Below, one piece after another: positions 1 to 64,000 of a stretch of DNA of 64,000 bases. This DNA comes from Thalia democratica. Taxonomy: Eukaryota. The translations under genes and the position numbers were made by a program. The stretch is from assembly GCA_965202585.1 (NCBI GenBank), contig OZ241831.1:4836001-4900000 (forward strand), in the 5' to 3' direction. Position 1 is the stretch's first letter, and each line of letters opens with the position of its first letter. The notes beneath the pieces are model-generated. The model was given only the letters and a program-made list of their open reading frames with translations, searched no databases and had not been told where the DNA came from.

Positions 1-39
1 ACGTGTCCCATTTGCATGCGTGCTTTCAACCAGAAAGGA
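1..39 (+). CDS. Partial C2H2 zinc-finger-like coding fragment at the window edge
   Basis: Frame 1 reads TCPICMRAFNQKG (C-x2-C-x3-F). The expected L-x2-H-x3-H half does not follow, there is no GT donor, and I found no continuation exon. Confidence 0.35.
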
Positions 40-1169
40 CTTCACTGCTTTTACTTGCAGTTTTCTTTGTGACCGCATCTGTTCGGCAGCAGGGGCCATA
101 TTTGTTTTGAAGCAAATCAATACTTGATTAATTTCTCAGTACGAAGTGGTCTAAGATATAACAACCTTTCATACTAACATACAGCTTAACTTTGTCAGCA
201 TATTTGTTAAAAAAATAAATAAGTTGTTAACTTGTTGAAATCTTTTTTTTTGTTACATAGAACAATTTAAACAAACGATACTTTTTTAGATATCCAAACA
301 ATATAAGCTAAAACAGGTAAAAGTTAGTAGTCGAGTCGCTTAATACTGTTTTCCATTTTTCTTTGAATTATTTGTTCAAATTTTTTTATTCTTATACACG
401 AATATTGTTGACGATAAGAATTTTACTGTTAAAGTTTAAATTTAACATTTAACTGATTTGTTTTATTTTAAAATACAAAGAATTTCTGGTTCATGTATTT
501 CCTTTAATATTTCTTTTGGTTTAAAATGCTAAAGTATGAGACAAACTAAAATTATCGGTTATTTATTAACTCCATACTAAGCCAATTTTAGTTTGAAATC
601 ACTCAGTATTATAGTAAAACGTACACCTAATTATCTGTTATTTTGGTAGGTTTTAAACTTCTATAACTAATACAAGAACTATAACAGAGAAAAAATAAAC
701 AAAACAAAATTCTTTTAAGGTTTAAAATTAGATTAACGAAAACGAGTTACATCATAAACAGTTTAACTAGTATCGGGTCTCTTTCTGAAAATAAGATTAA
801 AGTTTTATTTGTTATAACGTTTATATTTCTTAGCGTAAGACTAACGAAATCGGTTAAGTTCCGAAACAATTTCTGGTGTGGTTTCTATTTTTTTTTTTAT
901 ATCCGGCCTGTTTTGTACTAATGCTTCGGTATCTCCTTGCAACATTGTGAAATACAACCCGGCGTAATCTTAATTAAAAACTTGATGTTCGTAGTAGCCC
1001 TTAGTTTAATATTTTTATATTTTTACAGCACAAAAAACATGAAAAAATTTAATTTTTATTTTTAAAAGATTTATTACACTACTATAAACGTCTTGCTTAG
1101 TTATTGAAATAAAATTAGTCATGCACTTAAAGTAAAGCATTGATTTTAGCTGAATTAAATGGGACACGT

Positions 1170-1339
1170 TCAAAATCCACCCAATTTTTTTTTTTAATAT
1201 TTTCTTTGTTTATCAATTTATTTTATATATCTTTTGCATTTTTTATTTTTATTTTATTTATTTTTTCACTATCACTCTTACCCCTAACCCTTACCCTTGA
1301 TCTGTAAGCGGTTCTCGAATTTGACTGGGTGGATTTTGA
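1170..1339. repeat. MITE-like 14-bp inverted repeat
   Basis: TCAAAATCCACCCA at 1170-1183 and TGGGTGGATTTTGA at 1326-1339 flank an AT-rich spacer. A similar motif (TCAAAATCCACCA) recurs near 15770. Confidence 0.4.
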
Positions 1340-2541
1340 CGGTATATCGAATTAAATAAATCTAATTCTCGACTGAAACGGTCTGATAAGCGAGAACCGG
1401 ATAAGTGAGGAAGCAGTGTACTAACAGATTAGAAATATCTAAATTCGAATAACACATATCCTACCATCCTACAAATTGAATAATAAAAAATCTAGTAAAT
1501 ACAAACCGGCGTTGTTAATAAATGTTTCAACTTTGATAGATACAAATTAGAAGTATAGAAGTAAAAATACTTAATTTACTACTTTATAAAATAAATAATA
1601 AAACCTACTTAAATAAACTTGGTAAGATTAAAAGACGGGGCTTAGCTTCAGGAAACAAATTGGGTTGCGACTAATTTTACTCCAAATTAAGGTTTTAGTT
1701 TTATCCATCACTATTTTTCATCTAACAAAAAGTAACTGATATATAAATTAATAAACAGACTCAGATGTTATACACTTAAAATATAATTACAAACTGTCAA
1801 ACAATTGTATAATTTATTTCTAATTTGAAATGATTTCTTAATATTTTCGTTTACCTTTATTAGGCTAAAATTAATTTTTGTATCATAATAAAATAAAAAT
1901 AACTTATTTTATAAAACAAACGATTCAAACAATTTAACAAAACTTTGGTTACTTTTGATCTATTTATATCTACATATTTTTTTAAATATTTACAATACGT
2001 ATTTAAATAATAATGATGCGTCAACTTTGAGGAATTTACACGTAAAAATGTGTTAATAAGTTTTATCGATAACTTACCAAACACTTAAGAATATAGCTAA
2101 CCGTTTAAATATTAAGTTCTTATTTTAAGCACTGACGAGCTCTTTAGACATAACTTAGCTTGCCAAATAAACTTCTGATAAAACTAAAATGTTTATATAT
2201 ATAGATATTGTAAGAATTAAGAATCTAAAAAATGTATATATACGTTTTGTCTTTAATAGATTTTTATCTTTATATATTATCATGAAGGACTTTGTTAAAA
2301 AGTTTAAACACAAACCACTTGTTTTTTTAAATTCTGATGTTTAACAATTAACTTCATTTAGCACATCGTCAGAATAAGAATGCTAATAATTGATCAGAGT
2401 ATAGTATAAATTTAAAGTTATGTATAATGGTTTCTTACATATCTACTTATATAGTTATTTGTCTTAACTAAAAAAGATTGCTCAATTTACTGAAATGTAA
2501 AGAGCTTATTTAAATAAAGATGCGCAAGTTTGATATTTTGT

Positions 2542-2672
2542 TTACTACCAGGTGGCAAAAAATATTGCGAACTTTTAAGTGAATCATTTTACTATTTTAT
2601 TTATATAATACTTTGCTACTTTATTATACTTGAAAAAGTCGCAATTTTTTTGCCACCGTAACCTGATGGTAA
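2542..2672. repeat. MITE-like imperfect inverted repeat
   Basis: GGTGGCAAAAAATATTGCGA from 2551 pairs with TCGCAATTTTTTTGCCACC ending at 2657. Outer TTACTACC...GGTAA also pair loosely. Confidence 0.5.
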
Positions 2673-2699
2673 TTAATATATTCAAATTTAACATTTTAT

Positions 2700-2943
2700 T
2701 TAAATATCTAGTTAGAAATATTTTGATAGCAACGTTAAGCCAAAAGGTAAACAATCATCAATCCATGAAAATCTCCTCAAAAATCCTAGTTGTGCAGAGA
2801 TCTACCTGGATAGTAGATTTGAAATTCTATCCAGAGCGAAAAACTCTTACCATCTCTCAGTTATAGAATCATCGTTCATTAGAACTCGCGAGACCAAAAC
2901 TTGTAAACAACGAGATTTTTACAACTTAAAACTAAACAAATAG
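2700..2943 (+). mobile_element. Penelope-like retroelement 3' fragment (C-terminal part of GIY-YIG endonuclease)
   Basis: Frame from 2716 reads KYFDSNVKPKGKQSSIHENLLKNPSCAEIYLDSRFEILSRAKNSYHLSVIESSFIRTRETKTCKQRDFYNLKLNK*. From recall, this matches the PLE tail pattern SxIxxHL..C..F.IL..A...hL.vlE..fI....lCkQ.ef..LkL. It is 5'-truncated and the expected His is N. Confidence 0.7.
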
Positions 2944-3820
2944 CGTATTTTTAGTATTCCTATTGTCGTTTTTTGTTATGTAATTTTTAATTTTAATATA
3001 ATTTCAAATAAGATTTCTTCAGTCTTAAATGTTTATATTATATGATATTATTATTTGATCTTAAAAATAACTTTAAAATAGTGATGTATAGGTTAACTTT
3101 AATTTAAACTTTTAAACATGTTTTTACAATAAACACTTTATTAAGTAATTATTTATAGCTAGATATTTATAAAACCGTTATACATAACTACAAATTTGTA
3201 TCATACCCATACCAGTTTTTACCAACCTTATTCTGAAGATGTGCTAAACGGACTTAATCAATAGACTTTCGAACTTTTTAAGAATGAATGGTTCATGATT
3301 AAACTTTTTAATAAAAACCAGTACCAAAACAACATTTTTTAAAAAGTAAATTTTGTTATAGAGAAAAATTTATCAATATAGAAATAGTTCCATTACATGT
3401 TGCCACATTTCATTACAATTCTGCTTAATCTTTTGAATACTTCCAACTCGGAAGCTTTTTGATTTTTTATTGCTAAAAAACAAAAAGCTTTATCTAATAG
3501 CAGCTCTAGTACGTGATGCCTTGTTAATGCTGAGCAAACATCGCTGTGCAAATAAGCGAATAACTAGAAGTTTTAGAAAACTAAAACTAAAACGAAGATC
3601 AAGAAAAGCTGCTTCATCAGAAATAAAATACGCGCGTTCACCACGGATGCGACGGGCAAGAAGTTTGTTACAAAATTTCTACAAACAAAAAAACAACTGA
3701 AACTTGTTACGCATTTGAAAATTCTCAGCATATACAGGAATATATATATAGGAAGCTAAAAATTGAACAAATACATTAAAACGCTGCTACAGCTCATAAT
3801 TCTTCAACAAAACATCTTCA

Positions 3821-4250
3821 CTACGGGGGAAATCCCGCGTGCTCGTTTTCACCTTGAATGCGGCGGGCAAGATGGATGTCCTTCTCCATGATGGTCACTC
3901 TATTGGCATGGATGGCGCACAGGTTGGCGTCTTCGAAAAGCGCCACCAAGTGAGCTTCAGCAGCTTCTTGCATGGCCATGACTGCGCTGCTCTGGAAACG
4001 AATGCCCCTGACAAGGTTCAGGTCCTGGGCGACTTCACGAACGTTGGAAGGGCAGTTTGCGGATCAAGAGCTCAGTGGACTTCTGGTAGCGAAGGATTTC
4101 ACGGAGAACCACGGTACCTGGGCGGTAACGGTAGGGTATTTTGACACCTCCAGTGTTTGGTGCCCTCTTGCGGTCTGCCTTGTACGCAAGTTGCTTGCGG
4201 GGAGCTTTTCCCCCAGTTGAAATGCGCGGTTGCTGCTTGGTACAAATCAT
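3821..4250 (-). pseudogene. H3: Divergent histone H3 variant with a frameshift at ~4040 (probable pseudogene)
   Basis: 4250-4041 encodes an H3 N-terminal half through ...[10 protein letters not shown]. After one orphan T (L70-V71 missing, net -5 nt) a second frame gives [72 protein letters not shown], with TAG at 3823-3821. Intronless; no histone stem-loop seen downstream. Confidence 0.9.
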
Positions 4251-6338
4251 TTTTAACTTTAACTAACCTATAATGAAAAATGAAAAACTTTACAATTTTT
4301 TTCAAAAAATAGTTTAATTTTTCTGTAGCAATATTGTAAAATCATGTTAGTAAGTAAATTTATCAAACATGACAGCAGGGTTTTAACTGATTTTTTTTTA
4401 CACCAGAGTTTTCTAAATAGGGCAATACCGCCCCTAATGTACAGTTCTAGCAAAATAATAAATAGAAAAGAATATCTTTTTAAGATATAAACAAGTTAGC
4501 CTTTTTAGTAATTTTTAAGTTTAGGGTATCGAAAGGAATAAAGTTCATTTCCTGAATGAAAGTCCTAAAAATAAAATAAATAAAGTTTCTTAAATGAACA
4601 TCTCTCGATACTTATAGTTGACTTTTCTTGCTTAAAATTAGACTAGCTATTTGAAACTTCTTTGTAAAATAATAGAATAAACAAATATGGAAGTGTTTAA
4701 TAATCAAGTAAAACAATATATGTTAATAAATTCTAATTAATAAAGTTACTACGCTACATGGCTCGCTAGCTTGTTTTAAAGCTTTGAAATTATTAGTTCT
4801 ATTTACTAACTTCAGTGAATTTTTTTTTTAAACAAACATTGTCAGTTAACAAAAAAAAAAATGCTTACCGCTAGAAGCTAGATGAATTACTTACCTTAAA
4901 GCAAAGTTGCAATAACTTTTTTAATTTGTACGCGTATTTCAAATGCGTATGCGATTAGCTAATTGAAATATTAATAAAAAACTATGCCATAAAGAAAAAC
5001 AGCAAACATAAATATACTTAGGGTTACAAAACACTTTCAAGTTTGTTTAAACTTCAAAATCCAATTTATCTGGAAGTTTATTGTTGACCGACCCCGCCAT
5101 TCATAAAAATAATTTTTCTACCAAAGTCATTTGCAGGAAATAGGAAAACTTATAGCTGAACTCCCAGTATATTTTTTCTTGATTTAATTAAATGCAAAGC
5201 ACCGCAGTTCTTTTACAAAACATGAATCTTGGTAATTAAATTACTTACATCTCTTTTTTTAATTTAAATTCATTTTAACTTATAATTTTGACAAAAACAT
5301 AGTTTATACGGTTTGAAAAGCTATAAAAGCTAGTCGAAAAAATTTCAAGTGTCTATTTTCATCAAAAAAAAAAAGCATCTTACACTAAATATAAGTTGAT
5401 AGCAACAATTTTCTTTGTTAAAAGTTGAGTTTTTATGTGTAAACTAAACTAACTAATTCATTATAATTTATTTTTACTTTATAAAACTGAAAATATGCTG
5501 ATTTTAATTATAACTTTGCGGCTTGAACATTACATTAAAACTTGAATAATAAATTAAATATTTAAAAATAAATCTGAATAAATATATCGCATAAATCTCA
5601 AATAGACTGGTTCTTTTTTTCATTTATAACTAGAACTTTGTTTTATTTTTTTGAATGAGATGAATACCCAAGTAGTTTAGAGTTTTTATAGTTCTAGTCT
5701 AAATATAATGAAATTACACTATTTTCTATTAGTCTCTGTCTAGAATCCATCTATAAAATTAAAAACTTTTTAGTATTAACTAATTTAGTATGACTTTGTT
5801 AACAAAATTACACTAAAAGATTGTTAAGTATTATATTATTTTTTTTAAAGTTTAAATTTTTATGCATAAAAACAGTGAAGCATAAATTTAAAAATGTTTA
5901 GTTTACTATAGAAAATAGATATGTACTTTGAAAAGTAGTTAAATTAAAATAAATTGAAAAAACTAGGAAATAGGTTTTTTTCTTTTTTATAGCAACAAAA
6001 GAGCTTTAGTTAAAATACTAAGAGGCTTATTGTTAGAAATTAAAATATTTATTTTTAGTCAAAGCTTTCTACCTTTAAACATGAGCCAAACAAAATAGAC
6101 AAGATTTATAAATAATTTGCAAATTGGTCCAGGATACAAGTCAATTGTTTTTATTAGTAATTTTTTCCCTGCATCAGTAGTTACAAGAAATAAAACAAAA
6201 TAGAAACATTTTAAACCTTTAAAATTCAAGCTGTTGTCTCCATAACAACAAACAGCTTCGAACTTTTCATCAAATTTTCAATTCAAACCGCTTGAATTTT
6301 ATTCGTATTGTAAAAAATTTCAAACAAACTGAACTCCA

Positions 6339-7211
6339 ATGCTAAACTCAAACTTCACACTCACGCCCAACTTCCACAGCGCGATCAGAAACTACACGTA
6401 CGGGCTGGGATGCGGATTCCTGCCCCTGCAGCAGATGACGTTCAACTCCTACAGACTCCCCTACCCCAGCTACCTGCTGGAAAACAACTTTTTGAACAAC
6501 GGACTGGCCGGCTGTTGCGGATACGAGAGACCGGATTATTACCACGATGACTATTACGACTATTACGATCATGGTTACGACCGCAAAAGAGGCGTTTACG
6601 CGAGGAAGCCAAGAAGCCCGACGGCCAACCTGAGGCAGCACGACAACAACAAGAACGTCCGAGTGAAGTTAGACAACAGGAGCAGGAACAAGGACAAGGT
6701 GAACGAGAGCGTGTTCTTCTCGAAGAGAAGCCCCGGAAACCCGGTGAAGGTGAGGTACGCGGAAAACTACAGGGAACCCGAGATCTGCCCGTCGTACGTC
6801 GAGAGGTACAACAAGTCCAACAGGTGGGCGAGAAGGCCCAGGGTCATGCACCCGAAAGACACCGAGGAGTACTCGAGGCCCGGCTACTACTATCTGGAGG
6901 GTGCGGATTTCCCGCGCTTTTACTCCCCGTACTACGACTCTGATTGGTCGGACTCGATCGGGCTGCCGCCGTTTCTCAACAAGCCGAGGAAGCGGAAGAA
7001 AAGGAAGAGAAAGAAGAAGGAAAAGGGAGCGGTTCAGGTGATAATCAACACCAACGTCAACAACGACACAAAACTGATTGATCCGAAGAAGAACAATAAA
7101 ATAAGTAAAATAAGTAAAATTAAAAAGGAAAATAAAGCGGTTTTGAGCAAAGAGCCCCAAGTTTTGACTTATAAAAAAGAGCCTCAAGTTTTGACTTATA
7201 CAATAGATTAA
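6339..7211 (+). CDS. Hypothetical basic Tyr/Asp-rich protein A (290 aa), paralog of the 9427-11387 gene
   Basis: Long ORF with GC3-rich codon usage like that of confirmed exons. Motifs GCC, YYHDDYYDYY, GLPP, a poly-K/R run and AVQVIINTNVN are shared with protein B. The start codon is uncertain; a possible acceptor lies at TTCCACAG near 6379. Confidence 0.7.
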   Translation: MLNSNFTLTPNFHSAIRNYTYGLGCGFLPLQQMTFNSYRLPYPSYLLENNFLNNGLAGCCGYERPDYYHDDYYDYYDHGYDRKRGVYARKPRSPTANLRQHDNNKNVRVKLDNRSRNKDKVNESVFFSKRSPGNPVKVRYAENYREPEICPSYVERYNKSNRWARRPRVMHPKDTEEYSRPGYYYLEGADFPRFYSPYYDSDWSDSIGLPPFLNKPRKRKKRKRKKKEKGAVQVIINTNVNNDTKLIDPKKNNKISKISKIKKENKAVLSKEPQVLTYKKEPQVLTYTID

Positions 7212-8973
7212 ATGATGATCAGAATGCTTCTAGTAGAGTTGTTTAACTATAACAATGCTGAGAGGAATGTAAACTTTGCTAAGAAAAATTTGAAGAATAA
7301 TAGAAAAAAAGGTTTTTGAAAAAGCTAACAACTTTATTAAACTATAAAATGGTCAAGCTAGAAACAAAGTCTAAAGAATCTTACTTCAAAAGATTAATGA
7401 TAACACACAGAATAAAAACAAACGATTAATGGATGGAAATTGTTACAGATGCGTAAAGTAACAAAGACTAATTGAACTAGAAGTATTTACTTGGAAAATA
7501 TTTAAATTATATTTTTTAATTTTATTCACTTTATAAAACAAAAACATTTTAAATAAGTTTAGTTTAAGACTAGACAGTGTCTTTAAGAAATAAATTGTTT
7601 AGTCTAACTTTGGTATTTTTAAAAGTATTTGTTAACAAAATCTATAAACCTAGTTTAAATGATGCAATGTAAATATTTGTATTTAAGTATTTCTGAATTT
7701 ATCAAATAGATTAAATAGCTATAATGTATTATTTCAATCATTATCCATGTTTAAGGTGTTTTATAACAGAATATAATTAGTTTTAAACAAATATTGTTCT
7801 TTCTAAAGCCTGAAACGACTCTTGAAAGAATTGTATGTAAATCAACAGAAAGTTGCTATTAAGAAGGAACATACTTGAATTTGTAGGATGTGTATTTAAC
7901 ACTGAGCCATGTTTTCATTTAATCAAACTTCAAATTTTGAACTAAAGAATAAGAGTATGTTAAATAAAAAACTCAGTATTAACACTTTATCTACTTACTG
8001 AAGAATAGCTCCTGTTTAAAGATAGTTTAGTTTGTTTACAAATAAAAATATATTAAAAGACATACAAATTTATATACCAAATAAAGGTAACAATCTAGAT
8101 ACAAAGCTGTATGAAAATAGATGTTAAGGTAATTATTACTTAACAAGGAAAGTGAAAACTGTTAAAGAACCTTATTAAAGTACTTAAGTTTTATTTCTGT
8201 AAGTTTTGTTAGGTACGTGGTTTTTAAAACTAAACAACTTAAAGGTACAGCTTTGTTTTTTTATGAGAAAACTCCTTGTCCGTAATACGCAATACAACTT
8301 ATATTTTGTTAACTGTTTTTACTACTAAGCTAAAAGTTTTATTAATCATTAACTTCAGTTCTAGTGCCCAATGACACTATTTAGAAACGTTAGTTAAATA
8401 GTAGTTATATAGTAAGATAAAATATTGAAATAAAAACATAAAGTGAACATTTTAAAACTTCTCGGTTACCTCAGTTTACTTCAATTGTAAATGAGCTTAC
8501 TTTGTTAAAAAAACTATTAAGCTGAGAATTAGATACATGGTTGTAAAAGTAACCGAAATAGAAAAAAAAATTATAAAGATTAAAACAAAATAAGATGTAC
8601 ATTTACAAGAGATAAAATGGTTACAACAAAAAATTGTCGCTTTGTTTTTTTTAAGTAACACTTTTATCAATTTGTTATTTAAGTTTGATTAGACTCAACA
8701 TGACCTCGGTATTACATCTTTAGAGTGAAAATTCAATTATAAATGTTTTTTAGCAATAAGTTACAGGTTTTTAAAACAGCTTATTATTTAAAAAACAATA
8801 ACTTTTAAAGTGTTTTTGGAAAAAAAATATACATAACTATTTCTTTTCGCTTTAAATAGCTAGAAGAAAGTAAAAATAATAAAATACAGTTTCCTACTTT
8901 TTCTAGTTTCCGTTTTTAAAGTTTGTGGATTTCATGGGTTGTAAAAAGTTATTTGTAAAAGAAACGCTTAGGT

Positions 8974-9242
8974 CAGGGGTCGGCAAACTGCAATCTACGG
9001 GCATGCACATTTGGCCTGCGAAAAAAAATTAATAAAACTAACACTTCCTACTGACTATATAATCTGAAGTATGAAAAGAAGAGCAAAAAAAGAACGAATA
9101 TAAAATTTACGGAAAATACAAAATTTACAACAGGTATTTTAAGTCTGCTATGAAGAGTGAATACTAAAGCTACAACTACGGTCCGCGAACATTTCTATTT
9201 TTTAAATTTTCCCCGTGCCCACCAAACACCTGCCGAACCCTA
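8974..9242. mobile_element. Non-autonomous hAT-family MITE with 8-bp target-site duplication
   Basis: Left TIR CAGGGGTCGGCA at 8974; right TIR reverse complement TAGGGTTCGGCA ending at 9242 (10/12 match). Flanks GCTTAGGT (8966-8973) and GCTTAGTT (9243-9250) match 7/8. CAGGGG-type ends and 8-bp TSDs are typical of hAT. Confidence 0.8.
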
Positions 9243-9426
9243 GCTTAGTTTACGACTTTGCAAGAATCATAAAACGTTAATTTTTTTACGAAAGCAAACA
9301 AAAAGTTTTTAAGCTATTTCTTTAATTCTTGAAAAGTTTCATAAGAGTTGCCATAGAAACTCATGAATATTTTATTCTAGTTTTAAATATTAATTTATTT
9401 TAAAAAACAATCTGCACAGCAGCAAA

Positions 9427-11387
9427 ATGGATCCGAACTCGCTCGTGAAGGCGGTGGTAGCCAGCGGGTGTTGCAACAAGCACGGCAACGGTAACAACTG
9501 CGGGACTGTCCCCCAGTACGTGAGCACGTCAGCGATGCCACCCATCAACAACTACATGTACCCGCAGCAGATGATGCCGCCCCAGATGATGATGCCCCAG
9601 CAGTTCCAGTACCCCATGTTCGTGCCCATGCCGATGCCCGTGTACCAGGACGGCGGTTGTCACGGCGGCGGGTGTCACCACTGCCACCACGGGCACCACC
9701 ACCACCACAGGCCGCCGTGGAGCCACTACTACGACGACTACTACGACTACGGGCTTCCCCCTCCGATGAGAGAGAGGAGGCGGCGAAGGAGGAGACGGAA
9801 GAGGGACAACGACGCGGTTCAGGTTTTTTTTTAATTATTACTGATCTTTTTATTATCAATATTTTTAAAGTTTTTCCAATTCGAGAGTTCGTTCATAAAA
9901 CAACGATTCTATCAGTAAGTCAATGAGATCAAAGGGAAGAATTATTGAAATGATAAGTTTGTATTTATTTCCTTGGATTCAAGTCGAGAACTATTATTGT
10001 TGCTCTTACAAGTGTAAAACAGTAACTTTACTTTAACTTTTCAATGTTAAATAAGGCTCTTACAATAAGTATATTACAGTAATTAGTAATTTTCACTGTT
10101 AAATCTTTATAAAACTCAATTTTAGACTAACCAAAAATATTTTTAGTTAGTCAGTTAGAATAATGAGATAAAACTCTCATTTAAATGGAAATAACTCGTG
10201 AATTAATTAACTTGTATTTATTATCTTGGATTCAAGTCAAGAACTACGACCGTTGGTTTAACAATAAGTGTAAAACAGTAATTTTATTTTAATTTTTCAA
10301 GGTTGTCCTGGACACGCACGTTAACGCGGACGAGCTGGTCCACCTGCCGGAGGAGACGGCCGTGTTCACCGGGTGTGACCGCATCAAAGTGGCGGACATG
10401 ACGAAGAAGGCGGAGGTGAAGGGGGGCGGCAAGGGCGGAAAGAAAGTGAAGGGGAAGGAGGATGAGCAGAAGAACAAGCACGTGATCCAGATCGAGTCGG
10501 TGGAGGAGCTGGACTACTTCAGCGACGCGCTCAGCCACCTCACCCGGATCACGGAGTACGACGAGGGGGGCGACGACAAGAAGGGCAAGGGAAAGGGCGG
10601 TCACGGGCACGGACACGGGAAGCACGGGAAGAAAGGGCACGGCAAGAAGGGTCACGGGAAAAAGGGGCACGGAAAGCACGGGAAGAAGAAGCACGGTAAG
10701 AAGGGCCACGGCAAGAAAAAGCACGGAAAGAAGAAGGGACACCACCACCCGAGCCACGGACCGTGCATGAGCGATGAAGAGTCGTTAAGCGAAGATTCGT
10801 TGAGCGACAGTTTGAACATTTTCAGACCGAACAACAGTTTTTCCAATCTGAGAAGCGGAGGATCTTTGACTTGGAGGGGCAATCCCCAGATTGGTAACAA
10901 GGTCAATCCTCCGAAATCCGCTGATGACCTGCTGCCCAGAAACCTGTTGAAAGTTTCAAAGGAACAACTTTTGTATACTGATGACGATAGATATTTTTCT
11001 AATCATTTGAACACAAACAGAAACAGAGCTAAACATTTTTGCAAACATACAAAACCAGATAAAGGTTTAAAAAATTCTGATAGAAGTCCCAAACAAAAAG
11101 TTACTGCTGGCTGCAACACTGTTTACAATGAACAAGAAGATCCCAACAACTCGGATAAACTCGTTTTTAAGCGCGGTAACCATCTGAAGTCTAGTCAGGG
11201 AGCTTTTAGACAAAAACAAAGACATTGTAGAAAGAATCTAAATGAAACTAGTGTTATTGAGTTGGGGAATAGACTACAAAGTTTGACATGGAACAACAAA
11301 GAAGAAAACAGTAAAAACAAAAGTATCCAGCAAGTTATCAGCAAAGACATTAAGCTGCTTAAGAATCAGCTTAAGTCGAAAAAATGA
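9427..11387 (+). CDS. Hypothetical two-exon basic His/Gly/Lys-rich protein B (~493 aa)
   Basis: Exons 9427-9822 and 10302-11387, with a phase-0 intron CAG|GTTTTT...TTCAAG|GTT. The splice joins ...RKRDNDAVQ|VVLDTHVNAD..., which aligns with the uninterrupted GAVQVIINTNVNND of protein A. GC3-rich. Regions: P/M/Q-rich, Cys/His-rich, YYDDYYDY, Arg run and a (G/K)HGKK repeat. Confidence 0.75.
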
Positions 11388-12331
11388 AATGTTATTTTTA
11401 CTTGAGATTCACTAAAACCAGGTTTTTAGTTATACAAACATACAATAACAATCTTGTAAATAATTGTTTTTTAATAATAATTAAAACCACTTTGTTTTAG
11501 TTTTTAAATAATTTAAATCTTGACATTGTTTTAATATAACCACATTTTATATTGACTGACACAACGGTTTTTGGTAACTTTGTCTGCCTGAGCCCTAATG
11601 CCTGAGCCCAGGTCACAGAGTGTCACGTGAAATGTTGTTGTAGTTTACTTTTAATTTTATCACTGAAGAAATAAGTCATACTATAATTTGAACAGTTAAT
11701 AATACATTTATAAACAGACGTAGTCGAATAAACGTACATAATAAAATATTTAAAAGATTATTATCATAATGTTCACAAGTTATAAATACAAATTAAGCAT
11801 AAGTTAACTTAAGAAAATATTTATTTAAAACAAGGTTATGGTTTCATTACAGTTATGCAATTAAAATTATGAGCTACAACGGTTTGAAACTTGCTTATTA
11901 CGTCTTAAATCTAAATACAACTTTTTAAAACCGTTTTAGTTTGCTGTCTTTACAAATACAATTTAGTTTAATGAAAGTGTACAAATGCTTTATGTGAAAC
12001 ATCAGTATTTAAAAAAGCTGAATAAACGATTTTAAATTTAGTTCATATAATAAGTTGCTTTTCAGCTCACAGTTATAAAAGTAAAAAAAAAATCAAAATC
12101 ATAAAAGTTGTTTTTTTTCTACCACAAAAAATAAAGTACTTTAAAAAAATATTAAATCAGATACTAAAAAGTTGAAGTCAGTCAGTTTAAAAATAACAAT
12201 AAAAGGAGCTTCAGCTTTCCTTTAAAATGTTTTGCTTTTCAATTTAAATCGTATCTTAAAAGCACTTTTCATAATTGCACAAAGCTATTGTTAAATGGAA
12301 GTGATTAGAAAGATGTTTCGAATATAAATTT

Positions 12332-15300
12332 TTAAGCGTCCAATTGTTTTTCAGATAAAATCATGCAAATGATGATGTATCCCTGATCCGTCCTGATGAA
12401 GAGCCTCCCGTCGTACTCCGAGAGACCCACTACGGGAGCGTAGACGTACATGGATGCTATTTCCTTTCCTTTAATAAAAATATCATTAAACTCTTTTGAG
12501 TTTTTTGTAACTCTTTTTTTACAGTATACAACATTTTTTCAATAACTTTTGTAGATGTTACTTTAAAGGTCCTAAGACATAAAGTGATTGCTTCTAATAT
12601 TAATATATCTAAGAGTTTTTAGTTTAAATACAAAAATTGATAAATGTTGAAAACAAGCCTGTTTCAGTTTCGTACACTTTAATGTTTCTTTCGTGAGATC
12701 CGATTATGACGTATTTGTTGTCTCTGCTAAACACGGCGCTGGACACTTTTGAGTTTAGCAAGGTGTTCGAAACTATTTCCTTGTAGAAAACACATTCATC
12801 TCCCTAAAGTAAAACTCATATTAATGTTTCAAAACATATTTTTCTTTTAAACTCATTTCGCAAAACTTGTTTTTTTGGTGAACAACATTTTACTTATTAC
12901 AACAGATCAAGTGTACATTGAAATGTTTAAGCATTAAAATCATTTTTTACCGTTAAACTTTTTAGCCAGAACCTTAAAACGTACGAACATTTAGAAAATA
13001 ACACAAAGTATAACACAAAGTATAGCAAACCTTGTACAATTAACTTATAAGGTTGAACAAAATACTGTAAGAACTTAAATTTATTTTTTAGATTATTTAT
13101 TTAGAATGAACATAGTTTGTATAATTAGTAAATTTTATTTGGTGAATAAAGCTTGTTTGAACATGAGAAAAAGCAGAAAGTGTTAAAAAATCTTTAAATA
13201 TTTTACCCTTAAAATTGAGTTTTTAAAACAACTTTGAATTATGGAAAAAAGGAATAAAAGCACAAGGTTCAGTTTTTGTTTCAGGTTATTTAAGTTTTAG
13301 CTATAAGACCTAATAGTTTTTATTTTTTAAGATTACGGTAGAACAAATAACTTTGCTAAAGGTTATAAAACAAAACAGCAAACAAAGTTTCAGTATATCT
13401 ATATAAAAATTCTTAGGTAAACTTATTCAAAGAGTATTAGTTGAAAATCTTTAATAAAACACCCCTGATTAATAAACTCAGTTAAGTTAGATTGTTGTAA
13501 ACTAAAAAAGTTAAGCTGATATTTAACTTTATAATACTTTTTATTTGAAAGTGTTTTAAGTTTTATCATTCAGAACAATCATCCAGATTTTCTTTATATT
13601 TTGAGATTAAAAAACATTTCAAAATTTTCAAGATTTTATTTTATATTTAATAACCCAAATTAAACATATTGAAAAAATAACAGCAAACCATTTCAATACA
13701 GTATGACTTGTTAGTTTGTTAGATATAAAACTTTGGAAACTTTGGAAAGAGCTAAAGTTTAACTTTATTTCAAAACAACAACTAAGTGGTAATTTTAGTT
13801 TCATACGTTACACCACATTATAATATTACACAAAGAAAAATGGGTATTAACTCTTGAACTTTTCTTGTTTCAAAATCATCCATACATTAACACGCAAACC
13901 ACACACAAACACGTCGACCCTGAAAAAGAATCAAACAAGTTCAAAAGATGAAAAACAAACTTCTCTCCTCCACAGTGTCCTCGAGTTCCCGGTCGACCCG
14001 GACAGCAGAAAGTTGCGGTCGAAGCTCAGAGCGAGGCGGGAGACCGAGCAGGAGCGGCCCTTCAGCTTGTCGTGCCGCGCGATCGAACACGCTTCCTTCC
14101 CGAACGCCAGCGAGAACAGGTGGACGTCGCCGTTGTCCGACCCCAGAAACACGTTCAGCGCGCCCCGGTCCGAAAACGCGCACGCCTCCGTCTGGCGCCC
14201 CTCGAACCCGAAACCCTCGAGGGCGGACAGGAACTCCACTTTGAACGTCCTCGCGTCGATGACGGTCAGCGAGTTTACGTCGCTCGCGTCTCTCAAGTTC
14301 ACCACCAGGTATTTTTCCTCGGCGTCCAAGCACGCGCTGTTCACGAACGTCGCGTCGTCCGCGATGAAGTTTGCGTCTTTTTTCTGCACCAAAAGCTTTT
14401 TGTCGCTCGTCAACGGCGTCATGGTGATGCGGCCGTTTCTGAACGCGCAGTAGACTTTCTCGCCGCGCTCGGAAAACCTGACCATGACCGGAACGTTGTC
14501 TTTCTTCTTTCGCTTGGCGTTCGATGTTTTGTCGAAGGGTATGGAGTGCAAAACTTCGAGATTAGGGTATTTTGAAACGTCGTAAACCGTCAAATTTACG
14601 GCTTGTTTGTTGAATATGGCAATTTTGCTGCCACATTTACTCATGTCGTGGTTTTCTCTGGTCAGCCTGAGGTTTTTTTTGCTCATCTGCGGCAAAAAGG
14701 CGTTTTGGTCGACAACTTGGTGTTCGTCTAGTTGCCACACTTTTAGGTAAAACACCTAAAGTAGAAAAAAAAATACGATAAATCAACAATACTACACATA
14801 AAGGCTACAAAAAAATTTTAAGTGATAAACACATATTAAGTTATTTTTAAATTTTCTGATAAACATTTCTTTTAAAATGGGGTCAAAACGTACTTTCTTT
14901 GACCCGGTGACAAAAGTCCTACCGTCCACGGGCACGATGAAGTCGACCGAGGCGCCCATGCCCGCTATGACGTCACAATCACCTTCCTGCGAGAAACGAC
15001 CTTCGCTCGATCGGAAGCTCACAACGGAAATTGTTTTGTCCTCACTGCCAACCACCAGCGTCACTTTGCTTTCATCTTGCTGCGGCAGCCACTTCAAGCA
15101 AGTGACGGCTTCTTCGTGCTGGTAGTGGCTTGAAATTTGCTGGAAATAAAAAGTTTTCTATACACAAACTTATTTTCTGATGAAGTTTTTAAATTGCTTG
15201 GTATAAAACAAAAAAAAATACAATGAACTCCAATGATTTGTACTCATTAATCTATTGTAATTAATCACCTGAATGCTCTATATTTAAAAAGACAAAAATA

Positions 15301-18300
15301 ATTTATTCCATGTTTTCTTAAATACTAAGTTCTGAAAACCTCTATGCTGATTTCTTGTTTATGCCACGCTGTAACTCTTTTATTTTTTGCAAAGGCAACT
15401 AAACTCTGTTGCTCAGCACAAATGTCAAAAAACGTTGAATCAGTCTTGCTCAAAAATCTGCCGTTTTCAAATTTCGCGCTTTTTCCGTTGCTGTACCGGC
15501 ACCTCAAAATGTTTCCGTCAACTTCCAGGTGTTTGACAGAGTTTATTTTGTTGTGTTTCACGTTTTCAACGTTTCTATACTCAACATTGAACTCCAGTTG
15601 ACCTTAAAATAAGTTGTAATACTGTCTTTAGTATATCGACCAACTATAACATTTTGAAAAAGGTCTATGCAGAAATTAAAAAAAAAACATCTAACAAGAT
15701 ATTGTCCCTTTACTAGTTAACTACCCAATTACTTTATCGCTCATTTTTTAGTTTTATCCCCTGAAACTCAAAATCCACCAAAGTGGGGGAAATCGCTTTT
15801 TTTGGGAAGACTTGGTTTAAATACTACTAACAAAAATACTAAAAAAAAAATAAAATACCGTCTGACAGTGTCCAGCAGCAAATTTGGCCGTTACTGAATC
15901 CAGCAAACACTTTTTCATCGCTTACCAACAAGGGGCAGGAAAGTTTCCCCTTTTTACCAACTTTCGCGCCACGGTCTAGCTCCTGCATTGTTTCCCCACT
16001 TCCAAAGTGCCACACGAAAATCTACGATTAAAAAATAATCAGGCGTGTTCGATTTATTAGTAAAATATTAGTTTAATTAAGTTGTCTTATTTTTTATGTA
16101 ATTTTAAACTATGGAAATTATAGTTATTCACTTTTGTTATTGTTCAGTTAATTCTTAAAACAAAATTTACTTTTTCACCGTTTCCTACGACCAGCTTGGA
16201 CGCGTCTTCGGCAAACCTAATGCTCGTGTGCTCGTCCTTCTTGAACGGGAACTCTTCTTCGAACCTCCAGCAAGTCCTCTTCATCAGCAGGCTCCCCGTT
16301 TCCAAGTTGAACACGTTCACACTCGAATCGCAGGACACCGATGCCAAGAGATCGCCTGGTTTCAGTAATGTTTAAGGTTTAATTATTTTTAGTATACTTG
16401 GAAGAAATTTATTAGATATATTTTTATTAAAAACAAAAATTAACAAAAAATTACAATTTAACTTAACATACAAACTTCATCTAGTACCTGAAGTGTCCAA
16501 ATCGACAATTTTGTCATTGTGGGCGTTCGGGATGGAGTGGACGATTTCGAAATCCGTCAGGTTCCATACAACAATGCCCCCACCGGTGGAGCCAGCAATC
16601 AGGTACTCACCATTCAGACTCCTGACCATGCAGGACACCGGAGTCTTCAAACCGATCAAAGTGGTTTTCAGCTCTTCACCTTTAAAAAAAATTAAATTGT
16701 AATGATTAAAAGCATATATATTTATAGTTATTATCATATAAGAAAAAATTATCTAGTTTTAACATCTTTTTGAGTGATTTTTTTAGTAGACCTCTCTACA
16801 TAGTTTTTTAAAATCCAATAGATATTTTTTTTGTCAAAATGTTTAACTTATAGTACTTTTATCGAATTGAAATGTTAAATACACTTTTGAACTTTAGCAA
16901 GTTGTAAAAGCAATAACAAAGTCGTGTAAAAATTAGTAAAAAGATATTAAATAAAGACCAGGAGGCTGAAAGCAAGCGGCCAGTGGAACTATCGAAGTGG
17001 AAGATTTATTTTTGCGGTTCTTTTTGTCGCACTGTTCCAGCAAGTAGTCAATTGTTTCTGGGTACTTTCCCTCAAAATACTTCAACCTTCCGTACATCTC
17101 AACACAAAATGGATTGCGTACTCCGCCTATTTAAAGTTGAAAATTTATATTGAAAGTATTCTTACTGTAAAAACTTTAAAACTTCCCAATATTTAGACTC
17201 AAAGTTCACGTTTATAGATATTTGAAACACGCGTTGGAACGCATCATTAAGAATTAAAAGTCAATATGAAATAGTGTAAAATAGCCTAATAAATAGCCTG
17301 AGTATTTATAGTTGATAGTTGGAATTGAATAAATCTAGTGTGTAAAAATTATATTCGAACTTAGAAACTTCGAAAATCATTGACAAACTGCAGTAACAAT
17401 TATTAAAAAGCACAGTTGAACATGAAGTATATTAGTTTATTTATTTGTCTAAGTTTTTTTTTTGTTTATATATGGTTGAAAGTTTCTGTAAACCAGAAGT
17501 AAAAAACATATTTTTATTCACACTTAAGTTTTTTTAATCCTTTTTACTTTTATCATTTAACACTTCTATACCTAAAAACTCAAGCGTAGGTTTAGCCAGT
17601 TCTATTGCCTCCGACAACAATTGTAGCGGTTCCATGTTTTTGAACTCCATAACCATTTTGAAATCGTTTAAAACATCTGAAAACATTCCAATAAATTTTA
17701 TGCCACTTGTTGATTCAAACACAATAAGCAACCTTTGATGGAGAAAGCCTTTATCTTGGTTTCAATCCACTTCACGTTGAAGAGGACTTGCTCGCACAAT
17801 ACTCTCCCCGCGAAGCTGTTAAGCAAGCATACGTCGGATCCACTGGCGTGAAGCAGATGATAAGGAAGCTCGTCTAGAAGGCGGTGGTTGTACACGCCTT
17901 TTGAGATCTTTAATGGCTGAAAGAGAATTTATCTATTAAGAAATTATCATATATAATACTAATTTATAACCTAAGCATTTATACTACGATATTTGGTTTA
18001 GCAGTTATAATTATTCTTTTAAAAAAGAAATAAATCTTATGTGCTTCGCTTTTAAGAAGTAGAAAAATATTAAGCCGAAAAGTATAAGTAGTACTAATTT
18101 GTAATTAAAACTATCTACGAGTACGTCTTAAAGACACAAACAGTTTTCAACTAGTCTTTTTTGTTTATTATAAATTTTAAACCTGTGAAGCAACTTTGCG
18201 GTCAACAGCAACAGATTCATTTCCCCAAATCTTCAAAGCCAGAGATTTCTTCTTACCTTCTGCGTAAGTTCCCAGAAAATATAAAGACAGCAAGCTGTGA

Positions 18301-21300
18301 ATGTTCTTCTTTTTACTTTCGTCCAAGTATCTTTTCCGAGCAACTTCGATAAACTGTCTGTAGTTTTATAAATGAAATAATAAACACTGGTTGTGACAAT
18401 TTGTCTTTAAGTTTGAACTTAAATAAATAAATGCTAATCGTAATTATTGCAAATTTTAATAACTTTTTTTTTTGTATTCTTCTTTTTATTTTCACTTTTA
18501 AATAAACTTTATATGATAATTTTTTATTCATGAAAAACATGTTTAGTTATTTTTGTGTTTAAAATAAATAGGGAACCTTAAAAATTTTAAACCAACAGAG
18601 GCTTTGCTATACTAAAAAAAAAACTACATGCTAACTAAGTTTTAGGTAACTTATAAGATCTGCTTACATTACTTATATTTTTTGTAAAACAGACTATAGC
18701 AATGTCGCATGCTTCACTGATTTCTAAATTATATATGAGAAGAGATTGCAAAAAAAGATTAATTTCTCAATGCTTAAATGTGATAACTTTCAATATACTT
18801 GACTTTTGGTAGAGTGGTGAGCCAAAGTCACCTCTTAACTCTTTTTTAAGCTGGTTATTGTTTAATGGACTATAATGTTTATGTATTCTTTATAGTGTGA
18901 ATTTACTTTGTATATATTGTATTGTGTAATAAATTGTAAAACCTTTTGAACAATACTTAGGTCAATATCACAAACAGATACTACTTAGAATGTATTAGCA
19001 AGATTAGCTTTTTTTAGTAATACTTAGTTTATATAAATAATGAGCCTTCAGGTCCTCTATCACTATAAAACAAACCAGCTAAAAAAACAGGAGAACAATT
19101 AGCAAATACCTAAAAAATAATTAGAATTTATTAAAACATTTGCTACCTGTGGTAAAACGCCAGGACGGTTTTGCCGTTCGACTGCCTTTCGACCAGGTTT
19201 TCCCCCAAATCGTGCCTCATTCTGGCCCACAAAAGACCGGGGACCCGCACCGTGGTGTTGTTCGGCGGGGGCCAGTACTGGTACGCGTTGTCAAGGACCT
19301 CGTCGTCAAGGGAGAGCAGATCGTCAAGCTCCGTTTCCATCAGTCCGTTTCTTAATAAAAAATTTATTAAATTTTTGATTTGTTTTTAATCAAAGTGTTG
19401 CAACTTAAGTCCCTTTTTATAAACAAATATTAAACTTAATAAATATTTGGTAAGTAAATCATAAAATATTATTGTAAATTAGTTAGGCATAAAGTTTAAA
19501 CTCCAATTACAGCGTAAAGCTTTTCAAATTATTACATACTAGAAAGTATTTTATAAAAGCATTTCTACTTGGTTAAGCCAGCTTTTTAGATTTGTAATTA
19601 CTACAAAAATTGCATTGGGCTATAAAGTTGAGCTTTTATAAATTTTCTTTAGTTTTTTACAACAAAATAATGATGTAAACTTACTTTGCAGCAACAATGT
19701 ATCCTATGGATTTGGAAACAAAGGTGAAGCTGTGCTTTTTTTCAAGCTTGTCGAAAAATATGTTTATCAGTTCGGTTGTGCTGAATGGCAAAACTGTGTC
19801 TTGTACATCCGAATAAGATCTCCATAGTTTAGCTTCATCAACTGCGAGCTATAAAAAAAAGAATTAATTTAACTCAATAGGTTTTTTTACTAAACTTTGA
19901 CGTTTAATAAAACTAAACAACTAGATTGTAGTCACTTAAGGATATTAAAACTTTGGACTTCTTTAAATTTTAGGAGTAGCGTGTACATACATTAATTGAA
20001 ATTCAAAAAGAATATAAAACCTTTTTAAAAATTATAGTCATCTTAACTGAACTTTACTATAAGCTCAGAAAATTCAGACTAAAAATCAATTTAGACATGT
20101 TTTTTATTAAAAGCTGCTATGAGATTTCTGAAGTATAGATAACTAAAACATTGTTATAACAGCCCCTCTCTTTAAGATTAAACTAATTCAACACACAACT
20201 GTTCAACCTTGAGAAACAGCGGTGTCGGGCATTCGCTGAAAGCCCTCAGTACCACGCCCTCCTGAAACTTTGTCAGACTTCTGCTGGTCTTCTCCAGCAA
20301 ACTGGTCAAAATTGTCCTGCCCGTGTCCAAGCTCATGGTGGGAACTTCCATGATGTTTTCGTTTTTGACGAAGCGGCGCAGTACTTGCAAGCAACCGAAA
20401 GTTTCGTCGGGTAATGTGGACACGACGATTCGAACTCGGTTGAAAGCTTTCTTCGGCAGCCAGTTTAACCTTAAAAGTTTTGAATAGAGATTTCAAATAT
20501 TTTTCACAACGATTTTTATATTGTTAAGCTAAAACAATCCATTTAATAGGTAATTTGTAGTATCGTGTAGCTTTTTACTTATTTAGTACATTTCTAATTA
20601 CAAACCAATTAAGTAGTTGGAAATTTTTACTGAATTTAACGATGTTTTATATAAAGTAGTTATGTGTAAAAGTTAACATAAAAAAACTAATGTGTAACAC
20701 ACTACGTGAGTAAGTTTTTACAATTTACTTAATAGGTAACTTATAGTGTGGTGAAAATTTTAAGTTGTTTGAAAAAAAATCTAAATGCAAGTCAAATTTA
20801 TATTTAAATGACTTTATATAATCGTTTTGTCATGTTATTTATAATACAATTAACATAATACTTTAGTGCATTGTTCATTGGCGAAAGTTGATCGAGCGAG
20901 TCGAGCAAGAGGTACAAACGTTCGTCATTCTTCTCCAAAACACCCGATGCCACGCCCAGCAGATGCCCGAAATGCTGCACAACTTCAACGTAATCCTCCA
21001 AAACGTGCGATGGGGGCATGTCCATTTTGAATATTTGCGAAATTTGAAATATCAGCGTCTGTAGTTTGTATCAATATTAGAAAATAGTTAAAAGCATAAC
21101 CGTTATCGAGTTTAGTATAAATAGTACTACTTTGAATTTTTTTGAATAAGCTATAAAATAGATGGGTTAAGGGTCGTTTGATTCACATTTAATATTTTGA
21201 AAAATAATTAAATTAGAGCTTTTTTGAAGCTTAACTCATTAAAATAACTATAAGAAGTCACTTTTAGTATTGAGTGTATAGTCGACGAATTAGGCGAAGT

Positions 21301-24300
21301 TCCGAAGAATCTTATTATGACGATCGCTTGTTTGTCCTTTACAAGTTCTTCTTTTATTTTCGCCATTATGGCTGTTTTACCGCTTCCAGATTTCCCATGT
21401 AAAACAAGTATTTTTTTCGTATCTTCCGATATTTTGGATAATATCCTACCTTTATACAAATATAAATATTAGCATATACCATACATTTTTTGACAATATG
21501 TACCATATAGCAATATAAATCTAATATAAACGACAAAAAACATAAATTATTTTCACCTTTCATACAAAAATGGTTTGAAAAAAAAATGTTTTGTAAAGTT
21601 TTGAAAACTTGAGCATAAGATGGTATAAGTTAAGTCAGTAACCTATTACTTCTTCTCTTCCGAAAAACGTAGAGCTTTTGTGTTCTGCGAACCTCAGATG
21701 GTGAAAAATTTCTTCATAGTTCGAACTCTTTTCACTATCAACACTACTTTTCTTTACCATGACGCTTGACAGCTTTTCCATAATCGCCGTTTTCGTGTCT
21801 TGAATGAACTCGTTACAGAAGTTTTCAAAATATTCTGTGTAGTTTTCCGTCGATATACCTGATTTGAAAAATTTTTATAAAGCAGTTAAGTATATTTCAT
21901 ATAATATATTAGTGTTAGTGTTTAACGATAATAATTGATATATAAATGTACATATTTTAGAACAATTGTTTTACTTATAACCTAATTTTCATAAAGTAAG
22001 TTTCGTAATTATGATATAGAATCTTATTTTTAATGTGTAAAAGTTTTCTTTTCGATAAAAACAAAGTAAGTTAGCGCTGTTAAAGCTTGTAAAAGTTCAA
22101 ACCTGATTCTTGAGAGTATGTGACGTCATAAGACTTGTTTCTCTTCACTTCTTCCAGGTCTCCTTTCAAGTTTTGCAGAGAGTTCTGATTATTGTTTAAA
22201 CTGTCTATACTTGTTTGTAATTTCTACTGAATGTTTATTTTTTGTTTACCTGAGCTTGAACGTCGACATGTCCCTGTTTTGTGTCGACGAAGTTCGAAAC
22301 ATTTTCAAAAGTTTGTAAATCGGCGCATATTTCGTCGATATTTTTAATATTTCGATGGTACAGAATAGACAAATCGGGTTTTTTCATGAACCCCTCTCTT
22401 ATTTCAAGCTCAGTGACTGTAAAGTTATTTAATTATTAAAAAATACTACAAAAGACCTGTAATGATTTTTTTTTTGTTCAAAATGTTTTAATTTAAAAGT
22501 TTACATAAGTATGTTTGTGCTTGAAAAATAACTTGAAAAAACATACTTATAGTTTTTTTTTTAACTTTAAATGCTTTACGTTTAAAATTAAACTTAAAAA
22601 AAATATATATAATTTAAATCAATTGTAGTATACTTACTTTATCACACATACTTAGAAACAGTAGTTATAAACCAAAATCAAAAATAAATCAATTAAATTT
22701 ATCTTATTTTAAATCTAACGAACAAAAACCTGATTTAAAAAAGTTTTCCGCTTTTTCCTCTGAGATGGAACCGTTACTTTGAGCGTGTTTTGCCGCTGAC
22801 CGGAGCGCATTTTCGAGAACTGCCGTGACCTCATTCCATTTTTCTCTGTCTTTCAACCGTGACGAATTGTTTTGAGGGTTTTTGTCGTCAAAATAAGTTA
22901 AAATTTTATCAATCGGTTGCAGCAGATACTTGTGTGGAAGTGAGTTTTCGTCAAGGATATACCTATTTACTTCAGTTATTAAATACTGCTGAAAATTATC
23001 AATTAAAATACACAGTTAATTATCTAAACATGCGTATTATCGTAAGCTGTTACAGTTAAAAGCATATACATTGGCTTATGATGTACTTAAAAGTTGAAAA
23101 AAAAGTTTCATCTTTTTTTTTTAAATACTTGATTTTAAGCTGGTATACTACGTGATTTTGTACGTAAATAAACTTTATATTTCTTTAATACTGGTAAAAA
23201 GTCCACTTGTTTACCTGAATATATCTTAGACACTTTGCTTTGGACTTTAAAACAAAATATAGAGACAGGTTTTGCGCGGTATTTTTTCTTAATGTAATAA
23301 ACAGTTAAAAAACCTTTATAATTTGGAAAGGCTCTTATTATAGTTATACTAATCTTAAACGTATTTAACGAAAAACTTTATTGTAGTTTATAAAGTTACA
23401 AATAACTTTAATCTAATTTTATTATCGTAAACAATATAAAATTTTTCTATAATTTGTTTCGTAAAGGTTTATTTTAACTATTACAAATAGCAAAAAAAAA
23501 GTGATACAAACCATGTATTTAAGATTTCTTCTGTCTTTTCATCAACTTTAAAGTTTTGAAAAAGTATGTTGAAGTCTTTGTACAAAATTTCTCTCGGCAA
23601 AGGCCTATATCCGTACTTGTTTCCAACCAATGCCTGAAAAATTAATATCAATTTACACCTGTAAAACAAAACAGAGCTACACTCAGTAAAATCTTTTGTG
23701 AAATAATTTGAAAATAGTATCAAAAATTTGTAATTTATTTAACAATTTCTAATAAAACTGTTTATAACCAAAGTACTCAAAAAAAAAACCGCATTAAATA
23801 GATAGCATTAAACGTAGGTCAGTTTTCTAATATGGTTTTTCATCAAAACTATCTAAAAACTAAAAAATCCTCACAACAAAGAAGAGTCCCATGGAGACTC
23901 TCTCGCAAGTCTTGATCTCGTTCAGACACAGCTCGCTAGTTGAATGATCCACGGACGCCGAATCTTGTATTCCCCATCTCATGTCTACTACCTGTGGTAA
24001 GAAAAAATATCAAAATTTTAAGTTTATTTTGATTTATTTCCCAAGTAGTTTGTTTACAAATTAGTTAATCTGTATTTTAATTAATTTTTCCGTGATACGC
24101 CAGCTTGAAGGTGGCAACCAAAGTTCTCAACTTAAATAAAAGGAGAACGGTCAATTAAAAATTATAAATTTTATTAAGCTGGCGTATATATATATATTTA
24201 TTTATTTATTTAATTATATAAAAACTATAATTCATACAGCTGTTTCACACATTGAAATGTAAAATTTCATGTGATCTTCAGTGAGTTGTAGTTTATTATA

Positions 24301-25355
24301 AACTTATATTAATAAACTACAACTCACTGAAGATCACATGAAATTTTACATTTCAATGTGTGAAACAGCTGTATGAATTATAGTTTTTATATAATTAAAT
24401 AAATAAATATTAAGCTCCAATTTGATTTGTCGAGCACTATCGATCAGAACTTTGTATAAAACCTTTAATATATATATATATATATACGCCAGCTTAACAT
24501 TTTATAGTACTTATAAAAAAACAACACATGTTTTTTCAGTAAAAATGCTTTACAATAAACTACTTATACAATTGAAATATTTAAACATATGATAATAAAA
24601 CAAGCATGTGTTTAAAACCAGAAAAAGAAATAAAAGTTTATGAAAATTTAGCAACTAAACATAAATGCAGTGAAGTATTAAGTAAAAAATAAACTTTTTT
24701 GTTTAAAAATTTTGAATAAGTATAGAAGTTAATTAAGAGTTTTAATTATTACTAAATATTTTACAAAAACAAAATTTTTACACTATCAAACAAATAAAAT
24801 ATTTTGTTTGATATAAATATCAACTAATTTAATTGTAACTAATAAGTTCAAACTTTTTAAAATTATTGTTTTAAACTTGTAAGATTTTAGTTAACTAGTA
24901 ATTTTTTAAGTTAGTTAAGAATATTATGTTACCTTAAAGTCAATTTCCCTCATTTGGCAGAATCTTCTTATTTCTGGGTAAGCTCTTTCCATTAGATAAT
25001 CTCTTTCTAGTTTCATGTCTAATAACGTTTAATTAGATAGAAATGTTTAAATCCAAAACTAACATAACTCTATTTATCTTGATGAAAGCAAACCTTTCTT
25101 AAAACACTGGCACATTTTTTATGATTACTATAAATTAAAAAAACTTAATAATATTTACACGAAAATTAATAGTTTTTATACTTTTAATAAGCAGTTTTTC
25201 AACTCAAATTACAACTTATGTTGAAAGTTTTGATTTCATCACTAAAAACTACCTGTAAAAGTCGAGCTAACAAACATTCGAATGACTTTCGACTTTTCAA
25301 CATTATCGTCAAATAAGCTTCTACCTTTCAGCCTGGCTAACAAATCTTCACTCAT
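12332..25355 (-). CDS. NWD1: NACHT domain- and WD repeat-containing protein (NWD1-like; DUF4062-like + NACHT + WD40), 25 exons, ~1632 aa
   Basis: Exons (minus strand): 25355-25253, 25018-24933, 23991-23875, 23633-23512, 22962-22730, 22416-22250, 22184-22103, 21858-21643, 21449-21262, 21058-20862, 20469-20208, 19848-19685, 19350-19147, 18357-18183, 17916-17733, 17676-17572, 17126-16959, 16679-16488, 16355-16171, 16021-15859, 15602-15340, 15139-14894, 14755-13961, 12803-12659, 12468-12332. All phases are compatible (4899 nt). Motifs: IRMFVSSTFTD, VVDMRWGI, Walker A GKSGSGKT, Walker B LLLDSLD, LLSLDDEVL...LLWARMRHDL, and multiple WD40 repeats. Confidence 0.92.
24174..24497. repeat. Foldback element with a perfect 99-bp inverted repeat in NWD1 intron 2
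   Basis: Arms 24200-24298 and 24310-24408 are exact reverse complements with an 11-nt spacer. Outer TTAAGCTGGCG(TA)n ... (TA)nCGCCAGCTTAA forms a second inverted pair. Confidence 0.9.
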
Positions 25356-28300
25356 TTTGAATACTTAAGTTAATTAATTAATTTGAAATAATTTTTAAAA
25401 TTTTAACTAAACTAATTTGTTCTGTTTTAGATTTAATCTCATTGCAAATTAACAGCTTTAAACATGCTCAATGTGAAAGTTGTAGCTGTATTGTTACTAG
25501 AGCCTTATCCCTATTGTTTTCTTTGTTTTCGCTTTTCTCTCTCTGAAAAGTTTTTCTTTTGTACAAAAAGGGTGCAAGCTACTACAGTGACTTCATTTGA
25601 TTTTCCATATTATTTGCCATGAAACGAAACGTACAATTGAAGTTTTGTTGTTAAGCCGATCCTTAATATATTGTAAGTTATTTAAGTATGTTTAAATTAA
25701 ACACTTTAAAAAACAGTTTTGAAAAAAATTTATAAAAACATTTAATTTATTTAAGTTTATACATAAAGTTTTGTAAAATCATGCGTGTGTTTAATTTTTG
25801 CGATAAACCACCGATCGAACTTAAGTTTAATTTAATAAAACCAAAGTTTTAAGATAACTTTTAAAGATTTACGAAAAATCTGTTGCTTTATATTTTGTTA
25901 TTAGACCACTGTTTAAATCATTTAGCTGGGCGCTTTGACCGGCCCCCTTAATCTAGCTGCTTTGAAACTTAAAATGGTGACGACTTTACTGAATGAGAAA
26001 GTTGAAATTATCACATGTTTTCTGATAGTTCGTGAAAAGATAACTGTTCAGATAAAATTAGTTATACTTTTGAAATCAACCAAAATTAATTGTAAGCGTT
26101 TTTGTTGAAAGTTTTTAATTTTTACGGACTTTCTGAAAACAGTAAATCCTTATATAAAATAAAACTTCCACAAAAGAAATAGTTTTCAAACTTCATCACA
26201 TAGATTTAAACTTTTAGGTCTTTTTAGATTTTGAAAATCAAGTTTGAGAAGTTATAGTGTTTAATAAGGTGGTAAATAATGCTTTAGCTTAAAATATTTA
26301 TATGCACTGTAGAAAAACACTTTGTTTAAAAAAAAAAATAACAACAAGTTCCGTCATAGCTCTAATCTAAAACAAAAACTATTTCATAATCGCCTACATG
26401 GCAGAAGTTTGAAAAATGTTTGCTACTTTTGTTGGATACTGCCCTTTACTATTTAATCAATTTATTACATTTCGGCCATACTGGGGTAATATTGCTTACT
26501 TCGAGAAACCCAGTTTAAAGCTTTAGAAATATTACAAACAACAGGTTTAATAATTGCTGAAAGATATTGGATAAAATTTTTACATGTTAACCTTTAAAAG
26601 TTGTATTTTATGGCTGGTTTAATCAAAAATTAATTGTTATGCTTTTAGCGTACGTCAATATATCTAACCTAGCAGGCTGTAATTAAATGTTATAACGATT
26701 TTCCAACAATTTTTTACATGAGGGTTAGTCAAGCTTAAATATGCGGCCTTTTTAATTTAGCTTTTTTAACACTTATGTGAAATCTTTTAAAATAAAAAGT
26801 TTTTATGAAATACCACTTACATTAGGAAAATTGAATTACACAAGCATACTGTTTGTTTTTTTTTCATATGCCAATTTAATTTTTTTGTAACCATATTATT
26901 GTAAGTTTGGATATTGAAAAAAAAGAATTAACTTTTAAGTATAGAAAAAAAGTAACTGCCCGTAAGTTACTTTGTTATTAAATATTGGCTTTCTGTGAGC
27001 CAAGAGTCTGCGGTCTTTTTTTTTGAGAACAGTTTTGACTAGAAAAAGTCTTTTACTGGTCGAACTTTGTGGGAAGTTTTTTTAAACGCCACTATTTTGA
27101 ATAGTTTACTAAAAAAACAATAAAAAGACGTCGTAATTATAATTGTTTAAAAAGCGACAAAATAAAAACGCTCAAAATTTTCATTCCTAGGAGCTGGTGC
27201 ACGAAAATCCTTTCGGTTATCGAGTCGCACACCACGAATACCTTTTAACGTCTTGTCCAGGACTAACTAAGTAGTTGTTAAAAAAGTATCTTTTTTTAAC
27301 GGCAATTAGATTAAAATCAGTGTTGCAAAATTAAATCCTAACTTCAGATATTTTGTAAAATTTGTTTGTAGCTAAATATTTTTACAGGTCGGGTGTTTCT
27401 TCTTTTTTTAACGTCTGAACCGCGGGTCTTACTTTGCTGACGTAAGAGATGATTATCGTAATTAATATGTTATAAAGTGTGTACAAGTAATCAGTTGAAA
27501 ACTTACCGGTATGTGACAATATATACAAATATGTTTACATTTTTTTAATGTTTATACTTTTATAAAAATTAAAAAATACAAATACAAGTTTAACAATGTT
27601 TTTTGCATTTAAAAATAAATCTATAACAAAGTTATTTTTTTAAGGTTTTGTATCCCTTAAATTAAACTTCTTTTGTTGTTTTGTGTAAGAATATGTTTTA
27701 AATTACAAATTTAAATAAGATTATAAAAAAAATTATAAAAACTTTTAATATGAAGTATCTACAATTAACTTTTTAAAGATAATTAAACCTATACAGTTAT
27801 GCAAGAGGCAAATATTCATGAAGTTTAAGTTTTAATTTCAATTGTATAAGAACATAAAATGTTTTTTAAGGTTTTTAAACCATCTTGTTTTAATTATGTA
27901 GACACTTTACTTTTGACATAACTAGTTTTCTATAAAATAAAATGAGCAAAAAATATAGTTATACTTAATTTGAAAATAGGCTAGTAAAACATTTTACTCA
28001 AACTATTTTACACATTTTCAAACTAATAAATTGATAAAGTTATTTGATTAGAATTTATATTACGCAATCATACTTGTTTTAATTGTTTTTAAGATACAAG
28101 AAACAAAGGACTCTAAAGTGATTAAATTGATAACTAATTTTTACAATTAATAGTAAGCAACTAAATTAATAACTTTGTTTTAGCACATATAAGTGTTTTT
28201 TATTAGTACAAAGATTATTAGAAAGTTATAGTTATGTAAAAACATATAAAAAACTTGTTATATATAAGCCTCATTAGTATTAAACGGCTAATATGAAGCT

Positions 28301-30187
28301 AGTTTTACTGGTTTTGATTAATTCATTTTATTACTCAAACTTTCTAGTTTATAAGTTTGTGTTAAATTTATTTGGTAAAGTTATCAGTTTGAATTTATCT
28401 AGATTGTAAAAAACCTCAAAAATATTTAAACTCACTTAGTATTAATCAATTTCTTGTCAGCATTAAAATTATTTTTATTGATACAACGTAAAAATAAAAC
28501 TATTTACATTTAAATGACTTGTATTTTTGTCTAACCCTTTTAGTTAAAAAATTTAAATAAATTCAAACTTGATTTTTTATCCAGAGAAGCAATGTCCAAT
28601 GTAAAGCAATGTAAAATTAATTAATTTGTTTTAAATTTTTTTCGTAAAACTGCTTGTAGATCTTTTGTTCTAAATGTTTGAAAATTTAACTACTATTACC
28701 AGGAGTTTTCAGATTTTTTTTAAATAAAATGTTTATAATTTTATTTTAGTATACGTAACTCAAAGACACTAATAAACTTTTACCTGGTTTGTTTTAATAA
28801 CTAAATAGTCTTCTTACAAGGCTGTAAAAACAGCTTAGTTATAATATTTAATTGAATTTACAAGTTTTCAAAAAATATTTCATAAACCAATAACTTCGTT
28901 TTTTTTTTAATTCTAAGCAACCAGCATAAAAATAAAGTTTCTTTTTTAACTTGTGCTAATTTTACTTTAGTAAAATAGTTTTTTAAAGAAATAGCTTTTA
29001 ATAAAATGTAATTAGTCATATAACGTTATAAACTTTGATATTAGTAGTGTGTTTCCTTAAACTTTATATAGTAATTGAAAGATACCTAATTAGGTAAATT
29101 AGATTTTCTTCAATATAGTAATATCTTTAAATAAATCTGTTTTGTTTTCAATTACTGTATCTATTAAACATACCAGATTTTATAATATTTTAAAAATCCT
29201 TTTAATCTTCAACAGATAAATAAAAAATTTAAAACTTGCAATAAACTACTGTCTAAAAAAACTTTGAGTATAAACTATTATAAACATATGCATAATATTA
29301 ATAAATTTTAATATAGAGTGATATGAATTAACTTCTTAGGTGTTACAATAATCAAATTCAAAATAATAAGTAAAACTTTTATTTAAACTGTTTTTTAAGT
29401 GATGGACTGCTACTAATAAAGCTTTTTTATAGAATATTGTAAAAATTTCATGAAAGGATTTCTGGTACATACATTGTTTCATATTTCATGTTATAAATTT
29501 TGAGTAAAATTTTAAAAATTCTTTTCATAGAACTTACTGTAATCAATCAACATAAGTGTACGGTTTACAGCTTAAAATTTTATATCCGCTTGAAGCGCCA
29601 TTGCTATGTTTACATTCTGTTTTAGTCGGCTTTATATTCGGCAATCACGTAAAAATGAAATTCAGTAGTGAGAATTAGTGCAGTTAAAGACAACAAGCGT
29701 TGTAAGCTGTCTTTACTGTTTATATTGAGCTGTCTTTACTGTTTAAAAAGCTAATGTTTGTTTATATTGTTTTGACAATTTATTTGTTTTTGTTATTTGA
29801 TGAGATTTTTATTTTTTTTTATTAAAACAAAAATTGTTTAGTTTTTGCACGTGATATGTTACAATATTTAAAATGTGCCGGAAAAACGTCATAAAACATT
29901 CCTAGTTCATTGGAAAATCTACTAAAATGGTATTTGAATTATTTCTAGAGCATTGCACCTTAGCAAAAGCATTGTTTTTAAAAACGAAGTTAAGATTACC
30001 ATATTAGGTTATAAAGCATATTTCATGCTAATGTGCTATCTTGAGCAATAAAACACAACGCATTAAAAACGTTTATATGTTTTCTTAGGCGTTTATTTCC
30101 ATTTATATTAAAAGAAAAAAATAACAAAATATTCATTTCCGTTTAGATTATACCATAAAATTTCATTTAACTAATTTAACAAAACAA

Positions 30188-33100
30188 ATGGAAAGTTCGC
30201 TTTTGTCACGTGATAGGGTCGGGGTGCAGGATGCGGTTTTGCTGGAAAATTTCAAATCGGAACAGGAGTTCATGGACAACCTTAAGAAACGATACCACGA
30301 AAATATTATATACGTTAGTTATTATTAAACAGTAAAAGTTATGATCACAAGTTAAAATGTTAACAGCTTTTAATTTACAACCTTGTGCGGCCTTATGTGA
30401 GTTTTTCTTTAAAGTAGAAAAGTTTGAATATAATTACTATTTGTTAAACTAGCTGTAAAATATGTTTTAATTTTTTTATTTATACTTTTGATAAGTTTAA
30501 TTGATGTTTATAGTCAAAAAACATTATAACTATGATTAGCTCACTGTTGTACAATTAAAATTTATTATATCACAAGTTTTAACAAGCAGCTTTCGTTTTA
30601 CAATTCTATGCAGCTTTATTTGATTTTTTTATAAAGTTGAAAAGTTTAAAAACATTTATCATGTACTATTTAAGCAATAAACTTTATAATAATTTTTATT
30701 TATACATTCGGTAGGTTCAATCAAGAGTTTTAATCAGAAAAATGATAAATATGAGGAGTTTATTATTAAACAACTAAATTTTATTATCATAAGTTATAAC
30801 CAACAGCTTTCGGTTTACAACTCTTTGTAGCTTTTCTATTTATTTAAATAATATTTCTTATATGTTTACTTCTGCTTACTTAAGTATTTTTAACTCAGAG
30901 TTGGTTTTAAAACAAAAAAACATTATAAAAAGCGGCTAAACAACTTTTAAATTAAATTATTATTTAAAGCAATTTAAGTTACAAAAAACTAACTTACAAA
31001 CTTTAAATGTTGGGCAAAACTGAGATTTTGAACATATTGAGTAGTATATTTTTAGTTTTGCGTGATTATTATATGTTTGTTATGTAAACATAAACTGTTT
31101 ACATTAGTCATATAACGTGCTCCAAAAACATTTACATTTTGTTTAAAAAAAGTTGTATTTCTTCCTGTTGTATATTTATACTTGTTCGCTAATTAAAATG
31201 CACAATTTTTGAATTAATCTTATTTTTAAAACTAAACTTTCATTTTTATTGATTTTTCTTAGAAATTTGCTGAAAGGTTAAGAGCCACATAAAACTTAAA
31301 GGTTACACATGATGCCTTTTCTTTTTGTTTAAAATTATTTATTTTGTTAGCTACTACAGTCATGTTAAATTTATTACTCAGATTAGCCTTGTAATTTTTA
31401 ATTTTAAGTGTATTTAAATGTTTCTCAGTTAATACAAAATACAAGTTAATGCTCATAAAACAACAGTTTTTTTTATTATCAAATTCACAATAAATGTTGA
31501 AAATATAAACTCACAGACTTACATCGGTTCCGTGCTGATATCGGTGAATCCGTACAAAAACCTGAAAATATACAGTGATGAAGACATCAAACAGTATCAA
31601 GGGTGCACTTTGTACGAAAATCCACCCCATGTGTGAGTTGTTTGTTTTAATGGCAACTTAGTATCTTCTACATTATGACAATTTTTTGTTTGTTTTTTGA
31701 ATAAAATTACTCGAGCTTGACAGTTTCTAATCTATTTCATGTTTGTTTAATTCAAGTCCATGGTGTTAAAAATCAATATTTTGAAATTATCTCATATACA
31801 TGATATTAAACGCTTTCAAAATGTCACTAGTTTCAACGCCACTCTTTATTTATTAGTGGTTTAACAGTTTTCAAAACCAGTATTCTTTTAGGTTTCAATT
31901 AGTGAAAAATTAACAATCTTGTTTAAATTTTCGAAAAATATTAAACAGTTTTGCAACTTTTAAAACATTTGGTATGTTTCAAACTCAACCATTTCTGCAT
32001 ACTTTTGTGTACAGTTTTAGCAGTGGTTGTAAATATAGTTAAAAAAAATCTCTCGCAAACTTTTACGACATCTTCGCGATTTCGGACACGGTGCATCATA
32101 AGAACGATTTGATAATTTTCCAACTTAAAAAAATATGTAGCAGCTTTCAAACTCGACCGATTTTCTTAAATTTTAATTCATTCTGTTTACTTTTTCGAAA
32201 AGTCTTACTGGCGGTTATAAAAGTGGCAATTCTGGCGTTTTTTTTATTTAAAATCCCCCAACAGCTTCGCGATATCGGACACAGTGTTTTAGAAAAATGA
32301 CTTAACAATTTTCAAACTCCTAAAAAACTAGCAACTTTTGGTTTAAACGAATACATTTTATCCTGTAACGTTTTTGTAAAGTCTTACTGGCGGTTATAAA
32401 AAAGCTTTCGGCAAAGTGGCAATTCAGGCGTTTTCATTTTATTTACTAAATAGTTTTGCGACTTCCAAAAAATTTGGTATACTTCAATTTCAACTACTTC
32501 TGTATACTTTTTGCGTAAAGCCTAACCAGTAGTTGTAAAAATGTTTTGAACAAAACAACGATTCTGGCGTTTTTTTAATTTTTATTTAATTCAATTTTCA
32601 TTTTATTTTAAAATCCCCCAACAGCTTCGCGATATCGGACACGGTGTTCAGGGCGATGCAGGACGAGAACCGGGATCACTGCATCCTCATCTCGGGGGAG
32701 TCCGGATCCGGGAAGACCGAGGCTTCCAAGTACATACTGCGCCACCTGTCGGCCTGCTCGAGCGCGACCTCCGGTGACGAGTCCCGCGTCATCAACCAGC
32801 AGCTCGTCCAGTCGAACCCCATACTCGAGGTTTGAAAATATTTCTAAAAATAACATGAAAAAAATTTCATACATATATTTTTTTTTGATATAACTTTTAT
32901 TAGTTTTATATTGTTTTATATAGTTTTATATAAACATTATTTTAATATTTTTATATATTTTTATATATATTGTGAATGTATACTCGAGGTTTCGATTTAT
33001 TAAAAAACTAACTACTAACTTTTTTTTTTAATTTAAACAACCTTAAAAATAGCATTTCATTTGTTTAAAAGTATAATTAAACTGAAATGGTTTCTTTTTT

Positions 33101-36100
33101 TTAATTATAACCGTCTCCCATACTAGAGTTTGGTTTGAAATTTATTCATTGAAAACTTGAAGTTGTGAGTAAAACTACCGAGAATTTTTTTTACTATAAA
33201 AAACTTTCGTTTTATTTCTTGTGTGTTGCATGCATACTTTAAACTCAATCATAGCTTTTATCTTTACTATTTGTTTAAAATTGAACATAACACTTGAGAT
33301 AGTAATCGTTTATTAAAATAACCTAGTTTTATTTTTTAAAACGACTAACTTAAAAAATTAAGTTTGTTAAGTACAAGAAATAAGTTTTATTAAACACTTT
33401 TATAATTTTTTAAAACTTGCTGTAAAATTTAACTTTGCTATAAAAAAGTTTTATCTTAAGTAACAACATTCAGATTTTTTAATCAGTTTATATTTTCAAA
33501 GGCATTTGGAAACGCAAAAACACACCGTAATGACAATTCGTCAAGGTTTGGAAAGTATATGGACGTCAGATTCGATTTTAAAGGTTCTCCTATCGGTGGC
33601 AACATACTCAACTATTTGCTTGAAAAATCAAGAGTGGTTAGTAGAACAACTTACACTTTTATTTTCTTTGCTTTGCGTTTAAATTGACCGAAATCATCGA
33701 TTTATTTGTTTTTCATCTTAATGTTTACTATACGAAACCAAAACTACAAAACTTTGCACTTATACCTTAAAATACATGTACAAACATAAGTTGAAAGAAT
33801 ATTTTAAAATTTCTAATGATCTTTTGTTGGATTGATATTTTAACTTTTCTCTCGCTCTAACTACAAAAATTGGACTATCTCTGCTAGTTTAAATTTATTT
33901 TACAATTTTCGTTCTTTTCTAGGTGCATCAAGCGAAGGGAGAAAGAAACTTCCACATCTTCTACCAGTTCCTCCAGGGCGCGGAGGACTCCGTGTTATCT
34001 AGTTTGGGGCTTACCCGCGACTGCGACTATTACTACTACACCTCGCAAGTATTAAAAATTTGTATTTTAAATAAACATATATATAACTATTCAATTAAAG
34101 GTTGTTACTGTACATAAGTGTTTCGTTATTTACGGACTCATCAAATAAACTAAAATTATAATAAAAAATTACATGTAAGAATAAATAAAGTTATCTATTT
34201 TTTTATTTTCAAGGGTAAGTGCGCACAAGAGAATTCTTCAAACGACGCAAAAGATTTCAAAGCCATCAAAAAAGCGTTGAAGGTGTTCAAATTCGAAAGC
34301 GACACAATGAAAGTGAGTAACCTAGTACTCTTTATTTTTGAATACTTTTTTTTTTATTTTTGAATACTTGTTTCTTTATTTTTTAATACTTACTATTTTT
34401 TTATTTTTGAATACTTGTTTTTTTATTTTTGAATACTTGTTTTTTTATTTTTGAGTACTTGTTTTTTTATTTTTGAATACTTGCCTTTTATTTTTGAATA
34501 CTTGTTTTTTTATTTTTGAATACTTGTTTTTTTATTTTGAATATTTGTTTAAAAAGTACTTACATTTAAAGGATTTATTCACCGTTCTCGCATTCATCTT
34601 ACGTCTGGGAAACATCAACTTTGTTGAAGACGAAAACGGATCCGTGCAAGTCGAAGACGCAAACCAGGCCGAAGATCTTTCCAAAGTAGTTTAGACAACT
34701 TTTAATACATTTTAATTTGTATGTAAAATTTTGCAAACGAAAATAAAACTTTATGTAAAAAAAAAATCTTTTGTGTCTCATAACTGTTCGTGCGTTTCTG
34801 AAGTTATTTTTTTTACGAACATCACAGCTCATCGGCTGTCACGCGGACGAGCTGCCCCAGTCGGTCACGCACCGGTCCATAGTGACGAGGAACGAGACGG
34901 TGAGCTCCCCGCTGAGCAGGGAGCAGGCCCTGTACGCGAGGGACGCGCTCTCGAAGGCCATCTACGGGAGGCTGTTCGATTGGCTGGTCGTGCAGCTCAA
35001 CAAGGGTTTCGCGAAGAAGGTGAGTTGTTTATTTCATATTTGTGAAATAGTGTTGTAAAAAACATGTAAGATGTTAAACAGTTGGATTTTATGTAGTTAG
35101 AAGCATAAAATAGAATTACTAGACCATGACTTAATTCATTTTGAAGTTTTCTATTAGGCTAACTTGTGTGGTTATTTGAGTTTTAAATGAATCCCATAGT
35201 TTTTCAAGTACAACCGAGTAAATTTTTCTCAGACTAACTTTTATTTATTAATTTCGCGAAGAAGGTAAGTTATTTTTCATTTCATATTTGTGGAAAAATG
35301 CAGTAAAAAACATATAAGATGTTGAACAATTGGTTTTTATGTAGTTATAAGCCTAAAATAGAATTACTAAACCATGTACTTAATTCATCTTAAAGTTTTG
35401 ATTAAGCTAACTTGTGTGGTTATTTGAGTTTTAAATGAATCATATAATACTTTAAAAACAACCGAGTAACTTTTTCCCAGGAACTAACTTTTATTTATTA
35501 ATAGAAAAAAGGTCCAAGGAGCAACTTGATCGGGTTACTGGACATCTACGGATTCGAAATATTCGACACGAACAGTTTCGAGCAGCTGAGCATCAACTAC
35601 TGCAATGAAAAGTTGCAGCAACTCTTCATAGAATTGACACTCAAGCAGGAACAAGAGGAATACTTCAACGAAAACATACAAGTTTGTGATTGATTTTATA
35701 TTAGTTGATGTGTTTTAAAGTTATAATTTAATTTTTTGATATTTTTTTATTTGACAATTTTTTTATCTAATTTTTTCTTCTCATATATAATTTTCAAATC
35801 AAAAACTTGTATAGTTTTTAAAGCATTTTGTTGTTAACTGAAGATCTCTTTTTTAATTAAGCATTGTTTTGAAAAAAACTCTTAAAATACTAGAAATTAG
35901 ATTTAATTCAAGAATGAAATTAAAAAAATTATTTTTCCATTATACATTCCACAGCCATTTAAATAATAACAAATGAATTTCAGTGGGAGCCAGTGAAGTA
36001 CTTCAACAACAAGGTGATATGCGACCTGATCGAGCAACGTCACAAGGGGATAATCGACATCCTGGATGAGGAGTGCTTGCGTCCCGGTGACGCGACAGAC

Positions 36101-39100
36101 TCCACTTTTCTCAACAAGCTCTCAGCCACCATCGGCGCCAACGAGAGATTTGTCACGTTAGTAAAATTTATGTAGATTTGTCACGTGAGTAAAAATTCAT
36201 GTAGATTTGTCACGTGAGTAAAAATTTATTAGAAAATTCTTGTTGGTTTGTTGAAAGATGTTTGTTATTTTTTTTTTGTTTGTTTACACTGTCGTTAGTT
36301 TGAAACTTGTGTGTTAAGTTTAAAGATAATTAAAATATTGGTCTCAAAAATCAACCAAAAATTTAGATAAGTTTGTTTTTTTGGTGTAACGATTAAAGTG
36401 TTTTAAATTACAAAAATGAGATAAAAATAAAATATAAGGTAGTTTTTTTATAATTTATTTAATTTTTTCTTGTACATTAAAACTTGCAACAAGTATTAGT
36501 ATTAAAAAAGGTTAATTTGAATGGAAGCAACTTTCGTTCTGTAAAATTTTATAACAAAAAACTTTAACGAATAGTTGGTAATATATTTTGTAAGAATTTA
36601 ATAACATTAAATTTATTCCACAGCCATAAACTTGCGGACGCGAAAGTTCGCAAAACTCTCAAATACGACGAGTTCAGGCTGCAGCATTACGCGGGAAACG
36701 TGACGTACAACGTAACTAGTAAGTCGATTGTTACGTCATAAGTGGTCGAGCGCTTCGAAGTTTTTATGAATAAAATTTCACACTTTGCTCACTTATTTAA
36801 AGTTGATTTGAGCCAAACTTTGGCTTTACATTTTTATATGTTCTTGACTTTTTGAACTTTAAAAGTTTGTTTAAAACAATATTTTTTAAGCTAATTACTT
36901 TAAACATGTTTAAAATCTTTTTGTTTGTTATGAAAACATAAAAAAAGCTGAAACATCTGCAATCTTTTTTAAGCAAAGCTTTGTTTATAAATACTTTTTG
37001 ATTTTTAAACTATGATGAAATACCGTATAAATATATTTATAAACATTTTTTACTTAATTTTTTTTTACTGTCATAGTAAGATATACAGTTAGGCGTCAGA
37101 ATTAAATATTAATGATTACTAAAAAGTTTTCTAAAACCTAAGTTTGCTTTTTTCATCATTTGAAACATACGGTATAAAGTGTAAAATTACTGTTCGTATT
37201 TAAATTATATTTATAGCTTAATGTAAAAAATAAGAAGTGTAAATACTGTTGAAATTTAAAAGTTTTAACTTGCTTTAGCATAAGCGAAATAGTTTTAAAA
37301 CACAGCTTTTTTTTTAATTGATAAAAATTTTGATTCTGTTGCTTGTATTTAAATAAAATAATGATAATTAAAAAATCAATATAAATTTTAAAACTAACCT
37401 TTTTTTATTGTTAATAAAGCTAAAATAACTTTATACATAACTAGTTAAAATGTTACAATACGTTTATTAAGAATTTCAACAACATTTTTGTGCATTAAAA
37501 AGTGTTAATTTCATTCAATCTAAAAACATTTATTTAACAGAATTTCTCGACAAAAACAACGACTTGCTGTACAGAAATTTGAAAGAAATGCTGACGAAAT
37601 CCAACAACAAAATTGTCAACGAAATGTTCACTTTGGAAGAACTTCAAAGGTAAGAGTACCGGCTGCAAAAACCACAAGTGGCATTGCAATTATAAAATGC
37701 AGCATTTATCGTATTATTTAAATTAAGCATTTTTATGCATATTTTAAGAATATAACTACCAATAAAGTTTTTTTAAATACACTGTTTGATTTTTTTATTT
37801 TTTAATTTAAACTAACAGAAAAAAGAGAAAAAATTTAAATTACATTATGTTTTTTCTAAGCATGTTTAAAGGATTTTATTGTCATTAAAGCTATGACGTT
37901 TTTTTAATGTTTTTAAAGCGTATAGTTAAGTATAACATGTATAAAATAAAGAATGTATTTTCAGAAAGAAGAGGCCAGAGACGGTGGGAACCCAGTTCAG
38001 AAGATCCCTGAACGATCTGATGAAGATACTGATGTCCAAGGAGCCTTCTTATGTGAGATGCATAAAACCTAACAACACAAAATCTTCAAGTGAGATGTTG
38101 TTTGATGTAATACTTTGTATGAATACAATGAAAACTACATTACTATGCAAAATACCGTTATTCTAGCTAAAGGTTCAGAAGTAAAGCATACAAATGCAAT
38201 ATTGCAATTGTATGATTAATCATTTTATGTTTAATAAACATTTTTTAAAATTAAAACTGTTTGTTTAAACAATTTTTACTGAGTGTAATAAAAAACTGCT
38301 TACTGCTGAAAATTAACAAGTAATTAATTAAAAACAGTTTATAATAAATTTAAAAATTTCGTCTGACAAACTAAATTCTAAGTTTTTTTATTGTTTAAAG
38401 TAAAATAATATAGAGTTTTACTACTAAAAACATTGGTATGTCAAAAATGATATCTAGTTGTTTTGTTTTTCTTTCATGATATGTAAAAAAACAGACTTTC
38501 TTTTTGTTAAAGTTACTTGCAACTGTATACTTTAAACGTTAATTTTTGAATAATTTTATTCTTATAAAATATTGTATTGAAAAGGCATACATTAAACTTG
38601 AAAAAAAAGCTTACACAATACTCCTAACATAATTATTTCATTTGATATTTAAAAGGATTCAAATGTGTCGAGTTTCATAATTATTATAAGTGCCTAAAAA
38701 AGTGTTCTCACACTAATTTTAAGTAATATGATTTATTTATATACAACTTATACTTTTACTTAAGATACAACGAAACTTTAATTGTTTAAAAATGTGTTTA
38801 ACGTACTGTTAAATTTCATATTAAAAACTTGATATTTTTTTATTTTATTCAAATGTTTTTATTCTAAAACAACTTTTTGTAAATGACTAAAGAGTACAGC
38901 TTTACGCGGCAAAGCTGTTGATAAAACTATAAATAATTTATAAGAAATCGTAATTTTATGTAAAAACGATTACAAGTAAGCACAAACAGATTATCAAACT
39001 ATTTATAAAAAAAATAGTGTACCACTTTATTTTTTTAAACAAAACATTTATTTCTAAGCTGTTTAAAATAAAAAAATGTTACTCATTTGTTTTTAAAGAA

Positions 39101-42100
39101 CTCAACTTTATTTCTATAACAATACATGTAAGACAAAATTATGTTATTAAACTAGTTTAATTTTTTTATAATACTTAAAAAATATAAATTTAGTGAACTA
39201 ATTATAAACTCATTTTACCTTTAAACTGTTTTTTCAAGCAGCAGGAAATTGTCATTTTACTTAATTAAGTAATATTACTTATAAAGTGTTTTTAAGTTTA
39301 AGTTTAACATAGTTCTCTTTTTGATTATTGTTAAAGTATTATTTATGTTTTATTTTAACTTAATTGTAAAATTTATTAAAGTTTGATTATTGTTTCACCT
39401 TTCCAATTGCTGTTTAGCTTTATAAAGTTAAATATAAACAGAAACTTCATGACTACTTATGTATTTTCGACCTAATAATAAAACCAAGTATAATAAACTG
39501 GAACTTAATTTTATATCTTCAAACAAAATTCAAAATGTACTTTTCAAAAGTTGTTTTACATTAATAAACCTTTTACTTTTTTTAATTTGGTTCTTTTTTA
39601 TTACAACTATAAAAATTTTAAAGTAGTTTATACAACATAAAACGAATGTTACACATTTTTTTCATTTTAATTTGTGTCATTTATTTTCCTTTAAAGATTT
39701 TTATTAAGTACAGAAACATGTAGATTAAATTTAAAACAAAAACACCTAACTATTAATAACTTACTTCAACTTTTCATCTGCTGTTTAATCATGCTTTATC
39801 CACGCTTTTGATCTTTAAAATCGTTTAAGTGACAAGTCTAAATTTAAAAAAAAGTATTAAATTTCTTTCAAATTATTTTCATGAAATTTAAACTCAAGTT
39901 TTTAACATTAGCACGCCTCAAATTAAATTCATCAACGGTTTTTGTTACAAAATTTTCAAAAAGTATACACATATTTATTTGAGTTTAATTCATATTTATT
40001 TTATTTTATTTTCAGGATTTTTCGACGACAAACTGGTGCAACACCAAGTGAAATATTTGGGTTTGATGGAAAATCTTCGCGTCAGAAGGGCTGGTTTCGC
40101 GTATAGGAGGGTTTATGAAAATTTTTACAAGAGGTATTTTTAATTTTAAAATGCATAAATGTTTAATTAGTTTCTCATTCTAACAATACACTTTTGATTC
40201 TTCTTTTGTTATTTATTAGTTAGTTCACTTTTTACTTTACCTCCATAGATCACAATAATAGTTATCTAGTAAATGTTAAGGAGTATGATCAGTTCAATTT
40301 TTTTAATTTTATTAACAAAATAATGTTTCACTCGTTTGAACTAAATCTAACATGATCATCAGTTGAAAAAATCTCATTCAAAAAAAATGAAAATAAATGA
40401 TTAAGTCAATTGAACCATTAATTTTCATTCTATTTGAATGAGATTTTTTCAACTGATGATCACGTTTGATTTAGTTCAAACGAGTGAAACATTGTTTTGT
40501 TAATAAAACTTGAAAACTTGAATTTATTAGTTAGTAATACAAAGTGGTGTTTTCTGTTTCTATTTACTTATAAGATATTATAAAAACACTGGCTGCAACC
40601 AGTCTTAAAATTCAAAATAAGCTACTTTTCTCATAACAAAATTATCTTTCCATTGATACAAAACACACAAAGTAGTTCTCTTTAATGCATTTGTATAGAA
40701 TTTCACCTACTGATAAAAAAATTCAATGACACAAAAAGTATTCACAATTTAATTAACAACTTACATATAACTATAATATTTAAAGGGTTAAACGGTTTTA
40801 GTTGAAACTAGACTGCTTAGCATTGAACAATAGCTTTTAATTTTTGTTGTTTTTGTAAATATTAAACTAAGTTTTTCATGATTTATACACGTAATGCTTC
40901 GTGCACAAAGAACTTTAAATTCCGCGACTTTGTGAAAGCTTTTGTTTAATTATTTAAACATTGTAATTGTAAACGATAGGAACTTTTACTCACGAAAAGT
41001 ACCTATTCATCAATATATGTCAGCGTTTTAAAACAAAAGCTTAGAGCTGCAGTTTACCAGGCTCGATTTAAATAACATAATCGTTTATGCGCTGCTTTAC
41101 TTTTTTAATACTTTTTTTTTGATTTCACCTTTAAAAACAAAGTTATTAAAAAGTAAATTGATTAACAATAAATAACAACGAAACAAAAGACCAACAATTG
41201 AAAGAACATAATGTTTGTAAAAACTATTTGACACAACTCTAATGGCTTAAGTTAAGAGTAGTATCAGACAAGTCTAAGGAACGGGTCTGCGGGAGTTAGT
41301 TATCCAATCGAAGTCAATAAAAACAAAACGAAAATTACAAAACCAACACCGTTGTTATATGAAAATAAAATTTTATGTAGATTTTCAACATCATCAATAA
41401 AATTTTTCAGATACAAAAGTTTGTGCCACGCCACATGGCCTCATTACGAGGGAGGAGGCGCGAAGGAGGCGGTGGAGAAGTTGTGTGATCACCTGGAGTA
41501 CGGAGAAGAAGACTACAGGTTGGGAGTCACCAAGATCTTCATCAGGAGGCCCCAGACACTTTTCCGCACCGAAGAACTGTTTCAGGTAATTTTGCGTTTT
41601 ATTATATAAGTTTTCGTTAAGCCGTTTTGAATAGAAAAGAATAAAGTTTTAACTTGCGTTGTAAAAACACTTGTATGGAACTTTTGGGTAAAAATGTAAG
41701 TAATTTAATAAACGCAAGAAAAAAATTATATTTATTAACTTCCGCACTGAGTTAATCTTTCACGTTTGCTTTTTTTATTTCAAGTTTTTCTTAACTTTCG
41801 AAAAAATGTTTAAAATTCGATAAACGTAAGAAAAAATGTTTAAATTTCGATAAGCGTGAGAAAAAATGTTTAAAATACTACAAGTACATACAAGAAATTA
41901 CTAACAAGATAAAAAAGAGCATTTGAAAATTTGCATAGATAAGTTTGTGTAAGTAGATGCTTAACATCAATGTTTTTGTACAAGATTTTCTATGCTTAGA
42001 CTTTGTACTTGTATTTGGCTTATCTTAGCTTAATACCTTAAAGAATAGCTGTTTAAGTTTTTCATAAAAAAGTTTCTATAGCAAATTAAAGATTTATAAT

Positions 42101-45100
42101 GTTTTAGTATATCTATTATACTGTTATTAAATTCGTTTTTATTATTTGTCTGGAAGAAAATGTATAAAATAGTTGTTAAATTAGTTTACACATTCCAAAG
42201 TTTTTACCTTACTAATTTTATAATTTTGCAAACTATTTTACGTATTTTGAAAACTTTTATATCATGAAAAAGTTGAACTTATAAAACATTTTTTATAAAC
42301 TAGTTTGAACGGAATGATTTGTTAACATAAAAACTAACATAATAATCAACTGCAAAACTTAAAAAAAAGTTTTCACAAGCTTCATACTTTTATATCAAAA
42401 AAAAATATGTTTCAGCTTTTAAAAATCTACAAGACTCACAAAATTACTACCCAACTCTAAAGTATGAATTTTTGACAACAACAATATTAATGTTTCAAAA
42501 AAAAACAAAATTTTAACAAACATTGTATTAACAGCAAAGGAAGCACGAGCTTGCCACTTCGATCCAGTCTGTTTACAAAGGTTACGTCACAAGGGTAAAG
42601 TATCAGAAAATGAGGGCAGCAGTGACCGTCATAAGCGCCCACTGGAGGCGAGTGCTGGCCATCAGGTTGAAAGCGAGGCGCAAAAAAGCCGCCCTCGACA
42701 TCAGAAAGTAAATTCATATTTTGCACGCTTTTATTTAGTAAAGTACTGTTAAATAAGTTAAAGGTTTACAAATAAAACATTTTGCTAAAAATTTATGACA
42801 CAAAAATTTTAATTTTACGCTGGATAAACTTTTATAGAAGTTAAAGTCAATCTGAAAAACGTTGACCAAAGTATTTTCATCAACTTAAATATATAAGGTT
42901 AACAAAAAGTAAACTTTCTTGAATTTAATTTTCAGGTTCATAGTCGGCTTCCAGCACCGCAACCAACCGAGGTCGGAGTTGAACGCGCAATTTCTCGATT
43001 TCGTTCGATTCAAGTATTTGAACAGGTGCAGGGAAGTCCTGCCGACCAGTGTCCTCGATAAATCGTGGCCACAGGCGCCCCCATCGTTGGAAGAAGTGAG
43101 TTGACTTTAAATTATGAAAATTATGCAAAATTTAACATCTCTGTACTATATTGTATTTATTATTTTATCGAATTTTTATACAAGTTTTTTTTAATACTGT
43201 GTTTTTTTAAGTTTGTACTTATTACAAATAAAAGCTTTTTTAACTGTCAGAACTGTTTTCTTATCAAAATGCTTTCAAAAGTTAATAGCTGCTCGTTTTT
43301 CGTTTGCAGAAAAAGAACATTAAGGTTTAAATTTTTGTTGTCATCGTAAACAACCTTTACAAGCGTAAACTTTTTGTAAACAAAAATTTTAACGTTTCAA
43401 TTTTAAATAACCTTTTATTTTGATCTTTAGATACAAATAGTATAATACTTTTAATAAATAACTTTTAATAAACTGGCAATATAAATTATTTCAGACCAAG
43501 AGCCTACTGATGAATCTCAACATGAAAAACCTCACGTTGAAATACGTGAAAAAAATGACCGCCAAGAAAAAGTTCGAGATGGAAGAGAAGTTCACCGCCA
43601 GCCAGATATTCAAGGGAAGGAAGGAAAGCTACGAAAGCTCCGTTTCAAAACCCTTCATGAGCGGTTCCGGTAGGAAGATGCTGAATGCTGTTTAAACATT
43701 AACTTGTGTTTTTTTCATTTCAAGCTCGAGTATATTACGACACACCCATGCGCGATGCGTGCAAACAATTCGCGCTCCTTTTATGGAAACTTTTTCTTAT
43801 TTTTTTAAAAACGTAAACACGTGTGCGCGTTGCTTGAAATTTGTGCTAAGCAGCTAATTATTTTTTTTTCTGCGTAACTTTTTTATTTTTTAGAAAGTAA
43901 CTTACGACTTTTTTTTTACTTAACAAACTTATTTTGATGCTTTTTTTTAACTAGTAATTACGCGCATATTTTTTAAGTTTCTCATATAAAGCTAATTTAA
44001 TGCTATCTTATCATCATATCACAGTCAGTGAGAAAGTTCTCTTTTTTCTAAATCACTAAAACCACTTTTCTGTCTGCGCAGACAAATTAGTCGACGGCAG
44101 GCAGATCGCTTCTCTGCTCAACGGAGAAAAGCCTTCATACGCGTGCCTCGTCACCAAGTACGACCGACACGGCTACAAGGAGCGCGAGCGCACCCTAGCG
44201 GTGACGAAATCCGCCACCTATTTGTTCGATTCCAAAGCCAACAAAGTGAAGGACCACATTCCGCACTCCGAACTAACTGGCGTTTCGTGCAGTAACTTGA
44301 GCGACAATTTGTTCGTCCTGCACCGGAACTTCGACAATGAGGACAAGAACAGCAAAGGTGACGTCATAGTTGCGAGCACGATGTGCATCGAGAGCATCAC
44401 GAAGGTTGCCATGGAAGCGAATGCGGTGGAGAAAGTCAAGATAATTTCGAACAATGACAGGTAAGAAAACCAATGTTGTAATAGTTTTGTTTGTTATTGC
44501 TTGTTTTTTAATTCAACCAGTTTAATTCAACCAGTTAAATGCCAGTAACAATTTTTGCATTCATGAAATTTTTTTAATTTTTTCAGACCAATGTTTTTGA
44601 TAATTTTTTTAATTTTTATTTCCATGTACAGAATCGTTCACAAAGTGGACAGCAGTAAAGACGGTCAAATTGAATTCGCCCATGGACCTGTTTCCAGCAT
44701 TAAAAAGGCGAAAAACGGAAACCTTTTAGTGGTATGTACTTTTAAGTATTAATTTTTTTGGTTAACTCTTTTTACTTGAAACAGTTAACTTATTAGACAT
44801 TTAAAGAAAACTTCTTATTTTCTTCGTGTAATTATGGCAGTAACTATTATAATATTTATTTTATATGTTTCGCTTTTTTTTTTATAAGTTACACTTTTAA
44901 TTGATTTTCTACGTTTAATTTTAACGTTGAGAAAGTTAAACATTGAAAATTTTTACGTTGTGGTGATAAAACATCGTAAACTTTGTTTTTGAAAACCAAA
45001 ACAGTCAAACGCAAGTAATAAAAAACTTAAGGCACGCCTTATTTTGTACTTGTTTTATACTAGTTAAAATTTATGTTAAAAGTTTATGTTAAAATGTTTG

Positions 45101-46222
45101 TTTAATTAAAACAAAAATTAAAAAAAAAAGAAACTGTTAATAATTCTAAACTTGAAAAATATAGCAGTAACTTACTTACGTTTTTTTTAATATTTAAATT
45201 AACAACCTAAAAGTTTAAACAATGAAATTTACTTTGTAAAGTTTACAAAAAAAATATTTCTATCATCCTTGTTATATTTATAGCGTACAAGTATGACTAC
45301 AATTTTTAAAATCTAAAGATAAAAACGGCTTAAAGAAACATTACTGTAAAATGTTTAACTGAATAAATTCTGATAGTAAAAATTATATTTACCAATTTCA
45401 TTGATTTTGTTAACAAATTTAAAACATTTTATAAACTATGTAGGTGTACACAAAGTTAAATTTCTTCTAAAAAGTTTTAGTCGAAACGTTTTTTATAAAT
45501 TTTAGATTTAAAATAAAACTCTGAACTAAGTTGCAAAGAACTAAGTTGCAGTTCTTTAAACAGATAAGTAAAACATATTTTTAAAAGAAAAATGATTGTT
45601 TTTTTTTATTAATAAAAAGAGTCTGTTTAAAAAATATTCTGCATAATAACTTTGAAACTATTTATAAAGTTTTTAAAATACTAGTTTCTTCATGGTATAC
45701 ATCTTAAATAAGTGTTTGTTGTCAATTGTTTCTCTAACTATTTATTGAATTATTCTCCGTTTTTTTTCACAGTAATACTGTATATACGATTTAAATTACA
45801 TCAAAAATCAAGTGTAAACGATTTTTTATTTTTATTATTACAACTTTTATCAATAATATATTTAAAGTTATCTGTTTGTCTGATGCTTTTATAAATTTTT
45901 AAAGTTATAAACCAATAACCTAAAGATAAACTTTAAGTATATTAAAAAACTGGAAGAATATTACCATATTCAACTTTATCTAATGCTAAAATCTTCTTAA
46001 TTTTTTCATAGAGTGTTTATTGTTTACCTATCTTTTTAGTTCAATGTTAGTCGTTTTGTAGTCAAAATATTTCTTTTAAAGAACTTAGTGTATATATTAT
46101 GAAACTTTTATTTAAAAAATTAAAACTTAGTGTACATACAATTTTAGCTACTACAATTTAAAAACTGTTTCAAACGTTAATGCTAACTACAAATACTATT
46201 TTCTTTACAGACAGTCCAATGA
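30188..46222 (+). CDS. MYO1C: Unconventional myosin-Ic (Myo1C/Myo61F class), 21 exons, ~1027 aa
   Basis: Exons: 30188-30313, 31517-31632, 32625-32829, 33502-33636, 33923-34048, 34214-34312, 34572-34685, 34828-35019, 35505-35681, 35984-36156, 36624-36718, 37541-37649, 37965-38089, 40016-40133, 41411-41585, 42535-42707, 42936-43095, 43495-43669, 44082-44460, 44632-44731, and a probable last exon 46211-46222 (TVQ*, lower confidence). Motifs: [23 protein letters not shown]-loop GESGSGKT, switch [11 protein letters not shown], switch II DIYGFE, IQ motifs, TH1 tail ([14 protein letters not shown]). Confidence 0.95.
34330..34550. repeat. ~22-bp minisatellite (TTTTTATTTTTGAATACTTGTT), ~10 copies, in MYO1C intron 6
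   Basis: The GAATACTT core or a close variant recurs ten times at ~22-nt spacing. Confidence 0.85.
35007..35504 (+). repeat. 245-bp tandem duplication of the MYO1C exon 8 end plus the whole of intron 8
   Basis: Both units begin TTTCGCGAAGAAG|GT(G/A)AGT (35007 and 35252) and end in ACTAACTTTTATTTATTAAT, with colinear similarity throughout. Confidence 0.9.
36146..36231 (+). repeat. 28/29-bp tandem repeat x3 spanning the MYO1C exon 10 donor
   Basis: AGATTTGTCAC|GT(T/G)AGTAAAA(A)TT(T/C)ATGT starts at 36146, 36174 and 36203. Confidence 0.9.
40307..40508. repeat. Foldback/MITE-like inverted repeat in MYO1C intron 14
   Basis: ~76-bp arms (TTTTATTAACAAAA...ATCTCATTCAAA and its reverse complement) with 3 mismatches, then looser inner pairing around a short loop. 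Confidence 0.85.
41796..41878. repeat. ~31-bp tandem repeat (~3 copies) in MYO1C intron 15
   Basis: GAAAAAATGTTTAAA occurs three times, linked by TTCGATAA(A/G)CGT(A/G)A spacers. Confidence 0.7.
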
Positions 46223-49200
46223 AACACCTGAGTGAAATTTCCAACAGCATTTATCAACAAAGAAACCTGTTGAATTTAGTCAATTTTATTTATTTAATTT
46301 TTTCATTGATTGAAACAAGCTCTAATTATTGTTTACTGACATTCAAAAGTTTCGTTTTTAGCGACCTGTAGCTCTGATTAGTGTATTGTGTTTAAACTAA
46401 AGAAACAATTTTTTCAAAAATTAATTTTTGTTTTTATACTTATTTTATGCTTTCTTTTTTTTCCTGATTTATGCATACATAAAGATTTGTAGAGATTTAA
46501 TATAAAAGTACATTTTACTTGAATTGTATGCAAAAAAGAAACAATCACTAAAAGTTTTTTTTAAGCTAAGAAAATAGCTTTAAACTTTAAAAGAACAAAA
46601 AGTTACTTAACTTAAATATTTTTATATTAAAGGTTGTACAACTTGTTTTTCAAATATAAAATATCGTTCTATCGTTTATGGTAACAACTAAACAAGTAGC
46701 TCAAATTTTGAAAAGTAATAAACTACTTGTTCAACTTTTTTAATGTGTACTCTTTTAATTTTATAAGAACAATACAGTAAAAAAGATGAAACAACGCAAA
46801 AGAATAAACATTTGTTTAATTACGTCACTGTACAAAGAAGTTCAATAATAAGCTAAATTTAGTCTTTTGACTGTTTCAAGTTATTAGTATTAATTGCATA
46901 ACACAATGTAAATAAGGAGCAATATAGCTTTTTATTTACAATCAAGTTAAAACATGAAACTTAAGTAAATCCTATAAAGTACAGAGAATTATTATATAAA
47001 AATATTACCTGTGCTTTATACATTTAAAAGCCTTTTAGAGTTTAATGAGCTTTTAAACTAAAGAGTAAATTGTTTTAATATTAATTTAGGTCTTTAACAA
47101 TCATTATCATTTTTTAAGTTTTATAAAAGCTGTAAACGAAAAAAATAAACGTTTTTTCTAGTAAATACAAGTTAATTAAAAATGCTTGTATGATAGTGTA
47201 TGTAATAATTTGTTTTTGAAGTAAGAATTTTAGATATTAATATAGTTAATCATCTCCTAAGTCGGTTGGTATAAAACTACTTTGTAAATGTTAATGCTAA
47301 AGTAACTTAATAAAACAACTGATACTTTCTTTTTGATAACCATTGTATGTTAAAACATTTAGTAAGCAAGAGTCATTTAAAATAATATATTAATGATCTT
47401 TTCTAGGATAGTTTTTAAAACTATATTTTTAAAGTATTTTTTAAAATATCTCAAAAAAAGTAGACAAATAAAATTGTGTTTTAAAAACTTTAAAAACATT
47501 TCATTTTCTGTTAAAAATTTTGTTTTAAAAACTGTACAGCTTTTACTTCTTTAAAAAACCAAATATTAAAAAAAAAAAAGTAAAAAGCTTTTAGTTTAAA
47601 TTTAGAAGGCGTTAAACGGAACTTTTGTTAAACAATTAGATTGCAGAACTATCTAATTTTGAAATTCTGAAAAGCAGAACTATATAATCCATGCAAACTA
47701 GTCTCACATCATAGACTGCCTTACTTAAATATTTATCTTTGGATTAACGGACATCATTTAACTTTGAAATACATTTAACTTGAAACTTTTGACTTACATT
47801 TGCTCTAAGTTTCTAATCAAACAGTTACAGTATTTCCTATTTATCATGCTAAAGTTAAGTAGTTTGTTTAAGTAGACTATATGTTTATCTCACTGGATAT
47901 TATAGACTAATTTAATAATCAAAGATGTTAATTCTTTTTAAATTTTCCCTTTGTTTTAATATTTGGTAAAAAGAATTTAGTAGTTTCAAATTAAGATGTA
48001 GTTGAAAGATAATTTTGAAATGACAATAACTATCGAATATTTTATTATCTATTTTTCAATTGCACAATCAGGTAGAACTGACTTCTGAAAATATTAGTAG
48101 ACTTAATGAATATTAACTTATATCGGTTTGCAAAAACTAAAAGCACAAATTAGGGATATTTATTTCTTAGTTAAATTACTTGATGACGTTTCACTAAGTT
48201 TTACATAAAAACATTAAGAAGCATTTTTTGTGTCTGTTTCAATAACAAGTTTTTAATAAATCGTTTTTATAACCACTGACTTCATTAATACGAATAGCCG
48301 TTCAAGAGCTTTTTCCTACACCTTTTGCAGCAGTAACCTTTTTTAGTTTTACATTACCCATTATTAATAGAACTTGGAGTTGAGTCATTAATTATTATAA
48401 ATGAAATTTTAAATTGAAAAAGGTATAATATTATGTTAGATAACTAAGTTTGTATACTTTATTATAAGAATTACCCGTTTTATTATGCTAATAATAAGCG
48501 AATATGGTTAAAAAACCTTCTCAATGTCCTAGAAAAGACGCAAAACTGTATCCAAGTGGTATACGACCCGATAACCGAAAAGTTTTTCGTACACCAGCTC
48601 CTTTGACCAAAATTTTTGAGCGTTTTTTTTTTGTCGTTCAATAAACAATATGAATAAATGATGTAGCAATGATGTTTAAAAGTGAACTTGGATAAATTAT
48701 TAATCCGGTATTTCATCTGTGCTCGTCTAAGTCTTTTTTTTTGAATCAAAAACCAGCGTGTAAGTTAATTGAAGAAAAAAAAAAAGAGATTTTTAAGTCT
48801 TTTCTCAGCAGTTATAATAACTCAAAGTTGTAAACTAGTTCTGGTACTTTTTTAAACAAACAATTTTTTTGTATACTATATAAGACAATTTTTGGTATAC
48901 GGTCATTCTAAAATAAGTTATTTGGTTGTTTTCAAAAACAAAGTAAATTTTTGTTTGATATCAGTAATTGGAGAAAGTATTTATCTTATTATTTTTGATT
49001 AGAGATAAATAGAAGTAGTTTTGTAATTTAAAACCTCTTTTGCTAACAAATTAAGGGTACTTGAACTAAAAATAAAGGATTTAAAAACAGAAAATGTACA
49101 AGATTGAAAGGTGAGATTTTTTGTCCATATGGATTTAAAGTAAGTTTTTAGAACATTAACTTTGTTATAAAGAACAAATAAATGTTTTCATCATTGTTAA

Positions 49201-52200
49201 TCTGAAAATATAAAAGTATTACTTTTTAGATTAATATTCTCGCGAAATCTTAACAACAAAATTTTCATTTAAAGCATGTTTTTTTTTTAGTTTTTTAATT
49301 TCTAGCAAATTGTTTCACTTTGCTTACTTTACACTTGAGAACTTTAAAAAAACAATAAGAATTAGTTTTTTATGTGTTTTCTATTTCTTATCATTTTCAT
49401 TTTCTGTAAAACAAAATCTAATGATACAATTGGTAAAGTCGGTATAAGTGTTAACTGTGAAACGTTTTATTATTGTCGTCTTTACATGATGTAAAACCAT
49501 TTACTATATATTATTAATGTTATTATAAAGTGATATTTATGAAATTTTAATACTTTTCTTTATTTCTACAACTACTTAATTTTAACATTCAAAGCCAGTT
49601 CAAAGCCACAAAAATGTTTACTGCTGCCTCTTTAGTAAACACACCGATAAGCCTTCCTTACAAAGTTAAGGAGAAAAAACACCAATATTGGAACTTTAAA
49701 CTGCTGATAAAATATTTGCGGTTGTTTTTTACCACAATATCCAAAACAATGTATTGCATAAAAATTTGTATAAACTGTATTAAACTTTGTCAATGAGGTA
49801 TGTGAATGCTTATAAAAAAATCCTTTTATAAGTATACATGTTGCAATATCTCAGTTGTTTTAAATATACTCAATGCAGAACAACTGTTTTAATGAAAAGT
49901 ATTTTCAACCTTTGATACCAGACCATTTGTTCAATATTGCGCATTTAATTCTTTATACAAACAAAATTTCCAACAATCTTGAAAAAACAGTATAAAAGTG
50001 TAAGAAACTCTTCTTAAGTAAAGTAATTGCTTCTTGGTCTAATAATAATACTTTTCTACAATAGTTTTATTTAAGACAAATACTCAAGTTCTGTTTCGAA
50101 AGAAACATATAATTTTTTACCTTATAAAAACTGTGCTCAGTATGTTTTCAAATAAAAAATTCACTGTGCATAAAAGTATTTTAAAAAATTGTATACTGTA
50201 AAAAAACGACATTATGGTTTGATAGATATAAAAATATTTTGTCTTGTTAAAGAGTAAACATAAACATAGAACAAATTTTGAGCATAATAAAACCCTAAAA
50301 GTCATTTTTTTGTTAATCAATCAATTCAATTAGCACAATAAAAAAGTATTGTGCACAAACATAAAATTTGGGAACCACAGCTTTAATGCATACTTAAAGC
50401 TTTTCTGGTAGTTTTTTAAAAACACAACTGAAATTAGACCAACAAAACAGTATAAAAAAAGATCTTAAAACATTAGTTTTAAAATCCATATAAGAAAGTT
50501 TTTATAAGTACAACACTTCTTTTTGACATATTTTTAACTTTCTTAAGCTATTCTTTTATGTTTTTTAATTGTAAGCTAGTTTAAAAATAACAACTTTTTT
50601 TAAATATACATGCTACACTTATTATTTAAAAAAAAATGCTAATAAAAAGTTAAAAAGTTTTAACTGCTATTTATTTACATATCACACAAAAAAAAAACAT
50701 TGTATTGTTTTTAGAATAACAAGGAATCTATCTATTTTTCCAAAAACTTTCTTTTAAAAAAATTAAAGCTCCTATGGCTTTCAATACAGTCAAGAACGCA
50801 AATTTTATAGGCCTAAAAAACTAGATTTTACAAACTGTATTCTTTCCTCACAAAAACGTAACTTAATAAAGTATTATGTTGTATTTATACCAAATATAAT
50901 TAAACAAAAGAAAATTTTGGCGAAATTCTATAAGAACTAAGCCTGCATTTATTTGTGCGTGGGCTCAAGTAAACAAAAATGTTTGATCATACCTTTATAT
51001 TAAAATTTAAATGTTAGTTTTAATACTGTTACTGTTTTCAACTTGATTTCGATGCATTTTTGAACAACTTAGTTTTCAAAGTTTTTTTGTTAGTGTGCAT
51101 TATGTATATACCGCATTGATTTTAAACAATTTTACTTAAACCTTCCTAAAAGACTAAAGATATCTATAAAATGGTTTTAGTCTTTTAGATTGTGTAGAGC
51201 ATTCATTAAAATAAATAAAAAATATTTAGTAATTACTTGAGTTTAAACACTGCTTGTTAATAATTTTAGACGTGAATTTTTTCAGTAGTTTTTTGTCACA
51301 AGCCAATTTTGTGACTCTCAATAACTTATAGTGAACTCTTTAAAAAAGTATCTAAAAAATTTTACAGTAATCTTTTTATAGTTGAAGGAAACATTAACAT
51401 TCTACACTAAACTAATTTTTCAAGGACTTATAAATGTAATGTTATTCTCTTCAACATAGGTATTTATTTACTTTGATTATTTTTATTTAATACATTTTAA
51501 CTGTTTTGCAAAGATATTTTGTAAAAAGTTAATTATCTGAATAAACATGTTTAACACATATAAGAAATTTTTAACATAAAAAATTATGAAGCATTTTTTC
51601 TAGGTTAATAATTAATTTGTGACAAATATTCTTAATTCAATTTTAGTTGATTAAAAATTTGACTTAAAATTTTCTTATGGTTCAGCAGTTAACAAAATAA
51701 AATAATTTAATTAATGTTCCTCTTTTTAAGATACGAAAAAAGTTTCATCGAAGAGATTTGTTTTAAACCTTATTTTTAGGCCAACAGTTTTTCGGTTAAT
51801 GTCTAGAAAATAAATTTTTGCATATTTCTTTTAGAAACTGAGTATCTCTAAAACAAACATTAAGATTTTTTTATAAAAGCGTAAATTTAAAAATATTTTT
51901 AGTACACATAAGTTCAAATCTAAAACTGTCGTAGACTATAACCGAGTTATTTAACAAAGCCTATTATTACTTGATAGTCAAAACTTTTTTACCCAAAACA
52001 TTTGTGAATACATATTTGTTACAACTCAATCAATGAAGCAATGTAGTAAAACATATTACTGTGTCCATTAACTTTCCTTTGAAAAAGTCAAAAGACATAC
52101 GTAAAAGTGTACATATTTTTGATGTACTTAATGTAATAAAACCCGTTTGAGCTCTTAAAACTGTACACCGTTCGTAAAAATATACATACCACAAAAATTT

Positions 52201-52540
52201 TATTAACAACGTTTCACAACTTAGTTTTTACTGTTAGTTGCTTCAATAAAACATTTAAAAATGTCAACTTAACTATTTTTAGCCAAAATATGTATTGAAG
52301 TTCCATTTAAAATCAGCCTCATTTTTGTGTACAAATGTATATAACTAACCAGGTTTTTTATATAAGTTTCAACAATGGTATATGTAACTATGACTTGCGT
52401 TTTTTAACTAAATTAAGACAAATGTTGAACTTTAATGTCACACGTTCATACCGAATTTTAATAATACTAAACTTCCTAAAAAATAGTTTATTTCCAACCT
52501 CTACAGGTTACTTGAAATTATTATTTAAATGTGTCTTTTA

Positions 52541-52932
52541 CAGGATTTCCAAATGTTTTTGGCAATTTGCAGATTTTAAAAATTTCTTCCAGGTTTTTAA
52601 AATTAACGTTTTAAGGCCTATTTTTTGTTTAAAATGAAGTTTAAGGTAAAAAGCTGTGTTAATTAAATAGTATAATGACGTTGCAAAGATATTATAAAAC
52701 TTCTTTAAATATTATTTTTTATAAAACAGAATTTTGATGAGGATTTTTTTTTTATCTTTATGATTTAGTTTTTGAGTCAAATCGAAATTAAACTATTATA
52801 AATGTAGAAGTTGTTTAAACTTCCAGGTTTTTTAGTGATTTTTGTTCAAAATTCCAGGTTTTTTAAAAAATTTCTCAAATTCCAGATTTTTCTAGCCTAA
52901 ATTGTAAAACTCCAGATTTTTTGGCAAGCCTG
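52541..52932. mobile_element. Degenerate hAT-like MITE remnant
   Basis: CAGGATTTCCAAA at 52541 versus the reverse complement of the right end, CAGGCTTGCCAAA (11/13). Internal repeats of TTCCAG(G/A)TTTTT. No recognisable TSD. Confidence 0.35.
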
Positions 52933-54406
52933 ATATTAACACAATTTTTAAATGTTATATTGAATAATAAGACTGTTTGCATTGCTCTAACGTTTATTAT
53001 TTATAATCGAACGAAAAATAAACCAGAAGTTTTCTAACAAAAAAAGTAGCTTTTTTCTTAATAATATAGCATAACATAATCAAAATAATCAATAATAAAG
53101 TCGCAACTGTTAGTAATTACATTATTTTGCAGACTCTGAAAACCTTAAAAAAATAAAAGTAACAACTTAATTTTCAAAGAAATAATAAAAACTTCAAAAA
53201 AGTAATTAATACCAATATACAACCTTAGAACGTGCTAAATTACCAAAAAAAAAACGAAACAAATGAAACTTTATTTTGAACACATATGTACAATTAATAC
53301 CTAATGAACGAAATAGACCTACACATGATAGATCACAACTTGTCTAATGCAGAATTATTAGATAACTTCGCGTTTTATGTACATACGATCTACCAAATTC
53401 ATTTACTCCCATTCAGCTAATTAAAATTACAATAACGAATTACAACTAAGCAACACTATATTTCATACACAACTTCATTAATGTTCTACTTTTTTTAATT
53501 ACATGCGCAAAACCTACAAAATAAACTAACGACATTAGTCTAGCAATTAGTTGCGAAAACAAAAATGAGAACAATTGAATGAAAAAATTTTGTGGAAAAT
53601 TTCCACTCGAGCTTACAATCACCAACTCATAATTACAACTAAAACGTCATGCTCTCATTCCAAAGCTGTTCAACTTTGGACCTTAAAATTACCCCTAAAA
53701 GTTTTTATTTGAAAAGTTTTAACACAAGCCAATTGAAATCCTAGTAGGCAGTGATAATTGACTAGCAACTTTTCATTTAGTGATTAACTTTTAGCTGTAA
53801 AACTTTTTTTTTTAGGTAAACACGAATTTACGTATTTCGCGCACTTTTTTTTTTTTGCTGATGCAGCATTTTTTTCTAAATGTCGCAAAAAAATATTCAA
53901 CTTTTTTTGTATTGGATCATCAATACTTCTAGGGGTACGTAAAATAAACACATCGATGAAAAACAAATAAAAAAGTCCTAATGAAAAATTATAGCACAAT
54001 TAAATCTATTTCATGTATATCAAAATAGTCACCGAAATTAATATTTCCTATTACAATTCTACTGGTTGCAACGTAATTCAACTAGCAAGTCGCAACTTTT
54101 CACTACGAAGCAATCAAGTTTCTATGACACGAGAAAAAAGCAAAATTCTTGCCCACAAAAATATTAGCTAACAAAAATAAACAAGTGAGAGAGATTCGTC
54201 TATCAAGAGAGTAATCGTGAAAAAAAAACAACCAAAAAAACGAAAGTGTCTAGGCGTCAAAACTCTAAAAGGAAAAAAAAAAGCAGTCGGAGACTTGTTA
54301 GAGAGGGTCGTAAATTAATGGTTAAAAGGTTGAACGCGAGGAAAACCACAGGCAAGAGGGATAAATGATGCGTGTTCGAACACTTTGCGGCGCTGTTGAG
54401 AAGTAC

Positions 54407-56542
54407 TCAGAACAAATCGAGGTCTTCCACGTCGCTCATGTTGTACTGCGTCAGCTCCCTCTCTGACGTCGCCTTCTTCTTGTGGTGGGATTTCTGCATC
54501 TGCTGCAGGCAGTAGTCGAAATCTTCTTCCGGGTTGTCGGGGCGGGGGGTGGCGTCGTGAAGGTGCTCCTCGTCTGTGCGGGGAATAACCAACTTTGAAA
54601 AACTAATTTGCTCCTTGGCAGGGTGGCTTCGTAATTATGCGAATATTCGCATAAAGCAGCAAACCGTTTGCATATTTGCTGAGTCAGCAAAAAAAATTTA
54701 AAATATAAAGTTTTAATGGTTAAAATTAAAAGAACATTATAAAAAGCTTTTTTGCTGACTCAGCAAATATTATTTGCTACTTTTATGCGAATGATTTCCA
54801 CAATTCTCAAGCCACCCATCTTGTTGTATGTTTAGGTAGCAAAACATAATTATGACTTTTCATAAATAACTAGTCTCGTTAATGAACAAATAACTTTAAT
54901 ATTTATTTAGTTACTTTAAATACCAAAACTTAACACTGCAGATTCAGTTAGAAATAATATTAATTATTTAAAATAAAAATAGTTTAGATTAGTGTTTTCC
55001 AAGGTGTTGAAAATGTGTGTAAAAAGATAGTGTTGAGAAATTTTAATTCAAAGTACCTTTAAATTAAACGCTTAATGAACAGCCACAAGTAATCTCACCA
55101 AGGTTCAAAGACCACTATGCAATTTCAACAAGCTTGCTAAAATTTCACAAACAAAAGCTTAAAATTTTTATCCTAAAAAATCATCCTTAAATAACACACA
55201 ATCTCCCCAAAAACGCACTTCAAAAACTTAACTAACTCGAAGTCTTTATATGCTCTCGTAAGTTTACCAAAACTAAAAAATGTAATTTTTACATCATTGT
55301 CTATCTCTTATCTTACCAAATATACTTTTATAAGCCTACCAAACATACAAATAGCCAAAAAACTTTAATACCTTATTTTTCAACCTTACCAACACACACT
55401 AAAATAAAATTCTAACCGAGGTCTTCGTATCGCCTCTTGCAGAAGTCCCTCCTCCCGCCGAAGTTGAGGCTCAGCACGGGGATTTCCCCCTCGTTGCCTT
55501 CGTCCAGCGCCCTGTTGGCTTCCGCCTTCTTCTCGAAGTAGACGAACGAAAAGTTCTTGTTGTCGGGCTGCCTGTATATGTTGGGAGTACAGGCATTTTA
55601 GTGTAAATTTAAATTATCATATTATAACTAAATACAATGTAAAAATTCATTTAGTGCTGACACGTTGACTATTTTGAAATATTATTTTACAAAAGTTATT
55701 GTGGATTCGGCTGATGGATTTGGAAGTACAAGTTTTAGTGTAAAATTTAAATGATAATTTGTGTTTTTTTTAATTTTATTTTTGTGATTTAGGGTTTTAG
55801 GATTCGAAGTAGCGTGCCAACCACTGGTTCAAGTAAAAGTGAAAAGTATAAGTTATAACTTGTTTGGTGTTAAAAGCTTTCAAAAAATTTTTGGACAAGT
55901 GCATTTAATAAGAGCAAAATACTTGCGGAATCATTGCGTACCTTTAAAGGTGTGCATACAAAAACTGAAGAGCTTTGAAATTTCAGATGAGCAAAAGACT
56001 ATGGTATTTTTTTAAAATTTGATGTCTATTCAGTTTATTCGAAGAAAGATCAATACTAATTTCAATTTAACAATAACTCACGAAGGCCTGTTGAACACTT
56101 TGATGTGTTCCACCTTGCCGAACTTGGAGAACCTTTTCATCAAGTAGTCGTAATTGTTGTATTCGTAATACATGGGAGTGAACCCTGACACGTGCAATAT
56201 GCGACGTTCTATCTGCGCTGAGTCCTGCGAATAATAATAATTATTATTTTCCATACCAAAATTTAAACAATAATGTTTCTTTTTCCATAACATTGATATT
56301 GTGCTTTGAAGAAGCTGCAGGGGCTCACTACTTTGTGTTTTTGCTTAGTGTATGCTGAATCATTAATAATAGGAAACTTGACTTAATAAAAAAGCATAGG
56401 TTGATGTTAATTGTTTTGATACTTAACATCAAAAAGCAACGTAGTCAGTGTGCTGAAATTTTTAATAGCTGGTGTTGATATTTACTTTATAACAAAAAAA
56501 AATTTTCAGCCATGACAAGAGAATCAATCATAATAAACACTG

Positions 56543-56579
<37 letters not shown>

Positions 56580-59500
56580 GAAAATACTGTGTTTTGAAGA
56601 TCTAAAAAGGCGCAAACTAGTTTAGTAGTTATTAATCAAGATTTAAACAAACAAGCATATATCCAGACTTTATTCAACTGCTAGTGAAACATTTTATTAG
56701 ATATCACTAAGTATTTTAATCAAACTTGACAGAAAAGTGGTTTTCTCAAGCACTTGTAACGCCTTATGGGAGTAGAACATAAATACCTCAAATACTAACA
56801 TTTTTATACTGCTGCCAAATATTAATATTCAAACAAGAATAAAATTTTATAAGCAAGCAAAAAAATTCAAGTACATTTATTCACTTTTTTGTTGGCACTG
56901 TTTGATAGTTGTTATACGTAGTATAGTTTATTTAAATATATAGGCAACACTAAAACAACAAGTTGTTGATTGCTAATCCGTAACCTACAAACGTTACAAA
57001 AACTTGTTGCAATAAGTTGAGTGTTATAATCCACACAAACACACACAGGTACTTAATTATAGCTGAAGTATAACTAATTATAATCTATAAAGTAATTATA
57101 AGGAAGAATTAACTTGTATTGAAAAAATTATAAAGAAGTTTATGAAAGAAAGAAGCTTTGCAGCTTATCTAATTAAGAAATAAGCTTTGAGAGCTTTTAC
57201 AACTAAGAAAAATTAAAATAAAGATTAATTAGCTAAATACATATACTTTACTGCTCATACCAATTATTAACAATAAAAAACAACAATAATACGTTGTTTG
57301 GGATAATTAACAACATTTGCAAATTATTTTCAATTACCTAATATGACCAAGTAAGAAATCTGTTAAAGCTATCATAATACTGAAAAAACCAAAATATATT
57401 ACATAAGTAAGAATAATTTTACATAACACCCCAACACTCAACAGTTTACTAAATAACCGTACACGCAAACTCATAGCCAACTAACATCATACAGTCATAC
57501 AAAATAGTTAAAAGGCTTTTCAGCACAAAAACTCTACAAAGTCCAACGCCAACGCTCTGCTCTCTTTTTCTCTCTCGCACGAAAACCGCCTTTTTATCTC
57601 ACAGCACCAGCGTTAAGCGAAAAGCCACTCTGTTCAAATGGTCACAAGTGTGATGGTGTGTGTGAATATCTTACATTTATTGTATTTTACATTTATTTAT
57701 TAAATATTATTTTTACTCATTAGAACTCACCTCCATTTCCTTGGGCAGGTCGAAGTTGACGTGACGGCGGCCTTCGCTGGTCGAGTGACCCGATAGCTTT
57801 CTGCCACCGCTGTTGAAATTTGTATATTTTTTTAATTTTTTGTAGAAAAATTAATAAAACAGGAACGAATTGGAAACCGCGCATCGCACAGCCACCCAGT
57901 AAGCACACAAGTTCGGATAATTGAAGAGAATTATTGAGAGCGCGGGTAAAAATGTACTCTTTAAGTTTAAAACGCGCAAGTCAGCAGTTGGGAAACTTTG
58001 CTCTCATTGTGGCGTTGCGTAACAAAAATAACAAACGTTTGAAAGCGATTGAGAAAAAATGAATTCAGCGTTTAATTGCTTTATGGTAGAAAAGTTGAGC
58101 AGTTAGCAGCGTGCGTGGTGAAGCGGAACGGTAGAAAGCTTCGGGCGAGTGCTTAATAAAAAAAAACTTTAAATATAACTTTATTATTGTTTATTGGTTT
58201 TTTTAAAGAAGGATGAGAATGTATATTTTACCAGGTATAAATAATGGTCTGTTATTGATTAAACAGGAAGTTATGTAAACTTTTTTTACGTAACCATGAA
58301 AATTAGGACTGTTAAAATTTACATTTCAGCTTCTTTACTATTTTAAAAATAAAAAAAGGTTTGTGTTTAAATTCAAACGGAACATATGTGTGTTATGAAA
58401 CTGCTCTAAATTATTAAACACAAAAAACATATCTGTGCAAAACGTCTAGCTTAAAATTAAGTGCATAAAATCTTGCCGTTATGAATCAATAATTACTACC
58501 GTAAACAAAGGAGCTTTCCAAGGAGAAAAACAAAAAGCTGTAAATAAAGTTTACTACAAAACAATATTCTACAAATAATTTACTACTAATTAGTAACGAG
58601 AACGTTTAAAACAACGTTACTAGAATAAATAAAACTTATACTTCTTATACATTATCATTTACCTAGTATTACATGTTAAAAAACAAATGATATATATATA
58701 TATATATATAAATTAAGTTATCTTTAAAAGATACAGTAGTTAAGAAAGTTAAAAAAGGCTCTTAAAATCTAAAAGCTGTTAAAGTACTAATAAAAGTTTT
58801 TGTTAAGCCACTTAGTTTTAATTATACGAGCATTTTAAAAATATTATTTTATATCAAGTGTTTCAAAACTAATAAAAACACTAAACTATGACAGACTGGT
58901 TGGTTTATATTTAATGCTTGTCATTAGTTAGCCCACGGGCCATATCGCCACATTACACAAAATCGCCCACCTTGTTTTTTAACCGCTTAAAAATTACCAT
59001 TCTTTATTAGCAAATATTTCAAACAGTTCAAAACCGTGATGTATCAACTTGAAAACTAAATTGCTACAAAACTTTACTATTTATGAAATATGATAGAATG
59101 ACCTCGAAACTTTAGCTTGAAAATATCGATTTAAGGGTAATCTTGAGACCGTATTAAACATGTTATAACTTTTAAGTGTAAACTATGACCTAGTTTTTAC
59201 TAATTTGTTTTTACTTTAAGAACATAATTGATTAATCATTTCTGGAAAAACATTTAGTTACGTAAAAATTTACATTTTTTGAGGTTGATAGCGTAAAACC
59301 AATTTTTAAAGGTTTAAACTACTTATGATACTTAATTTATATAAGTTTAATACTAATTTATGCTAGTTATACACAATGCCATTCCAAAACTTTCCGCACA
59401 TAAATTTATAATTATTTTATCTAACAGCTTGAGTTCTGATTGAAGTCATACTTTAAGAATTGACTTAACTTTAAAAACTTGATTAAGTAGCACAGTAAAG

Positions 59501-62500
59501 TTTTTGTCGGATTTCTTTTTTTTGCACAATACAGCAACGTTTGGGGAAAACAAAAAACACTTAACAAACATTGATATATACCTGTTACACATAAAAAAAA
59601 ACTCTTTTTTCAAATTACCTGCGGTGGAAGTTAAGTGAGCTTCTGGACCTGGAGCCTCTGGAGCGGTAAGAAGATGTTTCGTACGAAGAATATCCACTCC
59701 TGCGTTTTGGAACAAGTACAAATATATATGATGAGGTTTCACGACTTTATATCATAACGGGGCTCGCGAGCTACTTTGACTACTTTGGCAGCTTTAACAC
59801 TTTGGAAGCGGTTTGTCGGCTTGTGCCTCCGAATTTTTATGATTTCTCGTCATTGGCAAAACCGCGTTTAAAATCGCAAAGTGGCTGGACATCGACGTTT
59901 TGCAGCAAAAAATAAAACATTAAATGTTAACTTGAAATACTTAGATATCAAAAAAACTTATCAAGGATTGGTGCAAAGACTCAAATGTGATAAAATTTCA
60001 TTTAACTCTTAAATGTTTGTAATTGTGAAACAAAAACTAAATTAAACTTTAAATTTTACTTTAGGTCAAAAAGATAACACATGATTCAAAAGAAAATTTA
60101 AGACCTAAAGTTTCTAAAAAAGAATATTAGTTTTTTAAACACTTTTTAAACAAGCGTGTGATTTCAAGCCGCCACAAAACGTCGATTGGGATTTCAAATT
60201 TGAATCGCTGAACTGCTGAACTAAACTTTTTCAGGTGAAACCGAACGTTTATGAACAGAGCAAGTAGGTAGCTGGAGCAAGGTGTGTGACCAGTTACGGT
60301 CGGTTTTCAAAAAGCAAAACGTTTCACACTTGCTTCTGAGCAACCGACCTTGTTGTAAAAGATCACAGAGTAAAGCGAGATATAAGCGAAATTGAGAACA
60401 GAAATGAGCAGCACATTGCATCGAGCAGCCTTCTGGTATCTCTCGCGTTTAATTATCACAGTGTTAAGTCTCAGTTGTTTGCGTTTTATTAAAAACGCGT
60501 GGGCAGAGACCAGCGCCTCAAGCGCGTGAAACCTTTTAATTTCACGACCCTCTAACAAGTCTCTCTACTGCTTAATCACCTGTGTGTTCGTGTGTGGTAA
60601 GCAGGGAAGAGCAAAGTGTGAAAAATCGGAAACAATATCAGGTAATATGACTTACAGTAAAATTTTAAAACAAGTCAAGTGTGACTGAAAACATTATTTT
60701 GTTTAGAAATAACAATCAAGTTAATTTGTTGTACTTTTTAGATGTGAAAAAAATAATCTAATTTTTTTCTAACCTGGTTGGGGCAGGTGAGTTCCTCTCT
60801 TCCTTGTAGGGAGAGTAGGATGGACTGGCGCGCCTGATGGGAGACCTGAATGTTTATAAATCTATGCACACTCATTTTAATATTTTGATAGAACGTAACA
60901 AAATCTATGCACACTTTTATTGTTATATCTCAGTATTTCAAAATTACAAACGTGAAATACTATTGAATCAAGGCATTGAAGATCAAGGAACCTATACCTT
61001 ATGAAAAGATGAGTTTAATAGCAGTTAGTTCAACCTTTGAAGCTTGTTATTTAAAGGGAGTTTACAAAAAAGTTATCTTAAAGTTCAAGCTTCAATTAAA
61101 ATAAATAAAATTTAACAAAAAACTGCTTCGTGGGGTCAAAATTATATATATATATATATAATAAAAACCTGGAGCGGCTGGAGGACTCGTCGCTTGAGGG
61201 CGTCCTCCTACTCCGGATGTTGCTGCGCCCCCTGGCGGCCTTGTTTCTCCTCACCCTCGCGTCCTCGTCTTCCGAGGAGGATTTCGCATCCGGGTGCGCG
61301 TCCTCTTTCTCCTGTTTGATCACCATCAGTTTGTCGTTCAACTCCTCCTGATCAAAGTGGGGCTTGCCGGCGCTGTTTGTTTTATTTTATATTAATAATT
61401 TATTTTGATATTTATTTGCATAATTGATATTTTATTTATTAAATTCAGAATCATGATAATTTCGCGCTGTGGAATAATAAAATTGATTAAAAAATATATT
61501 TTATAATGTTTAATTTTTATTATAACGCTGTGGAATAATAAAATTTAAATATATATAGCTTTTTTTACCTACTTTTTATTACGTATACTTTTTGTTATGA
61601 AAGTTGTGGAATAATAAAGTTGATTAAAAACGACCTGATTTTTTATATTAAAATTTTTTTATAACTCGTTGCATAAGTCTTTTTTATGAATTTATTTACT
61701 TAATTGTTTACCGCCGGCGCTGTAAAAAATCAGTTTGGTATAATTTGTTTATTATTAAATTGGAATCATGATAATTTCTTCCTTCTTTTTTATAATCCTC
61801 AGTTAAGACCTTAATTTTTCTAATAATTTTTATCAACTCAGTCATTTGAAGTCGTGTTTGTAAAAGTTAACAACAGTTTGATGTTTTACTGTGCAATACA
61901 AAAAATATTTAATAGTTTTTTTATCCAATTCGGGCTTCTAAATTATGAAACAAATAAAATTAATGACTTTATGTGTTTTTTATAAAAATCAAGCTTTACT
62001 ACAGCAGTTTGGCAAAAACATTAACACTTAAAAAAAATAATTTTAAAAGAACATTAAAACTTTGATATTTACATAGTTTATTTTTACGTAAAAATACTTA
62101 TCTAGTAGAAACGGAAACAAATATTAATTTTTTTTGTTTATTAAAGTTTAACATTTTATAAAAACAATATTTATGTGACGCGCGAAAACTCTTGTTAAAC
62201 ATTTATGTAAAACATTTTAAACGGAGTATTTTGACAAGTATAAAAAAAAAGCGATATAATATAAAACAATATTACAAATATTAATTTTTAAAATATCACG
62301 GGTTTAAAGCATCGATTGCTAGCAGACTGAAATTTCGAAACTGTAACGAAATTAATTAAATTCTCGGAACTAGTTAATATTTAACTTTACTATGCACAAA
62401 AACGTTTATGCTCATTATTTATTAGATTTTCATTAAACTTAATAAGAACCGACAACAAAACTTTATTTATCTCTCAAATCGTATCTTCTAAAATTAAATA

Positions 62501-64000
62501 AGTAAGTAGTATGGAACAAAACAATCTCTAATTTGCTTTTTAAAGTTTAAAAGGTAACAAATTAAGTTTATTAGTCTACTTGTTTGAAAATTTTACAAGC
62601 GTTTAGCTGTATCATAACAAAATATAATTTCTAATAACTTCCTTTGTTGTAATTTATTAGTAATTAAGGGTATGTTTTTGAGAGAAAAACAAAAACAACT
62701 TATAAATTATCGATGTAACAGTGTTATTAAAAAATATTTAAAATACAAGTAAAATATTTCAGTAGCTGAAGTAACACGCGGTACTTTGCAGTTTGGTAAT
62801 AAAATAAATAATTTACAGCATGTTTCGCAGGTAATACAAGTTTCTTTTGCAAACTGTTGAATTATTCTGAGGTTACAAGCATCACGAGGAATTAAAGTTG
62901 CAACAAGTGCTTAAGGCATAGTGGTGTAAATTATTTTTATTTTTAAACTGTATTAGTGACTTAAATATTTGTTCAAATGAAGCTCCTTTTTTTCAGCATT
63001 TAAAATATTTAGTCTTAATTTTCTTATTTATTAATAAAGCTAATTATTGGTGACAATAAAAAATTCACTTACGTTACTGCAGAACTGTTTCCGGGCATAG
63101 AAAAGTACAAATTGGCTGCGTCTGTGAATAATTTTTTTTTGTAATGAGCTACTTTAAAATTTACATATGAAGTGTGTACAATAAATTCATATACAAATTC
63201 AACTTTTTCTAAATAATTAAACTTAACAACAAATAACAACTCACACATAAATATATAAAATTGTAAATACCAAACCTTTTTTCTATCAATCTACTAAAAC
63301 AGAAAAATTATTTTTTGCTGGTTTATTTTTATAGTGAGTTTGTTAATATTTTTTTTTACTTTATACTTAGTTTGCATTTAAAGCTAAATAAAATTACAAT
63401 CTAAAACTTATTTCTGCAAAAAACTTTATATAAATAAATATACAAATACCAAACCTTTTTCAGCCGGGGTGTGAACTTCCGTGCGCGAACCGATGAGCGT
63501 GTCCTCGTCGAGCAGCTTCGAGATCTCGTCGTCGCAGAACGGGTTGATCATGTTGAGCGGGTCGTGCTCGCCCAGCATCATCGGCTCCATGAAGTCCTTC
63601 AGGTCGGCCGGGCAGAACGACGGGTCGTGCGGCTCCTCCTTCACCTCCTCCGACGCCTCTCGGGTCACCTCGGGCACGTTGAGGTTGGGCTGGAAGCCGC
63701 TCGGCTCCTCCCGCGGCTCCTCCTTGATGAAGTTGGCCGGCACCAGGATCTTGGCGTTGTGGTTGAGCACGCCCCCCTGCGCCGACAGCTTCACGATTTT
63801 TATCTGCTTCTTCTGCGGGTTGATCTGCCGCTGCCGGTCGAACACGGAAGGCTGCTTCACGATGCTCGACGTTTTTATCTTGTTGGAAGTTTTTATGGAC
63901 AGGTTGAGGTCCTTCAGGGGCACCAGGTTGGCCAGGCTCTTGACCGACATTATCTTCAGGTTGTTGGTGTTTATTATGGTCTTGTTCCTCGCGCCCGCCT
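54407..64000 (-). CDS. RS-rich, single-RRM nuclear RNA-binding protein, family unassigned (5' end outside window)
   Basis: Exons (minus strand): >64000-63455, 63121-63073, 61372-61169, 60845-60774, 59699-59619, 57809-57731, 56224-56082, 55571-55417, 54573-54407. All GT-AG and phase-consistent. The RRM has RNP2-like ILHVSGF and RNP1-like KNFSFVYF. The upstream region is low-complexity, with IKEE/VKEE/IKQE and RS dipeptides. Confidence 0.8.
54621..54817. mobile_element. MITE-like inverted repeat carrying two palindromic MARE/AP-1 sites
   Basis: Perfect 23-bp inner arms ATATTTGCTGAGTCAGCAAAAAA (54672-54694 and 54748-54770), with imperfect outer arms GGGTGGCTT...AAGCCACCC. Confidence 0.7.
56547..56573. 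repeat. (AT)n microsatellite
   Basis: Uninterrupted AT dinucleotide run. Similar runs occur at ~58690-58710 and ~61143-61161. Confidence 0.9.

Follow-up and report, generated by a model that had tools for sequence, protein, structure and literature searches.

Two adjacent, lineage-restricted genes encode basic proteins with a short shared module and are each preceded by an X-box-like element

Two neighbouring genes, A and B, lie in the 64-kb window (the whole stretch of DNA that was analysed) and, judged from their sequences, they are real protein-coding genes and partial paralogs with one module in common (Table 1). As delineated by alignment, this module extends over ~50-60 residues, is absent from known families and comprises four parts: a Tyr/Asp patch, (GCC/His)-x3-RP-x-YY-x-DYYD; an optional GLPP; a run of 8-14 Arg/Lys residues; and an invariant strand, AVQV-(V/I)(L/I)-(D/N)-T-(H/N)-V-(N/C)-(A/N)-D. 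Beyond the module A and B differ, each being a highly hydrophilic, basic chain (pI about 9.7) that is probably disordered. New here is that the ATG of each gene is preceded, at 67-103 bp, by an X-box-like element; through such RFX-type X-boxes, roughly 70-100 bp before the start codon, A and B are probably co-regulated. We give an even chance to the overall reading that A and B form a pair of disordered, basic proteins confined to a narrow lineage of marine animals and regulated together, each with a docking strand directly next to a polybasic run that serves in targeting.

Table 1. Positions of the features of genes A and B within the 64-kb window
Feature	Position	Strand	Description
X-box-like element of A, GTCTCCATAACAAC	6236..6249	+	90-103 bp upstream of gene A ATG; exact match to GTHNYYATRRNAAC
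Gene A	6339..7211	+	Single-exon ORF, 290 aa + stop
First copy of module N-terminal half in A	6507..6563	+	Residues 57-75, AGCC-x3-RP-x-YYHDDYYDY
Tandem repeat in A	6549-6568	+	9-nt unit
Shared module of A	6924..7088	+	Residues 196-250; YYDSDWSD, GLPP, Lys/Arg run, AVQVIINTNVNND
Lys/Arg run of A	6987-7025	+	Residues 217-229
AVQVIINTNVNND strand of A	7029-7067	+	
Tandem duplication at A C-terminus	7149..7207	+	27 nt; encodes KEPQVLTY twice
X-box-like element of B, GTTGCCATAGAAAC	9347..9360	.	67-80 bp upstream of gene B ATG; matches both strands
Gene B exon 1	9427..9822	+	132 codons, ends ..AVQ
Arg run of B	9769-9804	+	Residues 115-126
AVQ of B	9814-9822	+	
Gene B intron	9823..10301	+	GT..AG, phase 0, 24% GC
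Gene B exon 2	10302..11387	+	361 codons + stop, begins VVLDTHVNAD
VVLDTHVNADEL, start of B exon 2	10302-10337	+	
His-Gly-Lys repeat of B exon 2	10614-10733	+	
Conserved C-terminal helix of B	about 11304-11384	+	AlphaFold2 helix at ortholog residues 506-525
Probable 3' UTR of B	11388..11455	+	Directly past B stop; conserved

The comparison with orthologs proposed in the first-pass annotation showed that both ORFs (290 and 493 codons) are kept, with pN of 0.25-0.29 against a saturated pS of 0.82-0.92, and the protein strings quoted there for A and B were found where it had placed them. GC3 of 0.60-0.88 is limited to the A and B ORFs, and both of these ORFs coincide with GC islands. The product of A (pI 9.7, GRAVY -1.16) shares 47-54% identity with its ortholog P0001 (pN 0.29, pS 0.92), which has a single copy of the C-terminal repeat that is present in 2.2 copies with 90% matches in A (TRF).

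Exon 1 of B encodes, in order, a conserved VVASGCC near the N-terminus, a P/Q/M/Y-rich stretch, a Cys/His patch, RP-YYDDYYDY, GLPPP, the Arg run and AVQ, while exon 2 includes an acidic Ser-rich patch. The splice (donor GT at 9823, acceptor AG at 10300-10301) is confirmed by the B ortholog P0002 (locus L001), which is intronless and reads DNDAVQVVLDTHVNADEL straight across the junction. In a close relative (locus L010), the donor position is the same and the intron shorter, and exon 1 is ~93% identical, with in-frame indels and a dN/dS of 0.69. The probable 3' UTR aligns with the first ~65 bases past the B stop in locus L002 of the distant relative despite the saturated synonymous sites, and no significant RNA fold was found in it.

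Profile and pattern searches of the organism's own genome, of the kind the first-pass annotation had suggested for its motif, recovered A and B alone, each in single copy. Among the 5.8 billion clusters searched, relatives were found in just two other marine (Tara Oceans) organisms, bearing out the earlier proposal of a lineage-specific family; an exhaustive search of 1.84 billion representatives with HMMER covered only the B family. Adjacency is kept in the distant relative, where B is followed by a 90-bp spacer and then A, an order reconstructed from L001 and L002, which overlap at 99.4%.

Several lines of evidence point to homology of the module in the two proteins. Alignment of A plus its ortholog with B plus its ortholog using hhalign placed A 196-250 on B 99-149 (probability 92%, E 6e-7), with a second match covering the first-copy segment of A (E 5e-4). 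BLASTP with composition adjustment returned E 0.006 for A against B and 0.001 for A against the B ortholog. A module profile built without B matched B exon 1 at E 1.3e-6 and had no other match across the 801-Mb genome, and a genome-wide search with the module pattern returned a single match, at 7029-7057 in A. A 58-72 aligned with residues 100-114 of the B ortholog (GCC-x3-RP-x-YY-x-DYY; GCCSHRRPRSYYEDYY) with a score of 59, reached in none of 1000 shuffles, whether these were global or kept composition block by block. Conservation over 15-residue windows peaks at the AVQV..T.VN.D strand in the A and B families alike, and in B the strand sits inside a 19-residue invariant run. In L010, the Tyr/Asp patch is shortened, the Arg run is broken and the strand is altered (AVQ followed by INDTNLSEE); therefore, either the constraint is not absolute or the L010 copy is a diverging paralog.

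The first-pass annotation had described a shared series of ordered motifs under selection, separated by completely diverged linkers. The shared order and selection on the AVQV strand held up, but GCC, YYDDYYDY and GLPP could not be upheld as uniformly selected elements. The DNA encoding YYDDYYDY is a 100%-identical tandem repeat (9-nt unit in A, 12-nt unit in B) of which one unit is missing in L010, so this likeness is driven by repeats; GLPP and GCC do not occur in the ortholog of A. Compositional similarity, which the annotation had named as a possible refutation, thus accounts in part for YYDDYYDY but not for the module as a whole, given the hhalign, profile and shuffle results. The pairing of AGCC in A with the N-terminal SGCC of B was mistaken, the true counterpart being the Cys/His patch that precedes RP..YYDDYYDY in B. 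In B, YYDDYYDY is followed by GLPP with no linker; A has a further, degenerate Tyr/Asp copy (FYSPYYDSDWSD) beside its GLPP, and it is this copy that aligns to B.

With A or either B exon as query, Pfam-A returned no match at E<=1, and with the orthologs only sub-threshold noise; PDB, Atlas and viral searches returned no match for either protein, in agreement with the earlier statement that no known domain is present. Residues of the B family around P0002 128-153 scored 13-14 bits against FXR_C1 (PF16096; E 0.056-0.15), below the 28-bit cut-off; A was unmatched and the family model missed the locus in its own genome, and membership was rejected. The resemblance of the B-family Arg run, with acidic residues and D-A-V after it, to the C-terminal region of FXR1/FXR2 is hence a likeness and not a membership. 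A hydropathy scan likewise sustained the absence of a signal peptide: neither a signal peptide nor a membrane segment was found in the two proteins or their orthologs, where Kyte-Doolittle means over 19 residues peak at 0.3-0.7, and no GC-rich upstream exon that could supply a signal peptide is visible. The description of both products as basic and disordered stood as regards charge; disorder is consistent with, and weakly indicated by, low AlphaFold2 confidence (mean pLDDT 38 and 34) obtained with very shallow alignments of 2-3 rows. Confidence was low throughout but for a C-terminal helix, with pLDDT <50 around the VQV motif, and no beta strand was modelled at AVQV, although this low confidence may only reflect the 2-3-row alignments. 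A run of at least six Lys/Arg residues, a candidate polybasic nuclear/nucleolar signal of the classical kind, occurs in A, B and both orthologs.

The elements upstream of A and B are reminiscent of those of DAF-19/RFX targets, being 14-bp matches to the X-box consensus GTHNYY AT RRNAAC (bioRxiv 10.1101/2020.08.21.260547) no more than about 100 bp from the ATG and, for B, conserved in relatives. Three sites in the window match GTHNYYATRRNAAC (0.72 strand hits expected), and the motif is ~50-fold over-represented genome-wide (497 strand hits vs 10 for the reversed control). The B element, present in both relatives (L010 and L001), is the one long block without variation when the upstream regions of the three species are aligned; in the distant pair alone its conservation (14/16 matches) was reached in 44/300 plain shuffles (p about 0.15) and is not significant. 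The element of A has no counterpart in L002, where A follows B without an X-box of its own. Unlike in DAF-19/RFX systems, the core ciliary genes tested here lack an X-box and the RFX family has undergone a large expansion, with at least 23 matches to the RFX DNA-binding domain in the genome. No proximal X-box (<=1 mismatch) was found upstream of the ATG of B9D2, MKS1, IFT20, CLUAP1 or CFAP20 in the lengths searched (MKS1, about 550 bp; B9D2 and IFT20, 600 bp; CFAP20 and CLUAP1, about 1.3-1.5 kb), with the exception of a single AT-rich site with one mismatch, at position -250 in IFT20. The motif is therefore not readable as a ciliary label here and, as the RFX family is expanded and X-boxes are widespread, RFX control need not mean cilia; the meaning of the regulon may differ in this genome.

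The conserved strand has two candidate precedents. Clients of LC8 (DYNLL) are typically disordered, dimerised next to helices and bound through beta strands inside disordered regions (PMC2700376, PMC6607443), with the motif classes (K/R)XTQT and GIQVD (PMC2700376). The anchor triplet of such sites, [T/I/V]-Q-[T/V] within an ~8-residue stretch, is V-Q-V in both proteins and both orthologs, marking a candidate site, and the short strand, the basic and probably disordered context and the central Gln flanked by beta-branched residues are similar as well. Unlike GIQVD, however, A and B have V/I and not D at position +2 and A and not G at -2. SUMO-interacting motifs (psi-x-psi-psi or psi-psi-x-psi with an acidic or phosphorylatable flank) are also approached by DND-AVQVVL-D in B, a core that is common by chance; VQVII in A fits only the core, which is too short for statistics, without acidic flanks. 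Both SUMO-interacting-like cores adjoin a nuclear-type basic run. Conservation of the strand runs ~10 residues past the 8 residues of any LC8 site or the 4 of any SUMO-interacting core.

In the reading that we prefer, the polybasic run would provide nuclear or nucleolar targeting and polyanion binding, whereas the AVQV strand would act as a short linear docking motif whose partner is bound by beta-strand addition, the nearest precedents being LC8 sites of the GIQVD class and SUMO-interacting motifs. The Tyr/Asp patch and basic run would serve as repeat-prone 'sticker' blocks of drifting length, and an RFX protein bound at the X-boxes would drive expression of both genes together. A bolder extension, which we consider improbable, is that the polybasic run and extended GIQVD-like strand are an undescribed bipartite unit that brings a hub protein, LC8 for instance, into a structure or condensate specific to this lineage and under RFX control in ciliated or germ cells, the B-A arrangement of the distant relative being a two-gene operon with one X-box promoter.

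Other explanations must be weighed against this. It is very unlikely that A and B are unrelated low-complexity proteins that carry Tyr/Asp repeats and basic stretches by chance: tandem DNA repeats do underlie both YYDDYYDY and the basic runs, BLASTP at default settings found no significant match of A to exon 1 of B on its own (an exon that ends at AVQ) and the best ungapped 15-mer between A and B reached only p about 0.04 in block shuffles, but the non-repetitive AVQV..T.VN.D and GCC-x3-RP are common to both in the same order, the genes are adjacent in two species, and the hhalign, B-free profile and shuffle evidence largely refutes a purely compositional likeness. Still more remote is the idea that one or both ORFs are pseudogenes or chance ORFs; low complexity and low-confidence models would suit it, but the ORFs are retained in a relative with saturated synonymous sites, the splice site is conserved and the GC3 signal is confined to the ORFs. 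Secreted or structural precursors, Tyr-sulfated, cleaved by convertases at the basic run or forming a metal-binding His-rich matrix, would explain the acidic Tyr clusters (like sulfation sites), the KR/RR runs (like convertase sites) and the His/Cys and His-Gly-Lys repeats, which would bind metals. The lack of a hydrophobic N-terminal segment or visible GC-rich upstream exon, together with a start context kept in three species, makes such precursors decidedly unlikely.

Two further functional assignments are unlikely, the second marginally less so. RFX-driven proteins of cilia or sperm flagella, basic, disordered, associated with microtubules or dynein and binding LC8 or, tau-like, tubulin through the VQV strand, would accord with X-box elements at the classical distance from both ATGs, a VQV core that fits the GIQVD class and a conserved N-terminal Cys-Cys pair in B that could be acylated; the strand also resembles the tau hexapeptides VQIINK/VQIVYK. 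The five core ciliary genes without a proximal X-box, the abundance of RFX domains and X-boxes and the lack of any Pfam match to tau/MAP repeats argue against it. Rapidly evolving germline proteins of chromatin or the nucleolus, such as spermatid basic proteins, whose polybasic run would bind nucleic acid while the rest drives condensation, would be strongly basic with long Arg/Lys runs and would evolve rapidly with indels, as seen in exon 1 of B. The pair also adjoins a histone H3-like ORF (3821-4250), RFX2 controls spermiogenesis genes in mammals, and the sub-threshold likeness is to the Arg-run region of FXR proteins, whose Arg run is described as a nucleolar targeting signal. However, the pI of 9.7 falls far short of that of protamine-like proteins, conservation covers large parts that are acidic, His-rich or helical, and the H3-like neighbour is given as frameshifted.

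The lineage-restricted pair of docking-strand proteins that we favour resembles taxonomically restricted ('orphan') genes for charged, disordered proteins in its narrow clade, fast evolution, in-frame repeat indels, low predicted structure and tandem paralogs. Unlike typical orphan genes, A and B keep a near-invariant island of 13-19 residues in both paralog families and share a promoter element, which points to a defined interaction and not to bulk composition. Alone, the finding is modest, as marine lineages that evolve fast commonly have disordered orphan proteins and A and B are known here from sequence. It nonetheless offers a clean example of a taxonomically restricted pair in which selection preserves a short linear motif and not a fold, and the 13-19-residue strand is a concrete handle for a partner search. 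As orphan genes linked to an X-box element in a genome where X-boxes and RFX genes have expanded, A and B could help explain the targets of that expansion.

On the evidence of sequence comparison, genes A and B make up a genuine, new protein family of two members and narrow distribution, whose defining feature is a single short module that is strongly conserved. Their surroundings are AT-rich (22–30 % GC) and are punctuated by sharp GC islands at the positions of the ORFs, and a GC scan between A/B and the neighbouring genes revealed no GC-rich island that might represent an upstream coding exon. The spliced B product is 493 residues long; A and B alike are basic (pI 9.7) and highly hydrophilic, with a GRAVY of about −1.2. 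GC3 is 0.72 in A, 0.88 in B exon 1 and 0.60 in B exon 2 (0.31–0.36 in the orthologs of the relative), and GC drops from 5′ to 3′ within both genes.

Features of the A/B locus and X-box sites in the window
Feature	Position	Strand	Details
Gene A	6339–7211	+	single ORF, 290 codons
Gene B, exon 1	9427–9822	+	132 codons, AVQ at end
Gene B, intron	GT at 9823, AG at 10300–10301	+	479 bp, 24 % GC
Gene B, exon 2	10302–11387	+	361 codons, starts VVLDTHVNAD
YYDDYYDY tandem repeat, A	6549–6568		period 9
YYDDYYDY tandem repeat, B	9725–9747		period 12
X-box of A	90–103 bp upstream of ATG		
X-box of B	67–80 bp upstream of ATG		
Third X-box site	50498–50511		AT-rich, probably chance

When A and B were searched by indexed words against 5.8 billion protein clusters, each gene had one relative, namely P0001 (224 aa), the ortholog of A, and P0002 (527 aa), the ortholog of B. 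HMMER, run exhaustively over 1.84 billion representatives with the B family only, added just two sequences: P0003, which is exon 1 of B in a close relative (R1), and one His-Gly-Lys low-complexity match. P0001, P0002 and P0003 all lie on short marine-metagenome contigs, two of them from Tara Oceans (PRJEB4352). No relative was found in an IMG/VR scan, which speaks against a viral origin, or in two JGI metagenome scans. A neighbouring WD40-like exon on the opposite strand (window 13931–14755, 274 codons) likewise has only one relative among the 5.8 billion clusters, 89 % identical and on a Tara Oceans contig; the lineage is therefore poorly sampled, and ‘orphan’ status is relative to sampling. 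Searches for marker families of particular taxa returned no arthropod cuticle protein, plant-type cellulose synthase or GH6, and a single weak, broken match for GT2, a pattern that favours no taxon. A search of indexed sequencing runs returned only two, both from one study and none of RNA; they contained 93 % and 69 % of the words of the stretch, intergenic words included, and are therefore DNA runs, probably of the source sample.

The contigs of a distant relative (L001 and L002) overlap by 692 bp at 99.4 % identity and therefore represent one organism (R2), in which an AT-rich 5′ flank is followed by an intronless B, a 90-bp spacer, A and an AATAAA. In the window, A precedes B at a distance of 2.2 kb, whereas in R2 the order is B then A; R2 may have a two-gene operon, with a local rearrangement separating the two lineages. 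P0002 reads DNDAVQVVLDTHVNADEL without interruption, confirming the B splice proposed for the window. In R1 (contig L010, 460–683), exon 1 matches that of the window at about 93 % DNA identity and has the same donor, with an intron of about 170 bp. Exon 2 of R1 begins INDTNLSEETDSEM.. where the window has VVLDTHVNADEL..; either the R1 copy is a diverging paralog that this assembly lacks, or exon 2 evolves very fast.

Comparison of substitution rates with orthologs, suggested in the first-pass annotation as a check, favoured both ORFs. Against R2, pS is saturated (0.92 for A, 0.82 for B) and pN is far lower (0.29 for A, 0.25 for B), which shows that purifying selection has acted on both over the long term. 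Against R1, exon 1 of B displays a dN/dS of about 0.69 and four in-frame indels, so the N-terminal low-complexity half of B evolves fast. The His-Gly-Lys repeat of B (window 10614–10733) is a 15/39/54-nt tandem array; P0002 carries such blocks at about 175–215 and 270–300, including an additional block earlier in the protein than in B, so repeat copy number and position vary. Directly 3′ of the B stop, ~65 bases are conserved (window 11388–11455 versus L002 432–500) despite the saturated synonymous sites, and an RNA fold in this stretch was not significant (z-score 0.59).

The likeness of A and B had been described as a set of ordered elements (GCC, YYDDYYDY, GLPP and AVQV) kept under selection. 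Homology behind that likeness is supported. Default BLASTP of A against B exon 1 alone, which ends at AVQ, was not significant; composition-adjusted BLASTP with spliced B returned E values of 0.006 (A versus B) and 0.001 (A versus P0002). Profile–profile comparison of the two families aligned A 196–250 to B 99–149 (probability 92 %, E value 6e-7), with a second match between A 57–75 and the stretch preceding B's YYDDYYDY. The 15-mer CCGYERPDYYHDDYY of A scored 59 against CCSHRRPRSYYEDYY of P0002, a value reached by 0/1000 global and 0/1000 block-wise shuffles. The proposed motif search across this genome gave a matching result: a module profile that combined P0002, A and P0001 but left out the window's B, searched in six frames against the whole 801-Mb assembly, matched B exon 1 (E value 1.3e-6) and nothing else. 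When the strand, i.e. the AVQV..T.VN.D segment of the module, was searched as a degenerate DNA pattern, only A was matched. Among 15-residue windows, the one at AVQV is the most conserved in each of the two pairwise family alignments (A 13/15, B 15/15), and in B it belongs to an invariant run of 19 residues that is longer than any other in the protein. From the homology tests and this conservation, it follows that A and B are partial paralogs and that the strand is under selection.

Other parts of the earlier description need correction. Perfect tandem DNA repeats, with different codons in A and B, encode YYDDYYDY, and R1 is short of exactly one 12-nt repeat unit; the basic runs are also repetitive, and the Arg run of R1 is broken to RRRGGEGRKGDKD. 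Both are therefore composition-type elements that drift in length. GCC and GLPP are absent from P0001, the ortholog of A. The pairing of A's AGCC with the N-terminal SGCC of B was also mistaken, its true counterpart being the Cys/His patch before RP-x-YY, which in the B family is still GCC in R2; VVASGCC of B is itself a conserved element of the B family. A contains two copies of the module's N-terminal half, at 57–75 and, in degenerate form, at 180–206; these copies, ~105 residues apart, enclose conserved islands of their own (e.g. RYNKSNRW and MHPKDTE). Duplication of the whole module within A, or a second strand in B (HVIQIESVEELD), is not established by hhalign (E values 0.08, 0.007 and 0.8).

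The earlier view that no known domain is recognisable was borne out, as Pfam returned nothing above the cut-off for A, the B exons and both orthologs. The best Pfam match, FXR_C1, reached 13–14 bits against a cut-off of 28, over the Arg run plus DAV; when this model was searched against the genome, the A/B locus was not matched. The module profile had no match among PDB sequences, and the ESM Atlas gave no usable match for A and the B ortholog. AlphaFold2 returned a mean pLDDT of 38 for the B ortholog and 34 for A from alignments of two to three rows, so low pLDDT is weak evidence for disorder here; the C-terminal helix of B was the only moderately confident element. Complex prediction for the modules of A and B from R2 scored 0.00, which gives no verdict and is not evidence either way.

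Upstream of B, the only long invariant block in a three-species alignment is GTTGC(C/T)ATAGAAACT, which matches the DAF-19/RFX X-box consensus GTHNYY AT RRNAAC (bioRxiv 10.1101/2020.08.21.260547). This consensus occurs at three sites (four strand hits) in the 64-kb window, with 0.72 expected, and near-matches to the B-type element are present at 44405–44418 (+) and 5983–5996 (−) (GTTGCCATGGAAGC and GTTGCTATAAAAAA). Genome-wide, the B-type pattern GTTGCYATRGNAAC gave 497 strand hits versus 10 for the reversed control; many of these sites lie in regularly spaced arrays (e.g. C1:20.29–20.50 Mb, C1:29.7–30.9 Mb and C1:90.2–90.8 Mb), and 20 genomic sites sampled for neighbouring first exons had no readable neighbouring genes. 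The match between the window and R2 for the X-box of B, taken alone, was reached by 44/300 shuffles, and alignment of A's upstream region to the R2 spacer was not convincing. In R2, no X-box belongs to A, which follows B after 90 bp without an intervening AATAAA, a layout that would fit an inferred co-transcription. The RFX DNA-binding domain (PF02257) has at least 23 matches in this assembly, far above the handful that animals usually have; most of them have open frames and are arranged in tandem (including C1:89.55–89.73 Mb, C1:23.04–23.45 Mb and C6:70.90–71.26 Mb). Poly-T followed by CAG is found 10–70 bp 5′ of ATGs (window 9400–9420; L032 about 1180–1200, upstream of CFAP20). These tracts look like 3′ splice acceptors and would fit 5′ UTR introns or trans-splicing, either of which could account for some promoters not adjoining the ATG.

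We propose a mechanism that, taken as a whole, we regard as about an even bet. A and B would be intracellular, disordered, basic proteins whose Lys/Arg run would confer nuclear or nucleolar targeting and polyanion binding; Lys/Arg runs of such length are known for both, and the FXR_C1 likeness points the same way. The strand adjoining this run would act as a docking motif, with binding through beta-strand addition. The V-Q-V core of the strand fits LC8 sites of the GIQVD class, a published one (PMC2700376; PMC6607443), and likewise the hydrophobic core of SUMO-interacting motifs, but conservation of the strand goes beyond what either would need.

Several rivals bear on this proposal. Ciliary or flagellar proteins would be suggested by an X-box read as a label for cilia; B9D2, MKS1, IFT20, CLUAP1 and CFAP20 of this genome have no proximal X-box, and the element upstream of A and B probably denotes their co-regulation by the RFX family instead. 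Germline chromatin proteins are a further alternative. Were A and B secreted precursors, hydropathy would be the relevant evidence: no Kyte–Doolittle 19-residue window in either has a mean above 0.72, and a hydrophobic core at the N-terminus is missing from both, in agreement with the first-pass annotation, which saw no obvious signal peptide. Compositional coincidence describes the repeat-derived elements, and the shuffles and profile comparison weigh against it for the module; likewise, purifying selection on both ORFs argues against non-genes. The general interest of the family is modest.
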